From NCBI GenBank assembly GCA_038889235.1, contig JAWAHN010000002.1:104288-168287 (forward strand): DNA of 64,000 nt. Direction: 5' to 3'. This DNA comes from Candidatus Jordarchaeales archaeon. Its GTDB lineage: Archaea; Asgardarchaeota; Jordiarchaeia; Jordiarchaeales; Freyrarchaeaceae. A program made the translations under genes and the position numbers. The notes below the pieces were generated by a model. The model was not told where the DNA came from and ran no database searches. It saw nothing but the letters and a program-made list of their open reading frames with translations. This document shows positions 1 through 64,000 of this stretch, piece after piece. Numbering within the stretch: position 1 is the first letter of the stretch; each line of letters opens with the position of its first letter.

Positions 1-308
1 CTCGTAACTCCACCATTGTTAGAAGAAGAACTCATGTTTCGACACCTAAACGCGCCCCTTTCTCAGAGTACTATTTAAATCTTCATAGGGGTACGGCAAC
101 TTATAAAACTGTCCCGACAGGTGGGGGGTGCACAGATAGGTCTCAATATACATTCTAGCTGTACCAGTTTACATTTCCCGTTCACGAGGTAACCAAACGA
201 ATGCCTGCCTTTCTCAACAATGTTCAATAATGACTGATTGTAGTTGATGATTTATCAATTTGAACTACTAATTAGAGAAATAACTTTTATTAATGTTGAA
301 AGTAATTA

Positions 309-1052
309 ATGATACATGCCTCCCTCCTATGCTCATTAAGTGGTGGTTTCATGCCATCCTCTCCGAAGGCGGTTGTTCAGAGCGAGGAGATGAATACTGC
401 TACCCAAAAGGTGATAGAGCTGCTTACACCTGTTAGAGAGTGCATTGTTCGCACCCTCCTATCGAGGTTCCCCATGCGTGGGCTGGAGCAGATGCTCCGC
501 GAGGCCTTCGACAACGCCGTTTCCGAGAATTTATGCTTATTCTCCAGTCTAATTTCTCAAAAAGAAGGAGAAGAGAGAAGAGAGGAATCACTAAAAAAGG
601 CGATGTTAGATGCTAAAGAGCTCTTAAAGACTCCCGCTGTCGAGGGTGATGCACCTGAATCTTTGAAGGAAGACGTTTTGCGCTTAAGAAAAGAGATTGA
701 CCGCTTGGTTTTGGAGTTAAAGGTTAGAGACAAAAAGATCAAGGAACAAGAAAAACTCTTGGAAAAATTGCGTGCACTTAATGAAGACAGCTTGTTCGTA
801 ACGCTACTCGGAGGAAACATGCCTCAGACTTGTCCGGAAACGCTTTCCTTCTGGAAGCAGGTTAGTACATTTCTAGAGAAAGAGCCGAAGTTTAAGATTT
901 TACGCCTACTCATACACTTAAAAGAGTTGTCCCTAGAGAAACTCTACCAGTCGACTGGTATACAAAAACAGCTTGTAGCGAGATACCTCGATGAAATGAA
1001 GGAAGCAGGGCTTATTGAAGTCGTGGGCGAGAATGTAAGGTTGAAAATATAG
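309..1052 (+). CDS. hypothetical protein with coiled-coil region and C-terminal winged-helix-like segment
   Basis: 247-aa ORF. The central segment is Lys/Glu-rich coiled coil. The C-terminus (KILRLLIHLKELSLEKLYQSTGIQKQLVARYLDEMKEAGLIEV) resembles an ArsR-like wHTH. No confident family assignment. Confidence 0.45.
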   Translation: MIHASLLCSLSGGFMPSSPKAVVQSEEMNTATQKVIELLTPVRECIVRTLLSRFPMRGLEQMLREAFDNAVSENLCLFSSLISQKEGEERREESLKKAMLDAKELLKTPAVEGDAPESLKEDVLRLRKEIDRLVLELKVRDKKIKEQEKLLEKLRALNEDSLFVTLLGGNMPQTCPETLSFWKQVSTFLEKEPKFKILRLLIHLKELSLEKLYQSTGIQKQLVARYLDEMKEAGLIEVVGENVRLKI

Positions 1053-1394
1053 TTACTTCTGCCCCCGCGTTTTTACCAGCCAGTTAAGCGGGATCCTATA
1101 TGTCCCCTCTCTATCTGAGACTATGAGTGGAGCACCTTTAACGAGTGCTTCAAGGTTTATCTCGAATACTCCCCTACGCAGTATTCTCACGGTTTCAACT
1201 CTCTCCTCGCTTCCCTCACTGTCTACGTGTTGACTGAGCGTCTCGTCTACTTTCTCATCGGCTTTCTCCACTTTTTCACGGCTGAATTCCCGCACTAACT
1301 TAAAAACGTTGGAGCCGCATGCTGGGCAGCTTAACTCGCTGTGTCCATCAGGAATTTTTTTGCCACAAGCAGCGCAGACGTTGTAAAAGCTCAC
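1053..1394 (-). CDS. Zn-ribbon protein (DUF2072-like), first gene of a conserved archaeal Zn-ribbon/DUF2073/GTPase triad
   Basis: 113 aa with CAACGKK...CPACGS Cys4 ribbon at the N-terminus. Overlaps the next gene by 4 nt. Confidence 0.55.
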   Translation of the reverse strand: MSFYNVCAACGKKIPDGHSELSCPACGSNVFKLVREFSREKVEKADEKVDETLSQHVDSEGSEERVETVRILRRGVFEINLEALVKGAPLIVSDREGTYRIPLNWLVKTRGQK

Positions 1395-1726
1395 TTAGTG
1401 CACCCCATCGTGTACATCAAGGAAATCAAATCTTTTCCTTTAGTTACTTCGACAAGGTCGGAGGGAGCAACGACTGTTATTTTGCCGCCTTTCCTCTCCC
1501 CGTTGAACGTGACAACTTCTATCCCGCAGAAATCCTTGAAATCAATTTCCATCATAGTCTCCTTAATAAGTTCGGCTTGCTCTTCAGGCTTCAGCTTTTC
1601 CTCTAAGATCAATATGCTCTTCCCCTTAACTTTCTCAATGATCATCTTCACTTTGTCGCTTGGGCTCAAGCTCTTGGTGGCTCTCTCGGAGATTATGTCT
1701 ATCTTCAAGACGCGCCCTCCTAGCAA
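1391..1726 (-). CDS. DUF2073-like small protein
   Basis: 111 aa, tightly coupled between the Zn-ribbon gene and the GTPase, with overlapping stop and start on both sides. This gene order is the conserved archaeal arrangement. Confidence 0.5.
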   Translation of the reverse strand: MLGGRVLKIDIISERATKSLSPSDKVKMIIEKVKGKSILILEEKLKPEEQAELIKETMMEIDFKDFCGIEVVTFNGERKGGKITVVAPSDLVEVTKGKDLISLMYTMGCTK

Positions 1727-2472
1727 TATTCTGTTATCGTTTTGTAGAGCTCCTCCATATTATATCCATGCAGCGCGGATACGCAAACAACCTTGTAGTC
1801 CGGGAAGGACTCCTTAATGAGCTCTGGCCGCGCCTCTGGAAGGTCTATCTTGTTTGCAACTATGATCGTCGGTATTTTCTTAGATTTCAGGCATCCCAGA
1901 ATTACCAAGTTAACCTGGTCAAATGGAACCTTTGTCGAGTCAAAAACTGTTAAAGCCACGTCTATGTTGTCAAGCCACTGTATAGCCTCCACAACGCCGC
2001 GCGTGGCCTCCTTAGCCCTCTCCACTGCTTCTTCCTCGCTTAAACCGTACTTCATGAAGTCTCTATAGTCCACTTTACTCGCTATTCCAGGCATATCGAC
2101 CAAGTCGACATTAACCCCTTTACCGTTAAACTTTATGTTAACTTGCCTAGCAATAGTCGCCTTTCTCGTCTCGTGAGGTATAGGTGAAACCGTACCAACT
2201 TCGACTCCAAGAAAATCCTTCGCTATCCTATTGGCAAGAGTAGTCTTGCCAGCATTGGGCGCCCCATAAATGCCCAGGATAAAGTTTTGCTTTTTCTTCA
2301 AAATTCTCGAAATTTTATCGAGCAAGTTAACTCCCCTCGCAGTGTTTAACCAGAACCGCTTCCTGGCTTTAGCGGAAAACATGCCGACCCAAAATAGGAT
2401 GAAAAGAAAAACCAATTTTAAGCTTGAATAATACCATGAAAACACTAACACTAGATATATGGGGAGCTTCAT
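1720..2472 (-). CDS. small GTP-binding protein (membrane-anchored GTPase)
   Basis: P-loop GAPNAGKTT, DMPG (DxxG) and NKID (NKxD) motifs. Hydrophobic N-terminal helix. Confidence 0.7.
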   Translation of the reverse strand: MKLPIYLVLVFSWYYSSLKLVFLFILFWVGMFSAKARKRFWLNTARGVNLLDKISRILKKKQNFILGIYGAPNAGKTTLANRIAKDFLGVEVGTVSPIPHETRKATIARQVNIKFNGKGVNVDLVDMPGIASKVDYRDFMKYGLSEEEAVERAKEATRGVVEAIQWLDNIDVALTVFDSTKVPFDQVNLVILGCLKSKKIPTIIVANKIDLPEARPELIKESFPDYKVVCVSALHGYNMEELYKTITEYC

Positions 2473-2858
2473 CAGTTAAGCAAACGCCCGGCTTACTCCT
2501 AAACAATTTCCTGTCTTACTGTTCAAACACAGCCCAAGTGTATTCCTTAACACAGTTAGTAAGCCTATAGTTGGCAGCGTGTTGGATTTTCGCCGAGAAC
2601 GCCGAACCAGCGTAAGCACCCTAAGATGCAGTTGTCCATAAGCTCTACGCCACCCAGTAACCATAAACTACTAGCTAACTCGACACTGTTGTAGCAACTT
2701 TTACGGTTAGAAGACGTCACGCAGCCCTTGCTAGACGATTTTTCATGGGCGACTAAAAAGGTGCCCTACGAGTTAATTTTATCTTTCTCCCCTTATTCCT
2801 TATAACTTGACAACTTTTAGTCATGCGGCCTTTTCTCAAGTAAGGGAGGGTCTCTGAG

Positions 2859-4229
2859 TTGGTAGAAATCAGAGAAATCCTCCCTGGGCGTTTTGAAAGA
2901 ATAGGTGCTCACTCACACATAAAGGGTCTCGGGTTGCGAGGACTTAAAGCCGAACTGGTCGCCGACGGCATGGTTGGACAAACAGAGGCTAGAGAGGCGG
3001 CAGGAATAATTGTCAGAATGATAAAGGAGGGCAAGATGGCCGGCCGAGGGGTCCTGCTTGCGGGACCACCGGGGACAGGTAAGACCGCCATTGCCATCGC
3101 TATAGCTAAAGAGTTGGGTGAAGACGTTCCGGTAGTAATGATCACAGGTTCAGAGATATACTCTGAAGAGGTAAAGAAAACCGAGATCCTAACTCAGGTA
3201 TTAAGGAAGGCTATAGGGGTCAGGATACACGAAATAAAGAAAGTGTACGAGGGTGTCGTCAAAAACTTGGACATAACTATGGTGAAGAACCCCTACAACC
3301 CCTACCAACAGATCCCCCAGTCCGCGAAGATAACGATTGCCACTAAGGACGAATCCAAAACTTTCGAGGTTGGACAAACCATAGCTATACGCTTGATCAA
3401 CGAGGGAGTTAGCGTAGGCGACGTGATAATGATCGACGCAGAAACCGGCCGAGTTACACGTGTAGGGAAAGCCGAGTCCCCAGACGTCAAGAAGTATGAC
3501 ATTGAAGCGGAGAAGCCGGTTCCAGTGCCCTCGGGACCAATACTTAAGGAGAAGGAGTTCATCTATACGCTGACCCTCCATGACCTTGACGAGATAAACG
3601 CCAGAAGGAGCAGCTTCTCGATATTCAGCCTGTTTGGAGGAGGAAGAGAAGAAAAAGAAATAGACCCAGAGATACGGGAGAGAGTGAACCAGATGGTAAA
3701 GAACATGGTCGAGGAAGGGCGGGCTGAAATCCTGCCAGGCGTAGTGTTCATAGACGAAAGTCACATGCTCGACATAGAAGCATTCAGCTTCATAGCCAGA
3801 GCTATGGAGTCCGAGCTAGCACCAATAATAATACTGGCGTCGAACAGAGGGTTCGCAAAGATAAGGGGAACAGAGCTTGTGTCACCGCATGGAATGCCAC
3901 TAGATCTCCTGGATAGGCTTCTCATAATAAACACGAGGCCATACACTGAAGAAGAAATACGAGAAATACTGAAAATAAGAGCCAAGGAGGAAAAGATAGA
4001 GCTCAGCGAGGAAGCACTAGAGTACCTAACACAGATAGGAGCGAAAACCAGTCTGCGCTATGCAGTGCAGCTCCTAACCCCAAGCATGGAACACGCTAAG
4101 GAAAACGGACGCAAGAAACTAACCAAGGAAGACGTGCAAGCCGTGGAGAAACTTTTCGCTGACGTTAAGCGTTCAGCCAACTACGTGAGAAATCACGAAA
4201 AAGAGTTCATGGTTTCAGAACCAGCATAA
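2859..4229 (+). CDS. TIP49/RuvB-like AAA+ ATPase
   Basis: 456 aa. The N-terminus (ERIGAHSHIKGLGL) is typical of the TIP49 family. Walker A GPPGTGKTAIA, Walker B VVFIDESHMLD, and an inserted OB-like domain between them. Confidence 0.85.
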   Translation: MVEIREILPGRFERIGAHSHIKGLGLRGLKAELVADGMVGQTEAREAAGIIVRMIKEGKMAGRGVLLAGPPGTGKTAIAIAIAKELGEDVPVVMITGSEIYSEEVKKTEILTQVLRKAIGVRIHEIKKVYEGVVKNLDITMVKNPYNPYQQIPQSAKITIATKDESKTFEVGQTIAIRLINEGVSVGDVIMIDAETGRVTRVGKAESPDVKKYDIEAEKPVPVPSGPILKEKEFIYTLTLHDLDEINARRSSFSIFSLFGGGREEKEIDPEIRERVNQMVKNMVEEGRAEILPGVVFIDESHMLDIEAFSFIARAMESELAPIIILASNRGFAKIRGTELVSPHGMPLDLLDRLLIINTRPYTEEEIREILKIRAKEEKIELSEEALEYLTQIGAKTSLRYAVQLLTPSMEHAKENGRKKLTKEDVQAVEKLFADVKRSANYVRNHEKEFMVSEPA

Positions 4230-4615
4230 AACCACCAAAGTTACCGCAGTAATAGGAAAATTTTCCCCATCTGAGAAAATAAATCTCTCGAAGAGGAAAA
4301 CTTAAGCCCTCTTTTTTCTCGGAAGCTAACTCTAAACAAATTGTCAACGAACCCCTTTCTCATACTAACAAAAACCGAGACATTGTCCTCGTCATCCGCA
4401 AAACTTTGCTACGAGTTTATAAAGCAAATCCTAAACCTGAACGAGCTTCGACATGGAAAACGAACGAAAAACGAGTAAAAACGCGCTAGGCGGTTTTTCC
4501 TCAAATCAACGAAAACATCAGTCTTAGCAGTTAAGTCGCCCCTAATTAACTTAGACTCTGAAAAACTCGCCGAGGACCGCATTATCACAGAAAGAGAACG
4601 GTAAAACTATTTTTA

Positions 4616-5704
4616 GTGGTGCACTCTTTCTTAGCTTGTTTTACACTTGAAGCCCCAAAGAGGGTGGTGTTACTCTTGTTCAGAAGGGTTGTGTGGTCCT
4701 CTACAATCATCGACCATAGATGTGGTTTCACTCGGGTCTCACTCCCCGTCGAAGTCAGATTCGACCCCTTAACAGGGAGACCGTGCATAATTTCCGAAGC
4801 ACGCCTCACACTTCCCGTGAAAGCGGACTTCTCAGAGCTTGCAAAACTAACAGAAGCGTTCTGCCCCTTCTGCCCCGAAAGAATAGAGGCAGCTACGCCC
4901 AAGTTCCCGGAAGAGTTCATCCCGGAAGGGCGAATAAGAGTTGGGGAAGCTGTTGTGGTACCTAACCTCATGCCTTACTCCCAATACAGTGCAGTCACTA
5001 TCATCTGCAAGAAGCACTTCGCCACACCATCAGAACTCACACAGGAAACCCTGACAAACGCCTTTCTAGCATCGCAAGAATACCTGAAAAAGGTGGCGTC
5101 GCACGACCCCTCTCAAAAACACTTCCTTGTAACTTGGAACTTCATGCCCCCCTCAGGAGGCAGCATAATACACCCCCACCTCCAACCAGTAAGCTACCCG
5201 GAGCCGACAGGGTACTACCACGAGCAACTCGATGCCTCAAGAAACTTTATTGCAAGACACGGCGAAAACTTCTGGGAGCTACTCATCAAAGAAGAGAAAA
5301 AGCTGGGAGAACGATATATAGGAGCAACCGGGAACATACACTGGCTCACGGCCTTTGCCCCAAGAAACTACCTCTTCGAAGTAATCGCGGTTTTCCTCCA
5401 AAAAACATCCATACTAGAACTCGAACACCAGGACATCGAAAACTTCGCCAAAGGACTAACAAAAATCCTAAACTACATGGAAAACGTGAACATCACAAGC
5501 TTTAACCTCATCCTACAATCAGGGCCACCAAATGAAACAAGCTACAGAGTTAACGCATCAATAATACCCAGGTTCACACTACCACCACTAGGAACATCAG
5601 ACACAGCATCCCTCCGAGCACTAAACGACACATCAGTGTGCTACAAAAAACCAGAAACCACATGCGCGGAAATCAAACAATACTTCCAAACAACAAACGG
5701 GTAA
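4616..5704 (+). CDS. galactose-1-phosphate uridylyltransferase-like (GalT/HIT superfamily) protein
   Basis: RFDPLTGR, CPFCP and HPHLQ (HxHxQ-type) motifs. The real start is probably downstream of 4616 at an alternative start codon. Stop at 5702-5704. Confidence 0.7.
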   Translation: MVHSFLACFTLEAPKRVVLLLFRRVVWSSTIIDHRCGFTRVSLPVEVRFDPLTGRPCIISEARLTLPVKADFSELAKLTEAFCPFCPERIEAATPKFPEEFIPEGRIRVGEAVVVPNLMPYSQYSAVTIICKKHFATPSELTQETLTNAFLASQEYLKKVASHDPSQKHFLVTWNFMPPSGGSIIHPHLQPVSYPEPTGYYHEQLDASRNFIARHGENFWELLIKEEKKLGERYIGATGNIHWLTAFAPRNYLFEVIAVFLQKTSILELEHQDIENFAKGLTKILNYMENVNITSFNLILQSGPPNETSYRVNASIIPRFTLPPLGTSDTASLRALNDTSVCYKKPETTCAEIKQYFQTTNG

Positions 5705-5705
5705 G

Positions 5706-5795
5706 TGGCGGCCCCGAGGGGACTTGAACCCCTGAATTCCCGGCTTAGGAGGCCGGTGCCCTCTCAGGAACACATCCTGGCTAGGCCACGGGGCC
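5706..5795 (-). tRNA. tRNA-Arg (anticodon CCU) with a small non-canonical intron in the D-loop region; CCA encoded
   Basis: Minus-strand sequence GGCCCCG..CCGGC-CTCCTAA-GCCGG..AGGGG-TTCAAGT-CCCCT-CGGGGCC-G-CCA. It has 7-bp acceptor, anticodon stem-loop and T-arm. It is about 12 nt longer than a standard tRNA, and the excess lies in the D-loop (GTGTTCCTGAGA). Confidence 0.7.
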
Positions 5796-5908
5796 AACCA
5801 GCAGCCACACCAATAATACCTAAACAACTACTAGTTTTTTAATCCTTTCCCTTCCATAAACACCAGAAAAGTTTAAGTACAATCTCCACAATTACCCAAG
5901 ACTTGGGC

Positions 5909-6004
5909 GCGGGCGTAGTCCAGCCTGGTCTAAGACGGCGGCCTGCCACGCCGCGGACCCGGGTGGTTAACAAAAACCAGGGATTTCAAATCCCGGCGCC
6001 CGCA
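5909..6004 (+). tRNA. tRNA-Gly (anticodon GCC) with a 21-nt intron between positions 53 and 54 (5964..5984)
   Basis: Acceptor GCGGGCG/CGCCCGC with discriminator A. Anticodon arm GCGGC-CTGCCAC-GCCGC. T-stem CCGGG / CCCGG with T-loop TTCAAAT interrupted by TGGTTAACAAAAACCAGGGAT. A BHB-like fold is present: H2 ccc(g)/(a)ggg and a 4-bp intron hairpin. TATA-like tttaagta lies about 30 nt upstream. No CCA encoded. Confidence 0.7.
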
Positions 6005-6044
6005 TTAAAATCCACAAAGAAGAAATAAAATAGTGGAATTAGTG

Positions 6045-6881
6045 CTATATTTTCGTTTCCAACCATTCATCTATGTCTTTAAGGACCTTCTCTTTTTCTA
6101 GTTCATTAAGTATTTCGTGGTACAATCCCTTGTAGATTTTCATCGTGAAGTCTTTGTGTTTCACTTTCTCTGCTAGTTCCATGCTTCCTTTGGGGTTGAC
6201 TAGCTTGTCTTCTCCTGCTACTAATAATAGTGTTGGAACTTTGAGTTTGTCGGCATTTTCAAGTATTGTTTTCATGGCTTTGATGAATTCAACCGCAAAT
6301 TTGACCGTGATCGTCTTGAATATTAACGGGTCGTTGGCGTATGCTTCGCAGACTTTCTTGTCGTGGGATAGAGTGTATGGATCTATTTGGCTCGGTATCT
6401 CCTGCTTGGGGTTTGTCTTTGCAAGTTCTTCGAGCATCTTCATCGTTCCAGCGTCTACGTCGCTCGCAAGTCTCAGCGCAGGAGAGGAGAGAACTAGACA
6501 GTCGATTTTTTCCGGGTTTTTGAGCGCGTACAGCAATGCTATTGTTCCGCCCATACTGTGGCCTAAGAGGATAAGCTTCTTTTCCTTTTCTTTTTTCTTC
6601 ACCATATCGATGAACGTGTCGAGGTCTTCCACGTAGTCGTCGAAGTTGTCCACGTGTCCTCTGGCTCCCTCGGAGCGGCCGTGCCCCCTGTGGTCCAATG
6701 CGTAAAATGCTATACCTTTGCTGGCAAAGTGTTCTGCCACATGCTTATACCTTCCCGAGTACTCGGCCAAACCGTGGGCTGCAACCATTACTGCCCTAAC
6801 TTTTTCAGGTCTCCAAAACTGGTAGTATATTTTCAATCCTTCTTTTCCCTTAAACTCTCCCTCCTCATGAGCAATTTTCAC
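6045..6881 (-). CDS. alpha/beta hydrolase (lysophospholipase / monoacylglycerol lipase-like)
   Basis: 278 aa. Nucleophile elbow GHSMGG, HGxxEY region and C-terminal His. Family Hydrolase_4-like. Confidence 0.8.
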   Translation of the reverse strand: MKIAHEEGEFKGKEGLKIYYQFWRPEKVRAVMVAAHGLAEYSGRYKHVAEHFASKGIAFYALDHRGHGRSEGARGHVDNFDDYVEDLDTFIDMVKKKEKEKKLILLGHSMGGTIALLYALKNPEKIDCLVLSSPALRLASDVDAGTMKMLEELAKTNPKQEIPSQIDPYTLSHDKKVCEAYANDPLIFKTITVKFAVEFIKAMKTILENADKLKVPTLLLVAGEDKLVNPKGSMELAEKVKHKDFTMKIYKGLYHEILNELEKEKVLKDIDEWLETKI

Positions 6882-7050
6882 TTGCCTATCCCCCCACCTT
6901 TTCTGCTTAAGTGTTGGCGCTCTCCATTTGCTTTCTTTTTACTATAATTTAACTTTTATGTAGAATTTCATGTACCAGCAGCATTGAACGGTTAACGCTT
7001 GCACTGTTTGTCCAGGTTAATCAGTGCTCAGAGGAGGAAAGAAATATATA

Positions 7051-7059
7051 ACTTGACGG
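7051..7059 (+). promoter_or_regulatory. TATA box (aaatatata) about 20 nt upstream of the 5' end of the 7078..7263 RNA gene
   Basis: AT-rich box at the expected distance from the GGGGGCG RNA 5' end. Confidence 0.4.
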
Positions 7060-7077
7060 CGAATTTCTTCTCTCGAT

Positions 7078-7263
7078 GGGGGCGTAGCGCAGCTAGAACG
7101 TTTGTGGCGAAGTAGCGCGGCTGGCTCCAGAAGCAATGAGAACAAACTGGTGCGCTGATTGGGGATGATGACCTTCTGGAGCTTCGAGCCGGAGAGGAAT
7201 CCCGGAAGCACCAGTTGGTCGTGGGTTCACCCTCTCCGGGGCCTTCAAGTCCCACCGCCCCCA
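7078..7263 (+). tRNA. tRNA gene with multiple or large introns (about 186-nt locus; identity undetermined)
   Basis: Acceptor 5' GGGGGCG (7078-7084) pairs perfectly with CGCCCCC (7256-7262), followed by discriminator A. T-stem GTGGG (7221-25) / CCCAC (7251-55) with canonical T-loop TTCAAGT (7244-50). The T-loop is separated from the 5' T-stem by an 18-nt insert (7226-7243), the same architecture as the Gly tRNA. About 95 further extra nt lie between the D-stem GCGC and the T-arm. Within that insert there is an AUGAUGA (C-box-like) at 7165-71. Confidence 0.45.
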
Positions 7264-7446
7264 TCATTCTCTGCTTCCCCCAGGATTTTTCGGCTGCTTT
7301 ATCTGTCTGGTGTGTAATCCTAAGTTTTGCTTTCAACTTTCGAATGCCCTCTCGACTTGCCACTCGTCTCTGAGACCACTTGCGGGCTACCCCTTCATTT
7401 AAAAAAGATCTGTGGTGGGCGGAAGAACGAGCTGTTCGGCTTCTAG

Positions 7447-8115
7447 GTGGGTTCGTGGAAAAAATTTTTATTCTGTTTGTTGGGAGTTCTTCAAGTTGGT
7501 GCCCGAAAAGGAGGGTTTGTCGTGCGCCTTTGGTTGCTTGACATCCTTGCTTGTCCGGCTGATGGTTGCAAGTATTACCCGTTGAAACTATCGATATTTG
7601 AGTGGGACGACAATGACGCTGGACGAATACTTGAGGTGAGTGAAGCGTACGCTAAAGGCAACGCTGAAAAGGCGAGGCAGGAGTTGAAGGATAGCGTCAA
7701 GGTTGATAGGGTGAAGGGCCTTGTGGAAGACGAGCTTGTTAGGTCTCCGATGGAGGTAAAAGACTACGCTCTGGCTTTTAAAGAGAAGGTTAACAGCGTG
7801 TTTAGCAACGTTGTAATCGACGAAACGGGGGCTAGCACTAAGCTTATAAAGTCAATACTCAGTTTCGAGCCCCCCTCCGTCCTCAACGAGTCATTTGAAA
7901 ACACGATATATGTCGCCAACTGGCTGGCCTTCAAAGTCAATGTAAAAAGTGGCATCTTGGTCTGCGAAAAGTGCGGCCGCTTCTACCCCATAATAGATAC
8001 GATACCTCACATGCTACCCGACGATCTGAGAGACAAAAAAGAGGATAAAGAGTTCCTTTTGAAGTGGCAGAAGTTCATCCCAAAGAAGATACTTGAGGCA
8101 GAGGGCATCAAGTAG
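7447..8115 (+). CDS. Trm112-like zinc-binding domain protein with a large internal insertion
   Basis: N-terminal LLDILACP...C(K)YYPL and C-terminal LVCEKCGRFYPIIDTIPHMLPDD together form a Trm112p signature. The two halves are separated by about 140 aa. The real start may be the GTG near 7522. Confidence 0.55.
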   Translation: MGSWKKFLFCLLGVLQVGARKGGFVVRLWLLDILACPADGCKYYPLKLSIFEWDDNDAGRILEVSEAYAKGNAEKARQELKDSVKVDRVKGLVEDELVRSPMEVKDYALAFKEKVNSVFSNVVIDETGASTKLIKSILSFEPPSVLNESFENTIYVANWLAFKVNVKSGILVCEKCGRFYPIIDTIPHMLPDDLRDKKEDKEFLLKWQKFIPKKILEAEGIK

Positions 8116-8124
8116 CCCGGCGCG

Positions 8125-9285
8125 CTAGAATAGTGGGGCATACTTCGAAATAGTCTCCTTAAGTTTTTTAATGGTCTCTCTCACGACAGCAAATATTCTA
8201 TCTTTTTCGTAGGTTAGCGGTGGCTTTTCCTGGTCATACATGGTCTCTGGGTCCCTAGGGACATCGCCAAGTTCAAGTGCGATTTTAGTGTAGAGCTCCC
8301 TCCACGACGGAGGCGTATGTTCCGGCGGTTTAACCCCCAGTAACTTACAGACCATCAGGGTCCACGCTTTTGCCGTGCATCCTATATCGTATCCTCCCCC
8401 ACCGAGGAGTATTAGTTTACCGCCTGTAGCCTCGTGTGCTAGCTTATGAAGTATCTCCATTATTTTCTCGTAGCAGTCCAGTGTGAGCGCCTCCGTGGTT
8501 AACGGATCCCTGAAGTGCGTATCGACACCGCATTGTTGTATTATTATGTCGGGCTCATAGGACTTCACTAGCGACGGAACCACTTCGTTGTATGCATAAA
8601 GGTATGCCTCGCTGAACGTTAGGGGAGGGAGTGGAACGTTCACGCAGTAACCTTTCCCCTCTCCCTCTCCAACTTCGTCTATGAACCCTGTTCCAGGATA
8701 GAGGAATCGCCCGTCCTCGTGGAAGGAGACCGTCAAAACGCTCGGGTCATCGTAGAACACTTCTTGGGTTCCATCTCCATGGTGACAGTCTATGTCGACG
8801 ATCATTATTTTCTTCAAACCATACTTCTTCTGAAGGTATCTCGCAGTTATGGCGACATCATTGAAAACGCAGAAGCCAGCGCCTCTATCTCTGGCGGCGT
8901 GGTGCATTCCCCCTCCTGGGTTAAACGTGTGAACCGCCTTTCCTTCAACGACTAACTCTGCAGCCTTCAAAGAGCCACCGACGAGAATTGCCGACGCACT
9001 GAACATTCCCTTGAATGCTGGCGTGTCACCATAGTCTAAGTACCCCACGCCTATCTCATCAAGCTTCTTAACGCGTTGTAAGTATGCCTCACTGTGAACC
9101 AGTTTAAGCTCCTCCTCGCTCGCCATCCTAGCCTCGGCAATGTAGAGGTCAGGGTGACTGAGTAGACCTATTCCCTTCATGAGCTCCATCATGAGAACCA
9201 GCCTTTGAGGGCGCAACGGGTGCTCGGGGCCGAAGAAGTACTTAAGATAATCATCTGAATAAACTAAAGCTACTTTTCCACCCAA
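8125..9285 (-). CDS. histone deacetylase superfamily protein (acetoin utilization AcuC / HDAC-like)
   Basis: 386 aa with DIDCHHGDGTQ, FHEDGRFLYPGTG and GGGGYD motifs characteristic of the arginase/deacetylase fold. Confidence 0.85.
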   Translation of the reverse strand: MGGKVALVYSDDYLKYFFGPEHPLRPQRLVLMMELMKGIGLLSHPDLYIAEARMASEEELKLVHSEAYLQRVKKLDEIGVGYLDYGDTPAFKGMFSASAILVGGSLKAAELVVEGKAVHTFNPGGGMHHAARDRGAGFCVFNDVAITARYLQKKYGLKKIMIVDIDCHHGDGTQEVFYDDPSVLTVSFHEDGRFLYPGTGFIDEVGEGEGKGYCVNVPLPPLTFSEAYLYAYNEVVPSLVKSYEPDIIIQQCGVDTHFRDPLTTEALTLDCYEKIMEILHKLAHEATGGKLILLGGGGYDIGCTAKAWTLMVCKLLGVKPPEHTPPSWRELYTKIALELGDVPRDPETMYDQEKPPLTYEKDRIFAVVRETIKKLKETISKYAPLF

Positions 9286-9388
9286 AGCACGAAACCTCCT
9301 TCAAACTAGTGTAGAATTACTTATCCACATAGATGAAGAGTCGAGGTGACTTGGGAGTTTGTTTCTCGAAATAAAAGAAAGGGAAATG

Positions 9389-9889
9389 CTAGTGGATGAC
9401 GAGCACGTCCCTCTCGCTCCAGCGTATCACTTTCTGCGTAGTGCTTCCGAGTACCACGCGCTTAACTCCTGTCAACCCTCTCGTTCCAATTACTATGAGG
9501 TCAACGTTCTCGTTATTCGCCTCTTCAACTATTTTCTCCGCCGGGTCTCCGTAGGTTATCTTCTTCACCACGTCTTCTATACCTTTCTTCTTAGTCAACT
9601 TCTCGGCTTCTTCTAGTATTTTCGAAGCCGCTTGTTCTAAGTAAGATTTAACAAGTCCATAAGATGCCTCAGAGTATTGCTTTACCACTTCTAGTTCTTC
9701 TGTTTTAACAACATTTAACAAAATTATCTGAGAATTATACGTCTTGGCGAGACTTATTGCCCTCTCCAAAGCTCTCTCGGCGTGCTCTGAACCGTCTACA
9801 GGAACAAGTATTTTCTTATACAACTGATCACCCAAAAAGAGTTCTCCCGGCATTCCTTTTAAAATTCTTCTCCACAACGCTTCGCTCAT
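9389..9889 (-). CDS. universal stress protein (UspA family)
   Basis: KILVPVDGSEHAERAL...VDLIVIGTRGLTGVKRVVLGSTT is an ATP-binding Usp signature. Confidence 0.85.
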   Translation of the reverse strand: MSEALWRRILKGMPGELFLGDQLYKKILVPVDGSEHAERALERAISLAKTYNSQIILLNVVKTEELEVVKQYSEASYGLVKSYLEQAASKILEEAEKLTKKKGIEDVVKKITYGDPAEKIVEEANNENVDLIVIGTRGLTGVKRVVLGSTTQKVIRWSERDVLVIH

Positions 9890-10185
9890 CAGCCGCCGTG
9901 CACGACCCCTAGAATCGTTATAACGTCCCCGTCCCGTACCTCGGTATCCAGTCCCTTAAGTACCCTCACATCTCTCTCGTTTAAAAGAATAAGCATTCCG
10001 GGGGCCACCCTTCCCCCATCGACAACTCTTTTGAAAGCTTCTCTGTTAAGAGCTGCTGAAAGCACGTCTCTGACACTCGCCCCCTCACCGACTCTAACGT
10101 TTAACTCTTTAGTCCCAATGATTCTCGCTAACACTAAAGGTAACCGGACCTTAACCTCCATATAAGACACCAGTACTAAACGCAA
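9889..10185 (-). CDS. MoaD/ThiS-family ubiquitin-like small protein (SAMP-like), C-terminal GG
   Basis: The ORF ends ...ILGVVHGG. Beta-grasp-like length. The true start is probably MEVKV (about 10161). The stop overlaps the usp start. Confidence 0.6.
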   Translation of the reverse strand: MRLVLVSYMEVKVRLPLVLARIIGTKELNVRVGEGASVRDVLSAALNREAFKRVVDGGRVAPGMLILLNERDVRVLKGLDTEVRDGDVITILGVVHGG

Positions 10186-10900
10186 CTAGTCTTGTAAAAC
10201 TTAGTCAGGGGAGATGCATTTCCTCACAGCCTAAGCGGCTCGGAGTAGGTCAATCTCCTCATCCTCAAACTTGTTTAACACCACAAACCTATAAATATAG
10301 CGTTCACCGTCTATCCACAGTTTGAGCATTTAAGAATGCTTCCAACTCGGAGCCTTCTCTGTCCGCATTTATGGTATATTGCGGACGTGTTCTTCTCGCT
10401 TACTTTCATGACTTCTGCGCCATACCACTTGCCTTACACGCTATGAACTAGCTTAGCTTTAAGGATGTGGGAATCTGTTGTTACGCTTTCCTCTAAAGGC
10501 CCTACTTTCACCGTTTCGCCTTACACCTTTAAGGTCTCCGAGAAATGTCATTAAATCGTTTGCTAATACCTCGTCAACCATTCTTCTGCTTATCCTGTGG
10601 GGGATATCGATAACTACTCTTCTCTACTTGCTTCCAACATTCTTTGTAGCTTTGTATGTTTTTTTAGGGGGGCCGAGGTTCTCCTAAAGCCAGAAGTGTC
10701 TCTTAACTTCTCTCAGTTCTCCTCCACAGAATTCCGGCTCTGGGACTGCCGGAACTGACTGTTGCAGCTATTCAGCTTACTCCTATTTTATTGCTAGAAC
10801 TGTTTTTTTCTCGTCGACCTCTTTTCCCACAGCTGTATATAGGCGAACCACTCATCAAGGCAAATCCATAACATTACATTCTATATTAAAAACAGTTTTC

Positions 10901-12071
10901 CTATCCAAATATCGTCCTAATAGTCCTCGACACCACTAGCGGCATCGCCTCAACTATAATTCTCCTGCACCCCTTACGGCCGACGAGTAAGTCTGAAATA
11001 AGTCGCTGTATTTTTCCCGATGAAGCGTCCACCACTCTCCTTCCGCTACCTTTCCTTTTCAAAAAGAAGTTTCTAAGCCAAAGGCTCCACTTCAACTCTC
11101 CTCCAACCTCTCTCATGAGCCGCTTTCTGTACCAATGCAATGTTTCACAGCCTTTCTCATAAACTCTAAGCACACCTTCAGCACCTACAACTGCTGATAG
11201 CATCGCAAAGTACATTCCCTCACCGGTTATAGCCGAAACAGCGCCCGCAGCGTCCCCCACAGCCACCCACCTCCTCCCGCAAACGTTTTCTATAATACCT
11301 GAAAGAGGAACCAATGCTGTCTCAAACTTCCACTCGCCCACCCTTAACCTTGGGCGCCACTAGAGGGTGCCCCCAAACGAAGTTGTCCAGGTATTTCTTA
11401 AGCGAACCCCTAACCTCTGAAAGCAGAGATCCAACTCCAACCACGAGCGAACCCCTTCTAGGAAAAATCCAGGCATACCCGAAAGGCGCGACCCCGCCAC
11501 CATAATAAAAGTAGTTTCTACACCCGAAATCTTCCTCTACACGTTTCTCCCCAACCTCTACAATGTACTGGAAGCACAACCCTAACTGGTCTCTCCTCCA
11601 ATTCCACCCGGAAATAGTTCGCGAGAGCGAGAGGACTCCGTCGGCAAACACTATCCACTCGCACTCGTAATCGTTGCTCCCACGGCATACTACACTTTCC
11701 TCTCTAAAGGAAACCTCTTTCACTCTCTCCCCGCAAAAAACTCTCCCCCCTTCTCCCTCGACTCTTTCAGCTAAGTGAAGTCCAAGTCTAGTCCTGTCAA
11801 CGTTTACCCCTACTCTCTCATTGTAGTCAACCATGAACTGTCTTTCCCCAACGGAAACAGCGACACCATACAACTCTCTTTCAAACACTTCTGAGCTTAT
11901 CTTGAACTTTCTCACGGCTCTCTCGGTGAGCATTCCTCCACACGGCTTCCCTTTGTTTGGCGTCTCCTTCTTGTCAACCACAATAACCCTCAAACCTGAT
12001 CTAGCCAACTCTTCACCGCAAACTAGCCCGGCGGGCCCCCCTCCTACGACGACCACATCGCACCTCAACAC
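10901..12071 (-). pseudogene. geranylgeranyl reductase (FAD-dependent) split across two frames (N-part 11322..12071, C-part 10901..11341)
   Basis: The N-terminal part has VVVVGGGPAGLVCGEELARSGLRVIVVDKKE (dinucleotide-binding fold). The C-terminal part has RWVAVGDAAGAVSAITGEGMYFA (GGR FAD motif). Frame A ends ...KVKGGRVEV* at 11322-24, and frame B continues ETALVPLSGIIENV. The junction lies at a TTT run. Confidence 0.7.
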
Positions 12072-12083
12072 GCTTAACCCCCT

Positions 12084-12827
12084 CTAGAGACTAAAGCTGG
12101 AAAGCGTCTCGAGCGCAACTTCAACAGCGTGGTCAAGCCCCTCCACAACCCTTCGACCTATACAGTCGAAGAAGTCCTTTCCTTCAGTAGGCTTATCGCT
12201 CACCGCCATTACAGCACCACACTTTACACCATAAAAAGAGCACACGGCGAAAAGGGCTGAGGTCTCCATGTCTATCCCAATGCATCCAGTCTCTACAGCC
12301 ATTCTCAAGTCTTCCTCCTCTCTAAAAAAGACGTCGGTGGTCCAAACGGGGCCCGCATGCACCCTCCACCCTCTAGCCCTTGCCACACTCAAAAGCCTGG
12401 CGGTCACATCGCTGCTCCCATCAACCACCATCCTGCCGACATAACGTCTTGCAGTTCCGTCGCCTATAAATGCCCTATCAGCCACTATGAGGTCTCCCAC
12501 TCTAACCTCTCTTCTGATACCCCCAGCAAGATCGCTCCTCACAACAAGGCGGACACCCGCCCTACAAAGCGCTTCTAGGGTTACAGCCGTTGCTGGGCAC
12601 CCCATTCCAGTTTGCACAACAGACACCGCAACACCACCGTAATATCCATAAAAAGTCTCCCCCCTTCTTTCGGCTTTATCGAGGAACCTAATTGCCCTAG
12701 CCGTAGCTATCTTAGTCGCCGTTAACAACACACGCCTCCCCAACCTGCCCGGTCTACATCCAAGAATGGCATAAACTTCCCTAACACGTCTTGGCACCGC
12801 CCTCAGAAGACTTACGGCCACATTCAA
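12084..12827 (-). CDS. nucleoside phosphorylase (PNP/UDP phosphorylase family 1)
   Basis: QTGMGCPATAV, IDMETSALF and GAVMAVSD motifs are typical of DeoD/Udp-type phosphorylases. Confidence 0.75.
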   Translation of the reverse strand: MNVAVSLLRAVPRRVREVYAILGCRPGRLGRRVLLTATKIATARAIRFLDKAERRGETFYGYYGGVAVSVVQTGMGCPATAVTLEALCRAGVRLVVRSDLAGGIRREVRVGDLIVADRAFIGDGTARRYVGRMVVDGSSDVTARLLSVARARGWRVHAGPVWTTDVFFREEEDLRMAVETGCIGIDMETSALFAVCSFYGVKCGAVMAVSDKPTEGKDFFDCIGRRVVEGLDHAVEVALETLSSFSL

Positions 12828-12869
12828 GAGTATCTTCCCCCCAGAAGACGTACGAGGAGAAGTGTATGG

Positions 12870-13724
12870 CTAAATCAGATAGGGTAGCAAGACTTTCCAC
12901 TCATCTTTTACGACCCCCGAGAAAATTATGAACTGGCGTAGTATTCTCTTTGGCTCTGAGGGTTGAGGTATCCTGCCAGCCAAGCCGTGAAGAGCCACAC
13001 TCAGCGGGTCGAAGTACATGACCGCAAGCGTGACTAAGCACATTACAGTCAACATGCTAGCTAAAAATATGAGGAGGGTAAACGGCTTCCTCACTAGTTG
13101 CCTCTTAAAACATGCTGGTAAAGCCAGTGCTACCGCAGACGAGAATACCAAGGCGTGGACGGCGTACTGCCCCTCAACCGTGGCGAAGGTTGTTATTAGG
13201 GCAAGCATGGCCGACGAGACGGTTATAGCGGCGTAGTCTCTTGCTGTCAACTCCTCTTCCTTTCTATACCACCCTTCCAGCAATATTCCTCCCACCATTA
13301 ATCCGAAGAACCCTGTGTAAACGAGCTGGTGCCCTAATATTTCATCAAAGTAGTAAACTGGTGCATAAACATGGTAAAGGTAAACTAGAGCTTCGGGACT
13401 TGTAGCCACCTTCAAAGCCGCGAGCAACATAAATTCGTTCTCAGCCATCGTAACCTCAACCCAGTTAGCGGCGAAGTGCAAACCGTAGCCTATAAAGAAC
13501 ACCATCAGGGAGAAGAGAAGTAAGATGTCTAGAAAGATCCTCCTCCAACCTTCTCTGTGAACACCATCCGAGAGAACCCTGTAAAACCCATAAAACATGA
13601 CAGCCATGTAAGGCGCCTGAACGAAGCACTCAAAGAACACGCCTAGTCCTCCAAAAGCGGTTGCAAAGGAAACGATGAAGAACAAAGCTATGAGTGCTAG
13701 CGACAACCTAGCCACTTTACTCAA
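12870..13724 (-). CDS. integral membrane protein (about 8 TM), hypothetical
   Basis: 284 aa with several hydrophobic helices. No recognisable catalytic motif. Confidence 0.5.
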   Translation of the reverse strand: MSKVARLSLALIALFFIVSFATAFGGLGVFFECFVQAPYMAVMFYGFYRVLSDGVHREGWRRIFLDILLLFSLMVFFIGYGLHFAANWVEVTMAENEFMLLAALKVATSPEALVYLYHVYAPVYYFDEILGHQLVYTGFFGLMVGGILLEGWYRKEEELTARDYAAITVSSAMLALITTFATVEGQYAVHALVFSSAVALALPACFKRQLVRKPFTLLIFLASMLTVMCLVTLAVMYFDPLSVALHGLAGRIPQPSEPKRILRQFIIFSGVVKDEWKVLLPYLI

Positions 13725-13834
13725 CAGGGAACACCTCTCTCAGAGAAGGAGCTAAAATTCCTAATTAGAATTTCGCCGTTTAGACACAAAACTAATAACG
13801 GTTATCTTCCCCTCTATTCGGGGATGGGACCATT

Positions 13835-14404
13835 ATGGAAGGCAACATTTTAGAAGAAACAGTTAAAGAATTAGATCGCTCAGCAAAGCTGATAAGGGAC
13901 CTAGTGGCCGACCTCATAAAACTCAGGCGCAGCCTCTTAAAAGCATACTCGAATTTAAGCAGACTCGTAGAAGAGCCGGAACTCCTAAAGCAGGCACCTT
14001 CCACGCCTCTGACTCCACAGCCTCAACTCGTCGAAGCTCCACCACCAACTCCTCCCCCACCGGTACAGCCTCCACTCACACCCCAAGTGTCCGTTCCTGC
14101 AGCACTCTCTGTGGTGCCTCCTGCGCCTCGTGAGGAGCTCCCCGTTAAGGGGGAATTGGCTCCTATCGTAAAGGAGTTGATGGAGTCCATAAAGTCCAAC
14201 CCGCAAGCTTCGAACATTGCTACGAAGCTGAGTGCGTTTAAAGAAAACATTGAGAAAAAGTACATTTACCACCCCGTTCTCTCAGAGGTGAAACTGGTTA
14301 TTTCAAAGTTTCAAAGTATCCCAGGGAGCAGTGTGTTAAGTGAAGGTGAAGTAGAAGAACTCTTGAAGAAAATCCTAAACTGGGCTTCCCGAATTTCACA
14401 GTGA
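13835..14404 (+). CDS. hypothetical protein with central Pro-rich low-complexity linker
   Basis: 189 aa. The central segment is PLTPQPQLVEAPPPTPPPPVQPPLTPQVSVP, flanked by helical regions. Confidence 0.4.
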   Translation: MEGNILEETVKELDRSAKLIRDLVADLIKLRRSLLKAYSNLSRLVEEPELLKQAPSTPLTPQPQLVEAPPPTPPPPVQPPLTPQVSVPAALSVVPPAPREELPVKGELAPIVKELMESIKSNPQASNIATKLSAFKENIEKKYIYHPVLSEVKLVISKFQSIPGSSVLSEGEVEELLKKILNWASRISQ

Positions 14405-15748
14405 CGCGGCAACCAGCCTAACACTGGAAAACCTTACCGAAGGGGAAACTAGGTAAGCGTACTTTCTCACGTCATTTGCGACGCCGTCAACGCGCTTAAG
14501 CATTTCGTAAAAGTTGTCTGCCACCATAGCCGTCCTTGCCGACCCGATAATTTCTCCTCCCTTTATCACCCAGCATGGATTAGCAACTACGCTTATCTCT
14601 CCCGAGACCGGGTTACTGGAGTGGGCTCCCTGAACATCCCAGATGATCACTCCATCGTCTATTTCCTCGATAAGTTTCTCGGGACTTACATCTCCCTTCG
14701 TCACAACTAGGTTTGTCGCAGCAATCTGAGGTAGCGAAGCATACCCGGCTCGCCCCGCATTACCCGTCGACTCGACGCCTGCCACGTTCCCCCAGTAAGT
14801 ATCGAACAAGAACCCCTTCAAAACCCCCTTGTCTATTATGCTCTTCCTCTGAGTTGGAACTCCTTCATCATCGAAGGGAAAAGAGTTGAGGCCGCCCTCC
14901 AAAGTTCCATCATCTACTATGTTGAGGATGCTGGAAGCCACTTGCTCTCCAATTTTTCCAGCGTAGGGTGTCCTCTCCCTCACAACGTTATCTCCAGAAA
15001 TGGCCTGCAAAAACGTATAACTTATCAGGGAGCTAAGCGCCGGGTGAGCTAAGACAGCCGGCTTCCATCCCTGCTCAACATCAGCCGTTTTTAGTGATTC
15101 AACAGCTAAGCGCGCCGCCTCTCTCCCCACCCTCTCGGGGTCTATTTTATGGCTCCTTTGAAAGTCGAAGTCACTACATTCAGGTGATACGCGCTCCCCA
15201 TCCTTAGCCACAGTTCCGAGGGCACATCCCATCTCTGTTCCTTCAGCGCTAACGTCGATACCGCAACTATTCATTATGGATACTTTCTCCCTTCCGCTCA
15301 CCACCACCCCCCAGTACGCTGAGACCTTATCACTGTAATTAGTTGCAGCGTTAAGCATAGCCACAGCCGTATCGACGAGCTCTTCCTCGGTCACGCTGCA
15401 GACTCTGTTGTCGAATATCCCTAAAACTGCAGAAGGTTTCTTAGGGGACGGTAACCCCCTCCACTTCTCGTCGGGCTTGCTCACCCTTGCAGCTCTGACA
15501 GCCTTATCCACAACATATTCTAGTCTTGTTCTATCCAGATTGTTGGAAAAGCTGAACCCAACTGCCCCATTAACGACAACTCTCAATCCAACTCCCTGTT
15601 CGTCCGAGAAGCGGCAGGAGGAAACTTGTCCGAGGTTGATTTCAACCTTCATTTCTCTACTGTAACTGTAGTATACTTCCGTCTCATCCGCTCCAAGCCT
15701 TTCAGCGTGTCTGAGAACCCATTCAAGCAACCCGGCTAGGTCACTCAA
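14396..15748 (-). CDS. TldD/PmbA family metallopeptidase (PmbA-like paralog)
   Basis: 450 aa. PmbA_TldD family features including the C-terminal GxC...HSSNP region. Translationally coupled to the upstream TldD-like gene. Confidence 0.8.
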   Translation of the reverse strand: MSDLAGLLEWVLRHAERLGADETEVYYSYSREMKVEINLGQVSSCRFSDEQGVGLRVVVNGAVGFSFSNNLDRTRLEYVVDKAVRAARVSKPDEKWRGLPSPKKPSAVLGIFDNRVCSVTEEELVDTAVAMLNAATNYSDKVSAYWGVVVSGREKVSIMNSCGIDVSAEGTEMGCALGTVAKDGERVSPECSDFDFQRSHKIDPERVGREAARLAVESLKTADVEQGWKPAVLAHPALSSLISYTFLQAISGDNVVRERTPYAGKIGEQVASSILNIVDDGTLEGGLNSFPFDDEGVPTQRKSIIDKGVLKGFLFDTYWGNVAGVESTGNAGRAGYASLPQIAATNLVVTKGDVSPEKLIEEIDDGVIIWDVQGAHSSNPVSGEISVVANPCWVIKGGEIIGSARTAMVADNFYEMLKRVDGVANDVRKYAYLVSPSVRFSSVRLVAASL

Positions 15749-17271
15749 CCTTCCCGGCCCCCTACCAACATTCTACTACACCTTATATGCGGTCCGCCAT
15801 CTCCCACGTTTACTGTTTGCCCCTTCCCGCACCACCCGACGTTGAGCTTAAAATCGCGCCCGACGGCGTCAACGTGCATGAGTGTTTCCAAAGTGTTTCC
15901 ACTAATAGACAAGTTCCTGACGGGTCTGCCTACTTCGCCATTGACTATCTCGTAGGCCCTTTGGACTCCAACCTGAAATGTTCCATCGAGGTTGGCCTGC
16001 CCCCCTCTAAAGCTCTCAAGTAGATATCCAAAAGAGACTTCCTCCACCATTTCTTCAAGTGTCCACTCTCCGGGCGCGATGTACGTGTTTCTCATCCTCA
16101 CAATAGGGGGTACTCTAAAGCTTTCAGCTCTAGCATTCCCAGTAGGTTCAACGTCAAATTCTTCTATCTTAACGCGCAACTTGTCCACCATTCCCTGAAT
16201 TTTTGCGGCGGTCTCCCTGTCATACATTAACCCGACTACGCGTCCCTCCTTTACTATACTGCACTTACGCGCCCTTACCCCCTCGTCGTCATACTTGAAA
16301 TTCCCAAACCCCCCTTCTATCGACGCGTCGTCAAATATGTTGACTAACGGTGAGGCAACTCTCTGCCCCAACTTGTCGAGAAGCAAGCCCCCGGCAAGAG
16401 CTAAGTCCGCCTCTGCAAGGTGGCCGAAAGCCTCATGGACCAGTACCCCCGTCACGTTAGGTCCCATAACCACAGGGAAAATGCCTCCCTTTGGCGTGGC
16501 TGCCTCCAGCTGCTCGACAACGGCGCGTGCAATTTTCTCGGCCAATTCGCTCGGCGTGTTTTTCCTCCAAACTTTGAACCCTTTGAGCGAACCTATCTCT
16601 TCTCTATAGGCAGCATAAACCTCTCCCTCCCTAGCGGTGACCACAGCCTTCCCCCAAACGTAGAGCACTTCCTGGACGATACTCGCCCCCTCACTATTAA
16701 AAAACCACTTCCTGCCGTACACGTCACTATAACCAAAGTTAAAACTCTTAATCCTCCTGTCGAAGGCAAACGTTTCGCCTGCTAGCTCCAAAAAAAGCTT
16801 GATCTTCTCATCTACCCCAACGTCGGCTGGGTTCTCGTCGGGGACTAACCTAACGTTGTCTGTGAACGCCTTCACATCGGCCAGTTTTACCTTATCCTTC
16901 ACAGCTCTACTCGCAGCTCTCGCCATTTTAACGGCGCTTTCACAAGCTTCACACAATCTCTCGACACTACTAGTGGATGCGAAACCCCATGCACCATCCA
17001 CAATTACACGCACAGCAAACCCGCGGTCAACCCCTTGCTTCACAGCCCTAACCTGTTTGTCCTCTATGCTTATTGATGTTTCCGCAACTTCTTCCCCTCT
17101 AACTTCAACGTAACTAGCTCCTATGCTGAGCCCGTAGTTAACTGCCTTGGCCAGCTCGTCTTCCACGGGAAAACCCCCAATAAGGAATATTAACTTGGAA
17201 ATAAAGCTATTTGTAAGCAATCTAAATCGCCTAAAAGTGGGCTTCAGGAGGCTAAAAGGGTTGCGCAGCAT
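15745..17271 (-). CDS. TldD-like metallopeptidase
   Basis: About 480-508 aa. HEAFGH metal-binding motif. Paired with the PmbA-like gene. The true start is probably internal to the ORF. Confidence 0.8.
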   Translation of the reverse strand: MLRNPFSLLKPTFRRFRLLTNSFISKLIFLIGGFPVEDELAKAVNYGLSIGASYVEVRGEEVAETSISIEDKQVRAVKQGVDRGFAVRVIVDGAWGFASTSSVERLCEACESAVKMARAASRAVKDKVKLADVKAFTDNVRLVPDENPADVGVDEKIKLFLELAGETFAFDRRIKSFNFGYSDVYGRKWFFNSEGASIVQEVLYVWGKAVVTAREGEVYAAYREEIGSLKGFKVWRKNTPSELAEKIARAVVEQLEAATPKGGIFPVVMGPNVTGVLVHEAFGHLAEADLALAGGLLLDKLGQRVASPLVNIFDDASIEGGFGNFKYDDEGVRARKCSIVKEGRVVGLMYDRETAAKIQGMVDKLRVKIEEFDVEPTGNARAESFRVPPIVRMRNTYIAPGEWTLEEMVEEVSFGYLLESFRGGQANLDGTFQVGVQRAYEIVNGEVGRPVRNLSISGNTLETLMHVDAVGRDFKLNVGWCGKGQTVNVGDGGPHIRCSRMLVGGREG

Positions 17272-18082
17272 TACTGTGGCAGCAATTCAGCTAAAGAAAG
17301 CTGACAACAGGGAAGAAAACTTCAGAAATGTTTCTAGGCTAGTTGAAGACGCCATTAAAAGGAGCAATGTCGACTTAATCTGCCTCCCTGAAAAGTGGAA
17401 TATCAAGGAAGGCAATCCTCTCGTAGACTCTGAAGAGCCAAGTGGGCCAAGTATTAAGTTCTTGGAGTCCTTGGCTGAGGAGTATGGTGTCTACGTGCTC
17501 GGCGGCTCCGTATGGGAAAACTGGAATGGAAAAATTTACAATGTTTCCCGCTTGCTAGACCGCTCCGGAAAATGTATTTGCCTTCATCGAAAAATCCACC
17601 TCTACGGCATGGAAAAACATTTTTTCACTCCCGGGAACACGCTTGAACCCTGCAAAACGGAACTCGGCAGGATAGGTTTAACAGTGTGCTTCGACCTAGC
17701 ATTCCCAGAAGTTGCAAGGATCCTCGTCCTCAAGGGAGCTGACATAATACTTAACCCAGCATTAATCCCGTCCGATGGCATTGAGAACTGGCATATTTAC
17801 GTGAAAGCCAGAGCTCTAGAAAACAGAGTCCCCATAGTAGGAGTGAACTCGGTGAGCTTTGAAAGGGGTCTCAGCTGGCCTGGGGAAAGCATAATTGTAA
17901 GTTTCCTCAAAGGATATGAATCACCTGCAAAGTTAAAAGTGGTTGTGGGGAAAAGAAACGAGGAGGATGTGCTAATCCAACAAGTTGACCTCGAATATCC
18001 GCGCCGCATACGAGCCATACGACTATCTGAAAGAGCCGAAATAGACAACCTCTTAGGTCTAACCCGAGAAAACATTTTTTAA
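17147..18082 (+). CDS. carbon-nitrogen hydrolase (nitrilase superfamily)
   Basis: ICLPEKWN (Glu), a Lys region, and VCFDLAFPE (catalytic Cys). The start is probably near 17230-17270 (LRSITVAAIQL) rather than 17147. Confidence 0.8.
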   Translation: MASSSSTGKPPIRNINLEIKLFVSNLNRLKVGFRRLKGLRSITVAAIQLKKADNREENFRNVSRLVEDAIKRSNVDLICLPEKWNIKEGNPLVDSEEPSGPSIKFLESLAEEYGVYVLGGSVWENWNGKIYNVSRLLDRSGKCICLHRKIHLYGMEKHFFTPGNTLEPCKTELGRIGLTVCFDLAFPEVARILVLKGADIILNPALIPSDGIENWHIYVKARALENRVPIVGVNSVSFERGLSWPGESIIVSFLKGYESPAKLKVVVGKRNEEDVLIQQVDLEYPRRIRAIRLSERAEIDNLLGLTRENIF

Positions 18083-18118
18083 GAGCGGAAGTAGATGGGC
18101 TGAAAAGGAGGCGGAAAC

Positions 18119-18394
18119 ATGGGCAAAAAAATGAAGAAGGAACAGGAAAAAGTTACCGAAAAAGAAGTGCGTAGCATTCTTGTCGATGAAAAAATGCTTG
18201 AAACAATGGAGAAGGAAATCCCGAGAATGCGCGTGATAACACCGAGTGAAGTGTCTGACAAGTATGGTATACGGGTCAGTGTAGCAAAAGCTATCTTGAA
18301 ACGCCTGGAGGAGAAAGGGTTAATAAAACTGGTATCCTCAGACAAAAGGCTAAAAATATGGGTTGGGAGCAAGGCGGAAGCGGCTGCCGGCTAA
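18119..18394 (+). CDS. rps25e: 30S ribosomal protein S25e
   Basis: 91 aa. Lys-rich N-terminus and VITPSEVSDKYGIRVSVAKAILKRLEEKGLI, the S25e winged-helix signature. Confidence 0.8.
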   Translation: MGKKMKKEQEKVTEKEVRSILVDEKMLETMEKEIPRMRVITPSEVSDKYGIRVSVAKAILKRLEEKGLIKLVSSDKRLKIWVGSKAEAAAG

Positions 18395-18948
18395 ACGCCA
18401 GCAGCGGACAGGGCTTCATCAAAAGCTCTAACCTGCTCTTTGTCGATATCGCACAAAACAATTTTCTTCAACTTGGTTCCCGAGTTGATGTGTCTCACGA
18501 GAACCTGAACCATTCTCCTTGCAGCCTCGTCCCGTGGAACACCTCCAACGCCAGTTCCGAGAGCTGGGACAGCCAGAGTCTTAACACCGAGCTCCTCCGC
18601 ACATCGAAGCGCTGCTTCCATGGCCATCTCGACTTTTTCGGGAGTAGTGGCCATAGCGGGCTCCTCCATGGTAGGCGCGTGAATCACGTATTTTGCTTTG
18701 AGCTTTCCTGCAGTTGAAGCTATAGCCTGACCTACAGGTACAAAGGGTTCACCTCTTTTATCCCTCGGCGCCCTTTTTCGAGCGTCCTCCTCGATTTCAA
18801 CGCCACCAGCTCTCTTGATAGCACCAGCAACCCCGCCACCCATCCACAAACGGCTGTTGGCAGCATTAACTATGGCGTCGACTTCAAGCTTAGTTATATC
18901 CCCAACATGCGTCTCAATCTTAACTCCCCTGTATTCCCGTTCCAACAC
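18391..18948 (-). CDS. macro domain protein (ADP-ribose binding / Appr-1''-p processing)
   Basis: DAIVNAANSRLWMGGGVAGAIKRAGG and the GxG phosphate-binding loops of macro domains. Confidence 0.85.
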   Translation of the reverse strand: MLEREYRGVKIETHVGDITKLEVDAIVNAANSRLWMGGGVAGAIKRAGGVEIEEDARKRAPRDKRGEPFVPVGQAIASTAGKLKAKYVIHAPTMEEPAMATTPEKVEMAMEAALRCAEELGVKTLAVPALGTGVGGVPRDEAARRMVQVLVRHINSGTKLKKIVLCDIDKEQVRAFDEALSAAGV

Positions 18949-18979
18949 ACTCCCCCCTTACAATTTTTGTCCCTTACTC

Positions 18980-19462
18980 TTACTTTAGCATTTCCTTTTT
19001 CAACTCTCTTTTGACCACCTTACTTTGTAGCGCGGCTAGAATAAGAATGCTCACGACAATTAGGAACGCGCCCGCCGCGTTCGGCATCAAGAAAATAGAA
19101 GTCATGATAACTATCACTGGCTGCGCTAAGAGAACATGGTAGTTGTACTTCCATGGTGAAGTCATCCGCCACAGAAGAATTATGTTAAATGCCAGCAGCC
19201 ATAGTGAGAACGCTAACTGCAAGGCGTAAATTGATGGCAGTGTTGAAATCGAAGAATAAATGAATGCTGTAAGCATCATGTTCAAGGGGTTAGAAGTGGC
19301 TCCAAGCAACGGCAACGTCGCGCTTCTCACATCGTTAACCGAGGAAAGCAATGCGTATACAATGTAGGAGAATAAGGCCGCATAAACTACTTCGACAGAG
19401 AGCAATAGTGTTATTATTCTCATGACGGACTTTTCTGCCAAACTTGAACTGCACCTCCCCAA
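18980..19462 (-). CDS. small integral membrane protein, hypothetical
   Basis: 160 aa with 4-5 hydrophobic segments and a C-terminal KRELKKEMLK tail. Confidence 0.4.
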   Translation of the reverse strand: MGRCSSSLAEKSVMRIITLLLSVEVVYAALFSYIVYALLSSVNDVRSATLPLLGATSNPLNMMLTAFIYSSISTLPSIYALQLAFSLWLLAFNIILLWRMTSPWKYNYHVLLAQPVIVIMTSIFLMPNAAGAFLIVVSILILAALQSKVVKRELKKEMLK

Positions 19463-19618
19463 AGGCGCTAATAGATGGCAGTGGTCTTTAACACTTTTAC
19501 TTTTCGAACTCTTTGTCTTTTTATCTTTTGGGAAAGTTTAAAAATTCCGTCATCCCTTCTTATTCAAGAAAGTTCTAGGTTTCCAATATTAGCAGCAGAG
19601 AAGGGAGGGCGAATCCAT

Positions 19619-19945
19619 ATGGCTAAATCAAAGGAAAAAGGTTCTTCGACGGAAAATATGGTTTTTGTAGGTAAAAAACCGACAAAGTGAGGCGGAAGCC
19701 GCCCACGTCGAATGAGTTATGTTTTGGCGTGTGTAATGCAGTTTAGTCAAGGAGCCAATGAGGTGAGAGTCGTAGCGCGTGGAAGAGCGATTTCAAAGGC
19801 AGTCGACGTCGTGGAAATAGTGAGGCAGCGCTTCATGCCAGACTCCGTGAAACTAGGAGAAATTAAAATCGGAACAGAAACTATTGGCTCAGGCGAAGAC
19901 CAACGCAACGTGTCCACAATAGAGATACAGCTCGTCAGAGTGTAA
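19619..19945 (+). CDS. alba: DNA/RNA-binding protein Alba, interrupted by a 27-nt BHB intron (exons 19619..19685 and 19713..19945)
   Basis: Exon 1 encodes [22 protein letters not shown] (the conserved Alba beta1 VvlvGkKPvmnYV). An in-frame TGA follows at 19688-90. Exon 2 encodes (M)[42 protein letters not shown]...[12 protein letters not shown]. Removing 19686..19712 gives GKKPTMSYVLA, which is colinear with Alba orthologs. GGAGG lies upstream. Confidence 0.75.
19686..19712 (+). other. predicted 27-nt bulge-helix-bulge intron inside alba mRNA
   Basis: H2 is cgac (19680-83) / gtcg (19707-10), 4 Watson-Crick bp. The bulges are aaa (19684-86) and aat (19711-13). The intron hairpin is gtg-a-ggcgg aag ccgcc-cac (19687-19706). 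Cleavage after the 2nd nt of each bulge removes 19686..19712, takes out the in-frame TGA, and rebuilds an ATG codon from a19685 plus t19713-g19714. Confidence 0.65.
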
Positions 19946-19967
19946 AAACTTCAGGAGGCTACGGTTC

Positions 19968-20171
19968 TTGATAGTTGTTGAAAAAGTTAAGAGGAATGAC
20001 GTGAGGTGCGGCAAATGCGACGCACCTCTCACATTTACCCTTATTTGGGAGAACGGAAAGTACTCTTGGACCTACGAGTGTGAAAACTGCTCGTCTGCTC
20101 AAAAACAAAAGAAGGATCTTTGTGAAGACATGAGAGATGAATTTGTTAAGAGACTTGTGAGGTCATGGTAA
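19968..20171 (+). CDS. small CxxC...CxxC zinc-finger protein, hypothetical
   Basis: 67 aa. RCGKCDAP...YECENCSS forms a Cys4 ribbon. Confidence 0.45.
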   Translation: MIVVEKVKRNDVRCGKCDAPLTFTLIWENGKYSWTYECENCSSAQKQKKDLCEDMRDEFVKRLVRSW

Positions 20172-20174
20172 TCT

Positions 20175-20756
20175 TTGCGGTTCAAGTGTCTTAAGTGTGG
20201 GAGTTGTTGTAGAGATAAAAAAACCATAGTCACATTGACTCATAAAGACATAATTAGGATCGCTGAGTTCTTGAGTTTGGACGAAAGAAGGCTTGTAAGG
20301 GATGTTCTCATTTTTTACCAAGTTGATGAAGGCCTTAAAAAGCTCCTTGCCTTCCCCTCCGTTGAAACTTTCAGAGGGGAGGCGATCATAGGATTAAGGA
20401 AAAGAGAGGACGGGTCTTGCATATTTTTGCAAGGCAACCTCTGCAGTATATACCCGGCGCGCCCCATGACATGTAGAACTTTTCCCTTCACGTTTTCCGT
20501 AAAGGAGGGATGGCTGAAGTACGGTGTTGCTACAAAGGCCAAGGAACTTTGCCCAGGACTGAACGAAGGCGAGGAGATTGACGAAAACCAGTTAGCTGAA
20601 ATAGGCTTAAGCGCGGTCACCGAACTCGAAGAGTACTCCAGAATAGCTTCGTTGTGGAAGAAGGTGGTCGAAAAAAGCATTCCCGCGATACCCGAACTGT
20701 TAGTTAGGCTCATATTGCAAGGGAAAGATGAAAAGAAAATTGCCTTGACACACTAA
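20175..20756 (+). CDS. YkgJ/UPF0153-family Fe-S or Zn cluster protein (CxxCxxCC)
   Basis: N-terminal KCLKCGSCC (CxxCxxCC), with further Cys at CIF...C...C downstream. Confidence 0.65.
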   Translation: MRFKCLKCGSCCRDKKTIVTLTHKDIIRIAEFLSLDERRLVRDVLIFYQVDEGLKKLLAFPSVETFRGEAIIGLRKREDGSCIFLQGNLCSIYPARPMTCRTFPFTFSVKEGWLKYGVATKAKELCPGLNEGEEIDENQLAEIGLSAVTELEEYSRIASLWKKVVEKSIPAIPELLVRLILQGKDEKKIALTH

Positions 20757-20798
20757 AACAATGCACCTGGAAGTGATGAGTTTAACAGCTGACTGCAG

Positions 20799-21179
20799 CT
20801 ACTCTTTAAATAGTTCAACTTTTACCTTTGCTCCCTGTTTTGCGCTGCGGAAAACCTCAAGCCCCTTAACTACCCTGCCTACGGGGTTTACCTCAGAATA
20901 CGGCCTAATTTTGTCGTAGAACACGCACAATGAGTCCCCCATAGGCCAGTAAGCTATCTCACCCACTTCCACACTTTCTTTTGCGTTTTCCTCCCCAACA
21001 TTTATCCCAACAGAGAAGTATACCTCTTTGTTCTGCCACACGTTAACCTCGCTTGTTATCGGGAGAGCATTAAAAAATGCATCAACCGTTGAAGGAGCCT
21101 TTGACCTGTCAATCTCACCAACAGCCTCTCCAGCACCCTCAATCAGAAAGCGAACCTTAAACTTGTCTGGCGCTCTCAT
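20799..21179 (-). CDS. cyclophilin-like fold protein (TM1367/DUF369-like), hypothetical
   Basis: 126 aa. The GEIAYWPMGDSLCVFY segment resembles cyclophilin-like family proteins. Lies immediately downstream of cdhE. Confidence 0.4.
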   Translation of the reverse strand: MRAPDKFKVRFLIEGAGEAVGEIDRSKAPSTVDAFFNALPITSEVNVWQNKEVYFSVGINVGEENAKESVEVGEIAYWPMGDSLCVFYDKIRPYSEVNPVGRVVKGLEVFRSAKQGAKVKVELFKE

Positions 21180-21237
21180 TTAGAAGAACTCCTCCACACA
21201 TTCTGGCAGCGAAATTAGAAGAAAGAGAAAAAAGAAG

Positions 21238-23007
21238 CTACTTTTTGAGTGTTTCCGCTAGCTTCTCGAACGGAACGACCTCAACTTTCCATCCAGTGCT
21301 CTTCTCAATGGCATTCTTGATGGGAGCCGCCTCCTCCGGAACTATGAGTTTCCTGTGCTTAACTTTCTTGTCCACATCCTCTCTTTGAATAAACTCTTTC
21401 ACGATTTCCCCTGTGAGCTTCCCTTCTTTCACCGCTTCGCTGACCGATAATCCGTCAACGTTGATTACGAGGATCCACGCATCAATCCGCGCGTCTAGTA
21501 ACGGTACTTTCACCCTGTAGAAGTCTTTTATGTTATTGGTTACGAGCACAACTGGGGAATTTTCGTTCGGGTCTCCGACGTATCTAAGACCGTCACGCGG
21601 CCTGTACTTGGTTTTCAGGAAGTCTGGAATAGCACTCGAGTCTTTCGGCCCAACGTAGACGTCCCATCCGCTTGCGTCCTCCAGTTCACCGGCAAATCTT
21701 GCTGCGAGTCCAGGTATTATGACTGCCCTATGTCTCACTTTCTCTGCTACCTTATACTCGTTGAGTGCATCAGCCATTTTAGCAGCGTTCAACTGTCCTC
21801 CAGCCGCAGACGCCTCTACGCCTATACCTCCAGTATCTATTATCACAAGCCAGGCGTCTATCTTGGCTTGCTCTAGGTCTGACCTAACAACGGAAGCCGT
21901 AGATGCATAGTTTGTTGTTATCATTACCGGGCTGTCCTCGTTAGGGTTACCTATCGCGAAAAGTCCAGGCTCAACAGCTGGGTGTATCCTCGGGTCGGTG
22001 TAAATGTTCTGTCTCAGTGTTGCTAGAGCAAGGAAGCTCCACAGTTCCTTGGAGTTTATTATGAGGAGGTCAGCGTATCTGCAGATAAGGGCCGCTGCTA
22101 GGAAGGTCTCCATGAAAGCGGTTTCCAACTTTTCTGCTTCAGTCGCCGCCTCTTTTCCTATCCATAGGGTCGCTGGAACACCTACCAGCGGCCAGCCAAC
22201 CGACTTATCTCCCCTCTCTATTGCAGCCCTTCTAAGCATCGTGAAGCTATCTATGGTGTCCGCTAAAACTCCTGCACCCCACGCCGTTCCTGGGTCTAAC
22301 GCCACCTGTATTCCAGCACTCGAGAGTGTAACCGCAAGGGACTTAAGCGTGTCAAGATCCCCGGGAGCAGCTACGACAACCGGGCACCCTGCTTCGAGTG
22401 CTATCTCAGCTACTTCCTTCCAGTTATCTCTCGTCGCAGCGTATAGCAGTGGCTTCCTGTTTTTCACAACCTCGACGCCCGCCTTAAGACAAGCTGGATC
22501 AAGTGAGCAAAGTATCAGCGGGTAATTCGTATTGTCCGCTACAATCTTCACTGCTCTAGCGAACGTTGCTGGGTCTCTCGAGACAGACTTGATTGCTATC
22601 GCGTCGAGGCGCAGCTCAGCGCCCACTCTGAAAACCGACCAATTGCTTATCAGCTTAACGTTCTTGATAAGCTCCTCCTCAGTCATTTCGTCATGTACGC
22701 AAACAGCTATAGCCGTTGGATTGAAGTATGTCAGCTCATGCCTGTACATCACTTCTTCTCCGCCTATAACCACCTCGTTCCCGTCACCACCGAACTTCAC
22801 GGGCCTAACTGGCGGTGTAACTAGCTCTTTGAGCTCTTCAAACGCCTTTTTGAACTTTGGATCCGTTGCCAACGGTTTGCAATTTTCAACCTCTAGCTCG
22901 TGCTCGATCAATTTGTAAGCGAAGGCCATGCAGCTATCTAAACCGCACTCACCGCAGTTCGTCTTGGGAAGGTAATTGTATATGTCTAGCGGTTTTAACC
23001 GAGCCAT
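21238..23007 (-). CDS. cdhE: acetyl-CoA decarbonylase/synthase complex subunit gamma (corrinoid Fe-S protein large subunit)
   Basis: The N-terminus (LKPLDIYNYLPKTNCGECGLDSCMAFAYKL) is the [4Fe-4S] domain of CdhE/AcsC. A TIM-barrel region follows. The C-terminal domain is tandemly duplicated (SPVMITTNYA...IDAWLVIIDTGG and SPVVLVTNNI...IDAWILVINVDG), giving 589 aa against a usual length near 470. Confidence 0.8.
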   Translation of the reverse strand: MARLKPLDIYNYLPKTNCGECGLDSCMAFAYKLIEHELEVENCKPLATDPKFKKAFEELKELVTPPVRPVKFGGDGNEVVIGGEEVMYRHELTYFNPTAIAVCVHDEMTEEELIKNVKLISNWSVFRVGAELRLDAIAIKSVSRDPATFARAVKIVADNTNYPLILCSLDPACLKAGVEVVKNRKPLLYAATRDNWKEVAEIALEAGCPVVVAAPGDLDTLKSLAVTLSSAGIQVALDPGTAWGAGVLADTIDSFTMLRRAAIERGDKSVGWPLVGVPATLWIGKEAATEAEKLETAFMETFLAAALICRYADLLIINSKELWSFLALATLRQNIYTDPRIHPAVEPGLFAIGNPNEDSPVMITTNYASTASVVRSDLEQAKIDAWLVIIDTGGIGVEASAAGGQLNAAKMADALNEYKVAEKVRHRAVIIPGLAARFAGELEDASGWDVYVGPKDSSAIPDFLKTKYRPRDGLRYVGDPNENSPVVLVTNNIKDFYRVKVPLLDARIDAWILVINVDGLSVSEAVKEGKLTGEIVKEFIQREDVDKKVKHRKLIVPEEAAPIKNAIEKSTGWKVEVVPFEKLAETLKK

Positions 23008-23022
23008 AATGACTCACCTTTT

Positions 23023-24219
23023 CTAAACTCTAGCAGTAACCCAGTTGAGAAGTGGGGGCACCTCCTCTTTCTTAGAGGACGTGAGGTACTCCACGAACGT
23101 CTTGAATATTTGTGCACTCGCTGGGTGAATCATCATGAAGACATCACACCCTACTAGTGACAGTGCTAGCGCCGTTATAGCCTCCCATATAGGCCCTCTG
23201 AACCTCTGGAGACCCCACTCGTCTCCCTTTTTCTTGTCACTCATGTAAGCCTCTCTCGCACCCCAAGCGTTGGTCGTTCCGGACGAAAGCGGCATCTGTA
23301 AGTCTGCATCCCCCTTGAGAGCTGAGAGCCTTATTCTTTCGTACACGCTGAACGAGTACTCCAACCCGTAGCCTAAAGCAGCCGTGGTTGCGTCCTGCAC
23401 AATCCTATTTTTAGGCATGCCTGCATCCATTATGAGCTTGTTAAGCTTCTTTTGGTTGTTCACGTCCAGCTGTGTCCAAGATAGAACGTTGTGCCCATAC
23501 TTCTTAGCCGCGTCAACTATCCTCTTCCAGTCAAGGTTAAGTGACGCTGAGTTGAGCATCAGTCTTTCTCCCTCGGAAACCGCAGCAGCAGCCTCGAGAA
23601 CTTCAGGGTCCTTGTCTGGGTTCCCCGACCCACCTATAAGTATTGGTGTATCGACTGCTTGCAGAACATCCTCTACGACTTTGGCCGCCTCTCTAGCAGG
23701 CGTGTTCTTAACATATGGGTCTGTGCTTATCAGATGCACTGTTACCAAGTCTGCGCCGAACTCGTTAATCGCCTTCTTAGCCCAGTCTGCTGGATCCTCC
23801 ATAACGTCTCCAAAGTGCTCCACTACAGGCTTCGGAAGGCTTATCGGCATGTCGAAAACGTCGAAAGCCACGACGGGCCTGTTAGGATTGTTGAACTCAA
23901 ACCTATAGAAAGCAGGGGCTTTCTCGCCACCGATCTTAATGACCTTCTTACGCGTGCCTCCCTCAGCTCTAGTAGCTCCAAACTGGACCTCAACTATTTC
24001 CCCTGGGTACGACTCAATTGGACGCTCGAATTTTTGCTCGATGAGGGCTGCAGGTATTCTCGCCCTAGCTGCAGGAGGGAGCGCAGCAGCGAACATTCCT
24101 GGTATAACCTTGAGAACCAATTCTTCTGCTTCTATGACGACATCTTCAAGTTCCAGCTCCTCATATTTTCCAAGAATTTCCAGTATCTTCTTGCCTAGTG
24201 CTAATTCGTCTTTAGACAT
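23023..24219 (-). CDS. cdhD: acetyl-CoA decarbonylase/synthase complex subunit delta (corrinoid Fe-S protein small subunit)
   Basis: 398 aa. Its position between cdhC and cdhE, and TIM-barrel pterin-binding-like sequence features, support the call. Confidence 0.75.
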   Translation of the reverse strand: MSKDELALGKKILEILGKYEELELEDVVIEAEELVLKVIPGMFAAALPPAARARIPAALIEQKFERPIESYPGEIVEVQFGATRAEGGTRKKVIKIGGEKAPAFYRFEFNNPNRPVVAFDVFDMPISLPKPVVEHFGDVMEDPADWAKKAINEFGADLVTVHLISTDPYVKNTPAREAAKVVEDVLQAVDTPILIGGSGNPDKDPEVLEAAAAVSEGERLMLNSASLNLDWKRIVDAAKKYGHNVLSWTQLDVNNQKKLNKLIMDAGMPKNRIVQDATTAALGYGLEYSFSVYERIRLSALKGDADLQMPLSSGTTNAWGAREAYMSDKKKGDEWGLQRFRGPIWEAITALALSLVGCDVFMMIHPASAQIFKTFVEYLTSSKKEEVPPLLNWVTARV

Positions 24220-25643
24220 CAGTCTCCCCTGCTCTTATCGCTTCTCCTAATGATGAGCTTGTCCACTTTGATCTTCACGTTCTTGAAGATTAACTGCACT
24301 CCACCTCCGATGGCAGGCACACCTTCGACTGGAACAACGATCTCCGGCACGACGGCCCCGGTTGTCGCGGCTTCAGCCGCAGCCTCAGCTTTAGCTGCAG
24401 CCTCGACAGCCTTCCACCTCTCAACCACTGGGTGCCCTTTAGCCTTAAGGAACTCCTTAAGTTCCGCAGTGTTAGATACATCTTTCTCGGTTGCAATTTT
24501 GTCTCTAAGATGCTCAGGTATCGCGTCAAGAACTCTTTCCTTGACGTAAGACGGCAGCCATACAACTCTGTTCCAACCACCTTCAGCCTGCAGGAACTTC
24601 GGGCTCCTCATATACTCTATAGCGATGCCGAGGAAGCCCTCAACCTGCTTGCCACCACCAGTCTGGTTGGCCATTGTTGAGAACGGCAGACCGTTGACTG
24701 CAACACCTTGATAATTCCTGTCAACGATACCTATGCCGTCAACCTCTGGGATATAGAACGCTATAGCTTCAAAGCACCCACAGCTCGTGTGCGGATGCCC
24801 AAACATGCTATAGAGGAAAACCCTCTGAATTTCACCAAGAGACCTCTCCTTGGCAGCGGCATTTACCCCACTGTACTCTCCTACCACTGGGTCAAGCAGC
24901 TCACCCTTCTCAACCTTGAAGTTTGGACCCTTCGGGTCAACTCTAGCAGCTGCTCTAGCATCAAACCAGTTAATGGAACCACAAAGTGACACCCTGTTAG
25001 GAGTGATAATACACACGTGCGTCGGTGCGAAGCTCTGGCATAACACGCACCCATAAAACTCCTCCACGTCCTCATCCTTTAATCCTCTAGCCCTAGCATC
25101 TCTCGCCTCGTAGATCTTTAGGGCCTGCTCGTACATCTCCTCAACTTTCTTCGGGTCCGTAATATACGTCACCTGTATCTTCTCAATGAACGGGAACTCG
25201 GCCTTATAGAGCCTTGCCAAAACGCCACCGATCTGCTTGAAGCTATTCAATCCTTTCTTAAAGGAGGACTGAGATATGCGGATCCAGATGTCATACCTCT
25301 GGTTAAGGTGCATGACCCCCTCAATATAGTTTGTAAACTCGTGTATACGCCTCTCAAGTACCCCTTCAAGGTCTTTTTCCAATTGCGCCCCTGCAACCTC
25401 AACAAGTATGCCAAGCGGGTATGAACCACCTTGTTCCAAGTCCTTTATATCCGGCCCAATTACACTGACCCTGCCGTCCTCTATTTCGTTGAGACCTCTC
25501 ACTTGTACCAGTTCGAACTTGTGTTTGACCTTCGGACCGCCGAACTCTACCTGCATATCTTTGCTGCGGATTCTCTCTCCTTCGTAGACCGGACCAACAT
25601 CCACGGGGCATATATCCTTAAACGAGGACGCCATGGGCACCAC
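24219..25643 (-). CDS. cdhC: acetyl-CoA decarbonylase/synthase complex subunit beta (acetyl-CoA synthase, A-cluster)
   Basis: 474 aa with HTSCGCFEA (the Cys-Gly-Cys A-cluster ligands) and upstream Cys ligands. A GGAGG Shine-Dalgarno and TATA-like boxes lie in 25660-25760. Confidence 0.85.
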   Translation of the reverse strand: MVPMASSFKDICPVDVGPVYEGERIRSKDMQVEFGGPKVKHKFELVQVRGLNEIEDGRVSVIGPDIKDLEQGGSYPLGILVEVAGAQLEKDLEGVLERRIHEFTNYIEGVMHLNQRYDIWIRISQSSFKKGLNSFKQIGGVLARLYKAEFPFIEKIQVTYITDPKKVEEMYEQALKIYEARDARARGLKDEDVEEFYGCVLCQSFAPTHVCIITPNRVSLCGSINWFDARAAARVDPKGPNFKVEKGELLDPVVGEYSGVNAAAKERSLGEIQRVFLYSMFGHPHTSCGCFEAIAFYIPEVDGIGIVDRNYQGVAVNGLPFSTMANQTGGGKQVEGFLGIAIEYMRSPKFLQAEGGWNRVVWLPSYVKERVLDAIPEHLRDKIATEKDVSNTAELKEFLKAKGHPVVERWKAVEAAAKAEAAAEAATTGAVVPEIVVPVEGVPAIGGGVQLIFKNVKIKVDKLIIRRSDKSRGD

Positions 25644-25832
25644 TCCTCTCCAAATTAAGTCCTCTGTCGTCGAGAAACATTTAAGTTGTCCACTTTTAAC
25701 TTTTTTTGTTAACTTTTATAACTGGTAGAGGCAACGCTCGGCTCAGGGTGGCTGATGGTTTCTCACGTACCTTTCTTATCCGTCGAAAAGCTTTTTGTTG
25801 AAAGGTAACGCTTTTCTGATAGGTGTCTTAGG

Positions 25833-26753
25833 TTGTACGACTTAACTGTCATAGGGCATTTAACGATCGATTTCATATCCCGCTTTGGTGTTAGATTGCG
25901 TAAGTCAGTGGGTGGCCCGCCTTTCTACTGTAGTCTCACTGCACGCGCGCTGGGCGCCAAAGTTGCTGTCGTTTCTAAAACTGCAGTAGGAGAAGACTTG
26001 CGTGAATTTTCATCATTGCTGGGTAACGCTGGAATTTCTACTTTCATATTGAGTGGAAAAGCTACGACGACGTTTGAAATAGATTACAGGGGAGAAAAGC
26101 GCAATCTGAGACTTATATCCCGCGCGGAAAACATTTCGATAAATGAAGTTCCAAGCGAGTCATTAAAGGCATCAGTGGTGTTGCTCAGCCCCGTGGCTGG
26201 AGAGCTAAGTCTAGATTTTGTTAAGGCTCTCCCACGTTACCGTGAAAGTGGTTGTCACTTAATCGCCGGCGACCTTCAGGGTTTTACGAGAATATTTCAC
26301 AAGGACGGCAAAATGTCTTTTAGGCGGCTTGAGGAAGATTTCTTCAGTCTCTTCGACATCATTAAGGGGTCCGAAAGAGAAGTTAAAGCGGTGACCGGTT
26401 GTCGCTCAGTTGAAGAAGCCCTAAAACAGATAACATACTTTGGCCCCAAGATAGCCATAGCAACTCTAGGCGAAAAAGGCGCTCTCGCTCTTTCTGAAGG
26501 CTTGCTCTTCCGAGTTCACCCATTGAGACCTGAAAGCGTTGTCGATACGACTGGAGCCGGGGACGCATTCATCGCAGCCTTCCTTGTAGGATATGCATGG
26601 TCAATGAGCCTAGAAGACTGCTTAAAACTAGCCTGCTCCGCTGCTACGTGTACCGTGGAGAGGAAGCTTCCTCTTGGCGGTGCAAACAAGGAGTATATCG
26701 TGGAGAAAAGCAAGAACGTGCGCATTGAAAAAATATCGCGATTTGAATCATAA
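25833..26753 (+). CDS. PfkB-family carbohydrate/nucleoside kinase
   Basis: TTGAGDAFIAAF (PfkB signature 2) and a GG dipeptide region near the N-terminus. Confidence 0.8.
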   Translation: MYDLTVIGHLTIDFISRFGVRLRKSVGGPPFYCSLTARALGAKVAVVSKTAVGEDLREFSSLLGNAGISTFILSGKATTTFEIDYRGEKRNLRLISRAENISINEVPSESLKASVVLLSPVAGELSLDFVKALPRYRESGCHLIAGDLQGFTRIFHKDGKMSFRRLEEDFFSLFDIIKGSEREVKAVTGCRSVEEALKQITYFGPKIAIATLGEKGALALSEGLLFRVHPLRPESVVDTTGAGDAFIAAFLVGYAWSMSLEDCLKLACSAATCTVERKLPLGGANKEYIVEKSKNVRIEKISRFES

Positions 26754-26856
26754 CACGTCTCTCAATAGTAGTTCCTCTCAAAACGCCACCATACATCTTT
26801 AAAAACTACTAAATAAGGTCGATAAAGTTAGTCTAGTTTAGTTTGAGTTTCATTTA

Positions 26857-27165
26857 TTGTTGGAGGTGTTTGTCGTGATTTGCGTGGAAGAATTCTATGT
26901 AGAGGGAGTGCCTGTGATAGGTTTGAAGGTTAATTTGAATCCGCCCTTTCTGATGATTGTTTGCCAGCGGGGTGTTCTCGCGTGTGGCTATTTTAACATA
27001 GAAGTCGCTGAAAAGTTTGGTGTGTCCGCTGCAATAGTCAAGGGTGTTTCATCGTTCGAGGAAATGTTGAGGGCAAACGTAGTAAGTGTTACATCTAAAG
27101 CCAAGGAGCTTGGGGTAACTGAAAACTGCAGTGGAAAGGACGCGGTTCTCCTTTTCTCATTGTAA
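26857..27165 (+). CDS. DUF1805 (YunC-like) protein
   Basis: 102 aa. The pattern VIGLKVNLNPPFLMIVCQRGVLACGYFNIEV...GVSSFEEMLRANVVSVTSKAKELGV parallels YunC-family proteins. Confidence 0.5.
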   Translation: MLEVFVVICVEEFYVEGVPVIGLKVNLNPPFLMIVCQRGVLACGYFNIEVAEKFGVSAAIVKGVSSFEEMLRANVVSVTSKAKELGVTENCSGKDAVLLFSL

Positions 27166-27277
27166 CCATGAAGCTCCTCCTCTGCAACCAGGAAAAAGTA
27201 CTTAAAAACTATCTTTCTGTTTCTTGGTAGAGTTTGACGGTTAATTCAGTTTATGTGTTTCAGAGAGGTGCTGCTTT

Positions 27278-28729
27278 TTGGCGAAAGGCGAGGAAACACC
27301 ACTCCCAAACAAGTACGAGAAATTCAGTGAGTGGTATAACGAGATATTGCAAAGGGCTGAACTAATAGACTTACGTTACGGTGTTAAAGGTTTCATTGTT
27401 TACAGGCCGAATGCTGCAATGATAATGAGGCAAATTTACCGTTTTTTCGAAGAAGAACTTGACAAGCTTGGACATGCCCCCTGCGTTTTCCCTGTTGTTA
27501 TTCCTTTGGAGTACTTCGAGAAAGAGGCTCAGCACATTAAGGGCTTTCTTGACGAAGTGTTCTGGGTCACAAAGGCTGGGCGACATGACCTCAACAAGCC
27601 ACTATTGTTGCGTCCGACATCCGAAACTGCGATGTACCCTCTCTACGCTTTGTGGATTAGGAGCTACAAAGATCTTCCACTAAAACTATACCAGTCTAAC
27701 TCTGTATACCGGTATGAAACGAAGGCAACCAAACCCCTTCTAAGAGGGCGAGAATTTTTCTGGATAGAGACACACTGCGCTCACAGAACCAAGGAGGACG
27801 CTGAGCTACAAGTGTTGGAAGATATGAAGGTCATGAGCAGAGCCCTTCATGAGGTCTTAGGGATTCCCTTCATGCTCTTCGAGCGACCACCATGGGACAG
27901 ATTCGCCGGAGCCGACAAAACTTACGCTTTCGACGTCCTGCTCCCAGATAAATCCGTACTACAGGTGGCTACCACGCACATACTCGGAGAGAATTTTTCC
28001 AAGGCTTTCGAGATAACCTACAAAGACGAGGATGGAAGACTAAAATACGTCCAGCAAACGTGCTTCGGAATAGGAATTTCAAGAATACTGGCTACGCTAA
28101 TAAGTGTTCATGGAGACGAATACGGGCTAATTCTTCCATTCGACGTCGCTCCAACACAAATAGTAATAGTTCCGATAGTTTTCAAAGAGAACAGGGAAGT
28201 CGTTCTGGATAAATGTAAATCTCTCTTCGCGAAGCTCAGAAGCAAAGGATACCGGGTTGTGCTCGATGATTCCGAAGAACGCCCGGGAGCTAAATTCTAC
28301 AAATGGGAGCTTCTAGGAGTCCCCATAAGGATAGAGATCGGTCCAAAAGACATTGAAAAAGGTGTTGTAACGCTTTTCAGGCGCGATACTAGGGAAAGGA
28401 TCGTCGTTGCAGAACAAGAGGTTGAAAACAAGATTGCGGAGCTAGGAAAGGAGATCTTGAATGTTTTGAGGGAACGGGGTGAAAAGTGGCTTAAAGAAAA
28501 CTTGAAAGACATTAGAAGCAGGGAGGAACTCATGGAGCTAGCGAAGAACGGTGGAATAGGCCGGATGGCTTTCTGCGGAAGAGAAGAATGCGCTGCCGAA
28601 ATAAAGATCACAACAGGCGGCTTCGAAGTTAGAGGGGTCATGGTAGGGGAAAAGTGGGGCGACTTAGGCGCCTGTGCCGCATGCGGCAAGGAAGCAAAAC
28701 AAATAGTTTACGTTGCCAAGCCATACTAG
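27278..28729 (+). CDS. proS: prolyl-tRNA synthetase (archaeal/eukaryotic type)
   Basis: Class II motifs including RPTSETAMYP. The C-terminal zinc-binding domain has CGREECA...CAACG. Confidence 0.9.
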   Translation: MAKGEETPLPNKYEKFSEWYNEILQRAELIDLRYGVKGFIVYRPNAAMIMRQIYRFFEEELDKLGHAPCVFPVVIPLEYFEKEAQHIKGFLDEVFWVTKAGRHDLNKPLLLRPTSETAMYPLYALWIRSYKDLPLKLYQSNSVYRYETKATKPLLRGREFFWIETHCAHRTKEDAELQVLEDMKVMSRALHEVLGIPFMLFERPPWDRFAGADKTYAFDVLLPDKSVLQVATTHILGENFSKAFEITYKDEDGRLKYVQQTCFGIGISRILATLISVHGDEYGLILPFDVAPTQIVIVPIVFKENREVVLDKCKSLFAKLRSKGYRVVLDDSEERPGAKFYKWELLGVPIRIEIGPKDIEKGVVTLFRRDTRERIVVAEQEVENKIAELGKEILNVLRERGEKWLKENLKDIRSREELMELAKNGGIGRMAFCGREECAAEIKITTGGFEVRGVMVGEKWGDLGACAACGKEAKQIVYVAKPY

Positions 28730-28807
28730 ACCCCCCTCCAAAGGTAGTTTTGCTTAGATTTTTATGTCTCTCTGCACTTCTCTATTCCTAAGATTGCTTA
28801 GGAGGGT

Positions 28808-30150
28808 GTGCGATTATTGCTTTTCTTTGCAGATCTTCACATTCACAGCAAATATAGTAGGGGTAGCAGCTCCAACATGGAGCCTCGCATTCTACGTTCT
28901 TTTGCTAAAGTAAAGGGCCTTAACCTATTAGGGACAGGCGACTTCTCCCACCCTAGATGGTTTGCCGAGTTGAGGGAGAAGCTTGAGGAAGTAGATGAAA
29001 CGGGCTTCCACACGTTGAAGGAAGGTGAAAAAGACGTTTTCTTTCTGCTTTCGAACGAGGTGAACACTAGTTTTGAGTTTGAAAATGAGGCTAAAAACAT
29101 TCACCACGTCATATTAGTCGAAAACTTCGACGTTGCCGAACAAGTGAACGAGGTCTTATCGAAGTACGGGAACCTTGAAGTCGACGGAAGGCCTTCCCTT
29201 AAGTGTTCCCCCGCAGAACTCGTCGAGTCACTCATCCAAGTAGATAGGGACATACTAGTAGTTCCAGCCCACCTGTGGACGAGTTGGTTCGGGGCGCTAG
29301 GCGAACGCGGCTTCAACAGTTTGGAGGACTGCTACGGCGACATGGTAAGACACATATACGCCGTTGAAACAGGCCTCAGCTCTGATCCTCCAATGAACTG
29401 GAGGCTTAGCGCCCTCGACAAGTATGTCCTGATGAGCAACAGTGACTCACACAGCCCATGGTCCTGGAGACTTGGGCGGGAAGCGAATGTTTTCGACCTT
29501 GATGAGCCTTCATTCCACGAAATTGTTGACGCCATAAGGAGTAGAAATAGGAAAAAGATTGTCATGACTATCGAGGTCGCCCCTGAATACGGAATCCCCC
29601 TCCACTCCGGAGCGTGGACGTAAAATATCACTATGATGGGCATAGGGGCGACCGCCAGGGACATAACGGCGTAGATGTATGCATGCACCCAAAGGAAGCT
29701 ATAAAACTTGGGAACATTTGCCCTGTTTGCGGGAGGAAAATGACCATAGGCGTACAGCACAGGGTTGAAGAGCTTGCTGACAGGGAGGAAGGTTTTGTCC
29801 CTAAAAACTTCATACCGTTCAAAAGATTAATCCCACTCGCCGAGTTGATAGCTGTCGCCTTAGGCACCGAGAACCTTCACACACAGAAAATTAGAGAGGA
29901 GTATGACCGTCTTGTGAACAAGTTTGGGAACGAGTACAAGGTTTTACTGGAGGCCTCGATGGAAGACCTCCTAAAGGTCACACATCCAAAGATAGCCGAA
30001 CTCATAATACTCAACAGAGAAGGACGGCTGAAGATAAAGCCGGGATTCGATGGAGTTTACGGCAAAGTGGTATTAGAGGAGTCTCAAGAGGAAAAGGGTG
30101 TGGAACGCCGTGTAAAAGTCGGACAACAGAGTCTCGACAGTTACTTCTAA
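28808..30150 (+). pseudogene. PHP-domain protein (TIGR00375-like, PHP + Zn-ribbon) split across two frames (28808..29623 and 29614..30150)
   Basis: ADLHIHSKYS is the PHP His motif. The second part carries KYHYDGH and the CPVCGRKMTIG Zn ribbon. The frame switch lies at about 29594-29622, next to a C5 homopolymer (29596-29600). Combined length is about 449 aa, which fits intact family members. Confidence 0.65.
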
Positions 30151-30168
30151 ACCCGGCACAGCCCCACA

Positions 30169-31143
30169 TCAGCACACACGGGGGATCGGCTCACCGTAAG
30201 GCTCCTCTATCACCCTTTTTCCTCCAACAACTGTTTCCATGATAACATAGCCAGGTCTTTCCTTCCGCACCTCTCCTATTATGTTGGCGTTTTTCCCGTA
30301 CTTCGTTGCCCTAACAGCTTTCAGCACTTCTTCAGCTTTTTCAGGTCTCACTGCTATGAGTGCCTTTCCCTCACAAGTCACCTCAAGGGGGTCTATCCCG
30401 AGCATCTCCGACGCGGCAACAACCTCCTCCCTAATAGGAATGTCTTCCTCTCTAATCCATATACTGACCCCGTTCTTCTTAGCCCAACCGTTTAAGGCTG
30501 CAGCAACACCCCCCCTAGTCGGGTCTTTCATCGCTGTGATGCCGCCCACCTTTAAAGCGGCCTTAATAGTCTCATTTAGAGGAGCTACATCGGATTCTAA
30601 TTTCGTTCCAAAACTTATCCCCTCACGGGCTGCAAGCAGCGCTATCCCGTGGTCTCCAACAGTTCCTGTCAGTATTATCTTGTCACCGACTTGTATCCCG
30701 TGGTCGCAGATCACATCGCCTTTAACAAATCCTATCCCGGCTGTTGCCAAGACTATTTTGTCAATTTTCCCTCTAGGCATGACCTTGGTGTCCCCAGCTA
30801 TTAGAGCAACTTCAGCTTCGTCGCACGTGTCGCTCATGGACTTAACTATCCTCCTAAGGTCAGATATGGGAAACCCTTCTTCCACTATCATGGAACACAC
30901 TACGGCCACGGGGTTTGCCCCCATCATGAGAAGATCATTGACCGTTCCCGAAATGGCGAGGCGCCCTATGTCGCCACCCGGGAAGAATATAGGGTCAACG
31001 GTGTGCCCATCTGTTGTTACGACAATGTTAACGCCCTCTAACGGTATAGTTGCTCCATCGTCAAGCTCATCCAGCCCTATCCCGCCTGGAACCTTCCGCT
31101 TTCTGATCAACGGAAGAATAACTTCTTTGATCAGTTTCTCCAT
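30169..31143 (-). CDS. hypE: hydrogenase maturation protein HypE (carbamoyl dehydratase)
   Basis: AIR-synthase-related PurM-like fold. C-terminal ...PRVC is the HypE signature Cys. Confidence 0.85.
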   Translation of the reverse strand: MEKLIKEVILPLIRKRKVPGGIGLDELDDGATIPLEGVNIVVTTDGHTVDPIFFPGGDIGRLAISGTVNDLLMMGANPVAVVCSMIVEEGFPISDLRRIVKSMSDTCDEAEVALIAGDTKVMPRGKIDKIVLATAGIGFVKGDVICDHGIQVGDKIILTGTVGDHGIALLAAREGISFGTKLESDVAPLNETIKAALKVGGITAMKDPTRGGVAAALNGWAKKNGVSIWIREEDIPIREEVVAASEMLGIDPLEVTCEGKALIAVRPEKAEEVLKAVRATKYGKNANIIGEVRKERPGYVIMETVVGGKRVIEEPYGEPIPRVC

Positions 31144-31347
31144 GGCTACTCCGCCAGCTCCATGGGCCAGCTCAATAACCTCTTGAAGTCCCGTTTAAAC
31201 CACCTCCAAAAACATGCTTAAACCTGCAAAATGATTATTCTCGGAACTGCCAACATCTCTGGAACGTCACGGACACTTTTGCCCGATGAATTTATATTCC
31301 CTTTCACATTTTTGAAATCTCTGAACGACTTGTGGAGGCCTCCCAAA

Positions 31348-31737
31348 ATGGGCGTTTGGCAAGGCAGGTCTAAGAGGAAACCCACTGGTGGCAAACTTAG
31401 GCCAGCTCGGGGAAAGAGAAAGTATGAGATGGGACGTGAACCCACCGAAACACAGGTAGGAGATACAGAAAAACGAAAGAAGATCCGGGTGCGTGGCGGT
31501 AACTTTAAAATTAGGTTGAAAGTGGCATCCTACGCAAACGTCACAGACAAGACTACGGGGAGAACTGTTAAGGTCAAGATCCTAGATCTGGTGAAGAACC
31601 CAGCCAGTGTAGATTACACCCGCCGCAAGATAGTAACAAAGGGTTCAATCATAAAGACGGAGCTAGGGTTAGCGCAAGTCACGAGCAGACCGGGCCAAGA
31701 TGGCGTAGTGAACGCTGTCCTAATAGAGGCTAAATAA
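31348..31737 (+). CDS. rps8e: 30S ribosomal protein S8e
   Basis: [32 protein letters not shown] is the S8e N-terminus. GGAGG lies 10 nt upstream of the ATG at 31348. The six-frame ORF start at 31231 is rejected. Confidence 0.8.
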
Positions 31738-31750
31738 GACGCATAGAAAG

Positions 31751-32161
31751 TTACTCCTTCTGTATTATTTGAATGTTTTTAATGGTACACTCCCTTCCGC
31801 CAACTATCTTCGTTGAGTTACTTCCACAGTTTGGACACTTCAAAGACAATGATAATAGTTGGGGGATGTGTGGGGTCTCGTCTAACTCTTCCCTCTTAAC
31901 TTCCCCCTCGTAGCCACACTCTAAACATTTAATGACACCAGGCTTGATAACTATTTTAATGGTCGCCCCTTCCGCTATGGTTCCCTCAGCGGCGGTTTCT
32001 AGTCCAAATTTCAAGTACTCTGGGTTTAATAGCGTGAGCTCTCCTAACTCCAAGTTTATCTCCGTCACTCTCTTCGCATTATTTTCTAGGGCCGCTTTAA
32101 TCACGGTGTCAATTATCATCAAAGCGGTGGAGAACTCATGCAATCTAAAAACACCCGGCAA
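31751..32161 (-). CDS. hypA: hydrogenase nickel incorporation protein HypA
   Basis: (M)HEFSTAL... N-terminus. CLECG...CPNCG zinc site. About 130 aa. Confidence 0.8.
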   Translation of the reverse strand: MPGVFRLHEFSTALMIIDTVIKAALENNAKRVTEINLELGELTLLNPEYLKFGLETAAEGTIAEGATIKIVIKPGVIKCLECGYEGEVKREELDETPHIPQLLSLSLKCPNCGSNSTKIVGGRECTIKNIQIIQKE

Positions 32162-32212
32162 ACTTGTGCTCCTAAAATGTTTAAAAGCGTTTTTAAGGGA
32201 GAGTAATGTCAG

Positions 32213-32545
32213 GTGGTGTCATTGAGGAGAAGAGGTATATTCATAGTCTACCCTGAATACTTCGATTCCAAACTAAGCAGACGTGGAGGGCGAAGGGTTC
32301 CTTTGAGCCTTGCTGTTCCAAATCCGACAGTAGATGAACTTGCATCTATTGCACATAAGCTTGGATGGCGTTTTAATGTCGAAACGGATGCGTCGTATCC
32401 AAGGTGCTGGTGGAACAGGAGGGGGAGGCTCGTGGTGGAAAAAGGCGTTATGAAGAAAGGGAAAGCTATGCTTACCTTAGCCAGGAACCTTAAAGCATTG
32501 CGGGAGAGCAAGCAAATGCCTCCAAAGGTAGGGGGATCCGTTTGA
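32213..32545 (+). CDS. srp19: signal recognition particle protein SRP19
   Basis: IVYPEYFDSKLSRRGGRRVP...YPRCWWNRRGRL is the SRP19 signature. Confidence 0.8.
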   Translation: MVSLRRRGIFIVYPEYFDSKLSRRGGRRVPLSLAVPNPTVDELASIAHKLGWRFNVETDASYPRCWWNRRGRLVVEKGVMKKGKAMLTLARNLKALRESKQMPPKVGGSV

Positions 32546-32835
32546 AGCGTTTGGGAAAAGCTCTCCACGTTTCCTCTGCGGGCAATATAGTGGTTCAGGC
32601 GGATAAAGCTCCAGCTATTGGAAGCGTGGTCGTCAACGAAAAAATCGAAGAGGTCGGCTTGGTATACGACGTAATAGGCCCTGTAAGCCGACCCTACGTT
32701 GTCGTAAGGCCGAAAGAAAATGTGGACGCGAAAAGTTATGTTGGAAGACTCCTTTACATCCGCGTGGAAGACAAAAAACAGGCGAAGAAAGCGGCGAAAA
32801 GCGCCACTAAAACCTCGAAGCCGAAAGCTCCCTAA
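32542..32835 (+). CDS. gar1: H/ACA ribonucleoprotein complex subunit Gar1
   Basis: GKALHVSSAGNIVVQ...IGSVVVNEKIEEVGLVYDVIGPVSRPYVVV beta-barrel signature. Lys-rich tail. Overlaps srp19 by 4 nt. Confidence 0.75.
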   Translation: MKRLGKALHVSSAGNIVVQADKAPAIGSVVVNEKIEEVGLVYDVIGPVSRPYVVVRPKENVDAKSYVGRLLYIRVEDKKQAKKAAKSATKTSKPKAP

Positions 32836-34006
32836 GCGAGTCAAGTAATACCTTAACGGGTGCGTCCGTCTTAATAGCTACGGGACTAAAATGAGTTTTA
32901 AAAGCTGAAAACCCCTTCTTCTTCAAAAACTCGACTACTTCTCCTATAGATGGACATGGAACGCGAGCAGCCGAACATACGTTGTGAATATTGTAGTAGA
33001 GTGGCGGCGCGCTCGCCTCCGACAGAAGCTGCTCCAAGAGGCTTAACGCCTCACTCATTTTCTTCTCTTCAGCCACCTTAATCACTTCACCTAGGAAGCC
33101 CTCTTCCTGGAGTGAGCCGCACCAAAGTGGGCCGGCCAGTCTTACATTACCCCCACACTCAGCGCACTCCTCCGATAGCCTGTGAGTAGCGAATCCTTTG
33201 ACTAGCTTCCTGGACAAGCACTTATCGCAATGCACTAGGAAACCTATTTCCCGCAGCACTTTATCTGCTTCCCTCGCCCCCAGTTTACCACTAAAGTAGA
33301 CTCTTACATGGTGCCCGAAGTAGTACGATATTACCGGTTGTAGCGTGTAGTCGTACTTGGCTGCCACACTCACCGCGTGCGCTATTAATATGCGGATGGC
33401 TACCTCGTGGCAATATTCTCCCTTAAATGGGATGCTGCCATAGCGCCTTAGGCAAACAGTAGGCTGTGAACCGCAAAGGGGGGGCAGATCTGTCGCTGTA
33501 ACGCAGAGAATGGCACTTTTAGGTTTTAGGGCTCTCACGGCAGATTCTAGAAAGGGAGCAGGTGAGCCGAACGGGTCTAGGTCCACGAAGTCGAACCTCT
33601 CACCCCTCGACGCAAAGAATGAAAGAAGGGTGTTCGCATCTTCGCAATATACGGGTGTCTTCTCCTTAAGACCATGCAGCTCGAAGTTCCTCTCTATCAG
33701 GGAGGCAGCGGCAGGATTTAGGTCGTTAACCACTAGGCTTTCCACGCCATCCGTTTCGAGTACGAATCTCAAAGCTCTTACACCGCACCCAGCCATCGGG
33801 TCGCACACCCTCAATTTTCTTCCAGCCCTTCTGGAGTAAGCCTGAAGAACGCAAACGGCTATATCCCTGTTTAAAGCCATTTTGGGGTTGTAGAAAACCG
33901 GAGCTCTTGAGGGGATGAAACTTCCCTTTTCAGCATAGAGGCTAACGTCTGGGGCGTAAAACATGGTGGCTCCTTCTTTGTAGCAGCGTAGTGGAAAGCT
34001 TGACAA
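32807..34006 (-). CDS. trm1: tRNA (guanine26-N2)-dimethyltransferase Trm1
   Basis: MALNRDIAV, DPFGSPAPFLESA (SAM-binding) and a C-terminal Cys cluster CDKC...CAECGG. Confidence 0.85.
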   Translation of the reverse strand: MSSFPLRCYKEGATMFYAPDVSLYAEKGSFIPSRAPVFYNPKMALNRDIAVCVLQAYSRRAGRKLRVCDPMAGCGVRALRFVLETDGVESLVVNDLNPAAASLIERNFELHGLKEKTPVYCEDANTLLSFFASRGERFDFVDLDPFGSPAPFLESAVRALKPKSAILCVTATDLPPLCGSQPTVCLRRYGSIPFKGEYCHEVAIRILIAHAVSVAAKYDYTLQPVISYYFGHHVRVYFSGKLGAREADKVLREIGFLVHCDKCLSRKLVKGFATHRLSEECAECGGNVRLAGPLWCGSLQEEGFLGEVIKVAEEKKMSEALSLLEQLLSEASAPPLYYNIHNVCSAARVPCPSIGEVVEFLKKKGFSAFKTHFSPVAIKTDAPVKVLLDSLRELSASRF

Positions 34007-34102
34007 GCCATCTCACCGAAGCCCACTGTTTGCCTGCAAAGAGTTTTCTTAAGAAGCTTATTTATCTACCCGACACTCACTTCTTTCTCTAGGTGAAGGC
34101 TT

Positions 34103-34744
34103 TTGCTGGTTGCTGGGGTGGACGAGGCTGGAAGGGGGCCAGTAATAGGCCCCATGGTGGTGTCCGGTGTGCTCGTTGAGGAGTCGTCTATCGAGTCACT
34201 TACACGGATGGGTGTCACTGACTCTAAATGTCTCACCCCGTCTCAGAGGTCGAGGCTTTTCGGTCACATAATTGAGGTCGCTAAGAAGGTCATTTCCTTA
34301 GAAGTTCCCCCAAGCGAAATAGACGACGCGGTCTGTTCAGTGGGGCTAAACGAGCTCGAAGCTTGCAAGATGGCAGAAATAGTGAACGAGTTGCAACCCG
34401 ACGTAGCCTACCTTGACGCCGCAGATCCCTACCCTGAAAAGTTCTACGAGCGGGTCAAAAAATACCTTTCATGCAACGCTAGAATAATTGTCGAGCACAA
34501 TGCTGACAAAAAATATGTCGTTGTAGGAGCCGCCTCCATCGTGGCCAAAGTTATCAGGGATTCTCGAATGAATGAGCTCAAGGTTTATGGTGAGATTGGG
34601 TCAGGTTACCCTCAGGATCCGCGAACTATAGAATTCCTGAGGTGTTGGGTGAGAGAGAAGGGCTGCCTTCCTCCCTTCGCCAGGAAAACGTGGAAAACAG
34701 CGAGAAGAATACTAGAGGAAACCTTTCAGAAAAAGTTAATTTGA
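34103..34744 (+). CDS. rnhB: ribonuclease HII
   Basis: AGVDEAGRGPVIGPMVV with the DEAGRG catalytic motif. Confidence 0.9.
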   Translation: MLVAGVDEAGRGPVIGPMVVSGVLVEESSIESLTRMGVTDSKCLTPSQRSRLFGHIIEVAKKVISLEVPPSEIDDAVCSVGLNELEACKMAEIVNELQPDVAYLDAADPYPEKFYERVKKYLSCNARIIVEHNADKKYVVVGAASIVAKVIRDSRMNELKVYGEIGSGYPQDPRTIEFLRCWVREKGCLPPFARKTWKTARRILEETFQKKLI

Positions 34745-35713
34745 GCTTTGCACTTTTTTGAGAAGCTCCTCCGGTTCCTCCATGGACTCTATTTCTTCTT
34801 TACTAATGATGGGAACCTTTGCGCCCTTAATCTTCCTACTTTTATCCATCACGAACATAGCGAGCTTTTGCGTGACAAACGCCAGCTTGTCCAACATCAT
34901 CACTCGTTTTTCAATCATTCTCTCGTTGGCCTTACCAACTCCAGTAACAACCAGGCACTTCTCGCTTTGGTCTGCTGTAAGTGCGTCGAAAGGTGCTCTC
35001 CTAGCCAGTATAACTTTAAACCCTAGACTGGAAAGGGCTTCGAAGACCTCCCTCTCCAAGTCATCCTCCCACTCCCGTTTCTCCTCCCTCTTCTCCTCGT
35101 ACTCGTAGATGGAATACCACTCCTTTAAGTCAATAGGCAATATTACGTCGGCATCTAGCTCCTCCTCTATCTTAAGGGCTGTCTCCAAGGTGGCATCCAT
35201 CTCGTTCCTTTCATACTCGTATATTGTCTTACGTGAAACACCAACTCTTTCTGCTAAGTTTCCAAGCGATAACCCTTTCAACTCCCTAGCCTTCTTCAAA
35301 GCTTCACCGTCGATCCTCGTGTAGAGCCCTCCGTGCCTAGCAAAAACCATTGGCTGAACATTTTCTAGGACAAATTGCTTAAATGTTGAAAAGTTAAGTG
35401 TCGGTATGCCACATCTTCCGTAGACAACGCCGTCAAGCATCTCGCTTCTTCTCGTCCTCTCACCAACTATGATGGGAGTGGCAGACAGCCGCCTTGCAAG
35501 CATTCTTAACTCTCTTCCTTGCTCGTCCTTCAATCCGTCGACATTGACAAGCACTTTAAGAAGCATCAAAAAGTCGCCTTTCCTTGCAACTAAGTCAAAA
35601 CAGCTCTTAGAAGGGAGATTGTTAACTACCTGGAACCCTGCAACTTCTAAGGTTTTCCTAACTTTCTCTATGGATAAGCCTGAGGACATTTCGCCCACCG
35701 GTCTATTCTCCAC
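34736..35713 (-). CDS. archaeal HTH (XRE-type) transcriptional regulator, COG1395-like
   Basis: Central LKKARELKGLSLGNLAERVGVSRKTIYEYERNE Cro/C1-type HTH, flanked by conserved N- and C-terminal domains. 325 aa. Confidence 0.6.
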   Translation of the reverse strand: MENRPVGEMSSGLSIEKVRKTLEVAGFQVVNNLPSKSCFDLVARKGDFLMLLKVLVNVDGLKDEQGRELRMLARRLSATPIIVGERTRRSEMLDGVVYGRCGIPTLNFSTFKQFVLENVQPMVFARHGGLYTRIDGEALKKARELKGLSLGNLAERVGVSRKTIYEYERNEMDATLETALKIEEELDADVILPIDLKEWYSIYEYEEKREEKREWEDDLEREVFEALSSLGFKVILARRAPFDALTADQSEKCLVVTGVGKANERMIEKRVMMLDKLAFVTQKLAMFVMDKSRKIKGAKVPIISKEEIESMEEPEELLKKVQSSN

Positions 35714-35774
35714 TAGTAAATTTGGGAACCAAAAAATTTAAATTTTAGTTTTCCTTCGAGATCAGGAGTCGCGC

Positions 35775-36005
35775 TTACCCTGTTGAAATCAGCGTCATGC
35801 TCTTTGTTACACCCCTCGTTCTCCTAATCCTCGTGACTATTTCATCCAATTTTCGTCCTAGGTCGTCTATTTCAACTCTAACTACGACATCCCACTCACC
35901 GTAAGTTACATGGGCTTCGGTGACTTGTTCGATTTTTGATATTTCCTCTGCAACCTCGTGCTCCATGCCCGCTTCAGTCATCAAGAGAATATAGACTACA
36001 TGCAC
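35775..36005 (-). CDS. stand-alone Lrp/AsnC C-terminal (RAM) ligand-binding domain protein
   Basis: 76 aa. ...EVAEEISKIEQVTEAHVTYGEWDVVVRVEIDDL... matches the AsnC_trans_reg fold. Confidence 0.6.
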   Translation of the reverse strand: MHVVYILLMTEAGMEHEVAEEISKIEQVTEAHVTYGEWDVVVRVEIDDLGRKLDEIVTRIRRTRGVTKSMTLISTG

Positions 36006-36044
36006 AGACTTCCCCCCTCAAAATTTTGTCTTCACTGAGGAAAA

Positions 36045-38417
36045 ATGTTTTTCTGCTGTCCTAAGACAATTTCGTTTATGGGTCTCTCATCGGGGAAAGG
36101 CTCTAGCCCTCATCTTCTGAGCGGAGAAGTGCACTACTTCCGTCTACCTCCGTCAGAGTGGCGTAACCGCATACTGAAAGCTAAAGAAGCCGGTCTACAT
36201 GCAATTTCAACTTACATACCATGGAACTGGCATGAGATCAGTGAAGGAGTGTTCGATTTTTCGGGGGACACTCACCCTCAAAGAAATTTAGAACTTTTCC
36301 TTGAAACAGCCGAGGAAGAAGATATGCTCGTAATTGCTAAGCCGGGGCCATACATATGCGCTGAATGGATTTACGGTGGGATACCGCCTTGGCTTCTGAA
36401 AAGCCGACCAGAAATACGTGCTCTCGACTCTTCGGGAAAACCGACGAAGTGGCTTTCAAAAAAAGCACCAGTCGTGAGCTACCTTCACCCAACTTACCTT
36501 GAATTTGCAGAGAGATGGATGAAAAAAGTTTCTGAAGTGATAAAGAAGTACGAGGCATCTAGAGGAGGTTGCGTATTCATAGTTCAAGTGGATAATGAGT
36601 CCTGTTACGGTTTCCATTTCTCGCCGTTCGACACAGATTACAACCCAGTAGTTGTAGGGGCATGCGGAAAGGAAGGTTTGTACCACGAGTGGCTTAAAAC
36701 TAAATTCCCATCGATAGAACAGCTCAACATGGCTTACGGAACGAAATACACCGATTTCTCCGAAGTTCAGCCACCTAGAAAACTAGATGGGAGGCGCAAT
36801 CTCCCAGCGGTACTCGACTGGATTGAGTTCAAAGAGCAAATAATTGCCACTTTCCTTCACAAGATGGCCGAATCTGTCAGGAGTACTGGGGTAGACGTGC
36901 TCCTAATAACGAATGACTTTTTCATCTCTCTCCTTTCCCCTCCAGTACAGGTGAAAAGTCGCTTTTTGGTCGATGCAGTAAACCTATACCCTCACTACCT
37001 TGACGACGAGTCATTTCTTGCGGTTGTAAACTACCTCGAGCTTTTCAAGGGGTGCCAACCTGGAAAACCACTTATAGTGGCAGAACTCCAAGCAGGGTGG
37101 TTCTCTTATAAGACGTCTAAAAACACGCTGCACGCTCTGGCAAGACTTGCACACGTAAAGGGTGCTAGAATAACAAATTTCTATATGTTTTCTGGGGGAG
37201 TAAATCCTAAGGGCTTTGGCACCACGGGAAAACTCTATTTCAAGGACGCGCCAGTCAGCCCTGAGGGAAGAAAGACTGACAAGTATTATACCATCAAATT
37301 GTTCGCCTCACTCGTTGAAACTTCCCCACCACCTGACCCAACATACGACCTTCACGTTGCATACTATCACAAGTACAGTGCTGCGGAGATCGCTGATGGT
37401 TGTGACGTTCACGGGCGGAAATACAGGGCCATATCAACTTCATTCCGCCGCCTCCTGCTATCTCTCTTAAAAAACGGGCTGAGTTACTCTATTACTCCAA
37501 TTGAATTCGTCAATCCGCAGATTTCCCCTCTGTTATTTAACGCGTTTGATTTCTTAAACGAAGAAGGAGCCGAAAAGCTGGTACATTACGTCGAGGAAGG
37601 TGGTACTTTAATCCTAACCCCTCAAACTCCCTCCTTCGGTGAAAGGAACCGCTCACCTAACGCCCTAGCGGAGGCACTAGGGGTTACCGAGCAGAACGTT
37701 AGGAGCGGGGTAGTTGAGCTCGCCAGCCAAAAATTGGAGGTACGCTCCGCCACTGTTTTCAAAGTTAAAGAAGCAGAGCCCCTGGCGATTCTTAACGAAA
37801 GACATCTGTGCGGCTTCCGTTCCGACATTGGGAAAGGAAAAGTTATCCAACTTGGCTTCACTCCAAGCTTCTCTCAATTAGAAAAGCTAGTACCCAACTT
37901 GAGACCGGTGTGTAGGGCGAGCAACGTTATGGCGTGCCTTTCGAGGGACGAGAAAGGCTACAGTTTATTTGTTTGCAATTTCGAACGGAAAGATGTCGAA
38001 GGAGTTGTCCACTTATGCCTCCCCGATTACAGCACGTTGATACGCTTTTCTCTCCCGGCGAGAGGCAGCGCGGTATGGCCCCTCAGGCGAAAGTTCAACT
38101 TTGGGGAATTGGTGTACGCCACAGCAGAAATCGTCGAAGTTAGTAAAGAAGGTCTCACCTTCTGGGCGTATGAAGGGTCAAGAGTCAGTATCGAGTTAAA
38201 GACCGGCGAAAATCTTCCACTGCATGGAGACGCCAGTAGACACCTTGGGAGAACCATGTTCTTTGAAGTTTATGCCAAGAGGGGGGAAAACATGGTTGCA
38301 GAAAAACCACTAAAATTGGTTGTAATTGGGGTTAGGCGCCCCGAGCTAGAAGGAGTTAGAGAGCGTGCAATAAACACCATAAGAAAGTTTGCCGTTAAAA
38401 GAGTTCTCGGATACTAA
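36045..38417 (+). CDS. glycoside hydrolase family 35 beta-galactosidase
   Basis: HYFRLP, GPYICAEWIYGGIP and VQVDNESCYG (GH35 ENEYG-like acid/base region). 790 aa. The start may be the internal Met (MGLSSG). Confidence 0.7.
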   Translation: MFFCCPKTISFMGLSSGKGSSPHLLSGEVHYFRLPPSEWRNRILKAKEAGLHAISTYIPWNWHEISEGVFDFSGDTHPQRNLELFLETAEEEDMLVIAKPGPYICAEWIYGGIPPWLLKSRPEIRALDSSGKPTKWLSKKAPVVSYLHPTYLEFAERWMKKVSEVIKKYEASRGGCVFIVQVDNESCYGFHFSPFDTDYNPVVVGACGKEGLYHEWLKTKFPSIEQLNMAYGTKYTDFSEVQPPRKLDGRRNLPAVLDWIEFKEQIIATFLHKMAESVRSTGVDVLLITNDFFISLLSPPVQVKSRFLVDAVNLYPHYLDDESFLAVVNYLELFKGCQPGKPLIVAELQAGWFSYKTSKNTLHALARLAHVKGARITNFYMFSGGVNPKGFGTTGKLYFKDAPVSPEGRKTDKYYTIKLFASLVETSPPPDPTYDLHVAYYHKYSAAEIADGCDVHGRKYRAISTSFRRLLLSLLKNGLSYSITPIEFVNPQISPLLFNAFDFLNEEGAEKLVHYVEEGGTLILTPQTPSFGERNRSPNALAEALGVTEQNVRSGVVELASQKLEVRSATVFKVKEAEPLAILNERHLCGFRSDIGKGKVIQLGFTPSFSQLEKLVPNLRPVCRASNVMACLSRDEKGYSLFVCNFERKDVEGVVHLCLPDYSTLIRFSLPARGSAVWPLRRKFNFGELVYATAEIVEVSKEGLTFWAYEGSRVSIELKTGENLPLHGDASRHLGRTMFFEVYAKRGENMVAEKPLKLVVIGVRRPELEGVRERAINTIRKFAVKRVLGY

Positions 38418-38423
38418 GCTCTG

Positions 38424-38936
38424 TTACTTTTTCTTTTTCACAAGTTCCTTAGCTTCCTCTATCCAAGAAGCAAGTTTCTTCTCGCTTATTCCCGTGGCTT
38501 CAGAGAGGAGTTTTGCGTCGCTTTTCGCCAGTTGTTCTAGGTTCTCTATGCCTGCGTTCTTGAGCTTCTCAGCAGTCTTCGGTCCAAGCCCTTTAAGAAT
38601 GGTTAGCGGTGTTCCTTCCTCTACTACCTCGACCTGTTCCACTTTCGCCTTCTCAACTTTTTCGGCGGGCGCTTCTTCAACGGCTTTTTCCTCCTCGCTA
38701 ACTTCTTTAATAGCTTTTCCGGCTTTCAGCACATCTACTAGTTTTCTTAGTGCCTCAACGTTTTCCTTGTGGACGCTCCTCCTTCTTTTATCGACCATTA
38801 CCCCGATTTTCTTCGCGTCATGTAATGTAAGGTTTGCCTCCCTCAGTTCGCCTAAGCTGAAACCGCGCCCCTCTCTAACCTTGTTTAAGCTCTTCGGAAC
38901 ACGCACCATGGGCTTAATCTTCTCCATGTAAGCCAC
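38424..38936 (-). CDS. rpl13e: 50S ribosomal protein L13e with C-terminal helix-hairpin-helix extension
   Basis: VRVPKSLNKVREGRGFSLGELREANLTLHDAKKIGVMVDKRRR is the L13e core. The C-terminus has GLGPKTAEKLKNAGIENLEQL (HhH). Confidence 0.6.
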   Translation of the reverse strand: MAYMEKIKPMVRVPKSLNKVREGRGFSLGELREANLTLHDAKKIGVMVDKRRRSVHKENVEALRKLVDVLKAGKAIKEVSEEEKAVEEAPAEKVEKAKVEQVEVVEEGTPLTILKGLGPKTAEKLKNAGIENLEQLAKSDAKLLSEATGISEKKLASWIEEAKELVKKKK

Positions 38937-38993
38937 CTCCCATTTGTTTAGACAAATGCGCTATGTGCCCTCAAAATTTCCTCGGAATTTCCT

Positions 38994-40217
38994 TTGAGAA
39001 GTTACTTTTTTAAGTTTCTCCGGCTGATGTTGCTCTCGTTGACGCGTAACCGGAGGCAGTGCACTGTGAAGGTATCTTCTCCCATAGCGGAGGTCGAAGA
39101 ACCACTGTATATCGACAGCTTAAGATGTTTCAGGTGCGGTCTTTGCCGGACCACTTGCCCCGTATTTGAAGTCCAGGGGACTGAAGACTGGAACACACGT
39201 GGCCGCATACTCCTACTAAGAGGGCTAATCTTAGGGGAAATCCAGCTCTCACGTTCACTAGCCGATAGGATCTTCTCATGCACACTGTGTAAGAAATGCG
39301 AGGTTATATGCCCGTCTAAGGTTAACGTAACGCGCCTCATCCAAGAAGCGAGGTTCAGGCTCGTCAAAAACGGTGTGCAGTTCCCAGAGGCGTATCAAAA
39401 ACAGCGAGAAAACATACTGAAATTTGGAACTGTGATGGGAAGACAACTCTCACTCACTAGTAAAATACCTAAAAACGTCAGAATTGCCTGCGACAGCAGC
39501 ACAGTCTTCCACGTTGGATGTGTGGCCAGCGGCTCCTACCCACTTATAGCCCAGCTGGCGCTGGGGGTACTTTCAAGGTTCACCCCTATACGGACATTTG
39601 ACTCTGAGAAGTGTTGTGGTGGAGTCCTTCTAACCATGGGGTGCAGAGAAGACTTCAAGAGTTACTCTGAACGATATGTTAGAGAAGTTGAGGGCGAGAA
39701 AATCGAGAAAATAGTTACACTGTGCCCGATGTGCTACAACACTTTTGCAGAAGAATACCCGTGGAAAGTTGAAGTCCGCCACACATCACAGGTGTACGAG
39801 GAGCTCCTTGACTCTGGAAAACTCAGTTTCACAAGGAGAATTGACGCGTCAGTGGCGTACCACGACCCATGCCACTTGGGACGCCACGCAGGAATATACG
39901 AGCCACCTCGCAAAGTCATAGAAAACATACCTGGAGTAAGGTTTGTGGAACTAGAGTTCCGCCGCGAGCTCTCGGTTTGCTGCGGTGGCCCTGTGAGATC
40001 CTCATACCCGTGGATAAGGGACTATCTCTCGGAGAAGGTGGTTAGGTTAGCGGTTGAAGCTGGAGCGTCATACTTGGCCACAGCTTGCCCCACATGTTTC
40101 CACAACTTGTACTCGGCTTCAATGCTTTCCGACTCTGAAGTAAAAGTTGTTATGGTGGACGAGCTTGTAGGCTTTGCCATCGGCACCCCAGTAGAAATCC
40201 CCCTGTATAAAACATAA
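38994..40217 (+). CDS. Fe-S oxidoreductase with 2x[4Fe-4S] ferredoxin motifs and two CCG domains (GlcF/HdrD-like)
   Basis: CFRCGLCRTTCP and CTLCKKCEVICP. Downstream CCGG and CCGGP Cys-rich CCG motifs. Confidence 0.75.
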   Translation: MRSYFFKFLRLMLLSLTRNRRQCTVKVSSPIAEVEEPLYIDSLRCFRCGLCRTTCPVFEVQGTEDWNTRGRILLLRGLILGEIQLSRSLADRIFSCTLCKKCEVICPSKVNVTRLIQEARFRLVKNGVQFPEAYQKQRENILKFGTVMGRQLSLTSKIPKNVRIACDSSTVFHVGCVASGSYPLIAQLALGVLSRFTPIRTFDSEKCCGGVLLTMGCREDFKSYSERYVREVEGEKIEKIVTLCPMCYNTFAEEYPWKVEVRHTSQVYEELLDSGKLSFTRRIDASVAYHDPCHLGRHAGIYEPPRKVIENIPGVRFVELEFRRELSVCCGGPVRSSYPWIRDYLSEKVVRLAVEAGASYLATACPTCFHNLYSASMLSDSEVKVVMVDELVGFAIGTPVEIPLYKT

Positions 40218-40288
40218 ACCCGCTATGTTTATTTCTCCATCATCATTATGTTGCACGCGTCATGAAATGCGGAAAGGGTGCCGTTTAA

Positions 40289-41542
40289 ATGGGTAAAACG
40301 CTTGCCGAAAAAATTCTAAGTCTCGCCTCTGGAACTGACGCCTACCAAGGAGACATAGTGGTAGCTAACGTAGACTTTGCCATGGCGCAGGATGGCACAG
40401 CCCCCTTGGCGATTGAAGCCTTCAAGAGTATGGGGGTAGAAAAAGTCTGGGATCCCAGTAGGATAGCGCTCGTCATAGACCACAACGCCCCCAGTCCCAA
40501 CGAAGGTGTCTCGAAGCTACATAAGCTGATGAGAGAGTGGGCTACAAGTCAAGGGGTAATCCTTTACGACATAGGGGAAGGTGTCTGCCACCAAGTTATG
40601 GTGGAGCGTGGACACGTAAAACCTGGAAGAGTCGTCCTAGGAGCCGACAGCCACACATGCACTTACGGTGCGCTCGGCGCCTTGGCTACTGGTATAGGGT
40701 CAACGGAGATGGCTGCTGTCTTTGCAAGCGGCCAGCTCTGGCTGAGAGTCCCAGAAACGTTCCTTGTAATTGTCGAGGGTAAGCTTCCCAACGGGGTCTA
40801 CGCTAAGGACATTGTTTTGTCAGTCATTGGGAAAGTTGGAGCTGACGGGGCAACCTACATGGCCGTTGAGTATACGGGAAGTACCATTAAGGAACTCAGC
40901 CTGGACGGACGGTTAACTCTCTGCAACATGGCTGTAGAAATGGGTGGAAAAACGGGTCTAGTGGCCCCCGACGAGAAAGTGGTCTCCTTCCTAAAGGAGA
41001 GAGGGATAACAGGCGGATACGAGTTACTTGCAAGCGACGAGGATGCAGATTTTGCCGAAAAGCTAGAGCTCGACGCCGAGGACCTAGTGCCGGTCGTTGC
41101 ATGTCCCCACTCTGTGGACAATGTTAAATCAGTAGAAGAAGTTGAAGGAACACCCGTTAGCCAAGTATTCATAGGAACCTGCACTAACGGTAGAATAGAA
41201 GATCTAAGAATCGCTGCAAGAGTTATGAAAGGAAGGAAAGTCAGGGTGAGAACAATAATTGTGCCAGCTTCCAGAGAGGTTTACCTCAAAGCCTTGAGAG
41301 AAGGACTCATTGAGGCATTCGTAGAGGCAGGCGCTACCGTCTGCAACCCTGGATGCGGCCCCTGCGTCGGGACACACCAAGGGATACCGTCACCCGGCGA
41401 CGTTGTCATCTCCACGGCTAATAGAAACTTTAAGGGGAGAATGGGTTGTGACGACGCCGAAATATACCTTGCCTCACCTCACACCGCTGCGCTGGCAGCG
41501 GTAACTGGAGAAATAAGAGACCCTAGAAGGGGAGACATATGA
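40289..41542 (+). CDS. leuC: 3-isopropylmalate (or homoaconitate) dehydratase large subunit
   Basis: Aconitase-family large subunit, 417 aa, with the Cys triad region CGPCVG. Stop TGA overlaps the leuD ATG (ATGA). Confidence 0.85.
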   Translation: MGKTLAEKILSLASGTDAYQGDIVVANVDFAMAQDGTAPLAIEAFKSMGVEKVWDPSRIALVIDHNAPSPNEGVSKLHKLMREWATSQGVILYDIGEGVCHQVMVERGHVKPGRVVLGADSHTCTYGALGALATGIGSTEMAAVFASGQLWLRVPETFLVIVEGKLPNGVYAKDIVLSVIGKVGADGATYMAVEYTGSTIKELSLDGRLTLCNMAVEMGGKTGLVAPDEKVVSFLKERGITGGYELLASDEDADFAEKLELDAEDLVPVVACPHSVDNVKSVEEVEGTPVSQVFIGTCTNGRIEDLRIAARVMKGRKVRVRTIIVPASREVYLKALREGLIEAFVEAGATVCNPGCGPCVGTHQGIPSPGDVVISTANRNFKGRMGCDDAEIYLASPHTAALAAVTGEIRDPRRGDI

Positions 41543-42077
41543 TTAGGGGAAGGGTTTGGAAGTTTCCGGACAACGTTAACACAGACTATATTATACCTGG
41601 AATGTAGCCTGAAAAGTCAGGCTACCTGGAAAGTACAAGTTTAAGACGCTCGACATGGACGAACTGGCTAAACACGCTATGGAAGGCATAGACCCAAGCT
41701 TCTCGAAGAAAGTTAGAAAAGGCGACATAATCGTAGCTGGGAAAAACTTTGGTTGCGGCTCGAGCAGAGAGCAAGCTCCACTAGTCCTCAAACACGTGGG
41801 GATCTCCTTGATCATAGCGGAAAGCTTCGCCCGAATATTCTACCGCAACTCCTTTAACATAGGACTTCCCCTCCTCATATGCAAAGGGATAACCGAAGCC
41901 ACTGACGAAGGCGACGAGCTAGAAGTAGATGTTAGCAGCGGTCGCATACGCAACCTGACAAAGGGCACCGAGTTGTATGCAAACCCAATACCTGACTTCC
42001 TGATGGAGATTGTCAACTCTGGTGGTCTTTCCGAGTACTACAAGAAGCACGGGCGGTTCCCATGGCAAAAAAGGTAG
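41539..42077 (+). CDS. leuD: 3-isopropylmalate dehydratase small subunit, interrupted by a 29-nt BHB intron (exons 41539..41602 and 41632..42077)
   Basis: Exon 1 encodes [21 protein letters not shown], then TAG at 41605. Exon 2 (a different frame) encodes [28 protein letters not shown]...[14 protein letters not shown]. Splicing out 41603..41631 yields a 169-aa LeuD colinear with archaeal LeuD. Confidence 0.8.
41603..41631 (+). other. predicted 29-nt bulge-helix-bulge intron inside leuD mRNA
   Basis: H1 is tac (41594-96) / gta (41633-35). H2 is ctgg (41597-600) / ctgg (41626-29). The bulges are aat (41601-03) and aaa (41630-32). H3 is an 8-bp hairpin 41604-11 / 41618-25 with loop aaaagt. Cleavage after the 2nd bulge nt on both sides removes exactly the 29 nt that the protein alignment requires. 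Confidence 0.75.
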
Positions 42078-43060
42078 GCTACATAGAGGGCGACGGCATA
42101 GGACATGAAATAGTTCCAGTAACTATTGAGATACTCGAAGAGTTAGTCCCACAAATAGAGTTGATACCGATAGAAGCCGGGCTAAACTACATGAAGAAGA
42201 CAGGGAAAAACGTACTCATAAGCGACGAGGCGTTAGAGCTTGCAGCAACATGTGACGCCATACTCAAGGGACCGACGGAAACGCCTCCCGGGCCTGGAAG
42301 TCCGAAAAGCGTAGTAGTCACGCTAAGACAAGCATTAGATCTTTACGCCAACGTACGCCCCTTCCAGTACCCGGGAAAAATAGACGTCATAATAGTCAGA
42401 GAGAACACGGAAGATCTGTACAAGGGAATAGAGCATAGGTTGTCGTCCGACGTCGCCATCGGCGTACGAGTAATAACCCGAAAAGGATCCAAAAGAATAG
42501 CTGAATACGCCTACAAGATGGCGTCCCAATTCGGAAGGCGCAAAGTTACCATAGTCCACAAAGCAACAGTCATGAAAGAGACGTGTGGCCTCTTCAGGGA
42601 GACTTGTCTCGAAGTCGCATCCCAATATCCTTCAATTGAAACGGAAGAAATGCACGTCGACACTATAGCGATGAACTTAGTTCTTAACCCGGCGCGCTTC
42701 GACGTTATACTCACAACCAACATGTTCGGAGATATACTCTCCGACCTCTGTGCTGGCATAGTTGGAAGCATAGGGTTATGCCCGTCGGCAAATGTGGGAG
42801 ATAAAAACGCCATGTTCGAAGCAATACACGGAAGCGCGCCGGACATAGCTGGAAAAGGCATAGCGAACCCCGCGGGAATAATACTCGCAGCAGCACTCAT
42901 GCTCGACTACCTAGGATACACGACCCAAGCAAAAAAGCTCAGAGACGCCACACTAAGCGTGGTAACCGAAAAAGTCAAAGTGACCCCCGACCTAGGCGGC
43001 AACGCCACGACAAGACAAATGGCGGAAGAAATACTTCGAAAAGCCAAGCAAGAAAGCTAA
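42062..43060 (+). CDS. leuB: 3-isopropylmalate dehydrogenase (isocitrate/isopropylmalate dehydrogenase family)
   Basis: N-terminal [19 protein letters not shown] and the [14 protein letters not shown] signature. Confidence 0.85.
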
Positions 43061-43244
43061 CGAAAGCATACAGCTACAAAATCAATGACCGCCAAAACAT
43101 ACAACCACCCCACAGAAAGACAAAGACCTACTCGTGAAGCAACAAAAAATACCCGTCAAACAACTCCCAAATTTCAAGCAACTCTATTTTTCAAGCTCTA
43201 CAGCCTTGCAGCAGTCTTAACAAGGTTCACGGCGTTTCCAAGCC

Positions 43245-43541
43245 TTATAAGCACGTTTCTAATAGCTTCAAGAAGAGAAGCACCTCCTTCTTCAACAACA
43301 AGTGAAGTGCAGAAACAGTTCTAAAAACTTTACAGAGACACTGTCCTTCATTACCATTAAAGTGAAATCTAGCTACATAGGTGCCTTTTTCAACAAGCTC
43401 TTCCATAGTGTAGAGCATAGGTAAACCTCTGAGGACCCCGCCAGGCAGCCTCATATACTCGTTAGTTACACTTCTTTTATACCTGAAGACCTTATAGATC
43501 CCTTTGTGCAAGCTTCCTTTTATTCTCCCCGAGTAAGTCAC
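43245..43541 (-). CDS. hypothetical small protein (doubtful)
   Basis: 98-aa ORF in an otherwise non-coding, CA-rich 1-kb stretch. No recognisable family. Confidence 0.2.
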   Translation of the reverse strand: MTYSGRIKGSLHKGIYKVFRYKRSVTNEYMRLPGGVLRGLPMLYTMEELVEKGTYVARFHFNGNEGQCLCKVFRTVSALHLLLKKEVLLFLKLLETCL

Positions 43542-43963
43542 CTACCTCCCTAAAACCTCAACAGCCATCTTACTTTTGCCCCTAATCCCCGTCCAACCCT
43601 AGCCAGCAACAAAGGAACAACACAAAACCCGACACGCCACCTTCCTCAACCACCATCTAAAACTAGCAAGACCCCCTTAACAAAGCCACCCTTACACAGA
43701 TGCAAACATTACCTAACAACCTCCCAGCCCCTCTCCTACAATAATCCTCTAAATACACTCCTTTCTCTAACAACTCTCTTTCTCCTTCAGCTTGCCGCCC
43801 CCCTCCCCGGCACAACAACCACTCCACACTAATATTCTTAAATCCCCAATTTCGCATGAAAATTCTCTCCCGCAGCAAACCTACAAATAAGCTCAAAAAT
43901 AGTATACACGGTCACAGCTTTGAAACGAAAATTTACGTAAAAAATAATTTAATTAATAGATAA

Positions 43964-44077
43964 TGGTGCGGTCGCCGGGATTTGAATTCCCGGACTTTGT
44001 GCGTCTCCCGGGTCGCAGGCTTGGAGGGCTTCCGCCCGTTTTGGTCTACGTCCTGGTCCAGGCTAGACGACGACCGC
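43964..44077 (-). tRNA. tRNA gene with 20-nt intron between positions 53 and 54 and additional insertions (identity undetermined; CCA encoded)
   Basis: On the minus strand: acceptor GCGGTCG / CGACCGC, discriminator A, then CCA. T-stem CCGGG / CCCGG with T-loop TTCAAAT, preceded by the insert AGACGCACAAAGTCCGGGAA. The insert folds as a BHB: H2 CCCG/CGGG (4 bp), bulges GGA and AAT. About 18 further extra nt upstream, including a GGGC-GGAA-GCCC tetraloop hairpin, suggest a second intron. Confidence 0.5.
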
Positions 44078-44115
44078 TCATATTAGATTTTTCAGCTTAT
44101 GCTTTTATTTTTTAC

Positions 44116-45354
44116 TCAGAAGAGTATGGCTTGTCTTTCTAGGACTAGTTTTGTTATGTTAGTGACTTTTGCTATTTCTTCTTTTGCTATCTCTCTAGCT
44201 TCGTTTTGGATGTTGTTCCATGAGGCTGTTGGGTCCACTAGTAGCTGTATGCTGGCTATTGCAGGGTCGTCTATTCTTCTTCCTATTTGTCCCAGTATGT
44301 ATACATATGCTTCTTTTACTTCATCTATTTCTACCGCTATTCTATTTGCGATGGAGCCTGCTAGGACGTTGTATATTTTCCCTATGTGGCTGTAGGGGTT
44401 TTTTCCTGCTGTTGCTTCTATACTCATTGGTCTGTTAGGTGTTATTAGTCCGTTACACCTGTTTCCTCTTCCGACTTGTCCGTCGTCTCCGCTCTCGGCG
44501 GAGGTTCCCGTTAGTGTAAGGTAGTATATTCCTTTTTCGTAGTTGTCTCCGACGTTTACTTTTACTTCTATTTCTTTGCTCGTGTGTTTTGAGGCTAGGT
44601 TGGCTAGTTCTGTTGCTATCTGTTCTTTGACGTTTATGTAGTGGTCTTTGTCTGGTGTGAGCGGGGCTATTATTGCTGCGGCTACTGTTAGCGTTATTTT
44701 TTCTCTGTCTCTAACTCCCATTACTTTTATGTCTTCTCCGACCTCTGGAAGTTTTTCTTTGAGCTCTTTGGAGTTAAGGTATTTTTCGGCTTCTAGTACT
44801 ATTCTCTCGGTTTCCGTCAGAGGCGCGAAGCCGACTCCTATGCTTGTATCGTTTGATAGTGGTGCTTGCTTTTTCCCCTCTTCGAATATTCGGCGTAGGT
44901 CTGCTGATCCTGGACGTAGTAGCGCTTTGACAACTAGGTGTTTTTCTACGTCGAGGAATCGTAGGATCCTCTTGAACTCCTCTTTAATGCTTCCAACCGC
45001 TATTTCTTCTGCTGGGATTTTCTTTACTTTTTTCTCTGTGGCGACTTCGGTTGTGGCTCTTCCTGCGAGGATGAATGTTATTGGCTCGATTATTTCTCCT
45101 CCCCCGAACGTCACGTTTGCTCTCCCACCTACTAATATCGCCTTGTCTACGTTGTGGTGTAGTATTTCTCCAAAGTGTTTCTGGTAGTATTTCGAGAGGC
45201 TCACGCTCGCGGCTTCGGCGGCGTGATCGCAAAGGCTGTCGGGGTGCCCAATCCCTTTCCTCTCGACCACTTCAACCTCCAGACTTTCCACTGGTTGGCT
45301 ATACAACCTGCTAACTCTAATGTTCAATGCGCTTCCCCCATCCGTCTCTCGCAT
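44116..45354 (-). CDS. mat: S-adenosylmethionine synthetase, archaeal type
   Basis: [13 protein letters not shown] and the overall 412-aa archaeal MAT architecture. Confidence 0.9.
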
Positions 45355-45519
45355 TATTGGAGAAAACTCTCCTCTACCACCCTTCCATCTTACTTGGAAC
45401 CTATATACCGCTTAAATAGCTTCTGGACGTGCTCGCCTTTCTGAAGAGTTTTATGTCCTTTTTCTTGGGCTTCTTCACAGCGTGCGCGTTTGTTTCTTTC
45501 GCAATTTTTATAAACAAAT

Positions 45520-46224
45520 GTGCTCTTTCCCCCTTACGTTCAGCCTCGTTCCTCTGGAGGCGTCGTTACGATGCGTTACAAGTGGCTTTTCGTGGCGCTA
45601 CTGGTGGCCTTTTTGACGGCGCCTTTGTTTTTAAGTTTCTTCTCTATTCCGGTTCAAGCTCAGCCTGTGAAGCATACTTTCACGTTTCTTAACCCTGATA
45701 ACTGCGGTGTGAACTTTAACGTCACTGTGGATACTAGTATCCTGATTGACGGGTTGATAGGAAGTTGGTCGATTATGGTGACTGCTTCGCCCATTACGCC
45801 GAATGTAGTGAATCTCACATTGATGGGGACGGTTAATGGAAGCATTGTCTCAAGGGGGTTCCTTGTACCGGCGCGGGACGCTTTCTCGTCGGATAGTGTT
45901 TTCAAGAGGTTTTCTCCTTCCTCCTACATCATTTACATCTCGGAGCCATTAATTGTTTGGCAAGATTCAGCGGGCTTTCCCGTAGCTTTCTCGTTTGACC
46001 TTATTATAACCATTAAGTACAGTGATGGAGGGGAGAAAAGTGTCCATCTTAAGTCGGGTGAAAGCGTGATTGCTTTCATCATGCCTAATCCAGGAAAGTT
46101 GCCTCCTGAGGCCACTAAGCTCATGGCTGTCTCTTATCTAGGTTCTATCCTGCTTCCGCTGAGTGTTTTTTTGTTAAACAAGCTGATTAAGAGAGGTTTT
46201 AACAGGAGGGTGTTGTCGAGTTGA
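45520..46224 (+). CDS. secreted/membrane-anchored hypothetical protein (signal peptide + C-terminal TM)
   Basis: N-terminal hydrophobic signal-like segment and a C-terminal TM helix followed by a KRGFNRR tail. Confidence 0.45.
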   Translation: MLFPPYVQPRSSGGVVTMRYKWLFVALLVAFLTAPLFLSFFSIPVQAQPVKHTFTFLNPDNCGVNFNVTVDTSILIDGLIGSWSIMVTASPITPNVVNLTLMGTVNGSIVSRGFLVPARDAFSSDSVFKRFSPSSYIIYISEPLIVWQDSAGFPVAFSFDLIITIKYSDGGEKSVHLKSGESVIAFIMPNPGKLPPEATKLMAVSYLGSILLPLSVFLLNKLIKRGFNRRVLSS

Positions 46225-46910
46225 GTCTGACGTGGGAGAAGATTAGGCTTTTCTTATCTCTCATATTGGTATGCGTAGTTATATCGTCTCTCTGTGTCTG
46301 GGTTTACATGTTGCCATCGCCTTCGGCTACGCTGCCAACTGTGCCTTTCGCCCTCTACTATTCAAAGGAGGAGTACACTGTCCAGGAAAATGGTACCGCT
46401 ATGCTTACCGCGTTGTCGTATGCAGCTGTGTGGTTTTCTTCTTACGACGGTTCTTCTCTTACTGTTATGGTGAGAGAAGGGGTAGGCGACATTCAAGCGG
46501 TTGAAATAAACCTTCTTACGGGTGAGACGAACGATTCCGGTAGCGGTATTTGGTGGATTCCTCCAATGAGACTTCTGTTCCCGGTGGTTTCTGTTAATGG
46601 GATTGATTTCGTTGTAGTTGGTAGTTGTGAGGAGTTCGTTAACCAGCTGGCTAGGGAGGCCATTATACTCTTCCATAGTGATGGAGGAAACATTTCCATT
46701 GCCAAGTATAATAAAGAGAGCGGTTTCTTGATTGACTTGAAAGTTAGGCAGGGTGAATCCGTGACTGTTTACCACCTGCAATCCGTCCTTGGCGCTCAGC
46801 TGGGCATTTCCAAATACTACTATTTAAGGGTCATACTCCCTGTCACGCTCATCCCGTCTGTTGCTGCTCTCCTATTATCCATACCGAGGGCCGGGAGGAA
46901 AAGAAGGTGA
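46221..46910 (+). CDS. membrane-anchored hypothetical protein (N- and C-terminal TM)
   Basis: Same architecture as the preceding ORF. Translationally coupled to it and to the ABC ATPase downstream. Confidence 0.45.
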   Translation: MSLTWEKIRLFLSLILVCVVISSLCVWVYMLPSPSATLPTVPFALYYSKEEYTVQENGTAMLTALSYAAVWFSSYDGSSLTVMVREGVGDIQAVEINLLTGETNDSGSGIWWIPPMRLLFPVVSVNGIDFVVVGSCEEFVNQLAREAIILFHSDGGNISIAKYNKESGFLIDLKVRQGESVTVYHLQSVLGAQLGISKYYYLRVILPVTLIPSVAALLLSIPRAGRKRR

Positions 46911-47827
46911 GCGCTATATCGATACGTGGGCTGAGGAAGGTTTTCGGGAGCTTTGTAGCGCTGGACGGCGTTGACCTAGAGGTCCCCGAAGGTGTTTGCT
47001 TCGGGCTTCTAGGTCCTAACGGGGCGGGTAAAACGACGACGATAAAAATAATCCTCGGTTTGTTAGAGCCCAGCGGGGGCGAAGCTAGGGTTTTTGGTGA
47101 AAGGGCCGGAAGTTATGACGTGAGACGAAGGATAGGGTACCTCCCCGAGAGGATAGAATACCACAACCACGTTTTATGCATAGACTTCCTGAAGTACGTG
47201 GGCATTTTGAATCACATGAGGCCGCTTGCCGCTGAGAGGGCTGCGAGGGAGATTCTTGCATGGGTTGGTCTTGAGGGGTGGGAGGAGCAGCCTATAGGAA
47301 CGCTGAGTGCCGGTATGAAGCAGAGACTTGGCTTAGCTCAGGCGTTGATGGGGGATCCAGACCTTTTGATACTTGACGAGCCGACGGTTAACTTGGACCC
47401 TATTGGAAGAAAGGAAATTCTCGACAAGGTGAGGGAGCTTGTCAAGGACGGGAAGACCGTCCTACTGTCGAGCCACATTCTTTCGGAAGTTGAAATGGTG
47501 TGTGACTATGTCGGGATAATCTACAGGGGGCGGACGCTTAGGCAGGGAAAGTTGGAGGAGGTCGTCCAAGAGATAGTTCACGGTAGGTCTGGAAAATACG
47601 AGCTCGTGGTAGATAAGACCGACGAGGTTCTCTCCCTCCTAAGGGAGAAGGGGGTTGAGGCGGCGGTGGAAGGCGGGCGAATAATAATTTCCTCTTCGAA
47701 CATGGATTTCGTTGGAAGGATTATCCCGAAAGTTTTAGCTGAGGCGAATGTGTGCCTAACGAAGTTTGCCCCGATAGGCGGGGCGCTGCAAGAGGTATTC
47801 CTCCAGCTTGTTTCAGAAAACGTTTAA
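46907..47827 (+). CDS. ABC transporter ATP-binding protein
   Basis: Walker A GPNGAGKTTT, signature LSAGMKQRL, Walker B LLILDEPT and an H-loop. Confidence 0.85.
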   Translation: MSAISIRGLRKVFGSFVALDGVDLEVPEGVCFGLLGPNGAGKTTTIKIILGLLEPSGGEARVFGERAGSYDVRRRIGYLPERIEYHNHVLCIDFLKYVGILNHMRPLAAERAAREILAWVGLEGWEEQPIGTLSAGMKQRLGLAQALMGDPDLLILDEPTVNLDPIGRKEILDKVRELVKDGKTVLLSSHILSEVEMVCDYVGIIYRGRTLRQGKLEEVVQEIVHGRSGKYELVVDKTDEVLSLLREKGVEAAVEGGRIIISSSNMDFVGRIIPKVLAEANVCLTKFAPIGGALQEVFLQLVSENV

Positions 47828-48846
47828 TGGTGTGTGAGAAGATGGCGTCTGTCTCCTTAAATAAGGTTCAAGCTGTTGTCTTACAGACGTTGTTCATGAC
47901 ATTAGAAGAGATGAAGGCGCTTTACAAGACGAAGGCGTTCGTGCTGTTTTCGGTCCTCATGCTTCTGCCGATGCAGCTGATCTTAATATCTTACGCTTTA
48001 ACTCAATATCCCAATCTTCTAGCTGAAGTCGAAAAATCGCTTTTCCTAAACGGTTTGCTTGAGAACGGAGCCATTGATGTTTTCAGAGATATATTCTCCT
48101 CGGCCATGGGAGTCCAGACGGTCCAAATGGGCACTATACGTTTCGCTGTAGGTGCCACCGACTACTACCTAAACTTCCCAATAGTCGCCATCGTGGCAAT
48201 CCTTACATGTGGCTTCATAGCGTCTGAGAGGGAAAAGGGGACTTTCCAAGTGTACGTTTCAAAACCAGTCTATAGAACCCAGCTGGTGATATCTAAGTTC
48301 CTTTCATTCTCCTTGGTAAGCTTACTATTGACAGCTCTAACCTACTCTATAGCTTACTTTGCCTACGCCACCTTTCTACTCGCCCCGTTTTCCCTACTTT
48401 CTTTAGGCGTGCAGGAGACCGTGAGCTTATTGTTAACGCTAATATTTTTCACGTGGCTCTTCATACTCGCTGTTGGCTCTATAACTATCTTTTTTTCGTC
48501 GCTCATAGACCGATCCATCATAGCCGGGGTGGCATCCCTCATAATCTTAACGTTGTTATCCATACTTCCAGCTATGCTCATTGTGTTTGGAGGAGCCGGC
48601 CTTTCAACCTATTTAAGGTTCTTTGACATACCTAGCTTGGCTCAGCAATTGATAGACTACTACTCCCTCGGCCCCATCAATTACTATAGGGGTCTCTGGA
48701 ACATCATAACAATGTTCGGATTCTTCTCAGAATTTATCCTTTCCAGACTGGTGGAGCCAGCGACGGCGCTCTCCTCTCTCCTTTTGCTCATAATAGTCCC
48801 ATTGTTGGCAGCATGCATTATAACTGAAAAAAGAGAGGCAGTGTAG
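47827..48846 (+). CDS. ABC-2 type transporter permease
   Basis: About six TM helices. ATG at 47827 overlaps the ATPase stop. The ORF-track start at 47752 is rejected. Confidence 0.65.
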   Translation: MVCEKMASVSLNKVQAVVLQTLFMTLEEMKALYKTKAFVLFSVLMLLPMQLILISYALTQYPNLLAEVEKSLFLNGLLENGAIDVFRDIFSSAMGVQTVQMGTIRFAVGATDYYLNFPIVAIVAILTCGFIASEREKGTFQVYVSKPVYRTQLVISKFLSFSLVSLLLTALTYSIAYFAYATFLLAPFSLLSLGVQETVSLLLTLIFFTWLFILAVGSITIFFSSLIDRSIIAGVASLIILTLLSILPAMLIVFGGAGLSTYLRFFDIPSLAQQLIDYYSLGPINYYRGLWNIITMFGFFSEFILSRLVEPATALSSLLLLIIVPLLAACIITEKREAV

Positions 48847-48929
48847 CTTCCTTAACACCCCCAAGATCAAAAGATTTTTGCCGGCTCACTTTCTTCTATG
48901 TTTCCTGAGGTGGCGCTGGGGGGAATGCT

Positions 48930-50081
48930 TTGAGCTCTGAGTGGAGCCTAGAGAAGCAGCTCGAGAGCATAGCTTCCGAAGTTAGACGCATTGAGAAAGG
49001 AAGAGAGATGTTAGTGAGCGTCTTAAAGCGTTTTAAGAACGAAGAGTTGTTTGACGAGGATTTGAGGAGGTCCTTCGGAGAGCTCGTTGAAAGTAGGCTT
49101 GCCTATCCATCCCCCCCAATAGACCTAACTGGGTTGAAGATTGCCTGTGTTGACGGCGGAATGGTCAGTAGAAGTCTCCGCTTGATAGACATTATCGCCG
49201 TAAGAGCTGTCGCAGTGATATTCAAATATGAGGTTGGAGGCTCCGTCAGCGCCTTCTATTACCCAAGGGAGCATCCTCCACCTAAAATAATCTTCAATGT
49301 TGATCCGTTCTCGCAGGCCGACTTTGATGTTTCAGCGGGACTTGAAAGACTTTCGCACGAGCTAGACGTGGCTATCAATGTTCAGAAAGAGTACAGCATA
49401 GATCTGCTTCTTATGGATGGAAGCCTACTCCCACAAGCAAGCGATAAACCCTACACCCCTGAACTCGAAGCAAAGTATCTGAAAGTTGTGAAGCTTTTTG
49501 AAAGGCTGTACAGTGTTTGCATTAAAAACGGCGTTTCACTCGCAGGCGTTATCAAGGACACTCGAAGCACGCGCTTCGTTCAACTTTTATCAAGCATTAT
49601 ACCTGTCCTAGTGGAAAGAAACCCGTCACTTAGGGAAATCTTGTCTTTCGACTACCGATCCTCTATCCGGAGCTTAACGGACTCGGAGCTCTTGTTCAGG
49701 TTGTTAGACAAAGGTGAGAGAAGTATGATTTTACGTTACTCTGACAACCCATGCGCTCACCCGGTCCTAAAGGATCTAAGCAGAGAGTGGCGCGACAAGT
49801 TCTATATAATGTATCTTAAGCCAGCGGAGCTAGACCATCCGTTAAGGGTTGAATACCTCGCCATGGGAAACCCCACTAGCGAGGCTAGGAAAGTAGCGTC
49901 TGCCGTGATGGCCCTCTCTATGTACCATCCCGAGCACGCCCTACCCTCAGTCCAGCTTGAGGCTCATGTGCAAGCAAAACTCGCCGAAAGAGAGGTAGAT
50001 TTTATTTGCGACCAGCTAGCCCACAAGATAGGCGTCCCACCCAGCTTTTTAAGGACAAGAGATAAACTATTCCTTACATAA
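48930..50081 (+). CDS. nurA: DNA end-resection nuclease NurA
   Basis: IACVDGGMVSRS catalytic Asp motif in an RNase H-like NurA domain. Lies immediately upstream of herA. Confidence 0.7.
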   Translation: MSSEWSLEKQLESIASEVRRIEKGREMLVSVLKRFKNEELFDEDLRRSFGELVESRLAYPSPPIDLTGLKIACVDGGMVSRSLRLIDIIAVRAVAVIFKYEVGGSVSAFYYPREHPPPKIIFNVDPFSQADFDVSAGLERLSHELDVAINVQKEYSIDLLLMDGSLLPQASDKPYTPELEAKYLKVVKLFERLYSVCIKNGVSLAGVIKDTRSTRFVQLLSSIIPVLVERNPSLREILSFDYRSSIRSLTDSELLFRLLDKGERSMILRYSDNPCAHPVLKDLSREWRDKFYIMYLKPAELDHPLRVEYLAMGNPTSEARKVASAVMALSMYHPEHALPSVQLEAHVQAKLAEREVDFICDQLAHKIGVPPSFLRTRDKLFLT

Positions 50082-50095
50082 AGGGGCGGTTAAGA

Positions 50096-51607
50096 ATGAA
50101 ATCTATCGGTACAATAATCTGTGACGACCATGGTCCGACGACTTCCGAGTTTACATTCGTCGTTACGTCCTCCGAAACCGTCCCTGTGAGACGAGGCCAG
50201 ATGGTTCAAGTTGAGACAGAGGAGGGGTTAATGCTAGCTGTTGTCCAAGAAGTTGTCAAGACGAACCGCTTCTACTATCATGCTGAAGCAGTCAAAGAGC
50301 TTGAGAAGAGTGGGAGAACTCTTTCGTCAATTTTCCCGTGTGATAGATGGGATATGTTGATTGCGACAGCTAAGCCCTTGGGAGTACTCAAAGGGGGGTT
50401 ATTTGACAAAATAACGTTCCCCCCTTCACCGGGAGATAAGGTTTACCTTGCGGAAAGAGAGGTTCTCTCTAAGTTTTTCGGGTTTGACGAGGAAAACGGC
50501 TTGGAAATAGGGTTTATGAAGTTTCACAACGTTCCAGTTAAACTTAATATGACGCGGCTGCTACAAAAACATCTGGCCATCCTCGCCATGAGTGGCTCAG
50601 GAAAATCCTATCTCGCCACAGTACTCATAGAAGAAATACTTTCGAGGAAAAAAGAGGAAGGAAGGATATTTGTTCTAGTGGTTGACGTTCACGGCGAGTA
50701 CGTAGCACTTTCACAAGACGAAAGCTGGGGGCTAGCGCACGCGGTAACCGTAGTAAAGGGGCCGTACGTTCAGTTTGCCACACCACTTCTCACTGAAAGA
50801 CACTTGGGAATGTTCCAGCCGGAAATGAGCCCCGTACAAATGCGTGAACTTGGTCGGCTTCTTTCAGAGGTGAGGAAGGACAAGGGCTTTGCTTACTCTC
50901 TTTCAGACGTCATATCTTTCATAGAGAAAGATGAGAGGATGAATCCTAGAACTAAGGAAGCCTTGCTAGGCTGGCTTTACGAACTGGAAGACACACAGCT
51001 TTTTGGAGTGGAAGAAAACCCACACCTACCAGAAATAGCTAAGCCCGGGAGGGCGGCTGTGCTAGACTTGAGCGAAACTCTAAGCTTGAGAAAGAAGCAG
51101 ATGATTGTCGCGTACGTTCTTCAACGCTTGTTCGACTTGAGAAGGCGCAACCTAATCCCTCCAACCCTAATAGTACTCGAGGAAGCTCACCAGTTCTGCC
51201 CAGAAGCAAAGCAGGAACTAGCCATTTCGAAAAGCGTTATCGAAACTATAGCGAGGGAGGGAAGGAAGTTCTACTGCTCACTGTGTCTAATCTCCCAGCG
51301 TCCGGTAAGACTCGCGACAAGTGTACTCAGCCAGGCTAACACGCACATAATTCTGCGGATAACGAACCCAAACGACCTGAGAGCCATAGAGCTCTCCTCT
51401 GAAATGATCACCCGCGAAGTACTCGGCATGATAGCAGAGCTCCCTGTAGGCGAAGCCTTGATAGTGGGCAGCGCAGTAAATGCCCCCCTTTTCTTAAAAG
51501 TTAGAAAAAAGAAGTCGTCTCTCTCAGTCTACGAGGAATCCATGGAAGAAGCGGCTAAAAGGTTTGAGCAAGGTGAAGTCAACCACCCCTATACTAGTGC
51601 CACATGA
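50096..51607 (+). CDS. herA: bipolar DNA helicase HerA (FtsK/VirB4-like ATPase)
   Basis: N-terminal HAS-barrel, Walker A AILAMSGSGKSY and Walker B VLVVDVH/EEAH. Confidence 0.85.
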   Translation: MKSIGTIICDDHGPTTSEFTFVVTSSETVPVRRGQMVQVETEEGLMLAVVQEVVKTNRFYYHAEAVKELEKSGRTLSSIFPCDRWDMLIATAKPLGVLKGGLFDKITFPPSPGDKVYLAEREVLSKFFGFDEENGLEIGFMKFHNVPVKLNMTRLLQKHLAILAMSGSGKSYLATVLIEEILSRKKEEGRIFVLVVDVHGEYVALSQDESWGLAHAVTVVKGPYVQFATPLLTERHLGMFQPEMSPVQMRELGRLLSEVRKDKGFAYSLSDVISFIEKDERMNPRTKEALLGWLYELEDTQLFGVEENPHLPEIAKPGRAAVLDLSETLSLRKKQMIVAYVLQRLFDLRRRNLIPPTLIVLEEAHQFCPEAKQELAISKSVIETIAREGRKFYCSLCLISQRPVRLATSVLSQANTHIILRITNPNDLRAIELSSEMITREVLGMIAELPVGEALIVGSAVNAPLFLKVRKKKSSLSVYEESMEEAAKRFEQGEVNHPYTSAT

Positions 51608-51611
51608 ATGT

Positions 51612-51896
51612 TCATATGATTATCACTATGCGCCGCACAGCGGGTTCGCATATTTTCTTAACGCCGTGCTGTCCCGGAGCATAGTAGCTTTTTACTAACC
51701 CGGCCTTTTCTAGTATTTTTATTTGAGCAGAGATGTTAGCCTCAGTTTGGTTAAGAGTTTCGGCTATCCTACTTACATCCATTTTTTTGTCGCGGAGAAG
51801 TCTTAGTATCTCTAACCTTGTCTCGGACGAGAGTGCTTTAGCTACTATCGTAACGTTTTTATCGCTCACTACTAGCTCCTCTTCGCTTCCTTCCAT
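51612..51896 (-). CDS. ArsR/SmtB-like winged-helix transcriptional regulator
   Basis: 94 aa. LSSETRLEILRLLRDKKMDVSRIAETLNQTEANISAQIKILEKAGLV HTH. Confidence 0.7.
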   Translation of the reverse strand: MEGSEEELVVSDKNVTIVAKALSSETRLEILRLLRDKKMDVSRIAETLNQTEANISAQIKILEKAGLVKSYYAPGQHGVKKICEPAVRRIVIII

Positions 51897-52081
51897 TTTC
51901 GGAGCTGCCTCCTTTCACCAGAATATGGTGTGAGTAACATGAAAAGCGAGTCGCTAATCTCTTATAAGCTTTTCTATTCAAATAAGCAAAAGGTTTAATC
52001 ATAGTATTGAAAGCATTTCAAATTGCAATTGAGTAAGAAAAAATAAAAGTCTCTGAAATGTAGAGAGGGCTAGGTGACTAG

Positions 52082-52960
52082 ATGAAGTGGCTTGCAAGAA
52101 AACTCCACGACCTCAAAGCGGATGACTACAAGGTTCTAGGCGCCCTTGAAAGGGGAATGAAGATGTATGAATTCGTCCCAGTAGACGTAATTACTCGGCT
52201 TTCATCCCTTCATGAGGGGAGAGTGTTGAACATTCTTAGCAAGCTACACGAGTTCAAATTGGTTGTAAGGCAGGTGGGCGACTATGTCGGGTACAGGTTG
52301 ACGGTTCACGGCTTCGACGCCCTCGCTCTAAACGTGCTGGTTAACTTAGGGGTGATAGAATACATCGGCTCTAAACTTGGTGTAGGCAAAGAATCCGACA
52401 TTTACGAGGCTCTCACACCCTCTGGCAGGCGTGTTGCCATAAAGGCTCACAGAATCGGGAGAACAAGTTTTACAAAGGCGAAGAGAGTTCGAAGTTACAT
52501 TAAGGGCAAGATCACCCAGTCAGGGTGGTTTTCTGCTTCATGCAGATCGGCGGAAAGAGAGTACTTTGCCCTTAAAACCCTTCATCCCAATGGTGTTGCT
52601 GTACCAGAACCGATCGGCTTTAACCGGCACATCGTAGTAATGGAGCTCATAGACGGAGACGAATTGGTTAAGTACAAGTTTCTACCAGAACCCGACGATC
52701 TTCTAGAGTCAATAATCGAGAACATAAAGCTAGCCTATGAGTGTGGGATAGTTCACGGAGATCTGAGCGAGTACAACGTGATTGTAACTCCAGAGTTGGA
52801 CGTCTTCCTAATTGACTGGCCTCAATTCGTACCTATCAACCATCCTTCAGCACAATACCTGCTCGAAAGAGACGTCTACAACGTCTTACGGTTCTTCGAA
52901 AGAAAGTTCAATGTTCGGTTAAACTTATCGGAAACCCTTGACTATATTACTAAGGGGTAG
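52082..52960 (+). CDS. rio2: RIO-type serine/threonine protein kinase Rio2
   Basis: N-terminal winged helix. Kinase motifs GVGKESDIY, a catalytic-loop K, and HGDLSEYNV. Confidence 0.8.
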   Translation: MKWLARKLHDLKADDYKVLGALERGMKMYEFVPVDVITRLSSLHEGRVLNILSKLHEFKLVVRQVGDYVGYRLTVHGFDALALNVLVNLGVIEYIGSKLGVGKESDIYEALTPSGRRVAIKAHRIGRTSFTKAKRVRSYIKGKITQSGWFSASCRSAEREYFALKTLHPNGVAVPEPIGFNRHIVVMELIDGDELVKYKFLPEPDDLLESIIENIKLAYECGIVHGDLSEYNVIVTPELDVFLIDWPQFVPINHPSAQYLLERDVYNVLRFFERKFNVRLNLSETLDYITKG

Positions 52961-55016
52961 TCAGAGCAGTCGGCTGGGTCAAAAGATGGAAGCCCCTAAG
53001 AGAGTGCTTGGCGTCGACATACTTCCATCAAGCTCCCCGTCGTCTAAAACCCCCCCAAAGTATGCTGCGTTCCTACTGGAAGACGAGAAAAGCTATGTTT
53101 ACGAGTGTCTTAGCAAGCGTGAGCTACTATCCCTCATAAACTTCGTAAAACCAGACATAGTGGCGTTAGATAACGTGTTTGAGCTCGCCTCTAACCAGGA
53201 GGGGATAATCTCCTTTCTGGCTAGCTGCCCTCCCACTACAAAGCTCGTGCAAGTGACCGGCTCCCCTGTTAGTGGTACTACGCCTCTTTCGGTGCTCGCA
53301 TCCCAAAACGGCATTAAGGTCGAAAGCTTTTCACCCGTCAAAACCGCTGAAGTGTGCGCTAGGCTGGCGGCCAGTGGTGTAGGATACGCTGTACGTGTTT
53401 TTAGAGACGAAACGCGGATAATAATTGCCAGGGGGCGCTGCCCGGGCCATGGAGGCTGGAGCTCAGAGAGATTTAGAAGACGCGTGTATAACTTGATACT
53501 TCAGACAACCAAGGAAATACAGAGGAGACTCGACGAAGCGGGAATAGAATACGAGTTGCACGTAGAGAGGGTCGATGGTGGGGCTAAACGCAGTAAGTTC
53601 ATCGTTTACGCTGAAAGAAGTATTGTAAGCCGGCTGGTTAAACCATATAGGGGGGACGTGATCGTAGCTATTCAACCCGTGTTACTCGAGCATCTAGAAT
53701 GGATACCCCTTACTCAGGGAAGTTTAACCGCAGTTACGCCGAAGAAGGGGCTAATTGTGGGCATAGACCCGGGGGTTACATGTGGCGTCGCCATATTAGA
53801 CCTCAACGGCAACCTTATTCTCCTGGAAAGCGAAAAAGATCTATCCAGAACAGCCCTCGTCAGGAAACTTACCTCTTTCGGTATACCTATTTTGCTCGCC
53901 TCAGACGTAAACCCGCCTCCGAGCTTTCTCGAAAAGTTGGCTGGCATACTCAACTCAAGACTATTTTACCCGCCAAGGAGCCTTACAGTCTCGGAGAAAA
54001 GGGAACTCGTGCAAAAGTTTGTTGAAGAAAAGCGTGTTAAAGTTCAAGACTCGCACCAGCGCGACGCCCTAGCCTCAGCCCTCAAGGCTTTCTACACGTT
54101 CAAGAACAAATTCGAGAAAGTTGAAGCTAAAGCTAGATCCCTAGGCTACCCTATCTCACCTGACCAATTGAAAATAATGGTTTTAAAGGGTCTGTCGCTT
54201 TCGGAGGCAATAAACATGCTTTCATCTTCAAAGGCGAAGGAGGAGACTGTTGAGGAGAAAAAAGTTCAGCCGGAACCAGACCTAAGTGTTCTGATCAACA
54301 AGTTGGAATCATATAGGGTTAAACTCAGGAGGATGAGGAGAAGTCTAATTCGCATCAAAGAGCTAAACACTTCTCTCGTCGCTGAGAAACAAAAGCTGGA
54401 AAACGAGCTTCAACGCCTCCGAGAGCTCTTAGAGAACGTTGACGTTAAAACTAGGTCTGAAGATGTGGAGAGAGTTGTGGAACGCTACAAAGAGGAGATT
54501 AAGATACTTAAAAATGAGATTTTGAAGCTGAAAGAGGAACTTTCAGCTGCACGCCACCAAATTGCAAACCTGAAAAGGATGAGAATTATGGAAATAAGGG
54601 GAGTAGTTTACCCCCTTAAGGTTGTAAGGAGTTTCACTCCGAACGAGATCCGTAGAACGGAGGAAACCGTTGGAATAAACAAAGGAGACATAATCCTCTT
54701 ACTGGATGGAAGCGGAGGCGGGAAGGCTACCGCGAACATGCTGATAGAAAAAGGAATCAAAGCCGTCATTTCCAAGACCGCGATGTCGCACCTAGCTCTT
54801 GAAGCCTTCCTCGAAGCAAACATACCCGTCTTTTTCTCGGACGAAGTTCCTGTTAAGGAAATTGACGACTTCGCCGTAGTAGATAAAAAGGAATTCGACT
54901 CCCTCCTTTCAAACTACCTTAGGGAGAAGGAGAGGATCGAGTTAGAAGAACAGAAGAGGAAGCTGGAGGAACTGCTTAAATCTTACAGAGCTGAAAGAGA
55001 GCAGGAGTTAAACTAA
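52938..55016 (+). CDS. conserved archaeal protein with two RuvC/YqgF-like RNase H-fold segments and C-terminal coiled coil (COG2433/DUF460-like predicted nuclease)
   Basis: VLGVDILPSS...AFLLEDEK and LIVGIDPGVTCGVAILDLNGN resemble resolvase-like Asp motifs. The C-terminal half is Lys/Glu-rich coiled coil. The start is probably MEAPKRV (about 52986). Confidence 0.5.
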   Translation: MTILLRGSQSSRLGQKMEAPKRVLGVDILPSSSPSSKTPPKYAAFLLEDEKSYVYECLSKRELLSLINFVKPDIVALDNVFELASNQEGIISFLASCPPTTKLVQVTGSPVSGTTPLSVLASQNGIKVESFSPVKTAEVCARLAASGVGYAVRVFRDETRIIIARGRCPGHGGWSSERFRRRVYNLILQTTKEIQRRLDEAGIEYELHVERVDGGAKRSKFIVYAERSIVSRLVKPYRGDVIVAIQPVLLEHLEWIPLTQGSLTAVTPKKGLIVGIDPGVTCGVAILDLNGNLILLESEKDLSRTALVRKLTSFGIPILLASDVNPPPSFLEKLAGILNSRLFYPPRSLTVSEKRELVQKFVEEKRVKVQDSHQRDALASALKAFYTFKNKFEKVEAKARSLGYPISPDQLKIMVLKGLSLSEAINMLSSSKAKEETVEEKKVQPEPDLSVLINKLESYRVKLRRMRRSLIRIKELNTSLVAEKQKLENELQRLRELLENVDVKTRSEDVERVVERYKEEIKILKNEILKLKEELSAARHQIANLKRMRIMEIRGVVYPLKVVRSFTPNEIRRTEETVGINKGDIILLLDGSGGGKATANMLIEKGIKAVISKTAMSHLALEAFLEANIPVFFSDEVPVKEIDDFAVVDKKEFDSLLSNYLREKERIELEEQKRKLEELLKSYRAEREQELN

Positions 55017-55039
55017 ACCCCAGCTCTAAAAAGTCGCGC

Positions 55040-55306
55040 CTACTTCTTCTCCTTCTCCTCCTTCTGGGGGATTTCCTCTGTCAAATCAGGCTTTATGAAG
55101 AGTATGTTATTCCCCCTTATGAATACCTCCCCATACCTAGCTATTGGTCCATCTTCATCCAGTTCCTCGGCATTAGTTAGACATAGGTTCATGTACGAAT
55201 CTATGTGTGAAAGCCTTCCTTGAATCGTTCTACCATCTTTCAACTTCACTAGAATCAAGTTGTTAATAGCTTTTTGCAGAACAGCTAGAGGCTGGCTTCC
55301 AGACAT
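55040..55306 (-). CDS. Sm-like archaeal protein (LSm)
   Basis: Sm1/Sm2 motifs LNNLILVKLKDGRTIQGRL...IRGNNILFI. Confidence 0.75.
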   Translation of the reverse strand: MSGSQPLAVLQKAINNLILVKLKDGRTIQGRLSHIDSYMNLCLTNAEELDEDGPIARYGEVFIRGNNILFIKPDLTEEIPQKEEKEKK

Positions 55307-55490
55307 GATATTTCATCCTCACCTTGTTGTTTTCACTGAAAGAGAGAGAAACCCCTTTCCATTTAAAAAAGTTGCTCTTCTCAGCAGGGCTTAGCAAACC
55401 TTTTCCAGTGTTTTTAAGTTAAACTTTTAAGTTATGACTGCTAAGTATGCATGATTAATTGTACCTCCTGTTTTTTGGGGGACAGCAACT

Positions 55491-56795
55491 TTGGCAACTA
55501 GAATGGAAGAAGCAAGCAGACTCTCACTGACCGAGGAAATTAAAGCCGTCGCTGAAGAAGAAGGAATACCGCCGGAGAAGGTTGCGAGGAGACTTGGAAG
55601 AGGAGAAGTAGTTATAGTTAGGAATGTTGTACGAGAAGTGAAGCCGCTAGGTATAGGAAAAGGATTAAGGACTAAAATTAATGCCAACATAGGGACCTCT
55701 TCTGAAGTTTGTGACGTCGAATTAGAGCTCAGGAAGGCGTTTATAGCAATAAGGTATGGTGCTGACACGATAATGGACCTTAGCACCGGAGGGGACTTGG
55801 ACACTATAAGGAGGCGTATCTTAAAGTCGGTTAACGTCCCCGTAGGCACAGTCCCCATATACCAGGCAGGCATCGAAGCTGCAAGGAAAAAAGGCGCAAT
55901 AATCGATATGGATGAAGATGATATGTTCAACGCGATCGAAAAACACGCTAAGGATGGTGTAGATTTCGTCACCGTTCACGTCGGTGTGACAAAGGAGAAC
56001 GTGAAAAAACTTGTTGAAAGCAAACGAATAATCCCCATGGTGAGCAGAGGAGGAACTTTCCACGCAGCCTGGATATTACACCACGACAAAGAGAACCCGC
56101 TTTACGAGAACTTCGACTACCTGCTTGAAATAGCCAGACAGTATGACATGACTCTAAGCCTAGGAGACGGTCTAAGACCTGGGTGCATCCATGACGCCAC
56201 AGATGTGCTTCAAATATCTGAGCTCGTGACGATAAGCCGCTTAGTTGAAAGAGCCAGAGAAAAGGGTGTGCAGGTGATCGTTGAAGGTCCCGGACACGTG
56301 CCTATAAATGAAATTGCAGCGAACATAAGGCTGCAGAAATCCATGTGCAAGAATGCCCCCTTCTATGTCCTCGGTCCACTAGTAACAGATATTGCCCCAG
56401 GATACGATCACATCGTAGGTGCCATAGGGGGTGCTATAGCCGCTCTTGAAGGAGCGGACTTCCTTTGTTACGTTACTCCCGCAGAACATTTACGCCTGCC
56501 CGGAGAAGAGGATGTGAAACTTGGCGTTATAGCAGCGAAGATAGCTGCTCACGTCGCCGACATAGCTAAGCTTGGCCAAAGAGCGGCTAAGTGGGATGAC
56601 GAAATGGCGAAGGCCAGAGTTAGCCTTGACTGGGGGAAGCAGTTTAGTCTAGCAATAGACCCCGAGAAAGCGAGGGCCTACCATGAACAAGGCACTACAA
56701 GAAAGACCGCATGTACCATGTGCGGGGAATATTGTGCAATGAAACTCATATCCGAAGCTTTGGGGCGAAAAGACTTTTCCCGGCTTACCTGTTAA
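55491..56795 (+). CDS. thiC: phosphomethylpyrimidine synthase ThiC
   Basis: 434 aa. The radical-SAM-like C-terminal CTMCGEYCAMK Cys motif and the conserved ThiC core. Confidence 0.9.
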   Translation: MATRMEEASRLSLTEEIKAVAEEEGIPPEKVARRLGRGEVVIVRNVVREVKPLGIGKGLRTKINANIGTSSEVCDVELELRKAFIAIRYGADTIMDLSTGGDLDTIRRRILKSVNVPVGTVPIYQAGIEAARKKGAIIDMDEDDMFNAIEKHAKDGVDFVTVHVGVTKENVKKLVESKRIIPMVSRGGTFHAAWILHHDKENPLYENFDYLLEIARQYDMTLSLGDGLRPGCIHDATDVLQISELVTISRLVERAREKGVQVIVEGPGHVPINEIAANIRLQKSMCKNAPFYVLGPLVTDIAPGYDHIVGAIGGAIAALEGADFLCYVTPAEHLRLPGEEDVKLGVIAAKIAAHVADIAKLGQRAAKWDDEMAKARVSLDWGKQFSLAIDPEKARAYHEQGTTRKTACTMCGEYCAMKLISEALGRKDFSRLTC

Positions 56796-57517
56796 CCTTT
56801 CTTTTTGATCAATAAAGCTATTGGGAGACTGGCTTTCTTCCACTCAGCATATTTTCCCTCGTACTCGATAGGTGGCATTGTTCTGCCATGCGTTCCCACT
56901 ATGGTTATCAGAGTGTCTGGTTGTGCTTGCCTGTAAAGCACCTTCACCCAGCTGTCTGTTCTAGTAATAAGTTTTTGAGCGGTTTCCTTAGGAGGTTGAA
57001 AGCTGTACTGCCTGTAAAGTTCTTCAAAGTCTAGGAAGTGAACCCAAATAAAGTCGGCTCTGTTAAGAACTTTAACAGTTTCCACATAGCTCTTATTGTC
57101 GGAATCACTAACCTTAACCTCCCCCTTACCACCTATCGCCGTGATGTCTTCTTTTCTGTCAATTATCACAGTTCGCTTTCCAAGTGACGACAAATAGGTG
57201 AACATGTTAAAGTCAGAGCTTCCTCCACAAACCAGTTCCTTAAGGACGTGGGGGGTGTGCGGGTTTTTTGTTTCAAGAGTTATGACGGCCTCGGACATGC
57301 CTATTATAAAGCGCGGCTTATAATACGTGCATTCTAGCAGGCCGAAGTGGTCTATAACTATCACTACGATGCGCTTCGAAACGAACTTCTCTGGCAGGTT
57401 AACTTTCGGTGGGATGTTCTTAGGGGGCTCTATACTCATAACACTCAAGAAAGTTGAAGCCATCTGACTTACCAAGCCCTGAAAAGTCAGTAGTTCGCAC
57501 ATGCGCAAATCCACCAT
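56792..57517 (-). CDS. alkaline-phosphatase-like metalloenzyme domain protein (uncertain)
   Basis: VVIVIDHFGLL and ...IVGTHGR resemble the metal-ligand segments of the Metalloenzyme/phosphopentomutase superfamily. The protein is short, at 241 aa. Confidence 0.35.
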   Translation of the reverse strand: MVDLRMCELLTFQGLVSQMASTFLSVMSIEPPKNIPPKVNLPEKFVSKRIVVIVIDHFGLLECTYYKPRFIIGMSEAVITLETKNPHTPHVLKELVCGGSSDFNMFTYLSSLGKRTVIIDRKEDITAIGGKGEVKVSDSDNKSYVETVKVLNRADFIWVHFLDFEELYRQYSFQPPKETAQKLITRTDSWVKVLYRQAQPDTLITIVGTHGRTMPPIEYEGKYAEWKKASLPIALLIKKKG

Positions 57518-57732
57518 CGAAAGCAGTCCTATTTAGATTACGATAAACTCCCTTATTTTAGCATTATTGAAAAAAGAGTGCCACAACATGTTTTCCCGCG
57601 CTTCCACTTACAACTTACACTTGAACTCGTTCCTATGTCTCCATCAAACCCGCTCCCTTTAAGCCAGAAATATTTAAAGAGCCTAACCCCCACCATTAGG
57701 GTTAAGCTAAGAATGAGATGGCGGTGTAAACT

Positions 57733-58686
57733 TTGCCCCTAACCGACCTTTTAGAAGAACGTAGAGTTTCCTTCCTGTTATTCGGAGGAAAAGGTGGCGT
57801 AGGAAAAACCACGTGCTCTGCGGCTTCAGCTCTCTGGGCAGCTGAACACGGTAAGGAAACCATTATAATAAGCACCGATCCCGCTCACAGTTTGAGTGAT
57901 AGCTTCGACCAGCAACTAGGGGGAGGAGAAGTAAAGAAAGTGGAGGGTTGCAGCGGCCTCTATGCACTAGAACTTGACCCTAGGAAAGCCTTTGAAGAAT
58001 ACAAAAGAAAGCTTTCGGAGGCAGAGGGATTTGAGGAGCAAGCCCAAGCTGTTCTCCAGGAACTAGGTGACCTCTCTAGTATGACTCCCCCCGGTGTGGA
58101 CGAAGCCCTAGCCTTTGCAAAAGTGCTCGAGTTCATTGAAAACCCGGAATACGACTTAGTGGTTTTCGACACCGCCCCAACAGGACACACTCTGCGCCTG
58201 TTAAGCTTACCCGATATACTAAACAGCTGGGTTGTGAACCTCATAAAGATAAGGGTTTACATGAGCAAGCTGACCGGCCTCCTAAAACGGCTTATAGGGC
58301 GTGGAGGCGAGGAAGATAAGACGCTAGAAGTTCTAGAAAAGTTGAGAGAGACCATAGGCGTTGCCAGAGAAACCCTTAAAGATCCCAATCAAACGGCATT
58401 TGTTGTAGTGATGATACCTGAAGTCATGGCAATCTACGAAACTGAGCGCCTTCTCTCGTCACTAATAGAGTACGAAATTCCATGTGACCACATAGTTGTC
58501 AACATGATCTACCCAGATGTACCCGGCTGTCCCTTCTGCCGCGCGAGGAGACAGATGCAACAGGAAAACCTAAAAAACATAAGGGAAATATACGACGACT
58601 TCAACATAACAGAAATCCCGCTTTTCGACACAGAGATAAGAGGGTTAAACATGCTCAGAAAGGTCTCAGAGCTACTCTTCACTTGA
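57733..58686 (+). CDS. ArsA/Get3-family ATPase
   Basis: GGKGGVGKTTCSAA P-loop, DPAHSLSD switch, DTAPTGHTLRLL and a C-terminal CPFC pair. Confidence 0.85.
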   Translation: MPLTDLLEERRVSFLLFGGKGGVGKTTCSAASALWAAEHGKETIIISTDPAHSLSDSFDQQLGGGEVKKVEGCSGLYALELDPRKAFEEYKRKLSEAEGFEEQAQAVLQELGDLSSMTPPGVDEALAFAKVLEFIENPEYDLVVFDTAPTGHTLRLLSLPDILNSWVVNLIKIRVYMSKLTGLLKRLIGRGGEEDKTLEVLEKLRETIGVARETLKDPNQTAFVVVMIPEVMAIYETERLLSSLIEYEIPCDHIVVNMIYPDVPGCPFCRARRQMQQENLKNIREIYDDFNITEIPLFDTEIRGLNMLRKVSELLFT

Positions 58687-58688
58687 AA

Positions 58689-59807
58689 TTACAGCAGCCT
58701 AGCGACAAACTCGGAAATGTCGCAGACCACTATCCTGTTCTCCGACAAGCTTTCGAGCTGGCTCTTACAGAAAGGACATGCTGTAACTAAAACCTCCGCT
58801 CCAGTAGCTACAGCTTCCTTAACCCTTTCTGTGCCTATTTTGCGAGAAAGTTCTGGAAAGTTCACGTAGAGAACTCCGCCACGACCGCAACACTTTGCGT
58901 TTTTCCTGTTCCACTCCATTTCCAAAAGGCGGACTCCCGGAATACTGCTTAAAACACTTCTAGGCTCTTCATAAACGTGCATTCTTCTCCCAAGGTGGCA
59001 TGGATCGTGATACGTTACGCTAACACTCTTCCCCAGGTCTTTTAACTCAATTTTCCCCTCACTAATAGCCCCCCACAAATACTGGCTTAAGTGTAAAACT
59101 TCGACGTTAAGTGGGAACCCAAGTTTTGGATACTCGCGGGAAAGTGCCATATAACAGCCAGCACAAGAGGTGACAACGACTTCGCAACCACTTTTCTCCA
59201 CCTCTCTCCTGTTATGATCAGCGTGCTCCATGGCTAGCTTCTTATGTCCCGCTGAGAGGAGCGGTACTCCACAACACCACTCGTCCCCAATCAACTTGAA
59301 ACCACCCTCAACTAGCTCAAGTATCTTCGTCGTAGCTCTCGCTATCTCCGGCTGCCTATACGCGGCCGTGCAGCCTACAAAGTAAGCCACTCTCCCCTTA
59401 CCACTCTTTTTTCCACTTAGCACGTTGAACCTTTTTGCATGTGCCTCTCCATAAGGGTTCTTTTCACTCTCCACCTTCCTACTAAGTTCAATAGTTGCCT
59501 CAGGGGCGGCGCCCTCCTCGAAGATCCTTGCTCTCACTTCTTTAACTATTTCTGGAACGTCAATGCTAGGCAAGCACCATTCCTTGCAAAGCCCACAAGT
59601 GGCGCACTGGTACATGATGTCCACCACTCTACCTTTAAGCTCAACTTTTCCGTTGCGCAGGTAGTATGCTGTAAAGGATTTCCCGTACGGAGCCACACTT
59701 TCAAGCTTAAGCTGGTTCGCTACGATGCAAACAAAACGACACATTTTCATGCATTCCACTCCGCACATAACCACAGGATCTGCGCTCACCAAGACAAACC
59801 CTCCCAA
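58689..59807 (-). CDS. CCG-domain Fe-S protein (GlpC/HdrD-like)
   Basis: N-terminal CxxCxxCxxxC-like Cys pairs. C-terminal CCGV and CCGRGG Cys-rich motifs. Confidence 0.7.
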   Translation of the reverse strand: MGGFVLVSADPVVMCGVECMKMCRFVCIVANQLKLESVAPYGKSFTAYYLRNGKVELKGRVVDIMYQCATCGLCKEWCLPSIDVPEIVKEVRARIFEEGAAPEATIELSRKVESEKNPYGEAHAKRFNVLSGKKSGKGRVAYFVGCTAAYRQPEIARATTKILELVEGGFKLIGDEWCCGVPLLSAGHKKLAMEHADHNRREVEKSGCEVVVTSCAGCYMALSREYPKLGFPLNVEVLHLSQYLWGAISEGKIELKDLGKSVSVTYHDPCHLGRRMHVYEEPRSVLSSIPGVRLLEMEWNRKNAKCCGRGGVLYVNFPELSRKIGTERVKEAVATGAEVLVTACPFCKSQLESLSENRIVVCDISEFVARLL

Positions 59808-59813
59808 GCTTTC

Positions 59814-61253
59814 CTAAAATCCAAGCTTTCCCGGGTTCATTATGTTGTTCGGGTCTAACGCTTTCTTTATTGTTTTCAACACCTCAAATGCCTCCCCATG
59901 CTCCCTATGCATCCACCCAGCCCTAACAACACCAATACCGTGATGGTGGCTTATGGTTCCACCAACTCTCAGGCAGGCTTCAAGTGCATCTCTCCATACC
60001 GCGCTGTACACTTCCACTGCTTTTTCGTGGCTTTGTTGCTGCGTGAAGAAGATCATGTATATTGAGCCACCGTCCTCGTAGAAGTGGGAGAAGTGTGCCA
60101 TCATGGTTACTCCCGGATTTTTGGTCTCAACGGTCTTCTTAATCTCCCAGTAGAGTTCTTCGAGCTTATCGTAGGTCGCCGCGACGTCAACCGTGTCCGC
60201 TATTATATTGTATGACGACCTCAAGGGGTCAGGGTAGTACATGTCATATCTATGGTTCCACCAGTACTCTGCAAGCTCCTTATCAACCTCCACACCACCC
60301 TCATTAAGACAAATTTCCGTGGCGATTCTCTCCTCTAACTCTACAATCTCCTTTAAGCCGTCAAATCCCAGTATCAAGTATGATCCACCTTCAGGTATCT
60401 TTGCCCTCCCTTTAAGCGTAAACTGCGCGTCTAGGTAGTCGTAGAGGCGCACCACGCAGGGCTTTATTCCCTTACGGAAGATTTTGATGACCGATTCTAT
60501 TCCAGAGTGGAGATCCTTGAATATGAAAGCTTTAAACCTCCTCTCCTCTGGGAGAGGTTTTATCTTCAACGTCACCTCCGTTATTATTCCAAGCGTTCCC
60601 TCAGAGCCTATAAAGAGTTGCTTCAAATCCGGCCCCGTGGACGAGCGAGGTACTGGTTTCATCCTTAAAATCTCACCCGTCGGTGTAACCACTTCGAGCC
60701 CAACAACCATGTCTTCAATTTTCCCATACTTCGACGAAAGTGACCCTGCAGAGCGACAGGCTACAAAGCCCCCTACCGTTGAGCAGTACATTGATGCGGG
60801 GTAATGGGGGAGAGTGTAACCCATTTTATTTAGCTCTCTCTCTAAAACCTCTCCAAAGATTCCCGGCTGCACGGTTACAAGTAACGACTTGTGATCTACG
60901 TTGAGTATCTTGTTCATCTTCTTTAGGTCTACTATTATGCCACCGTTTACCGGAATTGTTCCACCACAGACACCAGCTCCTCCTCCGAAGGGTATCAAGG
61001 GGATCTTGAATCTATTAGCCAGCTTAACGATTTCCGAGACTTGCTTAGTGTTTTCAGGATGCACTATAAAATCTGGCTTCGGCAGCTCACCTCCACCTTT
61101 AATCCAAGGCACAAGTAACTGCCAAGTGTCACGTGAATAACACAGCGCATCGACCTCGTTGAAGTGAACATTCTCTTTACCCACTATGCCGACCAGCTCT
61201 TCGTATATAATCTTCTTCTGTAACAGATCTCTTTTCCACGTGTTCAAACACAA
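59814..61253 (-). CDS. FAD-linked oxidase (GlcD / D-lactate dehydrogenase family)
   Basis: FAD_binding_4 (PCMH) domain with RFKIPLIPFGGGAGVCGG, and a C-terminal FAD-oxidase_C domain. Confidence 0.85.
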   Translation of the reverse strand: MCLNTWKRDLLQKKIIYEELVGIVGKENVHFNEVDALCYSRDTWQLLVPWIKGGGELPKPDFIVHPENTKQVSEIVKLANRFKIPLIPFGGGAGVCGGTIPVNGGIIVDLKKMNKILNVDHKSLLVTVQPGIFGEVLERELNKMGYTLPHYPASMYCSTVGGFVACRSAGSLSSKYGKIEDMVVGLEVVTPTGEILRMKPVPRSSTGPDLKQLFIGSEGTLGIITEVTLKIKPLPEERRFKAFIFKDLHSGIESVIKIFRKGIKPCVVRLYDYLDAQFTLKGRAKIPEGGSYLILGFDGLKEIVELEERIATEICLNEGGVEVDKELAEYWWNHRYDMYYPDPLRSSYNIIADTVDVAATYDKLEELYWEIKKTVETKNPGVTMMAHFSHFYEDGGSIYMIFFTQQQSHEKAVEVYSAVWRDALEACLRVGGTISHHHGIGVVRAGWMHREHGEAFEVLKTIKKALDPNNIMNPGKLGF

Positions 61254-61259
61254 ACCCCC

Positions 61260-62480
61260 TCACTCCGAGTATATCCTCTTAGCCAGGAAAACTACGAAGT
61301 CGTCAACCGTCACGTTAATTCGTTTACGTGTAACACCCTCTGAAATGTTAATAGTGCAGAGGGGACATGGCGTCACCAGGGATCCGATGTCAGACCTGGA
61401 AACCGCGTCAAGCCTCTTACTTCTTATCAGCGCGGAAACCGTCGGGTTATAGAACCTGAGCAAGCCACCCGCTCCACAGCATTCACCGTCATCTTGTAGG
61501 ATGACGTACTCAACATTTGGCAACGCCTCCAGTATTCTTTCAGCATAATCAATGGTGTATCTTCCAACGTGCCTACCTAGGTGGCAGGATTGATGTAGCG
61601 CAACTTTAATTTTGTCGCCATTACGCGCCTTCTTACTTATCGCGTCAACACCAACCTCCTCAAACAGAAACTCGACTAAGTGTCTCACGCGGATGTCGTA
61701 GCCAAGCCGCTTAGCTGCCAACTTGAGCTCCGAAGTACACCCAGCACAAGTGGCGACAACCTCTCTCACACCTATTTCCTCCATCTTCCCAAAAAAGTCC
61801 TGTTGCAGCTTGTCAGCCATCGCGACGTCCCCTGCAAGTCTCACCGGGAGGCCACAGCACTTCCAACCCTCTGGAATTCCGTAATATACTTCGAATGCCT
61901 CTAAGACGAGTTTTCCAGCCTCCTTAACCTCCAACAATTTAGCTTCAGCCTGGCACCCTGGAAAATAGGCTACCTGTCCCTCTTCCCTAAGAGGGACATC
62001 GCCTCTTAACGGTAACCCCAAAGCTTTAAGCCTCCACTCGACTCTCTCCTTCCTCTCCTCAGGGCTCATAGGCTCAAATATGTAGCCGTATCTCGAAACG
62101 TTTTCCAGCAAGGATTTGAATTCTTCTGGCACTAGGTCGGGTCTTTGAACAAATATTTTCGCCCTAAGAAGCATAACCGCTTCCGGCACAGGAACATTTG
62201 TCGGGCACTTTTCCTGGCATCGTCCGCACAGCGTGCACATGTAGATTACCTCGCTCGCTCTCCAAAACTCTCTGACATCTCTCGAGAGCTCGTCCGCTAT
62301 CCCGCGTGGTCCAGGGTAAAACCTGCCTGTAGCCTCGAAAACAGGGCAGAATGTGAGGCACAACGAACAATTCTGGCACTTCTCCACTTCACTATAAATT
62401 TCATCCTCATACAACGAGAAAACCACTATTTTCTCCTCTGCGAGCACTTTCTTTATGTGAATAACCTCTTTTCTCTCCAT
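61260..62480 (-). CDS. Fe-S subunit with 2x[4Fe-4S] and two CCG domains (GlcF-like)
   Basis: CQNCSLCLTFCP and CTLCGRCQEKCP. CCGLPV and CCGAGG CCG motifs. Confidence 0.8.
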   Translation of the reverse strand: MERKEVIHIKKVLAEEKIVVFSLYEDEIYSEVEKCQNCSLCLTFCPVFEATGRFYPGPRGIADELSRDVREFWRASEVIYMCTLCGRCQEKCPTNVPVPEAVMLLRAKIFVQRPDLVPEEFKSLLENVSRYGYIFEPMSPEERKERVEWRLKALGLPLRGDVPLREEGQVAYFPGCQAEAKLLEVKEAGKLVLEAFEVYYGIPEGWKCCGLPVRLAGDVAMADKLQQDFFGKMEEIGVREVVATCAGCTSELKLAAKRLGYDIRVRHLVEFLFEEVGVDAISKKARNGDKIKVALHQSCHLGRHVGRYTIDYAERILEALPNVEYVILQDDGECCGAGGLLRFYNPTVSALIRSKRLDAVSRSDIGSLVTPCPLCTINISEGVTRKRINVTVDDFVVFLAKRIYSE

Positions 62481-62493
62481 AACTCCCCCCCTT

Positions 62494-63816
62494 TTAGCTC
62501 GCCTGCATCGCTGCCTCCTCTCCTGCTATATAACCCGTAACTGCCGCAACGCCCATCCCGCTCTTCTCCCTCACATAGTTGTAACCTGAAATTATGGATC
62601 CCGCAACAAACAAGTTGTCGTATAGTGTTTTGTCACCCATAACGGGCTTCATATGTGCGTTAACCCTAACACCGCAACCCATGAGGGGATGTCCTTCCGC
62701 AGGAAAGACCTCTTTAGACAGGAGGTGTGCTATTTTTCGCTTCCCCAACGGCTCTCCTTTCTCGTCGTAAAGTGGGAGTCCGAACACGGTTTCCCTTATT
62801 CTGTCCTCCTCTTCCACAAGTCCTCCTCCAACGAACTTCCCAGTTGCTAAAATATACGCCTCAGCTATTGCGGTGAAAACCTTCTCTCCCGATTTAACTT
62901 TTAAGTTCACAACGCGCCCCCCTTCCTTTTCGAACCCGACAGCTTTATACCCCCTAAGGATTCTTACTCCTTTTTCCACAGCCTTCCTTTCAAGCGCGCT
63001 CATTAGTCTCTGAGCTGGCACTGACGGGGGCGGTGACAGCAGCTCGAACATGGTCACCCCTATTTCTCTTTCTAGCGCTTCCACGTTTCCCTGCGGCCTC
63101 CTCAACCCAAGTGTCGGGAGAGCTACGTGTGAAGCGCCACTTTCGGACACTATACCGCTAAGTTTCTCAGCCAACTCCATCTTAAACTCGTCCCCATCCA
63201 TTACCCTCGCCAACTCTACAGTCGTCAGGTTTACTTCTCTTAAACTCGGGAAGGAAAGTCTAACACCTACCACTTTTTCAATTTTGACGTTGAGTTTAGA
63301 TGCAAAGTGTTTGAAACTCAAAGAGCAGAAGTTTGGGTTAAAGCTGGATAAGCCCTCAAATCCCACGACGAGCAGCCTAGCTCCATCTAACTTCTCTAGC
63401 ACCCCTCCCTTCATCGGCAACTGGTAAAAACAGGTAACCTTGAAGCTCCCCATAGTGTTTAGAAGCACAACATTTCTATTGAGGTCTCCTCTTATCTCAG
63501 CTTCTCGGCCAGAAACCATCCTCGAAAGATACTCGACAGCTTCTCTAACAGCCTCGACAACATCCCTCTCACTCGAGATAACCGAGTAAGGGTGCGTCGG
63601 CGAGCATTCAACTGTTTGTGCTATTCCATCAATGGGGTTTAAAACTAAGCCTCCTCCTGGGGGACACCCCATGATATCGATGACTCCGGAGGACTGATAG
63701 CTGGCTCCTGAACCTTTTTCGATGACGACAACATCTAGTTTTTCGTCAGCCGCTCTTGTTGCAGCCAGTATACCTGCTAGCCCGCCGCCTATTACGATCA
63801 CATCAGCCTCGATCAA
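62494..63816 (-). CDS. GlpB-like FAD-dependent oxidoreductase (anaerobic glycerol-3-phosphate dehydrogenase subunit B family)
   Basis: ADVIVIGGGLAGILAA dinucleotide fold, then YQSSGVIDIMG (compare the GlpB HFSSGSLDLL segment). TTG start at 63816 overlaps the upstream stop. Confidence 0.6.
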   Translation of the reverse strand: MIEADVIVIGGGLAGILAATRAADEKLDVVVIEKGSGASYQSSGVIDIMGCPPGGGLVLNPIDGIAQTVECSPTHPYSVISSERDVVEAVREAVEYLSRMVSGREAEIRGDLNRNVVLLNTMGSFKVTCFYQLPMKGGVLEKLDGARLLVVGFEGLSSFNPNFCSLSFKHFASKLNVKIEKVVGVRLSFPSLREVNLTTVELARVMDGDEFKMELAEKLSGIVSESGASHVALPTLGLRRPQGNVEALEREIGVTMFELLSPPPSVPAQRLMSALERKAVEKGVRILRGYKAVGFEKEGGRVVNLKVKSGEKVFTAIAEAYILATGKFVGGGLVEEEDRIRETVFGLPLYDEKGEPLGKRKIAHLLSKEVFPAEGHPLMGCGVRVNAHMKPVMGDKTLYDNLFVAGSIISGYNYVREKSGMGVAAVTGYIAGEEAAMQAS

Positions 63817-64000
63817 GTAGCCGCTCCCCTCACAACATCCATTGATCCAACAGAAGCATACGCTGCCTGGGAAATCTCATACTCAATAAGCTGACTTCCT
63901 CTTAAAACGATGGAGTGCCCTTTCCACCTTTCCGCCAGAAATTCCTTAAGCTCTCTGAACGCCTCGTCAACCCCTAATCCCCTCTCCTCCGCCAGTATTG
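63813..64000 (-). CDS. C-terminal fragment of an upstream oxidoreductase gene (GlpA-like?), partial at window edge
   Basis: An open frame ending ...SQLIEYEISQAAYASVGSMDVVRGAAT with stop TGA at 63813-15. It continues beyond position 64000. Confidence 0.4.
   Translation of the reverse strand, partial: ILAEERGLGVDEAFRELKEFLAERWKGHSIVLRGSQLIEYEISQAAYASVGSMDVVRGAAT

Follow-up and report, generated by a model that had tools for sequence, protein, structure and literature searches.

What the unusual inserts in four tRNA-like loci of an Asgard archaeon represent, and why several of them fall in the T-loop, are the questions raised by this stretch of DNA, a window of 64,000 nucleotides. Its host is a Candidatus Jordarchaeales (Asgard) archaeon. 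The hydrolase encoded beside the tRNAs matched a protein of a Candidatus Jordarchaeales MAG at 100% identity but its Freyarchaeum deiterrae counterpart at only 54%, which places the window in a different genus. A first-pass annotation had listed four tRNA loci, all with non-canonical introns, and had read them as a sign of an intron-rich lineage. All four loci were recovered, at least one non-canonical intron was found in each gene, and the intron-rich character of the lineage was supported. Judging from sequence, these are very probably four functional tRNA genes with seven protein-spliced bulge-helix-bulge (BHB) introns, one of which, in tRNA-Trp, would double as a box C/D guide.

The four genes are tRNA-Arg(CCU) and tRNA-Gly(GCC), with one intron each, tRNA-Gly(UCC), with two, and tRNA-Trp(CCA), with three. 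Six of the seven introns are non-canonical, interrupting a D-loop, 18/19, 29/30, 53/54 (twice) and 56/57, and the canonical one is the 37/38 intron of tRNA-Trp. All four loci have G+C-rich 7-bp acceptor stems, T-loops of the form TTCRANY and an A/T-rich TATA-like box upstream, and their G+C content is 62-67%, against 47.7% window-wide. No further tRNA-like elements were detected in the window beyond these loci. The hydrolase neighbourhoods of six other loci (L004-L009) were without tRNAs, and synteny carries the tRNAs no further than the genus.

Standard tools recovered little of this. On the unspliced window, ARAGORN in default and intron modes found the Arg gene alone, labelled 'tRNA-???', and two extra calls from its relaxed mode (20038-20202 and 23872-24119) were rejected as implausible. 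Gly(GCC) alone attained the gathering score of the Rfam tRNA model RF00005, with 41.8 bits and a 27-nt insertion in the T-loop. Searching at the gathering score and at E<=0.05 returned no other tRNA of the window, and for 43964-44077 there was no match even at E<=10. Once the predicted introns were removed, ARAGORN called Arg(cct), Gly(gcc), Gly(tcc) and Trp(cca), all as full canonical cloverleaves. ARAGORN overlooks three of the four genes, as does Rfam at the gathering score, and genomes of this lineage will therefore seem to be without tRNA-Trp, tRNA-Gly(UCC) and others. BHB-aware tools are needed for annotating the tRNAs of Jordarchaeales-type genomes. The brute-force solver that we used combines BHB candidates with ARAGORN; it performs well on short genes and is undiscriminating at the 186-nt Trp locus, where it accepted 816 of 236,377 combinations, many of them assigned to other amino acids. 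The Trp introns were therefore set by conservation among orthologues and by guide complementarity.

The BHB filter was passed by all seven junctions derived from the cloverleaves, compared with 3-7% of all start/end pairs in the same sequences. The predicted precursor junctions can form a 4-bp helix with 3-nt bulges on either side, or a relaxed form of this motif. One junction, Gly(UCC) 53/54, matches the hBHBh' motif strictly. The introns of Arg and of Trp 56/57 have an H4 central helix, and the Gly(GCC) 53/54, Gly(UCC) 29/30, Trp D-loop and Trp 37/38 introns have H3 with flanking helices. Relaxation takes several forms, with a G.A in the central helix of Gly(GCC), no h' in Arg and no h in the Trp D-loop. 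Across the orthologues (L001, L003 and L010-L016) the exons are invariant, while the introns differ in length and sequence. By analogy with known archaeal tRNA biology, the four genes would be transcribed from the upstream TATA-like boxes. The tRNA splicing endonuclease EndA would then cut both bulges, and an RtcB-type ligase would join the exons, as in established archaeal tRNA splicing. Asgard EndA has been reported to be of the broad-specificity (alpha-beta)2 type with an L1 loop (PMC5829648).

The tRNA-Arg(CCU) gene lies on the reverse strand at 5706-5795 (90 nt including the encoded CCA), with its anticodon loop at 5745-5751. Its intron, 11 nt long (GUGUUCCUGAG; 5763-5773, reverse strand, boundaries +/-1 nt), falls at about position 20a/21 in the D-loop and is 10 nt long in orthologues. 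The estimate of about 12 extra nucleotides in this loop, made earlier, agrees well with the 10-12 that we found. Exon CAGG (positions 17-19) pairs over 4 bp with intron CCUG, the bulge AG|A follows, and the 5′ site sits within a hairpin loop, giving a relaxed, hBH-type motif (H4 h1 h'0). Once spliced, the D-loop reads AGCCAGGAUA, with G18G19 present. In the orthologues the helix is kept as CAGG:UCUG, and the D-stem covaries, G10:C25 being replaced by A10:U25 and U13:G22 by C13:G22. The variable loop in the window is 6 nt long.

The tRNA-Gly(GCC) gene (5909-6004, forward strand, 96 nt, without an encoded CCA) carries a 21-nt intron at 53/54 in the T-loop (5964-5984, forward strand; BHB H3 with one conserved G.A, h2, h'4). 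This intron was the top BHB solution in all three orthologues, where it is 21, 18 and 22 nt long, and its position is unambiguous in L003. The h' stem changes from GGUU/AACC to GGCU/AGCC among the orthologues, a compensatory change.

The tRNA-Gly(UCC) gene lies on the reverse strand at 43964-44077 (114 nt including the encoded CCA), with the anticodon loop CCUCCAA at 44021-44027 and orthologues in L010-L013. A single one of its 1670 BHB-compatible intron combinations yields a tRNA, namely Gly(tcc). The first intron (44030-44045, reverse strand, 16 nt) lies in the anticodon stem at 29/30 (BHB H3 h2 h'2; H4 h2 h'3 in L010). It is absent from L013, whose DNA holds the predicted spliced stem-loop CAGGC-CCUCCAA-GCCUG contiguously. 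The second (43987-44006, reverse strand, 20 nt, H4 h2 h'3) lies at 53/54 and is one of only two strict hBHBh' pairs among 4005 in that sequence; in L011 it is absent and CCCGGGUUCAAAUCCCGG is contiguous. Inserts between the 5′ T-stem strand and the T-loop had been proposed for both Gly genes, and we located them there, 21 nt before TTCAAAT in Gly(GCC) and 20 nt in the same place at 43964-44077. Among the Gly(UCC) orthologues the intron sites vary between 53/54, 45/46 and 59/60, with 29/30 present or absent, so that introns must have been gained, lost or moved.

Two other readings of 43964-44077, a second Trp-CCA with U33 and a single intron elsewhere, were rejected. No cut but that at 29/30 yields an anticodon stem of 5 bp, and L013 encodes the 29/30-spliced stem-loop contiguously. 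The earlier reading had overlooked both the Gly(UCC) identity of this locus and its 16-nt 29/30 intron. U33 is near-universal in tRNAs; the mature Gly(UCC) would carry C33, which is conserved in five genomes.

The tRNA-Trp(CCA) gene occupies 7078-7263 on the forward strand. It is 186 nt long, with three introns and a mature length of 74 nt, and the TATA box previously credited to it was identified as an A/T-rich TATA-like box about 30 nt upstream (7042-7051). Its exons are invariant and its introns variable in L001 and L003, and the D-stem covaries in L014 and L015. The roughly 95 extra internal nucleotides noticed in this locus are present, divided between two introns, one of 15 nt in the D-loop and one of 79 nt at 37/38. 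The D-loop intron (7097-7111, forward strand) lies between G18 and G19, with a register that is ambiguous by one nucleotide. The 18/19 register leaves a canonical D-loop (AGCUAGGUA), whereas the alternative (7098-7110, 13 nt) has H4 in the window but leaves no G18G19. In orthologues this intron is 15-41 nt long with conserved flanks, and all five keep the core helix G15-Y17:GGC. Taking the conserved GG of GGCGAAGUA as G18G19 would give a 13-nt D-loop; as the resulting junction lacks a BHB, we rejected this reading. The canonical intron (7131-7209, forward strand) lies between G37 and A38 (BHB H3, with the anticodon stem as h7; H4 in L001), and its 3′ hairpin shows a compensatory change from CCGG/CCGG to CUGG/CCAG.

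The third Trp intron (7229-7246, forward strand; BHB H4 h1 h'3) accounts for the insert predicted before TTCAAGT and is 18 nt long. In the window its cut can slide from 53/54 to 57/58, and L003 permits only 56/57 or 57/58. A 53/54 position was rejected, as it would result in C54 or A56 in L001 and L003 and has a BHB of only H2 h0 h'0; we place the intron at 56/57. The proposal that three of the tRNAs share a 53/54 intron thus holds for the two Gly genes and, as regards a T-loop intron of some kind, for all three, but not for the exact site in tRNA-Trp.

Are the T-loop inserts, then, a mobile intron family, repeatedly inserted at or copied to 53/54 of different tRNA genes, as the first-pass annotation had suggested? 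We consider this unlikely. Its starting point was that each insert ends in a near-copy of the T-stem strand, and the strings CCAGGGAT, TCCGGGAA and CCGGGGCC are indeed present at the insert ends. They do not serve as a sign of mobility, being a splicing requirement: at 53/54 the supposed copy is the strand that the intron contributes to the 4-bp BHB central helix, and it pairs with exon C48-G51 (CCCG). The complement resembles a T-stem copy because CCCGGG is palindromic. The shared 3′ motif must pair with exon CCCG and shifts with the exon, to CGCG in Lys and GCCU at Trp 56/57.

Mobility is favoured by the presence of T-loop introns in many tRNA species, Gly(GCC), Gly(UCC) and Trp here and Asp and Lys in Freyarchaeum, and by the variable intron sites of the Gly(UCC) orthologues. 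In the published Freyarchaeum table, moreover, about half of the genes have a last intron that stops 14-23 nt short of the 3′ end (PMC11291895), and transposition of introns was put forward for Thermoproteales (PMC4090602). Within a single assembly, UGGC...AGCCAGGGAA is common to the introns of Gly(GCC) and Gly(UCC). These are introns of paralogous genes, however. The mature bodies of Gly(GCC) and Gly(UCC) are 80% identical and their T-arms identical, and among the seven introns of the window, likeness beyond the BHB-constrained positions was found only between these two. Between tRNA species there was no clear intron likeness outside the BHB, with identities of 0.52-0.67 in short global alignments that include the Gly pair. 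The T-loop introns of Trp, Asp and Lys are unrelated in sequence. The Freyarchaeum Asp and Lys tRNAs too have 53/54 introns with a perfect central helix. The signature of transposition in Thermoproteales, near-identical introns in unrelated tRNAs, was not seen among the window's seven introns.

The Gly 53/54 intron type is also common outside this lineage, occurring in at least 120 metagenome contigs of other, Bathyarchaeia-like archaea, with 69 distinct introns. Of the distinct introns, 67 had H4, h2 and h'>=2, the same design as the Gly(UCC) 53/54 intron. Their h' positions were paired in 97% of cases, compared with 80% after shuffling, and individual positions showed several pair types; h' covariation was evident in 74 Gly 53/54 introns. 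The presence of the intron in that group, with covarying stems, fits old vertical inheritance, and within the genus orthologous introns stay at the same site even as their loops diverge. The idea of a mobile class was not supported. Given the kinship of the Gly isoacceptors and the 53/54 intron in other archaea, shared descent can explain the recurrence without fresh insertions. Because it is shared with distant archaea, the Gly 53/54 intron may be old rather than newly spread, and independent gain is possible. The T-loop introns would then be inherited with their tRNA families, their positions turning over slowly among orthologues.

An intronic dual box C/D guide of archaeal pre-tRNA-Trp was reportedly described by Clouet d'Orval in 2001 and Singh in 2004. 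From its motifs and complementarities, the 79-nt Trp intron is such a dual guide, the classical archaeal pre-tRNA-Trp element, and is predicted to be self-targeting. On the forward strand, the C box AUGAGAA (7136-7142) is followed by a 12-nt D′ guide (7143-7154) and the D′ box CUGA (7155-7158). After 6 nt come the C′ box AUGAUGA (7165-7171), a 12-nt D guide (7172-7183) and a degenerate D box, UCGA (7184-7187). This arrangement is kept in five orthologues. The AUGAUGA that had been singled out as a C-box-like element is therefore real, though it is the C′ box, the C box being AUGAGAA. The earlier suggestion of a tRNA with a long, box C/D-bearing intron was likewise supported, with three introns in total.

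The D′ guide forms nine contiguous pairs with the 3′ strand of the anticodon stem, which sets C39 opposite the fifth position upstream of D′. Eleven contiguous pairs join the D guide to G31-A38 and the start of the intron, with C34 opposite the fifth position upstream of D; the duplex is the dominant element of the consensus fold. C34 and C39 were the N+5 nucleotides in four of five orthologues when scored by script, and inspection by eye gave the same for L014. In L014 and L015, changes in the D′ guide are matched by changes in the anticodon stem (CCAGU/ACUGG vs CCUGC/GCAGG). In the proposed mechanism, pairing of the D guide with the anticodon loop and of the D′ guide with the 3′ strand of the anticodon stem would set C34 and C39 at N+5. 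The intron, with L7Ae, Nop5 and fibrillarin, would then, on the model of Haloferax and Pyrococcus, direct 2′-O-methylation of the unspliced precursor to give Cm34 and Cm39.

The C/D pairs that the first-pass annotation had recommended looking for in the insert are present, with guides that match the tRNA's own C34 and C39. It is highly improbable that 7131-7209 is instead a box C/D sRNA of the ordinary trans-acting kind, guiding rRNA methylation from a chance position inside a tRNA gene. The box C/D architecture with two 12-nt spacers would suit such an RNA, and there were weak Rfam matches over 7132-7189 to the Pyrococcus C/D sRNAs sR40, sR3, sR17 and sR23, of which the last three are rRNA-guide families. 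Yet the best complementarity of both spacers (11 and 9 pairs) is to the host pre-tRNA, N+5 falls exactly on C34 and C39, the sites modified by the known pre-tRNA-Trp guide, and the D′ guide and the anticodon stem change together from genus to genus. The sR40 match (RF01297) scored 16.5 bits (E = 3.3) against a gathering score of 50, for a model built from Pyrococcus sequences only. An overly strict sequence-pattern search of genome contigs for the Trp C/D intron found it in at least three genomes, all of Jordarchaeia.

A reading of the loci, in whole or in part, as tRNA pseudogenes in decay or as remnants derived from tRNAs, with inserts that are unspliced junk, would fit the failure of ARAGORN and Rfam at three of the four loci, the C33 of Gly(UCC) and the 6-nt variable loop of Arg, but has hardly any credibility when exons are invariant, stems covary and inserts diverge (among orthologues with 74-86% identity in neighbouring proteins and in more distant genera), a BHB-type motif bounds every insert, C33 is kept in five genomes and the only Trp gene listed for the complete Freyarchaeum genome carries three introns.

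Non-canonical and multiple BHB introns are said to have been described in Crenarchaeota by Marck and Grosjean in 2003, Sugahara in 2008 and Fujishima in 2010. The introns of Thermoproteales and other Crenarchaeota have the same splicing signal, hBHBh' or relaxed, and depend on a broad-specificity EndA (PMC4090602). The sites 29/30, 53/54 and 56/57 are known intron sites, and the crenarchaeal catalogue of positions matches ours at 20/21, 29/30, 45/46, 53/54, 56/57 and 59/60, with up to three introns per gene (PMC4090602). The host phylum differs, being Asgard and not TACK.

The closest known set is that of Valentin-Alvarado et al. 2024 in Nat Commun (PMC11291895), whose Freyarchaeia correspond to Jordarchaeia, the Asgard class of the window. 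That paper reports introns in 92-95% of the tRNA genes of Atabeyarchaeia and Freyarchaeia, often non-canonical and in more than half of cases several per gene, and in many of the genes an intron stops 14-23 nt before the 3′ end. Its Supplementary Data 4 gives intron counts of 3 for Trp-CCA, 2 for Arg-CCT, 3 for Gly-GCC and 1 for Gly-TCC. The window, from another genus, differs from these in Arg (one), Gly(GCC) (one) and Gly(UCC) (two). The Freyarchaeum Trp gene (L014) is an orthologue of the window's Trp gene and shares its three intron sites and its C/D guide. The available parts of that paper contained no mention of a box C/D guide in the Trp intron, of a T-loop preference or of C33 (PMC11291895).

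An intronic C/D guide for positions 34 and 39 is known from the pre-tRNA-Trp of at least 29 archaea (PMC2584109). The guide of Haloferax volcanii and Pyrococcus (sR40/sR50) likewise occupies the 37/38 intron of tRNA-Trp(CCA), with the order C/D′/C′/D and 12-nt spacers (PMC2584109, PMC7994747), and likewise directs its D guide to nucleotide 34 and its D′ guide to nucleotide 39 at N+5. The Trp C and D boxes (AUGAGAA, UCGA) are degenerate as in the Pyrococcus sR40 consensus, which has AUGAGNA as C box, NCGA as D box (CCGA in the consensus) and the same box order. Unlike the known guide, that of the window is housed in a gene with two further introns, in the D-loop and T-loop, has an extra hairpin between the D box and the 3′ splice site, and is too diverged for the Rfam gathering score. 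Nucleotide 39 is a C, so that Cm39 and not Um39 is predicted.

The intron-rich tRNAs of this class were reported in 2024, all the intron positions found here are already catalogued, and current understanding is unchanged; since the feature is already published for the lineage, the finding is solid but ordinary. It extends the self-targeting tRNA-Trp intron guide to an Asgard lineage, alongside two more introns in one precursor. A further idea, which we regard as doubtful, is that the T-loop of Jordarchaeia (53/54 to 59/60) is a site at which BHB introns preferentially land or are retained, and where their gain, loss and shifting continue. If it were true, the class would be a natural system for the movement of protein-spliced introns and, with C33 and a methylated tRNA-Trp spliced three times, would have a complexity of tRNA processing near that of eukaryotes.

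Removal of the introns yielded a canonical cloverleaf for all four sequences in ARAGORN: Arg(cct), Gly(gcc), Gly(tcc) and Trp(cca). tRNA-Arg(CCU) (5706-5795, reverse strand) possessed one intron, of 11 nt in the D-loop (5763-5773), and tRNA-Gly(GCC) (5909-6004, forward strand) a single 21-nt intron at position 53/54 (5964-5984). Two introns were found in tRNA-Gly(UCC) (43964-44077, reverse strand), at 29/30 (16 nt, 44030-44045) and 53/54 (20 nt, 43987-44006), and three in tRNA-Trp(CCA) (7078-7263, forward strand), in the D-loop (7097-7111, 15 nt, or 7098-7110, 13 nt), at 37/38 (7131-7209, 79 nt) and in the T-loop (7229-7246, 18 nt). The G+C content of the four loci was 62-67%, compared with 47.7% for the window. 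The first-pass annotation had reported four intron-bearing tRNA genes. Its descriptions match the window sequence, the finding is genuine and the interpretation was essentially right, including the 53/54 insert of the locus at 43964-44077, where the 29/30 intron had been overlooked.

An alpha/beta hydrolase gene (6045-6881, reverse strand) sits between tRNA genes of the window. Its product was 100% identical to a 'Candidatus Jordarchaeales archaeon' MAG protein, 83-86% to proteins of other Jordarchaeales/Freyarchaeota and 54% to that of Candidatus Freyarchaeum deiterrae. These matches assign the window to an Asgard archaeon of the class Jordarchaeia, also named Freyarchaeia. The 3′-CCA was encoded in tRNA-Arg (5706-5708) and tRNA-Gly(UCC) (43964-43966). 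It was not encoded in tRNA-Gly(GCC), where UUA is next (6005-6007), or in tRNA-Trp, where UCA is next (7264-7266), and the Arg gene of the related assembly L003 had CUA as its 3′ end. The variable loop of the window tRNA-Arg(CCU) (5731-5736, reverse strand) was 6 nt long and formed the EcoRI palindrome GAAUUC; it had 5 nt (GUGUC) in L003 and in a second related assembly, L001.

Run on the window, ARAGORN reported only 5706-5795, as 'tRNA-???'. Covariance modelling, suggested earlier as a check, was borne out for tRNA-Gly(GCC) only: the Rfam tRNA model reached its threshold at 5909-6004 (41.8 bits, with a 27-nt T-loop insertion), and gave no tRNA-like report at 43964-44077 even at E<=10. Both strands were also searched for the combination of U8, an acceptor stem of 7 bp, a T-stem of 5 bp and a T-loop whose final bases are ANY. 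Only at these four loci did a TTCRANY loop accompany high G+C; the remaining matches in the window were low-G+C noise. Relaxed ARAGORN settings (-ps90, introns up to 200 nt) produced a 'tRNA-Thr(tgt)' at 20038-20202 (81-nt intron) and a 'tRNA-Asp(atc)' at 23872-24119 (150-nt intron). Neither was found by the acceptor/T-arm scan or Rfam, and both are probably false positives.

Junctions were examined for the bulge-helix-bulge (BHB) splicing motif, in which exon nucleotides -6 to -3 pair with intron nucleotides -6 to -3 as central helix H, helices h and h′ flank it, and the two nucleotides on each side of each cut lie within 3-nt bulges. We accepted four pairs in H, or three together with at least two in h or h′. 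All seven cloverleaf-derived introns passed this filter; when every start/end pair of these sequences was considered, 3.4-6.7% passed. In the Gly(UCC) gene, two of 4005 pairs formed a strict hBHBh′ motif, and one of them was the 53/54 intron. The other six introns had relaxed motifs, with a conserved G.A inside H in the Gly(GCC) 53/54 intron, a hairpin-loop, hBH-like form in the Arg D-loop intron and no h helix in the Trp D-loop intron. When every combination of up to three BHB-compatible introns was enumerated for 43964-44077, exactly one of 1670 gave a tRNA.

Orthologous loci were retrieved through neighbouring proteins. The Arg, Gly(GCC) and Trp genes adjoin the hydrolase gene in two related assemblies (L001 and L002/L003); across these and the window, exons were invariant and introns varied both in sequence and in length. 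Lengths were 15, 19 or 23 nt for the Trp D-loop intron, 18-21 nt for the Trp T-loop intron and 18-22 nt for the Gly intron. A compensatory change was found in an intron h′ stem (GGUU/AACC to GGCU/AGCC), and the Arg D-stem also showed compensatory changes among orthologues. The Trp T-loop insert had been assigned to 53/54, and in the window its cut can slide from there to 57/58 via a UUCA repeat. A cut at 53/54 would yield C54 in L001, and L003 obtains C56 only from 56/57 or 57/58. Pairing was H4/h1/h′3 at 56/57 versus H2/h0/h′0 at 53/54. These constraints and the BHB score place the predicted position at 56/57 instead. The Trp D-loop intron had two registers, one nucleotide apart, with a common 3-bp core helix in all five orthologues. 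We infer a cut between G18 and G19, preferred because the canonical D-loop AGCUAGGUA remains; the alternative register leaves no G18G19.

Four Gly(UCC) orthologues (L010-L013) adjoin a SAM synthetase gene. L010 and L012 carried introns at 29/30 and 53/54, as in the window. L011 had the 29/30 intron and a 31-nt intron at 45/46; it lacked the 53/54 intron, with CCCGGGUUCAAAUCCCGG uninterrupted in DNA. L013 lacked the 29/30 intron, with the predicted spliced stem-loop CAGGC-CCUCCAA-GCCUG uninterrupted in DNA; its own introns lay in the D-loop and, with a strict BHB, at 59/60. Since these junctions are contiguous, L011 and L013 serve as natural controls for the predicted Gly(UCC) splice junctions. 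The differing sites indicate that intron positions turn over, evidence that introns were gained, were lost or slid in this class. In the tRNA-Gly(UCC) anticodon loop, CCUCCAA (44021-44027, reverse strand), C33 replaces the near-universal U33. This loop was unchanged in every one of the five Jordarchaeia orthologues, L013 with its unbroken stem-loop among them; Bathyarchaeia-like Gly(UCC) genes from a metagenome scan had the usual CUUCCAA loop. No published report of C33 in tRNA-Gly(UCC) was found in the literature searched.

The T-loop inserts had been described as ending in near-copies of the T-stem, taken as a possible sign of mobility. However, CCAGGGAU and UCCGGGAA include AGGG or CGGG, the intron side of helix H, which pairs with exon C48-G51 (CCCG), and this complement resembles a T-stem copy because CCCGGG is a palindrome. 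The strand varies with the local exon: in Freyarchaeum, H is CCCG:CGGG in tRNA-Asp and pairs exon CGCG with intron CGCG in tRNA-Lys, and in the Trp T-loop intron it is GGGU:GCCU. The motif is thus best read as a splicing constraint rather than a transposition footprint. T-loop introns were confirmed by sequence in the Freyarchaeum Trp, Asp and Lys genes. On its chromosome (CP147778.1), tRNA-Asp(GUC) (2990-3132) and tRNA-Lys(UUU) (3332-3497) adjoin the Trp gene, each with a 53/54 intron ending in AA directly before UUCAAAU. The 53/54 intron in both window Gly genes, whose mature bodies are 80% identical and T-arms identical, is explained by common descent or gene conversion.

Metagenome contigs were scanned with the pattern GACCCGGG-N12-40-UUCAAAUCCCGGCG. 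tRNA-Gly genes with a strict BHB intron at 53/54, of the consensus A-stem/loop-CGGG-A-R, were common in soil and sediment metagenomes (at least 120 matching contigs, L017-L136). Among the matches listed there were 69 distinct Gly introns, 67 with H=4, h=2 and h′ of at least 2 at 53/54; the genes listed were Gly(GCC), Gly(UCC) and Gly(CCC), many with an extra canonical or anticodon-stem intron. In the listed introns and six Jordarchaeia introns, the first four h′ pairs were 97% paired, versus 80% (maximum 84%) in 1000 strand shuffles, with several pair types at each h′ position. On the largest matching contig (1.24 Mb), one protein had its closest named relatives in 'Candidatus Bathyarchaeota' (65-68% identity), and the hosts are tentatively regarded as probable Bathyarchaeia-like soil archaea. 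NCBI attributes to 'Candidatus Angelobacter sp.' (Acidobacteriota) a protein with 89% identity to one encoded on this archaeal-looking soil contig (P0246). The next named relatives are from Bathyarchaeota, and the public entry may have been misbinned or mislabelled.

The Trp 37/38 intron contained, on the forward strand, a C box (AUGAGAA, 7136-7142), a 12-nt spacer, a D′ box (CUGA, 7155-7158), a 6-nt linker, a C′ box (AUGAUGA, 7165-7171), a 12-nt spacer and a D box (UCGA, 7184-7187). The D spacer paired without interruption over 11 positions, with G31-A38 and the start of the intron, and the D′ spacer formed 9 pairs with the anticodon stem's 3′ strand. The nucleotides opposite the fifth position upstream of D and D′ (the N+5 rule) were C34 and C39, respectively. 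The suspected box C/D element was therefore present, with guides matching the tRNA's own C34 and C39 where rRNA targets had been anticipated. This placement also held in L001, L003 and a further Trp orthologue, L015, and by eye in Freyarchaeum (L014). In L014 and L015 the anticodon stem was altered (GCAGG/CCUGY) and the D′ guide altered to match, indicating guide-target covariation. The guide-target duplex predominated in the RNAalifold consensus fold. Rfam matches were weak (sR40, 16.5 bits versus a gathering score of 50); the sR40 consensus has the identical box order, an AUGAGNA C box and an NCGA D box. The element is the intronic dual guide already described from archaeal pre-tRNA-Trp, which has been reported in at least 29 archaea and was shown to direct Cm34 and Um39 before splicing in Haloferax (PMC2584109; PMC7994747). 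Among species-representative genomes it was recovered in three Jordarchaeia only, because the scan pattern was strict, and this count is uninformative on wider distribution. Downstream of the D box the intron has an additional hairpin before the 3′ splice site, CCGG-AGAGGAAUC-CCGG (7188-7206), whose stem differs in a compensatory way in L003 (CUGG...CCAG). One possible role is to keep the BHB and K-turn in register.

Beyond the gene structures, BHB-type junctions, conservation pattern and guide complementarities observed here, processing would follow established archaeal biology. Transcription would start from the upstream TATA-like boxes, EndA would cleave the precursors and RtcB would ligate the exons. 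L7Ae, Nop5 and fibrillarin would assemble on the Trp intron, with methylation of C34 and C39 preceding or accompanying splicing. Asgard EndA has been reported as (alpha-beta)2 with an L1 loop conferring broad specificity (PMC5829648). The crenarchaeal catalogue of intron sites includes 20/21, 29/30, 45/46, 53/54, 56/57 and 59/60, and intron transposition has been proposed in Thermoproteales (PMC4090602). According to Valentin-Alvarado et al. (2024, PMC11291895), introns interrupt 92-95% of the tRNA genes of Atabeyarchaeia and Freyarchaeia, often at non-canonical positions, with several in over half. Entries of its Supplementary Data 4 for Freyarchaeum include Trp-CCA (213 nt, 3 introns), Arg-CCT, Gly-GCC and Gly-TCC, and in many genes there the last intron ends 14-23 nt from the 3′ end. 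The window introns are further members of this phenomenon, already published for the lineage. The additions are modest: the conserved C33 of tRNA-Gly(UCC), the wide occurrence and the covariation of the Gly 53/54 intron, and a C/D guide in an Asgard tRNA-Trp bearing two extra introns.

What the first reader, a model, noticed from the sequence alone, without database searches (positions are those of the whole stretch)
19619..19945. alba gene interrupted by an in-frame TGA and a 27-nt BHB intron
The ORF ending at 19690 finishes with ...[12 protein letters not shown]. This matches the strictly conserved Alba beta1 (vvlvGkKPvMnYVla). The downstream ORF starts MSYVLACV..., which is Alba alpha1 onward.

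The two pieces are in the same frame, separated by TGA plus 21 nt. A relaxed BHB spans the interruption:
- Perfect 4-bp helix cgac/gtcg
- Bulges aaa and aat
- A 20-nt hairpin

Cleavage after the 2nd bulge nucleotide removes 19686..19712. This deletes the stop codon and recreates an ATG from a19685 plus tg19713-14. The result is GKKPTMSYVLA, a 99-aa Alba of normal length.

Without splicing, the 77-aa downstream product would lack a core beta-strand.

Alternative explanations are a real gene starting at 19712, or stop-codon readthrough. Neither accounts for the conserved upstream peptide or the motif geometry.
Basis: partly seen in the sequence, partly recalled or inferred. Interest (0 to 1): 0.9.

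Follow-up and report, generated by a model that had tools for sequence, protein, structure and literature searches.

The report
Short splicing intron inside alba gene
The gene for the chromatin protein Alba in this Asgard (Jordarchaeia) archaeon is interrupted by a 27-base tRNA-type (bulge-helix-bulge) intron that must be cut out of the mRNA to make a complete protein; in the literature I could search, only one archaeal gene (cbf5) has a described coding-region intron of this kind.

Summary
Exon 1 (19619-19685) ends in ...VFVGKKPT. A 27-nt insert (19686-19712) carries an in-frame TGA. Exon 2 (19713-19945) starts with MSYVLA. Removing the insert gives a 99-aa Alba that aligns without gaps to solved Alba structures.

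The insert folds as CGAC / AAA bulge / 20-nt hairpin / GTCG / AAT.

The organism is not Thermoproteales-like. It belongs to the Asgard class Jordarchaeia.

Ten distinct insert alleles sit at the same codon in relatives, with lengths of 27, 28, 29, 30, 31 and 40 nt:
- All keep CGAC/GTCG and the two 3-nt bulges, while the hairpins differ and show compensatory changes.
- All carry an early in-frame stop.
- Lengths that are not multiples of three rule out readthrough.
- Only a cut after the 2nd nucleotide of each bulge restores the invariant PTMSYVLA in every allele.
- Insert-free orthologues read exactly as the predicted ligated junction.

Exon 1 is under purifying selection (pN/pS 0.095).

One clade has a second insert of the same architecture 8 nt upstream.

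I conclude that this is a tRNA-type intron removed by the splicing endonuclease. It is a new member of a known kind, and I found no description of it in the searched literature. No RNA data were available.

The parts
19537..19546 (+). TATA-box-like element TTTAAAAATT preceded by purine-rich AAAG (possible BRE), about 73 nt upstream of the start codon
   Evidence: Read directly from the sequence. Inferred only; no promoter tool for archaea was available.
19603..19609 (+). Shine-Dalgarno-like GGGAGGG, 9 nt upstream of the exon-1 ATG
   Evidence: A GGAGG-type motif precedes the exon-1 ATG in every related locus. None precedes the ATG at 19712, which lies inside the folded motif.
19619..19685 (+). 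alba exon 1 ([22 protein letters not shown] plus the first base of the Met codon); encodes beta-strand 1 and the GKK lysines
   Evidence: Across insert-bearing alleles the last 11 codons have pN/pS 0.095 and 9 of 14 variable columns fall at third codon positions.
19680..19683 (+). 5' strand of the central 4-bp helix (CGAC), inside exon 1
   Evidence: Pairs with 19707-19710. Invariant in all 10 alleles. The codons CCG ACA are invariant in insert-bearing alleles, but are CCA, CCT or ACG in insert-free L013, L021 and L022.
19684..19686 (+). 5' three-nucleotide bulge AAA; predicted cleavage between 19685 and 19686
   Evidence: Folds. The third base varies A/T among alleles while the first two (retained in the exon) never vary.
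19686..19712 (+). 27-nt BHB-type intron
   Evidence: Excision restores Alba. Insert-free orthologues have exactly this junction.
19687..19706 (+). intron hairpin GTGAGGCGG-AAG-CCGCCCAC (3 bp, bulged A, 5 bp, 3-nt loop)
   Evidence: The 34-nt core has MFE -15.7 kcal/mol, z = -4.5, and 0 of 200 shuffles fold as well. Two stem pairs show AU/GC compensatory changes across alleles.
19688..19690 (+). in-frame TGA that ends translation of unspliced mRNA two codons after the splice site
   Evidence: Every allele of this insert has TGA or TAG at this position, and the second insert in L119 has TAA.
19707..19710 (+). 3' strand of the central helix (GTCG), inside the intron
   Evidence: Invariant in all alleles.
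19711..19713 (+). 3' three-nucleotide 'bulge' AAT; predicted cleavage between 19712 and 19713. No stable exon-exon helix follows, so this side is a relaxed (loop-like) site.
   Evidence: The middle base varies A/T/G, and the last base T (retained in exon 2) never varies.
19713..19945 (+). alba exon 2 (last two bases of the Met codon, SYVLACV...IQLVRV, and TAA stop)

Best explanation
The alba gene of this Jordarchaeia (Asgard) archaeon carries a 27-nt archaeal bulge-helix-bulge intron between the codons for Thr22 and Met23, that is, between beta-strand 1 and helix 1.

Proposed mechanism:
1. The pre-mRNA folds locally into a 4-bp helix (CGAC/GUCG). Its 5' strand is followed by a 3-nt bulge and an intron hairpin. 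Its 3' strand is followed by three unpaired nucleotides.
2. The tRNA splicing endonuclease EndA cuts after the second nucleotide of each 3-nt element (after 19685 and after 19712).
3. An RtcB-type ligase joins the exons. The 27-nt intron is released, probably as a small circle.
4. The spliced mRNA encodes a normal 99-aa Alba.
5. Unspliced mRNA terminates at the TGA two codons into the insert and yields only a 23-aa peptide.

Shown here: the anatomy, its conservation, the exact excision register, selection on both exons, and insert-free alleles with the predicted junction.

Inferred: the enzymes involved and the occurrence of splicing in cells.
For: Anatomy and restoration of a full Alba domain.

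Ten distinct alleles sit at the same site in Jordarchaeia, with lengths of 27, 28, 29, 30, 31 and 40 nt. Helix and bulges are invariant, and there are three unrelated hairpin families.

All nine cores tested fold to the same shape, ((((...(hairpin))))..., with z from -2.6 to -5.5. 97.8% of helix cells are paired, and two pairs change on both sides.

Only register 0 (a cut after the 2nd bulge nucleotide) yields PTMSYVLA in every allele. Shifts of one base in either direction give K, L or V in place of the invariant Met in some alleles.

Insert-free orthologues L006-L009, L012 and L013 show the predicted junction. So do the near-identical twins L092, L176/L177 and L178. L176 differs from the insert-bearing L005 by nothing except the 30-nt insert over about 6.15 kb.

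Exon 1 has pN/pS 0.095, against 0.13 for exon 2. The Shine-Dalgarno-like site lies upstream of exon 1 only.

A second insert of the same architecture lies 8 nt upstream in L119, L173, L174 and L175. The conserved Pro-Thr codons are read only if both inserts are removed at canonical registers.

Lineage context:
- A tRNA-Gly gene in the window has a non-canonical T-arm insert.
- 92-95% of Freyarchaeia tRNA genes contain introns, often at non-canonical positions (PMC11291895).
- Asgard archaea encode the (alpha-beta)2 EndA with the L1 loop that cleaves relaxed motifs (PMC5829648).
Against: No RNA-level evidence is available.

In a 76-84-nt context of the window allele, the minimum-energy fold does not contain the CGAC/GUCG helix. 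The BHB-constrained fold is 4.7 kcal/mol less stable. In most other alleles the constrained fold is the minimum or within 0-3.3 kcal/mol of it.

The 3' cleavage site is not closed by a convincing exon-exon helix, so the motif is relaxed and needs a broad-specificity enzyme.

The central helix never varies, so it provides no covariation. The covariation that exists rests on few independent events.

EndA and RtcB genes are not in the Pfam-scanned ORFs of the window, which cover most but not all long ORFs.
Confidence: 0.88

Rival explanations
1. Split gene without splicing. Exon 1 is translated as a separate 23-aa peptide, and exon 2 is translated as a 77-aa Alba lacking its N-terminus from its own start codon. 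The two perhaps assemble non-covalently, and the hairpin is an intercistronic element.
For: In unspliced form the first codon of exon 2 is always a possible start codon. It is ATG, TTG or GTG and never CTG, because the middle base of the 3' bulge is A, T or G. Gene callers do-85-aa products.
Against: There is no Shine-Dalgarno-like site before exon 2, and that start lies inside the helix.

This reading does not explain several features:
- the invariant CGAC/GTCG, including silent sites;
- the exact 3-nt spacings;
- the compensatory hairpin changes;
- why only the BHB register regenerates ATG in all alleles;
- repeated precise fusion alleles.

In the two-insert alleles the conserved Pro-Thr codons sit on an 8-nt piece that could not be translated.
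Confidence: 0.05
2. Translational recoding. The TGA is read as selenocysteine or read through, or the ribosome bypasses the insert as in phage T4 gene 60, so no RNA splicing is needed.
For: Jordarchaeia have selenocysteine machinery (PMC9723677). The window insert is 27 nt, in frame, and has a hairpin right after the TGA.
Against: Other alleles carry TAG instead of TGA. The 28, 29, 31 and 40 nt inserts shift the frame, so reading through cannot reach exon 2. There are no matching take-off and landing codons common to the alleles. Readthrough would insert 9-10 residues into the conserved beta1-alpha1 turn, which no intact Alba has.
Confidence: 0.02
3. Inactivating DNA insertion or decaying pseudogene. 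The insert is a small selfish or accidental DNA insertion that kills alba in these genomes, and only insert-free alleles are functional.
For: Insert-free and insert-bearing alleles coexist in near-identical genomes.
Against: Both exons are under strong purifying selection in insert-bearing alleles (pN/pS 0.095 and 0.13). The insert is retained in 7 of the 9 Jordarchaeia species genomes recovered, across both major clades. I found only one alba copy in the window. There is no target-site duplication and no other copy of the insert in about 147 kb of Jordarchaeia DNA.
Confidence: 0.03
4. Sequencing or assembly artefact.
For: None beyond the fact that the source is a genome assembled from a metagenome.
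Against: The identical interrupted allele is on at least 9 contigs from separate assemblies. Homologous inserts occur in many species and samples.
Confidence: 0.01

Closest known systems
BHB intron in the cbf5 (pseudouridine synthase) pre-mRNA of Crenarchaeota (Watanabe et al. 2002; Yoshinari et al. 2006; Yokobori et al. 2009, PMC2738675)
   Same: - A short intron inside a protein-coding sequence.
- A relaxed BHB motif.
- Predicted cuts between the 2nd and 3rd bulge nucleotides.
- A host lineage with a hetero-oligomeric, broad-specificity EndA.
- Patchy distribution with lineage-specific absence of the intron.
- The unspliced gene cannot give a functional protein.
   Different: - A different host gene (alba, a chromatin/RNA-binding protein).
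- A different phylum (Asgard class Jordarchaeia rather than Desulfurococcales/Sulfolobales).
- One clade has two introns separated by an 8-nt micro-exon.
- Presence/absence differs between contigs that are otherwise identical.
- Splicing of cbf5 was shown by cDNA and in vitro cleavage; here it is inferred.
Non-canonical (relaxed HBh'/hBH/BHL) tRNA introns of Thermoproteales and of Freyarchaeia/Atabeyarchaeia (Marck and Grosjean 2003; PMC11291895)
   Same: The same H-B-hairpin geometry, similar sizes (tens of nucleotides), and multiple introns per gene. They occur in the same lineage and even in this window (tRNA-Gly at 5909-6004).
   Different: The host RNA is an mRNA, so the exon-exon helix normally provided by the tRNA body is missing, and the excision must preserve a reading frame.
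BHB intron in the 5' UTR of HVO_1309 mRNA in Haloferax volcanii (PMC7714728)
   Same: An mRNA substrate of the archaeal splicing endonuclease.
   Different: That intron lies in the untranslated leader and does not interrupt the coding sequence. Haloferax has the homodimeric alpha'2 enzyme, which needs a strict BHB.
Alba / Sso10b family (PF01918; PDB 1h0x, 2z7c, 4z9e)
   Same: The spliced product matches the whole domain (E = 2e-21) and aligns without gaps to solved structures. From my own knowledge of Sso10b, it retains the GKK lysines (K16/K17 in Sso10b) that bind nucleic acid.
   Different: None at the protein level. Only the gene structure differs.

Membership tests
Archaeal BHB (EndA-dependent) intron | Central 4-bp helix with a 3-nt bulge 3' of each strand (canonical geometry H-B ... 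H-B) | tested here: met
   CGAC-AAA-hairpin-GTCG-AAT in the window and in all 10 alleles. The helix is 100% paired.
Archaeal BHB (EndA-dependent) intron | Both bulges closed by flanking helices (strict hBHBh') | tested here: not met
   The 5' bulge is closed by the intron hairpin. No consistent exon-exon helix closes the 3' bulge. The motif is therefore a relaxed form (HBh'/BHL-like), as in most cbf5 introns and many non-canonical tRNA introns.
Archaeal BHB (EndA-dependent) intron | Cleavage after the 2nd nucleotide of each bulge gives the functional mature RNA | tested here: met
   Only this register restores PTMSYVLA in all alleles and equals the sequence of insert-free orthologues.
Archaeal BHB (EndA-dependent) intron | Structure conserved while sequence drifts (covariation) | tested here: met
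   Three unrelated hairpin families all fold to the same shape. Two stem pairs show AU/GC double changes, 97.8% of cells are paired, and 0 of 500 shuffles reach this. The number of independent events is small.
Archaeal BHB (EndA-dependent) intron | Host encodes a splicing endonuclease able to cut relaxed motifs, and an RtcB ligase | not testable with these tools
   Neither gene is among the window ORFs scanned. The literature reports (alpha-beta)2 EndA with the L1 loop in Asgard archaea (PMC5829648) and abundant non-canonical tRNA introns in this class (PMC11291895).
Archaeal BHB (EndA-dependent) intron | Excision and exon ligation observed in RNA | not testable with these tools
   Contigs from runs SRR28530378 and SRR28530379 lack the insert exactly, but their library type (DNA or RNA) could not be established.
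Alba (PF01918) | Full-length match to the Alba domain, including beta-strand 1 | tested here: met
   The spliced protein covers profile positions 2-65 of 66 at 76 bits. The 77-aa piece covers only 12-65. Gapless alignment to PDB Alba chains.
cbf5-type pre-mRNA intron | Located in cbf5 at the catalytic Asp codon, in Desulfurococcales/Sulfolobales | tested here: not met
   The host gene is alba and the lineage is Jordarchaeia. The same mechanism is inferred, but it is not the same intron family.
Selenocysteine recoding / stop-codon readthrough | In-frame UGA with the frame preserved through the insert | tested here: not met
   Alleles carry TAG, and insert lengths of 28, 29, 31 and 40 nt shift the frame.
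Translational bypassing (T4 gene 60 type) | Matching take-off and landing codons flanking the gap | tested here: not met
   No codon pair common to the alleles would give the conserved junction.

The most novel reading that the evidence does not exclude
BHB introns may be actively gained or lost at the DNA level in Asgard populations today. Two Jordarchaeia strains have insert-free alba alleles. One is identical to an insert-bearing contig over about 6.15 kb apart from the insert, and the other differs from its insert-bearing relative by 8 mismatches in 1057 nt. One clade has acquired a second intron 8 nt from the first. If the insert-free contigs are DNA, this means very recent precise intron loss (for example through cDNA of spliced mRNA) or gain (reverse splicing). 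[quoted passage not shown] If the contigs are RNA-derived, they are instead direct evidence of splicing in vivo.
Probability: 0.4. Interest if true: 0.8.

Novelty: new member of a known kind. Interest (0 to 1): 0.66.

Why it matters
Coding-region introns of the tRNA (BHB) type are very rare in the literature I searched. A 2020 paper states that cbf5 of Crenarchaeota is the only reported case, besides a 5' UTR intron in Haloferax (PMC7714728).

This adds a second host gene. As far as I could find, it is the first such case in Asgard archaea, the lineage closest to eukaryotes.

It sits in a lineage whose tRNA genes are saturated with non-canonical introns. That supports the idea that a relaxed-specificity endonuclease lets such introns spread into mRNAs.

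The practical consequence is mis-annotation. Public records list these genes as 73-85-aa 'Alba' proteins lacking beta-strand 1 and the DNA-binding lysines, or as 118-aa readthrough products.

Because Alba is an abundant chromatin and RNA-binding protein, dependence on splicing could also be a control point for its expression. This last point is speculation.

Tried and rejected
(1) Generic BHB-motif scan of the window combined with an ORF-joining test. The relaxed version gave thousands of hits. The strict version gave 84 (+) and 105 (-) hits, against 77-98 in shuffles of the + strand, so there is no enrichment. It missed the alba intron itself because of the bulged A. The ORF-joining candidates I inspected were adjacent genes or ordinary coding sequence. 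I recognised no second split gene this way.

(2) Search for other copies of the inserts in about 147 kb of Jordarchaeia DNA (blastn-short). Only 10-14-nt chance matches were found, so it is not a repeated element in the sampled DNA.

(3) Folding a 76-nt context of the window allele. The minimum-energy structure does not show the central helix. The BHB had to be tested on the core and by constrained folding.

(4) Trying to decide whether runs SRR28530378 and SRR28530379 are DNA or RNA. No paper cites them. The twin contigs contain no tRNA gene that could serve as an internal control.

(5) The Odinarchaeota 78-aa Alba (P0094) looked like another interrupted gene but is only a missed TTG start. 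Its DNA is uninterrupted.

(6) Looking for EndA or RtcB in the window. Neither is among the ORFs scanned.

(7) The T-arm insert of tRNA-Gly did not give a clear BHB in simple folding, and I did not pursue it.

Full report
**What is in the sequence**

On the + strand, an ATG at 19619 is preceded by GGGAGGG at 19603-19609. It opens a short reading frame, [23 protein letters not shown], that stops at TGA 19688-19690. A second ORF in the same frame starts at 19712 (MSYVLACV..., 77 aa) and ends at TAA 19943-19945.

Between them the sequence reads cgac(19680-83) aaa(19684-86) gtgaggcggaagccgcccac(19687-19706) gtcg(19707-10) aat(19711-13). Deleting 19686-19712 gives a 300-nt ORF for a 99-aa protein.

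- The Pfam Alba match rises from profile positions 12-65 (77-aa piece, 65.3 bits) to 2-65 (76 bits).
- The protein aligns across the junction, without a gap, to solved Alba structures. For example, [14 protein letters not shown] aligns with IFVGKKPTMNYVLA of 4z9e.

**Which organism**

The closest proteins (92% and 88% identity) come from 'Candidatus Freyarchaeota' / Jordarchaeia. The GTDB species scan returned nine Jordarchaeia-type loci as best matches. One of these records, L015, is labelled Thermoproteota.

The 77-aa piece is encoded identically on at least 9 contigs, including GCA_038820475.1 and GCA_038897395.1. The window is from an Asgard archaeon, not a Thermoproteales-like one, and the interruption is not an assembly error.

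**Comparative anatomy**

I extracted the alba locus from related contigs. Ten distinct insert alleles lie at exactly the same place.

| Length | Hairpin | Loci |
|---|---|---|
| 27 nt | GTGAGGCGGAAGCCGCCCAC | window |
| 28 nt | GTGAGGCGGACACCGCCCCAC | L014 |
| 29 nt | GTAGATCCATGTTAGTGTCTAC | L011 |
| 30 nt (five variants) | GTAGATTCAC-NNNN-GTGTTCTAC | L001, L005, L002/L016-19, L020, L097 |
| 31 nt | GTAGAAGCACGCTAAGTGTTCTAC | L119, L173-175 |
| 40 nt | GTAGGGTAGGCTTCATGATAAGCTCTACCTTAC | L015, L096 |

- All keep CGAC ... GTCG, a 3-nt element AAA or AAT after CGAC, and AAT, ATT or AGT after GTCG.
- All carry an in-frame TGA or TAG two codons after the junction.
- The 28, 29, 31 and 40 nt lengths put exon 2 out of frame with exon 1. 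No form of readthrough or stop-codon recoding can join the exons in those alleles.
- Seven of the nine Jordarchaeia species genomes recovered have the insert.
- None of the other archaeal Alba loci fetched showed an interruption at this site. This rests on match lengths and on a motif and ORF check of the metagenome loci, in which 16 loci could not be assessed.
- An Odinarchaeota 78-aa 'Alba' is only a missed TTG start.

**RNA structure**

The nine cores tested (helix strand, bulge, hairpin, helix strand, three nucleotides) all fold as their minimum-energy structure into ((((...(hairpin)))).... The z-scores run from -2.6 to -5.5 against dinucleotide shuffles.

On an alignment of the ten alleles:
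- 97.8% of the cells of the 9 scored pairs form standard pairs, against 12-53% when the partner is slid.
- Two hairpin pairs switch between A-U and G-C on both sides.
- The central helix never varies.

This geometry has each bulge 3' of its helix strand. I worked out from the positions of canonical tRNA introns that this is the canonical arrangement: two bulge nucleotides stay with the 5' exon and one stays with the 3' exon.

There are weaknesses. With about 25 nt of exon on each side, the helix plus hairpin is the minimum-energy fold, or within 0-3.3 kcal/mol of it, in most alleles. In the window allele it is 4.7 kcal/mol above the minimum. No convincing exon-exon helix closes the 3' site. 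The motif is therefore a relaxed BHB, as described for most cbf5 introns and for non-canonical tRNA introns.

**The excision register**

Because the bulge bases differ among alleles, the cut sites can be inferred.
- Sliding both cuts together, only a cut after the 2nd nucleotide of each 3-nt element gives PTMSYVLA in every allele.
- Shifts of +1 or +2 put Lys in place of the invariant Met in most alleles.
- Shifts of -1 or -2 put Leu or Val there in some alleles.

The bases retained in the exons (AA and T) never vary, while the discarded bulge bases do.

Insert-free orthologues (L006-L009, L012, L013) read CCGACAATGAGTTATG (CCAACAATG in L013) at the DNA level. This is the predicted ligation product.

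**Both exons are translated**

Over the last 11 codons of exon 1 in 14 insert-bearing alleles, pN/pS is 0.095, and 9 of 14 variable columns fall at third codon positions. For the first 60 codons of exon 2, pN/pS is 0.13.

A GGAGG-type site precedes the exon-1 ATG in every allele where exon 1 could be located. Nothing comparable precedes exon 2.

The codons CCG ACA, which form the 5' strand of the helix, are invariant in insert-bearing alleles. They vary silently (CCA, CCT, ACG) in insert-free genes, as expected if the RNA helix constrains them.

The window holds only one alba copy.

**A second intron**

In four independent contigs (L119, L173, L174, L175), exon 1 ends ...IVYIGRK and is followed by CAGG-AAG-TAAGG(A/C)GGGAA(C/T)TCTTCCCCTTTG-CCTG-AAA. 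Next come the 8 nt ACCGACAA, and then the usual insert.

- This upstream element folds into the same shape (z is only -1.0 to -1.6).
- The two differences between contigs fall in the hairpin's bulge and loop.
- Cutting it at the canonical register (31 nt) restores AGG AAA CCG ACA (R K P T).
- The conserved Pro-Thr codons thus sit on an 8-nt micro-exon that makes sense only if both inserts are spliced out.

**Insert-free twins**

Contig L176/L177 (run SRR28530378, 13.2 kb) and L178 (SRR28530379) lack the insert. L176 is identical to the insert-bearing L005 (SRR28530383) over about 6.15 kb, with 0 mismatches apart from the exact 30-nt insert.

A second contig from SRR28530378, L092, is the insert-free version of the L019-type gene, with 8 mismatches in 1057 nt.

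I could not establish whether these runs are DNA or RNA, and the contigs carry no tRNA gene to serve as a control. If they are RNA, they are direct evidence of splicing. If they are DNA, they show very recent precise loss or gain at the splice junction, which is most simply explained through a spliced RNA intermediate.

A neighbour-joining tree of the coding sequences places the insert in both major clades, with at least three insert-free tips or groups nested among insert-bearing ones.

**Mechanism and context**

The most likely mechanism has four steps.
1. Local folding of the pre-mRNA.
2. [quoted passage not shown] Ligation by RtcB.
4. Translation of a complete Alba.

Unspliced mRNA ends at the early stop.

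The enzymes are inferred. They are not among the Pfam-scanned ORFs of the window. However:
- Asgard archaea are reported to have the (alpha-beta)2 EndA with the L1 loop that confers broad specificity (PMC5829648).
- 92-95% of tRNA genes in Freyarchaeia and Atabeyarchaeia carry introns, often non-canonical and multiple (PMC11291895).
- The window itself has a tRNA-Gly(GCC) gene with about 21 extra nucleotides in the T arm.

**Comparison with what is known, and novelty**

The closest precedent is the cbf5 pre-mRNA intron of Desulfurococcales and Sulfolobales. It shares the relaxed BHB, cleavage between the 2nd and 3rd bulge nucleotides, a hetero-oligomeric EndA and lineage-specific loss (PMC2738675).

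A 2020 study states that cbf5 is the only reported mRNA BHB intron, apart from a 5' UTR intron in Haloferax HVO_1309 (PMC7714728).

Eight full-text searches found no report of an alba intron or of any coding-region BHB intron in Asgard archaea. Subscription-only literature was not searched.

Public annotations list these genes as 73-85-aa Alba proteins or as 118-aa readthrough products.

I therefore rate it a new member of a known kind. The mechanism is known. The host gene and phylum are new, and so is the two-intron arrangement with an 8-nt micro-exon.

**Verdict**

- Observation: confirmed.
- Interpretation: supported, with confidence 0.88 that it is a spliced BHB intron.
- Interest: 0.66.

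Noticed in passing
L119 458-605; also L173 249-395, L174 57-203, L175 659-805: A clade of Jordarchaeia alba genes has a second insert of the same helix-bulge-hairpin-helix-bulge design (CAGG|AAG|24-nt hairpin|CCTG|AAA, 31 nt). It lies 8 nt upstream of the usual one and leaves an 8-nt micro-exon ACCGACAA that carries the conserved Pro-Thr codons.
   Followed up: partly
L176/L177 (SRR28530378), L178 (SRR28530379) versus L005 (SRR28530383); L092 (SRR28530378) versus L019: L176 is identical to the insert-bearing L005 over about 6.15 kb (0 mismatches) except that it lacks the 30-nt insert exactly. L178, from a second run, carries the same insert-free alba protein. A second species in run SRR28530378 is also insert-free. 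Either the libraries are RNA-derived (spliced mRNA) or this is a very recent DNA-level loss or gain. The library type could not be determined.
   Followed up: partly
all insert alleles; window 19688-19690: Every allele of both inserts has an in-frame stop (TGA, TAG or TAA) within two codons of the 5' splice site. The middle base of the 3' bulge is A, T or G but never C, so the first codon of unspliced exon 2 is always ATG, TTG or GTG. This may be selection against translating unspliced mRNA, or coincidence.
   Followed up: partly
window 5909-6004 (+) and 5706-5795 (-): A tRNA-Gly(GCC) gene has about 21 extra nucleotides in the T arm, that is, a non-canonical intron position (Rfam 41.8 bits). 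A second tRNA-like gene on the opposite strand could not be resolved by ARAGORN (anticodon '??'), probably because of introns.
   Followed up: partly
window 10901-12071 (-), overlap at 11322-11341: A geranylgeranyl-reductase-like gene is split into two overlapping ORFs (249 aa with FAD-binding and GGR_cat domains, plus 146 aa). The split looks like a single-base frameshift near GGGCGAG. No BHB-like element is obvious. It could be a frameshift, a sequencing error or a pseudogene.
   Followed up: partly
window 7447-8115 (+): In a 222-aa ORF, the 40-position Trm112p zinc-ribbon profile is matched across residues 30-184. The two halves of the ribbon are separated by a large insertion, as I recall for eukaryotic Trm112 but not for short archaeal ones.
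   Followed up: no
protein records P0004, P0121-P0129: Public gene calls for these alba genes are inconsistent: 73, 77, 78 and 85-aa truncated products in NCBI and JGI, and 118-aa products in ENA and Logan that translate the in-frame TAG as Q. All are artefacts of ignoring the insert.
   Followed up: yes
L015 (JAPDJY010000048.1): The record is labelled 'Thermoproteota archaeon', but its alba gene is 96% identical to the window's over the best-matching segment and carries the 40-nt insert. The bin is probably a mislabelled Jordarchaeia genome.
   Followed up: no
window 8125-9285 (-), 2859-4229 (+), 55040-55306 (-), 48930-51607 (+): Other genes in the window are a class I/II histone-deacetylase-family gene, TIP49/RuvB-like, an LSm protein and NurA-HerA. 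The deacetylase is about 10 kb from alba. Alba is regulated by lysine acetylation in Sulfolobus (from my own knowledge), but no link was tested.
   Followed up: no

Follow-up and report, generated by a model that had tools for sequence, protein, structure and literature searches.

The window, the 64-kb stretch of DNA analyzed here, carries a leuC-leuD-leuB gene cluster in which the reading frame of leuD is interrupted. The genes and reading frames are as follows:

40289..41542 (+): leuC-family large subunit (isopropylmalate/homoaconitate dehydratase); TIGR01343, 603.7 bits, full length
41539..41607 (+): ORF with the first part of leuD; 22-aa peptide, ends at TAG 41605-07
41539..41602 (+): predicted leuD-family exon 1, comprising 21 codons and base 1 of the Lys22 codon
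41603..41631 (+): predicted leuD intron, 29 nt, TGTAGCCTGAAAAGTCAGGCTACCTGGAA
41632..42077 (+): predicted leuD-family exon 2; includes the stop codon 42075-77
41655..42077 (+): ORF called for the remainder of LeuD, in a different frame; gene-caller start ATG 41655
42062..43060 (+): leuB-family dehydrogenase

The leuC stop and the leuD ATG overlap as ATGA, and the leuB-family gene overlaps the end of leuD, indicating that leuC, leuD, and leuB form one operon. The original prediction described a frame that starts at ATG 41539, ends after 22 residues at TAG 41605, and leaves the remainder of LeuD out of frame, and the same ORFs were recovered here. Removal of the 29 nt at 41603..41631 gives a 169-aa LeuD-family protein, which was claimed to be colinear with LeuD and indeed aligns in one stretch with positions 1-156 of the 157 of TIGR02087 (225 bits, cut-off 109). 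The truncated downstream ORF alone reaches 186 bits; exon 1 thus contributes ~40 bits, and it matches profile positions 1-25. Judging from this profile, the window protein certainly belongs to the LeuD/DmdB subfamily (TIGR02087), while the label "leuD" appears valid at the family level only, as the spliced sequence scored below the cut-offs of both TIGR02084, the leuD equivalog (203 against 246), and HacB2, the homoaconitase small-subunit model (215 against 230). LeuC and LeuB have consecutive protein accessions at NCBI, which means that no protein is annotated for leuD. Annotation pipelines in effect treat this gene as a pseudogene.

The putative intron is delimited by a motif of the bulge-helix-bulge (BHB) type with the following elements:

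41594..41596 (+): 5' strand (TAC) of outer helix h, within exon 1; partner 41633-41635
41597..41600 (+): exon strand (CTGG) of central helix H; partner 41626-41629
41601..41603 (+): 5' bulge AAT; predicted cut between 41602 and 41603
41604..41625 (+): intron hairpin h', 9-bp stem GTAGCCTGA/TCAGGCTAC, loop AAAG (4 nt)
41626..41629 (+): central helix H', intron strand CTGG; pairs with 41597-41600
41630..41632 (+): 3' bulge AAA; predicted cut between 41631 and 41632
41633..41635 (+): 3' strand (GTA) of outer helix h, within exon 2; partner 41594-41596

The 3-bp outer helix, the 4-bp CTGG/CTGG helix, and the AAT and AAA bulges had all been recognized in the original prediction, but the hairpin has 9 bp rather than the 8 bp given there. 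The pairs of helix H in the window are C-G, U.G, G.U, and G-C, and the outer helix is weak, with 3 bp only; when the site was folded freely at minimum free energy (MFE), at -15.8 kcal/mol (z = -2.6), helix H was recovered together with the hairpin and the AAU bulge. Each exon frame meets a stop codon within the insert, that of exon 1 at TAG 41605-07 and that of exon 2 at TGA 41610-12. Because a 9-nt direct repeat, TACCTGGAA, occurs at 41594-602 and 41623-631, and ten different 29-nt deletions at the site result in an identical protein, the protein evidence from the window alone leaves the exact cut nucleotide unfixed. The agreement of protein and BHB evidence to the nucleotide, as it had been put forward, thus stands as to the coordinates but not as to the precision of a single sequence, and it is the eight variants described below that fix the site.

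At a loose threshold, 77 BHB-like motifs were found in the window versus 47 to 71 in ten shuffles (~58 by chance); such motifs are common by chance, so that the leuD motif alone is weak evidence. What counts is that the motif is conserved and coincides with the coordinates that restore the frame. A repeat search of the 64-kb window gave no second copy of the intron hairpin, and Rfam gave no match at the leuD site and one tRNA above threshold in the window.

The insert sequence is identical in four independent assemblies, indicating that it is real DNA and no assembly error. Variants of the insert, which the original prediction had proposed to seek in related genomes, were found there at the same leuD codon with the BHB geometry kept; together with that of the window, eight distinct variants are available (seven from relatives). 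Their lengths are 23, 25, 27, 27, 27, 29, 29, and 30 nt, showing that length is independent of the reading frame. The 4-bp helix, the two 3-nt bulges, and the intron hairpin are retained, with differences in the loop and in part of the stem. All four pairs of helix H are present in 7/8 variants (L008 has three pairs and a G.A mismatch), and the U.G pair becomes C-G in relatives, where the repeat co-varies from CTGG to CCGG on both sides. The three outer-helix pairs are present in 8/8, 7/8, and 8/8 variants, with one mismatch in L022, and this helix reaches 6 bp in variants with a TAT codon. The hairpin h' has 5-9 bp, with compensatory changes at three stem pairs, and the middle base of the 3' bulge varies (AAA or AGA), as expected for an intronic base.

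Paired cells amounted to 93.3% across the eight variants, compared with 24 to 39% with slid partners, and none of 500 shuffles equalled the observed pairing or covariation score, statistics that are modest because only eight related sequences contribute. RNAalifold independently found H, the bulge, and h'. Free MFE folding at 37 and 70 C gave H, a 3-nt bulge, and h' in 7/8 variants. At 37 C, L014 folded into the complete BHB with both bulges, and L022 and L011 came close to it, with 2 or 4 nt in the 3' bulge.

Cleavage that follows nucleotide 2 of both bulges, as originally predicted, is the sole cut rule that fits all eight variants: this cut pair (2,2) alone restores the invariant DYIIPGKYKFK in every one of them, and in three it is the unique solution. 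Intron-less relatives carry CCNGGNAAGTAY at the insert site, and Lys22 is invariant among the full-length homologues (110/110). Every one of the closest LeuD homologues (83 to 96% identity) has a truncated call of 131-151 aa, and full-length calls begin at 75% identity. Reading frames, profile alignment, variants, and cut rule thus agree with the claim that leuD is split by a 29-nt BHB intron. Splicing of the insert out of the mRNA is very probable given its BHB shape and its conservation in related genomes; judging from these sequences, we put the probability of this reading at about 0.87. Against this reading stands a search of 5.8 billion database proteins, in which the spliced product of the insert-bearing clade was absent.

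The following course is envisaged. UAC-CUGG at the end of exon 1 would pair with CUGG at the end of the intron and GUA at the start of exon 2, placing the AAU bulge on one strand and the AAA bulge on the other strand of a 4-bp helix beside the 9-bp hairpin. The archaeal splicing endonuclease (EndA) would then cut each bulge behind its second nucleotide, and an RtcB-type ligase would join the exons and probably circularize the intron. The junction would rebuild the Lys22 codon (A|AG) and yield the 169-aa protein; an unspliced mRNA would yield the 22-aa peptide only. To our knowledge, EndA is universal in archaea. Asgard archaea have a broad-specificity (alpha-beta)2 EndA (PMC5829648), and in a crystal structure the cut falls between bulge nucleotides 2 and 3 (PMC12397907). 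A Pfam scan of ORFs of the window gave no EndA or RtcB gene.

The direct repeat invites two other explanations. In programmed translational bypassing of the T4 gene-60 type, ribosomes would take off at CCU-GGA, slide over ~29 nt, and land on the repeated CCU-GGA. The window offers what this would need, with the matched repeat TA-CCT-GGA-A flanking the insert on both sides and a stop one codon after the first GGA, followed by a stable hairpin. However, landing on GGA in L008, L014, L015, and L022 would be followed by GAG, giving Glu at the invariant Lys22; L011 and L022 combine a GGC take-off with a GGA landing; the endonuclease Q insert described below has no in-frame matching landing codon; and all variants keep a BHB geometry that bypassing does not need. 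We know of no description of bypassing in archaea, and we consider it very improbable here.

Equally improbable is a disabling insertion, in which a small palindromic insert with a target-site-like duplication would have turned leuD into a pseudogene. The 9-nt repeat around a palindromic core would suit this explanation, as would the lack of an annotated LeuD between LeuC and LeuB, but the insert persists in lineages at 73-88% leuD nucleotide identity and both exons are open in 8/8 variants, where purifying selection on them is strong (pN/pS 0.05 to 0.12, pS ~0.6). The values are 0.047 for exon 1 (eight variants), 0.060 for codons 22-29, which lie upstream of ATG 41655, and 0.119 for the rest of exon 2, at pS of 0.4 to 0.65 in this comparison, that is, with near-saturated synonymous change. 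Moreover, the junction stays exact although the insert length shifts from 23 to 30 nt, and the repeat co-varies as pairing partners do, unlike relics of a duplication.

The third explanation, equally remote, is a gene of two polypeptides, in which the 22-aa peptide and a 140-150 aa protein assemble from unspliced mRNA or the short form is active alone. Gene callers do offer a downstream start (ATG 41655, or an in-intron ATG in L005) and an ORF of 139-151 aa. The called starts vary among relatives, however, and match an internal Met of intron-less homologues, while the KYKFKTLD stretch between the insert and ATG 41655 is conserved with synonymous changes (pN/pS 0.06), indicating that it is translated and bearing out the doubt that the original prediction had cast on a stand-alone ORF from ATG 41655. 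Two polypeptides would also leave unexplained the conserved BHB and an exon 1 that stops exactly at the Lys22 codon. A metagenome pattern scan for further leuD intron variants returned four contigs, all already in the set.

A ribosomal frameshift, or reading of TAG/TGA as Pyl/Sec with translation of the insert, is the least probable of all and can be set aside: stop-codon recoding has been described in Jordarchaeia (PMC9723677) and three variants have an in-frame 27-nt insert, but in the window TAG 41605-07 ends the exon-1 frame and TGA 41610-12 closes the exon-2 frame, making them unbridgeable by any single shift, the lengths of 23, 25, 29, and 30 nt are out of frame, and the insert lacks conservation as protein. 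The stop positions and insert lengths speak against a single frameshift and against Pyl/Sec read-through alike.

Returning to the intron, it was most likely gained in one Jordarchaeales sub-lineage; sister genomes and all other archaea examined are without the insert. A massive spread of tRNA introns has already been described for this lineage. We consider the leuD intron most likely a tolerated passenger that needs removal. The host is an uncultured hot-spring archaeon, and the lineage of the insert group is probably Asgard (Jordarchaeales), with conflicting MAG labels that include "Nitrososphaerota" and "Thermoproteota".

A similar insert lies in another gene of the window and was spotted, without being sought, through adjacent ORFs on the same strand:

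29595..29623: predicted 29-nt intron, similar to that of leuD, in the endonuclease Q (EndoQ) gene

This insert is conserved in a wider group that includes Jordarchaeum and Freyarchaeota genomes, and we infer that it is a spliced intron of the same design as that of leuD. In both tRNA genes of the window, additional sequence sits at non-canonical positions and is interpreted as putative introns. A window-wide BHB scan, alone and with ORF fusion, gave no further intron and was too noisy, and a Pfam scan of ~60 window ORFs revealed no further family cut short where an ORF ends. The geranylgeranyl-reductase-like gene at 10901..12071 (-) was considered as a third intron-bearing gene and rejected, since it has a 1-nt frame break instead; its two frames are colinear with PDB 3oz2 if one base is skipped. 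A strong BHB-like motif at 27523..27553 in the prolyl-tRNA synthetase gene was likewise rejected, as the ORF is uninterrupted and removal would break the frame, and it is treated as chance or unexplained.

BHB introns in archaeal mRNAs are rare (PMC7714728; PMC10485636), and the literature agrees with the original prediction on this point. In the literature searched, endonuclease-dependent mRNA processing in archaea has been reported twice, for cbf5 in Crenarchaeota and for the HVO_1309 leader in Haloferax; for Asgard, Jordarchaeia, and Freyarchaeia the search gave reports of tRNA introns only. Further archaeal cases were expected in a 2023 review (PMC10485636). The predicted leuD and endoQ introns are two further conserved introns in coding sequences, of a kind known from cbf5, in new genes and in a lineage that is close to the ancestry of eukaryotes and already known to have 92-95% of its tRNA genes interrupted. 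They would mean that BHB introns are able to colonize ordinary metabolic and repair genes and to persist there under selection. They also offer a concrete reason for pseudogene or truncated-protein annotations in Asgard MAGs, and such misannotation distorts metabolic reconstructions, for example through an apparent loss of leucine biosynthesis. The question is raised of how an operon mRNA would be spliced before ribosomes meet the stop within the intron, given coupled transcription and translation.

Two of ~60 genes in the window bear predicted introns of this kind, that of EndoQ being conserved across the class, and if this rate holds, tens would be expected per genome. That expanded BHB introns have spread into many coding genes in Jordarchaeia/Freyarchaeia (an Asgard class), with mRNA splicing by the tRNA machinery as routine, is a tentative extension that we think somewhat less probable than its opposite; if it were true, most cases would presumably be annotated as frameshifted pseudogenes or truncated proteins.

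Among known systems, we compared leuD with the cbf5 pre-mRNA intron of Crenarchaeota, found in Aeropyrum, Sulfolobales, and Desulfurococcales (Watanabe, 2002; Yokobori, 2009; PMC2738675). Both are short BHB-type introns in a coding gene (16-44 bp in cbf5, 23-30 nt in leuD) with no internal ORF, both are present in one clade and missing from its relatives, and in both some alleles keep the frame and others break it. Genome pipelines misannotate both, and an (alpha-beta)2 endonuclease, as in the cbf5 hosts, is expected in the leuD host. Unlike cbf5, leuD belongs to amino-acid biosynthesis rather than RNA modification, and its host is probably Asgard (Jordarchaeales); its motif is near the strict hBHBh' form, while cbf5 motifs were described as relaxed. 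Splicing was shown experimentally for cbf5, whereas that of leuD is predicted from sequence.

The HVO_1309 mRNA of Haloferax volcanii has a BHB intron in its 5' UTR (PMC7714728). It is, as predicted for leuD, a BHB-defined mRNA substrate of the tRNA splicing endonuclease, but in a euryarchaeal host with an alpha2-type enzyme, and because the intron lies in the untranslated leader the reading frame is uninterrupted, unlike that of leuD. HAC1/XBP1 splicing by IRE1 and tRNA ligase/RtcB resembles the leuD model in that a short mRNA intron is taken out by an endonuclease recognizing stem-loops, the exons are joined by a tRNA ligase, and the frame is changed; the nuclease differs, being IRE1 rather than the EndA of the leuD model, and the event is stress-regulated in eukaryotes. 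In T4 gene 60, as at the leuD site of the window, matched GGA codons enclose a short non-coding stretch that has a hairpin and a stop, but in leuD relatives the take-off and landing codons disagree.

In Freyarchaeia and Atabeyarchaeia, 92 to 95% of tRNA genes have introns (PMC11291895). The non-canonical archaeal tRNA introns, among them those of these groups and of Thermoproteales, match what is predicted for leuD in motif, in size range, and in where they are cut, and the spliced leuD site would form a hairpin whose 7-nt loop is cut behind the sixth base, the geometry of tRNA position 37/38. Unlike in those genes, the host RNA of the leuD intron is a translated operon mRNA, so that splicing must compete with ribosomes.

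The leuC gene of the window is followed by an ORF of 22 residues, and the remainder of a LeuD-family protein, with its stop at 42075-77, lies in a different frame and appears among gene calls as a 140-aa ORF starting at ATG 41655. The elements of the locus are:

40289..41542: leuC, the end of which overlaps (ATGA) the ORF starting at 41539
From 41539: leuD exon-1 ORF, 22 residues and then TAG 41605-07
41594-96 with 41633-35: outer exon-exon helix (h), UAC with GUA, read from the sequence
41597-600 with 41626-29: central helix (H), CUGG with CUGG, two G-C and two G.U pairs
Bulges: AAU and AAA, 3 nt each, on opposite strands

Removal of 29 nt (41603..41631), a putative bulge-helix-bulge (BHB) intron, gives a 169-aa protein that aligns in one stretch with positions 1-156 of the 157 in TIGR02087, the archaeal LeuD/DmdB subfamily model (225 bits), in agreement with the original prediction of a LeuD-colinear product; the 140-aa ORF matches positions 26-156 only (186 bits). 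Judging from these profile matches, the gene product is certainly a LeuD-family member; its substrate may be either isopropylmalate or homoaconitate, as the corresponding equivalog models score the spliced protein under their cut-offs. In the NCBI MAGs GCA_038887235.1 and GCA_038894675.1, LeuC (MEM4446908.1) and LeuB (MEM4446909.1) are numbered consecutively and the annotation has no gene in between, which leaves leuD out of both proteomes, and metabolic reconstructions would rate leucine biosynthesis incomplete.

The motif reads, as RNA from 5' to 3', UAC CUGG AAU [GUAGCCUGA AAAG UCAGGCUAC] CUGG AAA GUA. Its helices, bulges and cut coordinates are those originally predicted, but the intron hairpin (h') has 9 bp rather than 8. 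Of these elements, the unconstrained MFE fold (-15.8 kcal/mol, z = -2.6) recovered H, the hairpin and the AAU bulge. Cuts after the second base of both bulges excise precisely 41603..41631; in a crystal structure the scissile bond is A14-A15, A15 being the third bulged nucleotide (PMC12397907). Both BHB strands form a near-perfect 13-nt direct repeat, TACCTGGAAnGTA (41594..41606 and 41623..41635; 9 nt exact), and because of it ten different 29-nt deletions give one and the same protein, so that the protein evidence alone does not fix the cut in the window, contrary to the claim that protein and motif agree to the nucleotide independently. A loose BHB pattern (h of at least 3 bp, H of 4 bp with G.U allowed, h' of at least 5 bp, intron up to ~70 nt) occurred 77 times in the window versus 47 to 71 times in shuffles, and the motif alone is weak evidence because the pattern is so frequent there. 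The chance of a match at one given position and length is ~1e-5 (~58 chance hits, 128,000 positions, ~55 lengths), which makes coincidence with the frame-restoring coordinates already unlikely. The real weight of the case lies in the comparison with relatives.

The insert is genuine DNA: two Logan assemblies and two NCBI MAGs, all from independent samples, each have a contig that encodes the identical LeuC protein and carries the identical insert. In a search with spliced LeuD, all close homologues (83 to 96% identity) were called as truncated proteins of 131-151 aa, and full-length calls began only at 75% identity and lower. The DNA behind the truncated calls carries an insert at exactly the same site in seven further variants, which answers in the affirmative whether related genomes share it:

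L016: 30-nt intron, CCTGG AAT GTAGCCTGA-AAAAC-TCGGGCTAC CCGG AAA
L005: 27-nt intron, CCCGG AAT GTAGC-TTTATACCAT-GCTAC CCGG AAA
L008: 29-nt intron, CCTGG AAT GTAGCC(T)CGC-CTC-GCGGGCTAC ACGG AGA
L011 (= L023): 27-nt intron, CCCGG CAT GTG(A)CCGC-TCTAG-GCGGCGC CCGG AAA
L015: 27-nt intron, design as in the other variants
L014: 23-nt intron, design as in the other variants
L022: 25-nt intron, design as in the other variants

Insert length is independent of the reading frame, and the 27-nt inserts are in frame yet contain TAG or TGA. Among relatives the direct repeat co-varies, with CCTGG changed to CCCGG in both copies. The Jordarchaeum sp. and Freyarchaeota genomes L019-L021 and L024-L026, whose LeuC is 73-75% identical, lack an insert, and the site there reads ...ATH CCN GGN AAR TAY AAG...

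The related MAGs are filed under four conflicting phylum-level labels (Nitrososphaerota, Thermoproteota, Bathyarchaeota and Jordarchaeia/Jordarchaeales), and one relative identified through endonuclease Q (EndoQ) is labelled Lokiarchaeia. Among species representatives, LeuC matches Candidatus Jordarchaeia MAG QC4 best (89%), and this MAG also has the leuD intron. Jordarchaeales is the name on the LeuB cluster representative (90%-identity clusters) and on a 100%-identical EndoQ fragment; Jordarchaeum and Freyarchaeota follow as next relatives. These taxa fall within the Asgard kingdom Promethearchaeati. With moderate confidence, these matches point to a hot-spring Jordarchaeales archaeon as the host.

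Seven of the eight leuD variants, folded without constraints at 37 and 70 C, formed the hairpin and the 4-bp H with a 3-nt bulge at both temperatures. At 37 C, L014 formed a complete two-bulge BHB with a six-pair outer helix, due to its TAT Tyr codon, and L022 and L011 formed the outer helix with a 3' bulge of 2 or 4 nt instead. The pairing statistics rest on eight related sequences aligned with MAFFT: standard pairs fill 93.3% of the cells of a 13-pair structure, and sliding the 3' partners by 1-3 columns lowers this to 24-39%. In three hairpin pairs both partners have changed, and none of 500 column shuffles reached the observed pairing or covariation score. RNAalifold predicted H and h' unaided. 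Exceptions to the motif are a G.A at the fourth H pair of L008 and a mismatch in h of L022. Cut offsets were counted from where H and H' end, and a pair was valid if it gave back DYIIPGKYKFK with the same length as in homologues that lack the intron. The pair (2,2), which cuts behind the second nucleotide of both bulges, is the sole one valid in all eight variants and the single solution at all in L008, L014 and L015. The junction codon is Lys22, invariant in 110/110 full-length LeuD homologues. In the 3' bulge the second base is either A or G (AAA or AGA); a change there is harmless if intronic and would turn Lys into Glu if coding.

Bypassing of the gene-60 type is suggested by the CCT-GGA ... 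CCT-GGA repeat and the hairpin, but it would place Glu22 in four variants, its GGC and GGA codons are unmatched in L011 and L022, and the insert in EndoQ would be left unexplained. Stop-codon recoding, although described in Jordarchaeia (PMC9723677), cannot accommodate insert lengths of 23, 25, 29 or 30 nt. A single ribosomal frameshift cannot bridge the frames, with the exon-1 frame ending at TAG 41605-07 and an upstream TGA (41610-12) closing the exon-2 frame. Ratios of pN to pS, summed over 28 pairs of variants, are:

Codons 2-21 (exon 1): pN/pS 0.047, pS 0.62
Codons 22-29: pN/pS 0.060, pS about 0.4
Rest of exon 2: pN/pS 0.119, pS 0.65

Codons 22-29, which sit between the insert and the ATG used by gene callers, are on this pattern translated, and the ratios argue against a stand-alone ORF from ATG 41655, the alternative raised with the original prediction. 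A decaying pseudogene is excluded by the ratios of both exons.

The anatomy and conservation of the leuD insert, selection on both exons and a unique cut rule are thus established. In the splicing that we propose, the archaeal splicing endonuclease EndA would cleave the mRNA at 41602|41603 and 41631|41632, and the ligase RtcB would join the exons. Translation of unspliced mRNA would stop at the TAG after 22 residues and, at a guess, leuB translation might also be lowered because leuB overlaps the leuD end.

A second gene of the window is split in the same manner:

28808..30150 (+): EndoQ gene, adjacent ORFs 28808..29623 and 29614..30150 on the same strand
29595..29623 (+): candidate BHB-type intron, 29 nt

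Without 29595..29623, the gene encodes 437 aa that align in a single stretch with P. furiosus EndoQ (PDB 5zb8; residues 8-416) across the junction ...PEYG|KYHYDGHR. The motif has H ACGG/ACGU and bulges AAU and AAA, and NCBI annotates only a 268-aa N-terminal fragment. The fifteen proteins closest to the N-terminal half, at 63-100% identity, carry the labels Jordarchaeales, Jordarchaeum, Freyarchaeota and 'Lokiarchaeia'; all but one (a 318-aa call) end early, at 239-268 aa, and more distant matches (at most 58%) are nearly all full length. Inserts of 28-29 nt with canonical BHBs occupy the site in Jordarchaeum, Freyarchaeota-type and 'Lokiarchaeia'-labelled genomes (L106-L110). Three were read (identities versus the window N-terminal half):

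L106 (79%): 29-nt intron, stem CCACC/GGTGG
L107 (Jordarchaeum sp. GCA_052745115.1; 67%): 29-nt intron, perfect H AUGG/CCAU, bulges AAA and AAA, 8-bp hairpin
L109 (64%): 28-nt intron, L107-type hairpin in which U.G has become C-G

The (2,2) rule gives back YGKYH in every copy read. Compared with Jordarchaeum, H of the window lineage differs by a compensatory change at one pair and by one G.A. The MFE of the window site favours a one-base-shifted register that does not restore the frame, so this copy has a relaxed motif. GCA_052745115.1 has the EndoQ intron and lacks the leuD intron (L020); of the two, the EndoQ intron is therefore older and more widely distributed, and the leuD intron, most simply, would have been gained inside the window's sub-lineage. 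As an idea only, two tandem copies of a half-palindrome such as that repeated in leuD would fold automatically into a BHB, and a short insertion with target duplication could have generated a spliceable intron in a single step; the leuD 13-nt repeat may be a trace of such an origin, which is not general because the Jordarchaeum EndoQ intron has no such repeat.

Other features of the window are:

5909..6004 (+) and 5710..5795 (-): tRNA genes with extra sequence at non-canonical places
10901..12071 (-): geranylgeranyl-reductase-like gene, broken near 11335 into ORFs of 249 and 146 aa with a 17-nt overlap
27523..27553 (+): strongest BHB-like motif besides the two introns
38424..38927 (-): ribosomal L13e-HHH fusion
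21238..25643 (-), 2859..4229 (+) and 9889..10185 (-): other gene regions, seen in passing

The geranylgeranyl-reductase-like ORFs become colinear with PDB 3oz2 when one base is skipped (GGG-C-GAG); an intron was rejected in favour of a 1-nt frameshift, be it sequencing error, pseudogene or programmed shifting. The 31-nt motif at 27523..27553, with an 8-bp outer helix, a 7-bp hairpin, H CGAG/CUUG and the bulges AAA and ACG, lies inside the unbroken prolyl-tRNA synthetase ORF 27278..28729, the frame of which its removal would break; rejected as an intron, it may be a chance match or a cleavage or regulatory site. The gene content includes CO dehydrogenase/acetyl-CoA synthase CdhC, two CdhD-family genes, a TIP49/RuvB-like ATPase and a Urm1/ThiS-like small protein.

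In the literature searched, cbf5 of Crenarchaeota is the sole coding-sequence BHB intron (16-44 bp, single clade, often misannotated; PMC2738675) and HVO_1309 the sole 5'-UTR case (PMC7714728); the search, which covered few subscription journals, returned no report of BHB introns in leuD, endoQ or Asgard archaea. The leuD intron has the structure that defines BHB introns and, on the sequence evidence, is an addition to those known in protein-coding genes. The T-arm of one window tRNA gene contains about 21 additional nt, with a candidate BHB (H CCCG/AGGG, stem GGTT/AACC), and the other gene has additional nt in the D-arm region; Rfam scored the former above threshold and the latter only weakly, and ARAGORN called one of the two with an undetermined anticodon. 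We read the additional sequence as probable introns, and it fits the intron-rich tRNA genes of Freyarchaeia and Atabeyarchaeia, in which 92-95% have introns, often at non-canonical sites (PMC11291895, the text of which mentions tRNA introns only). Asgard archaea have an (alpha-beta)2 endonuclease with a loop tied to broad substrate range (PMC5829648).
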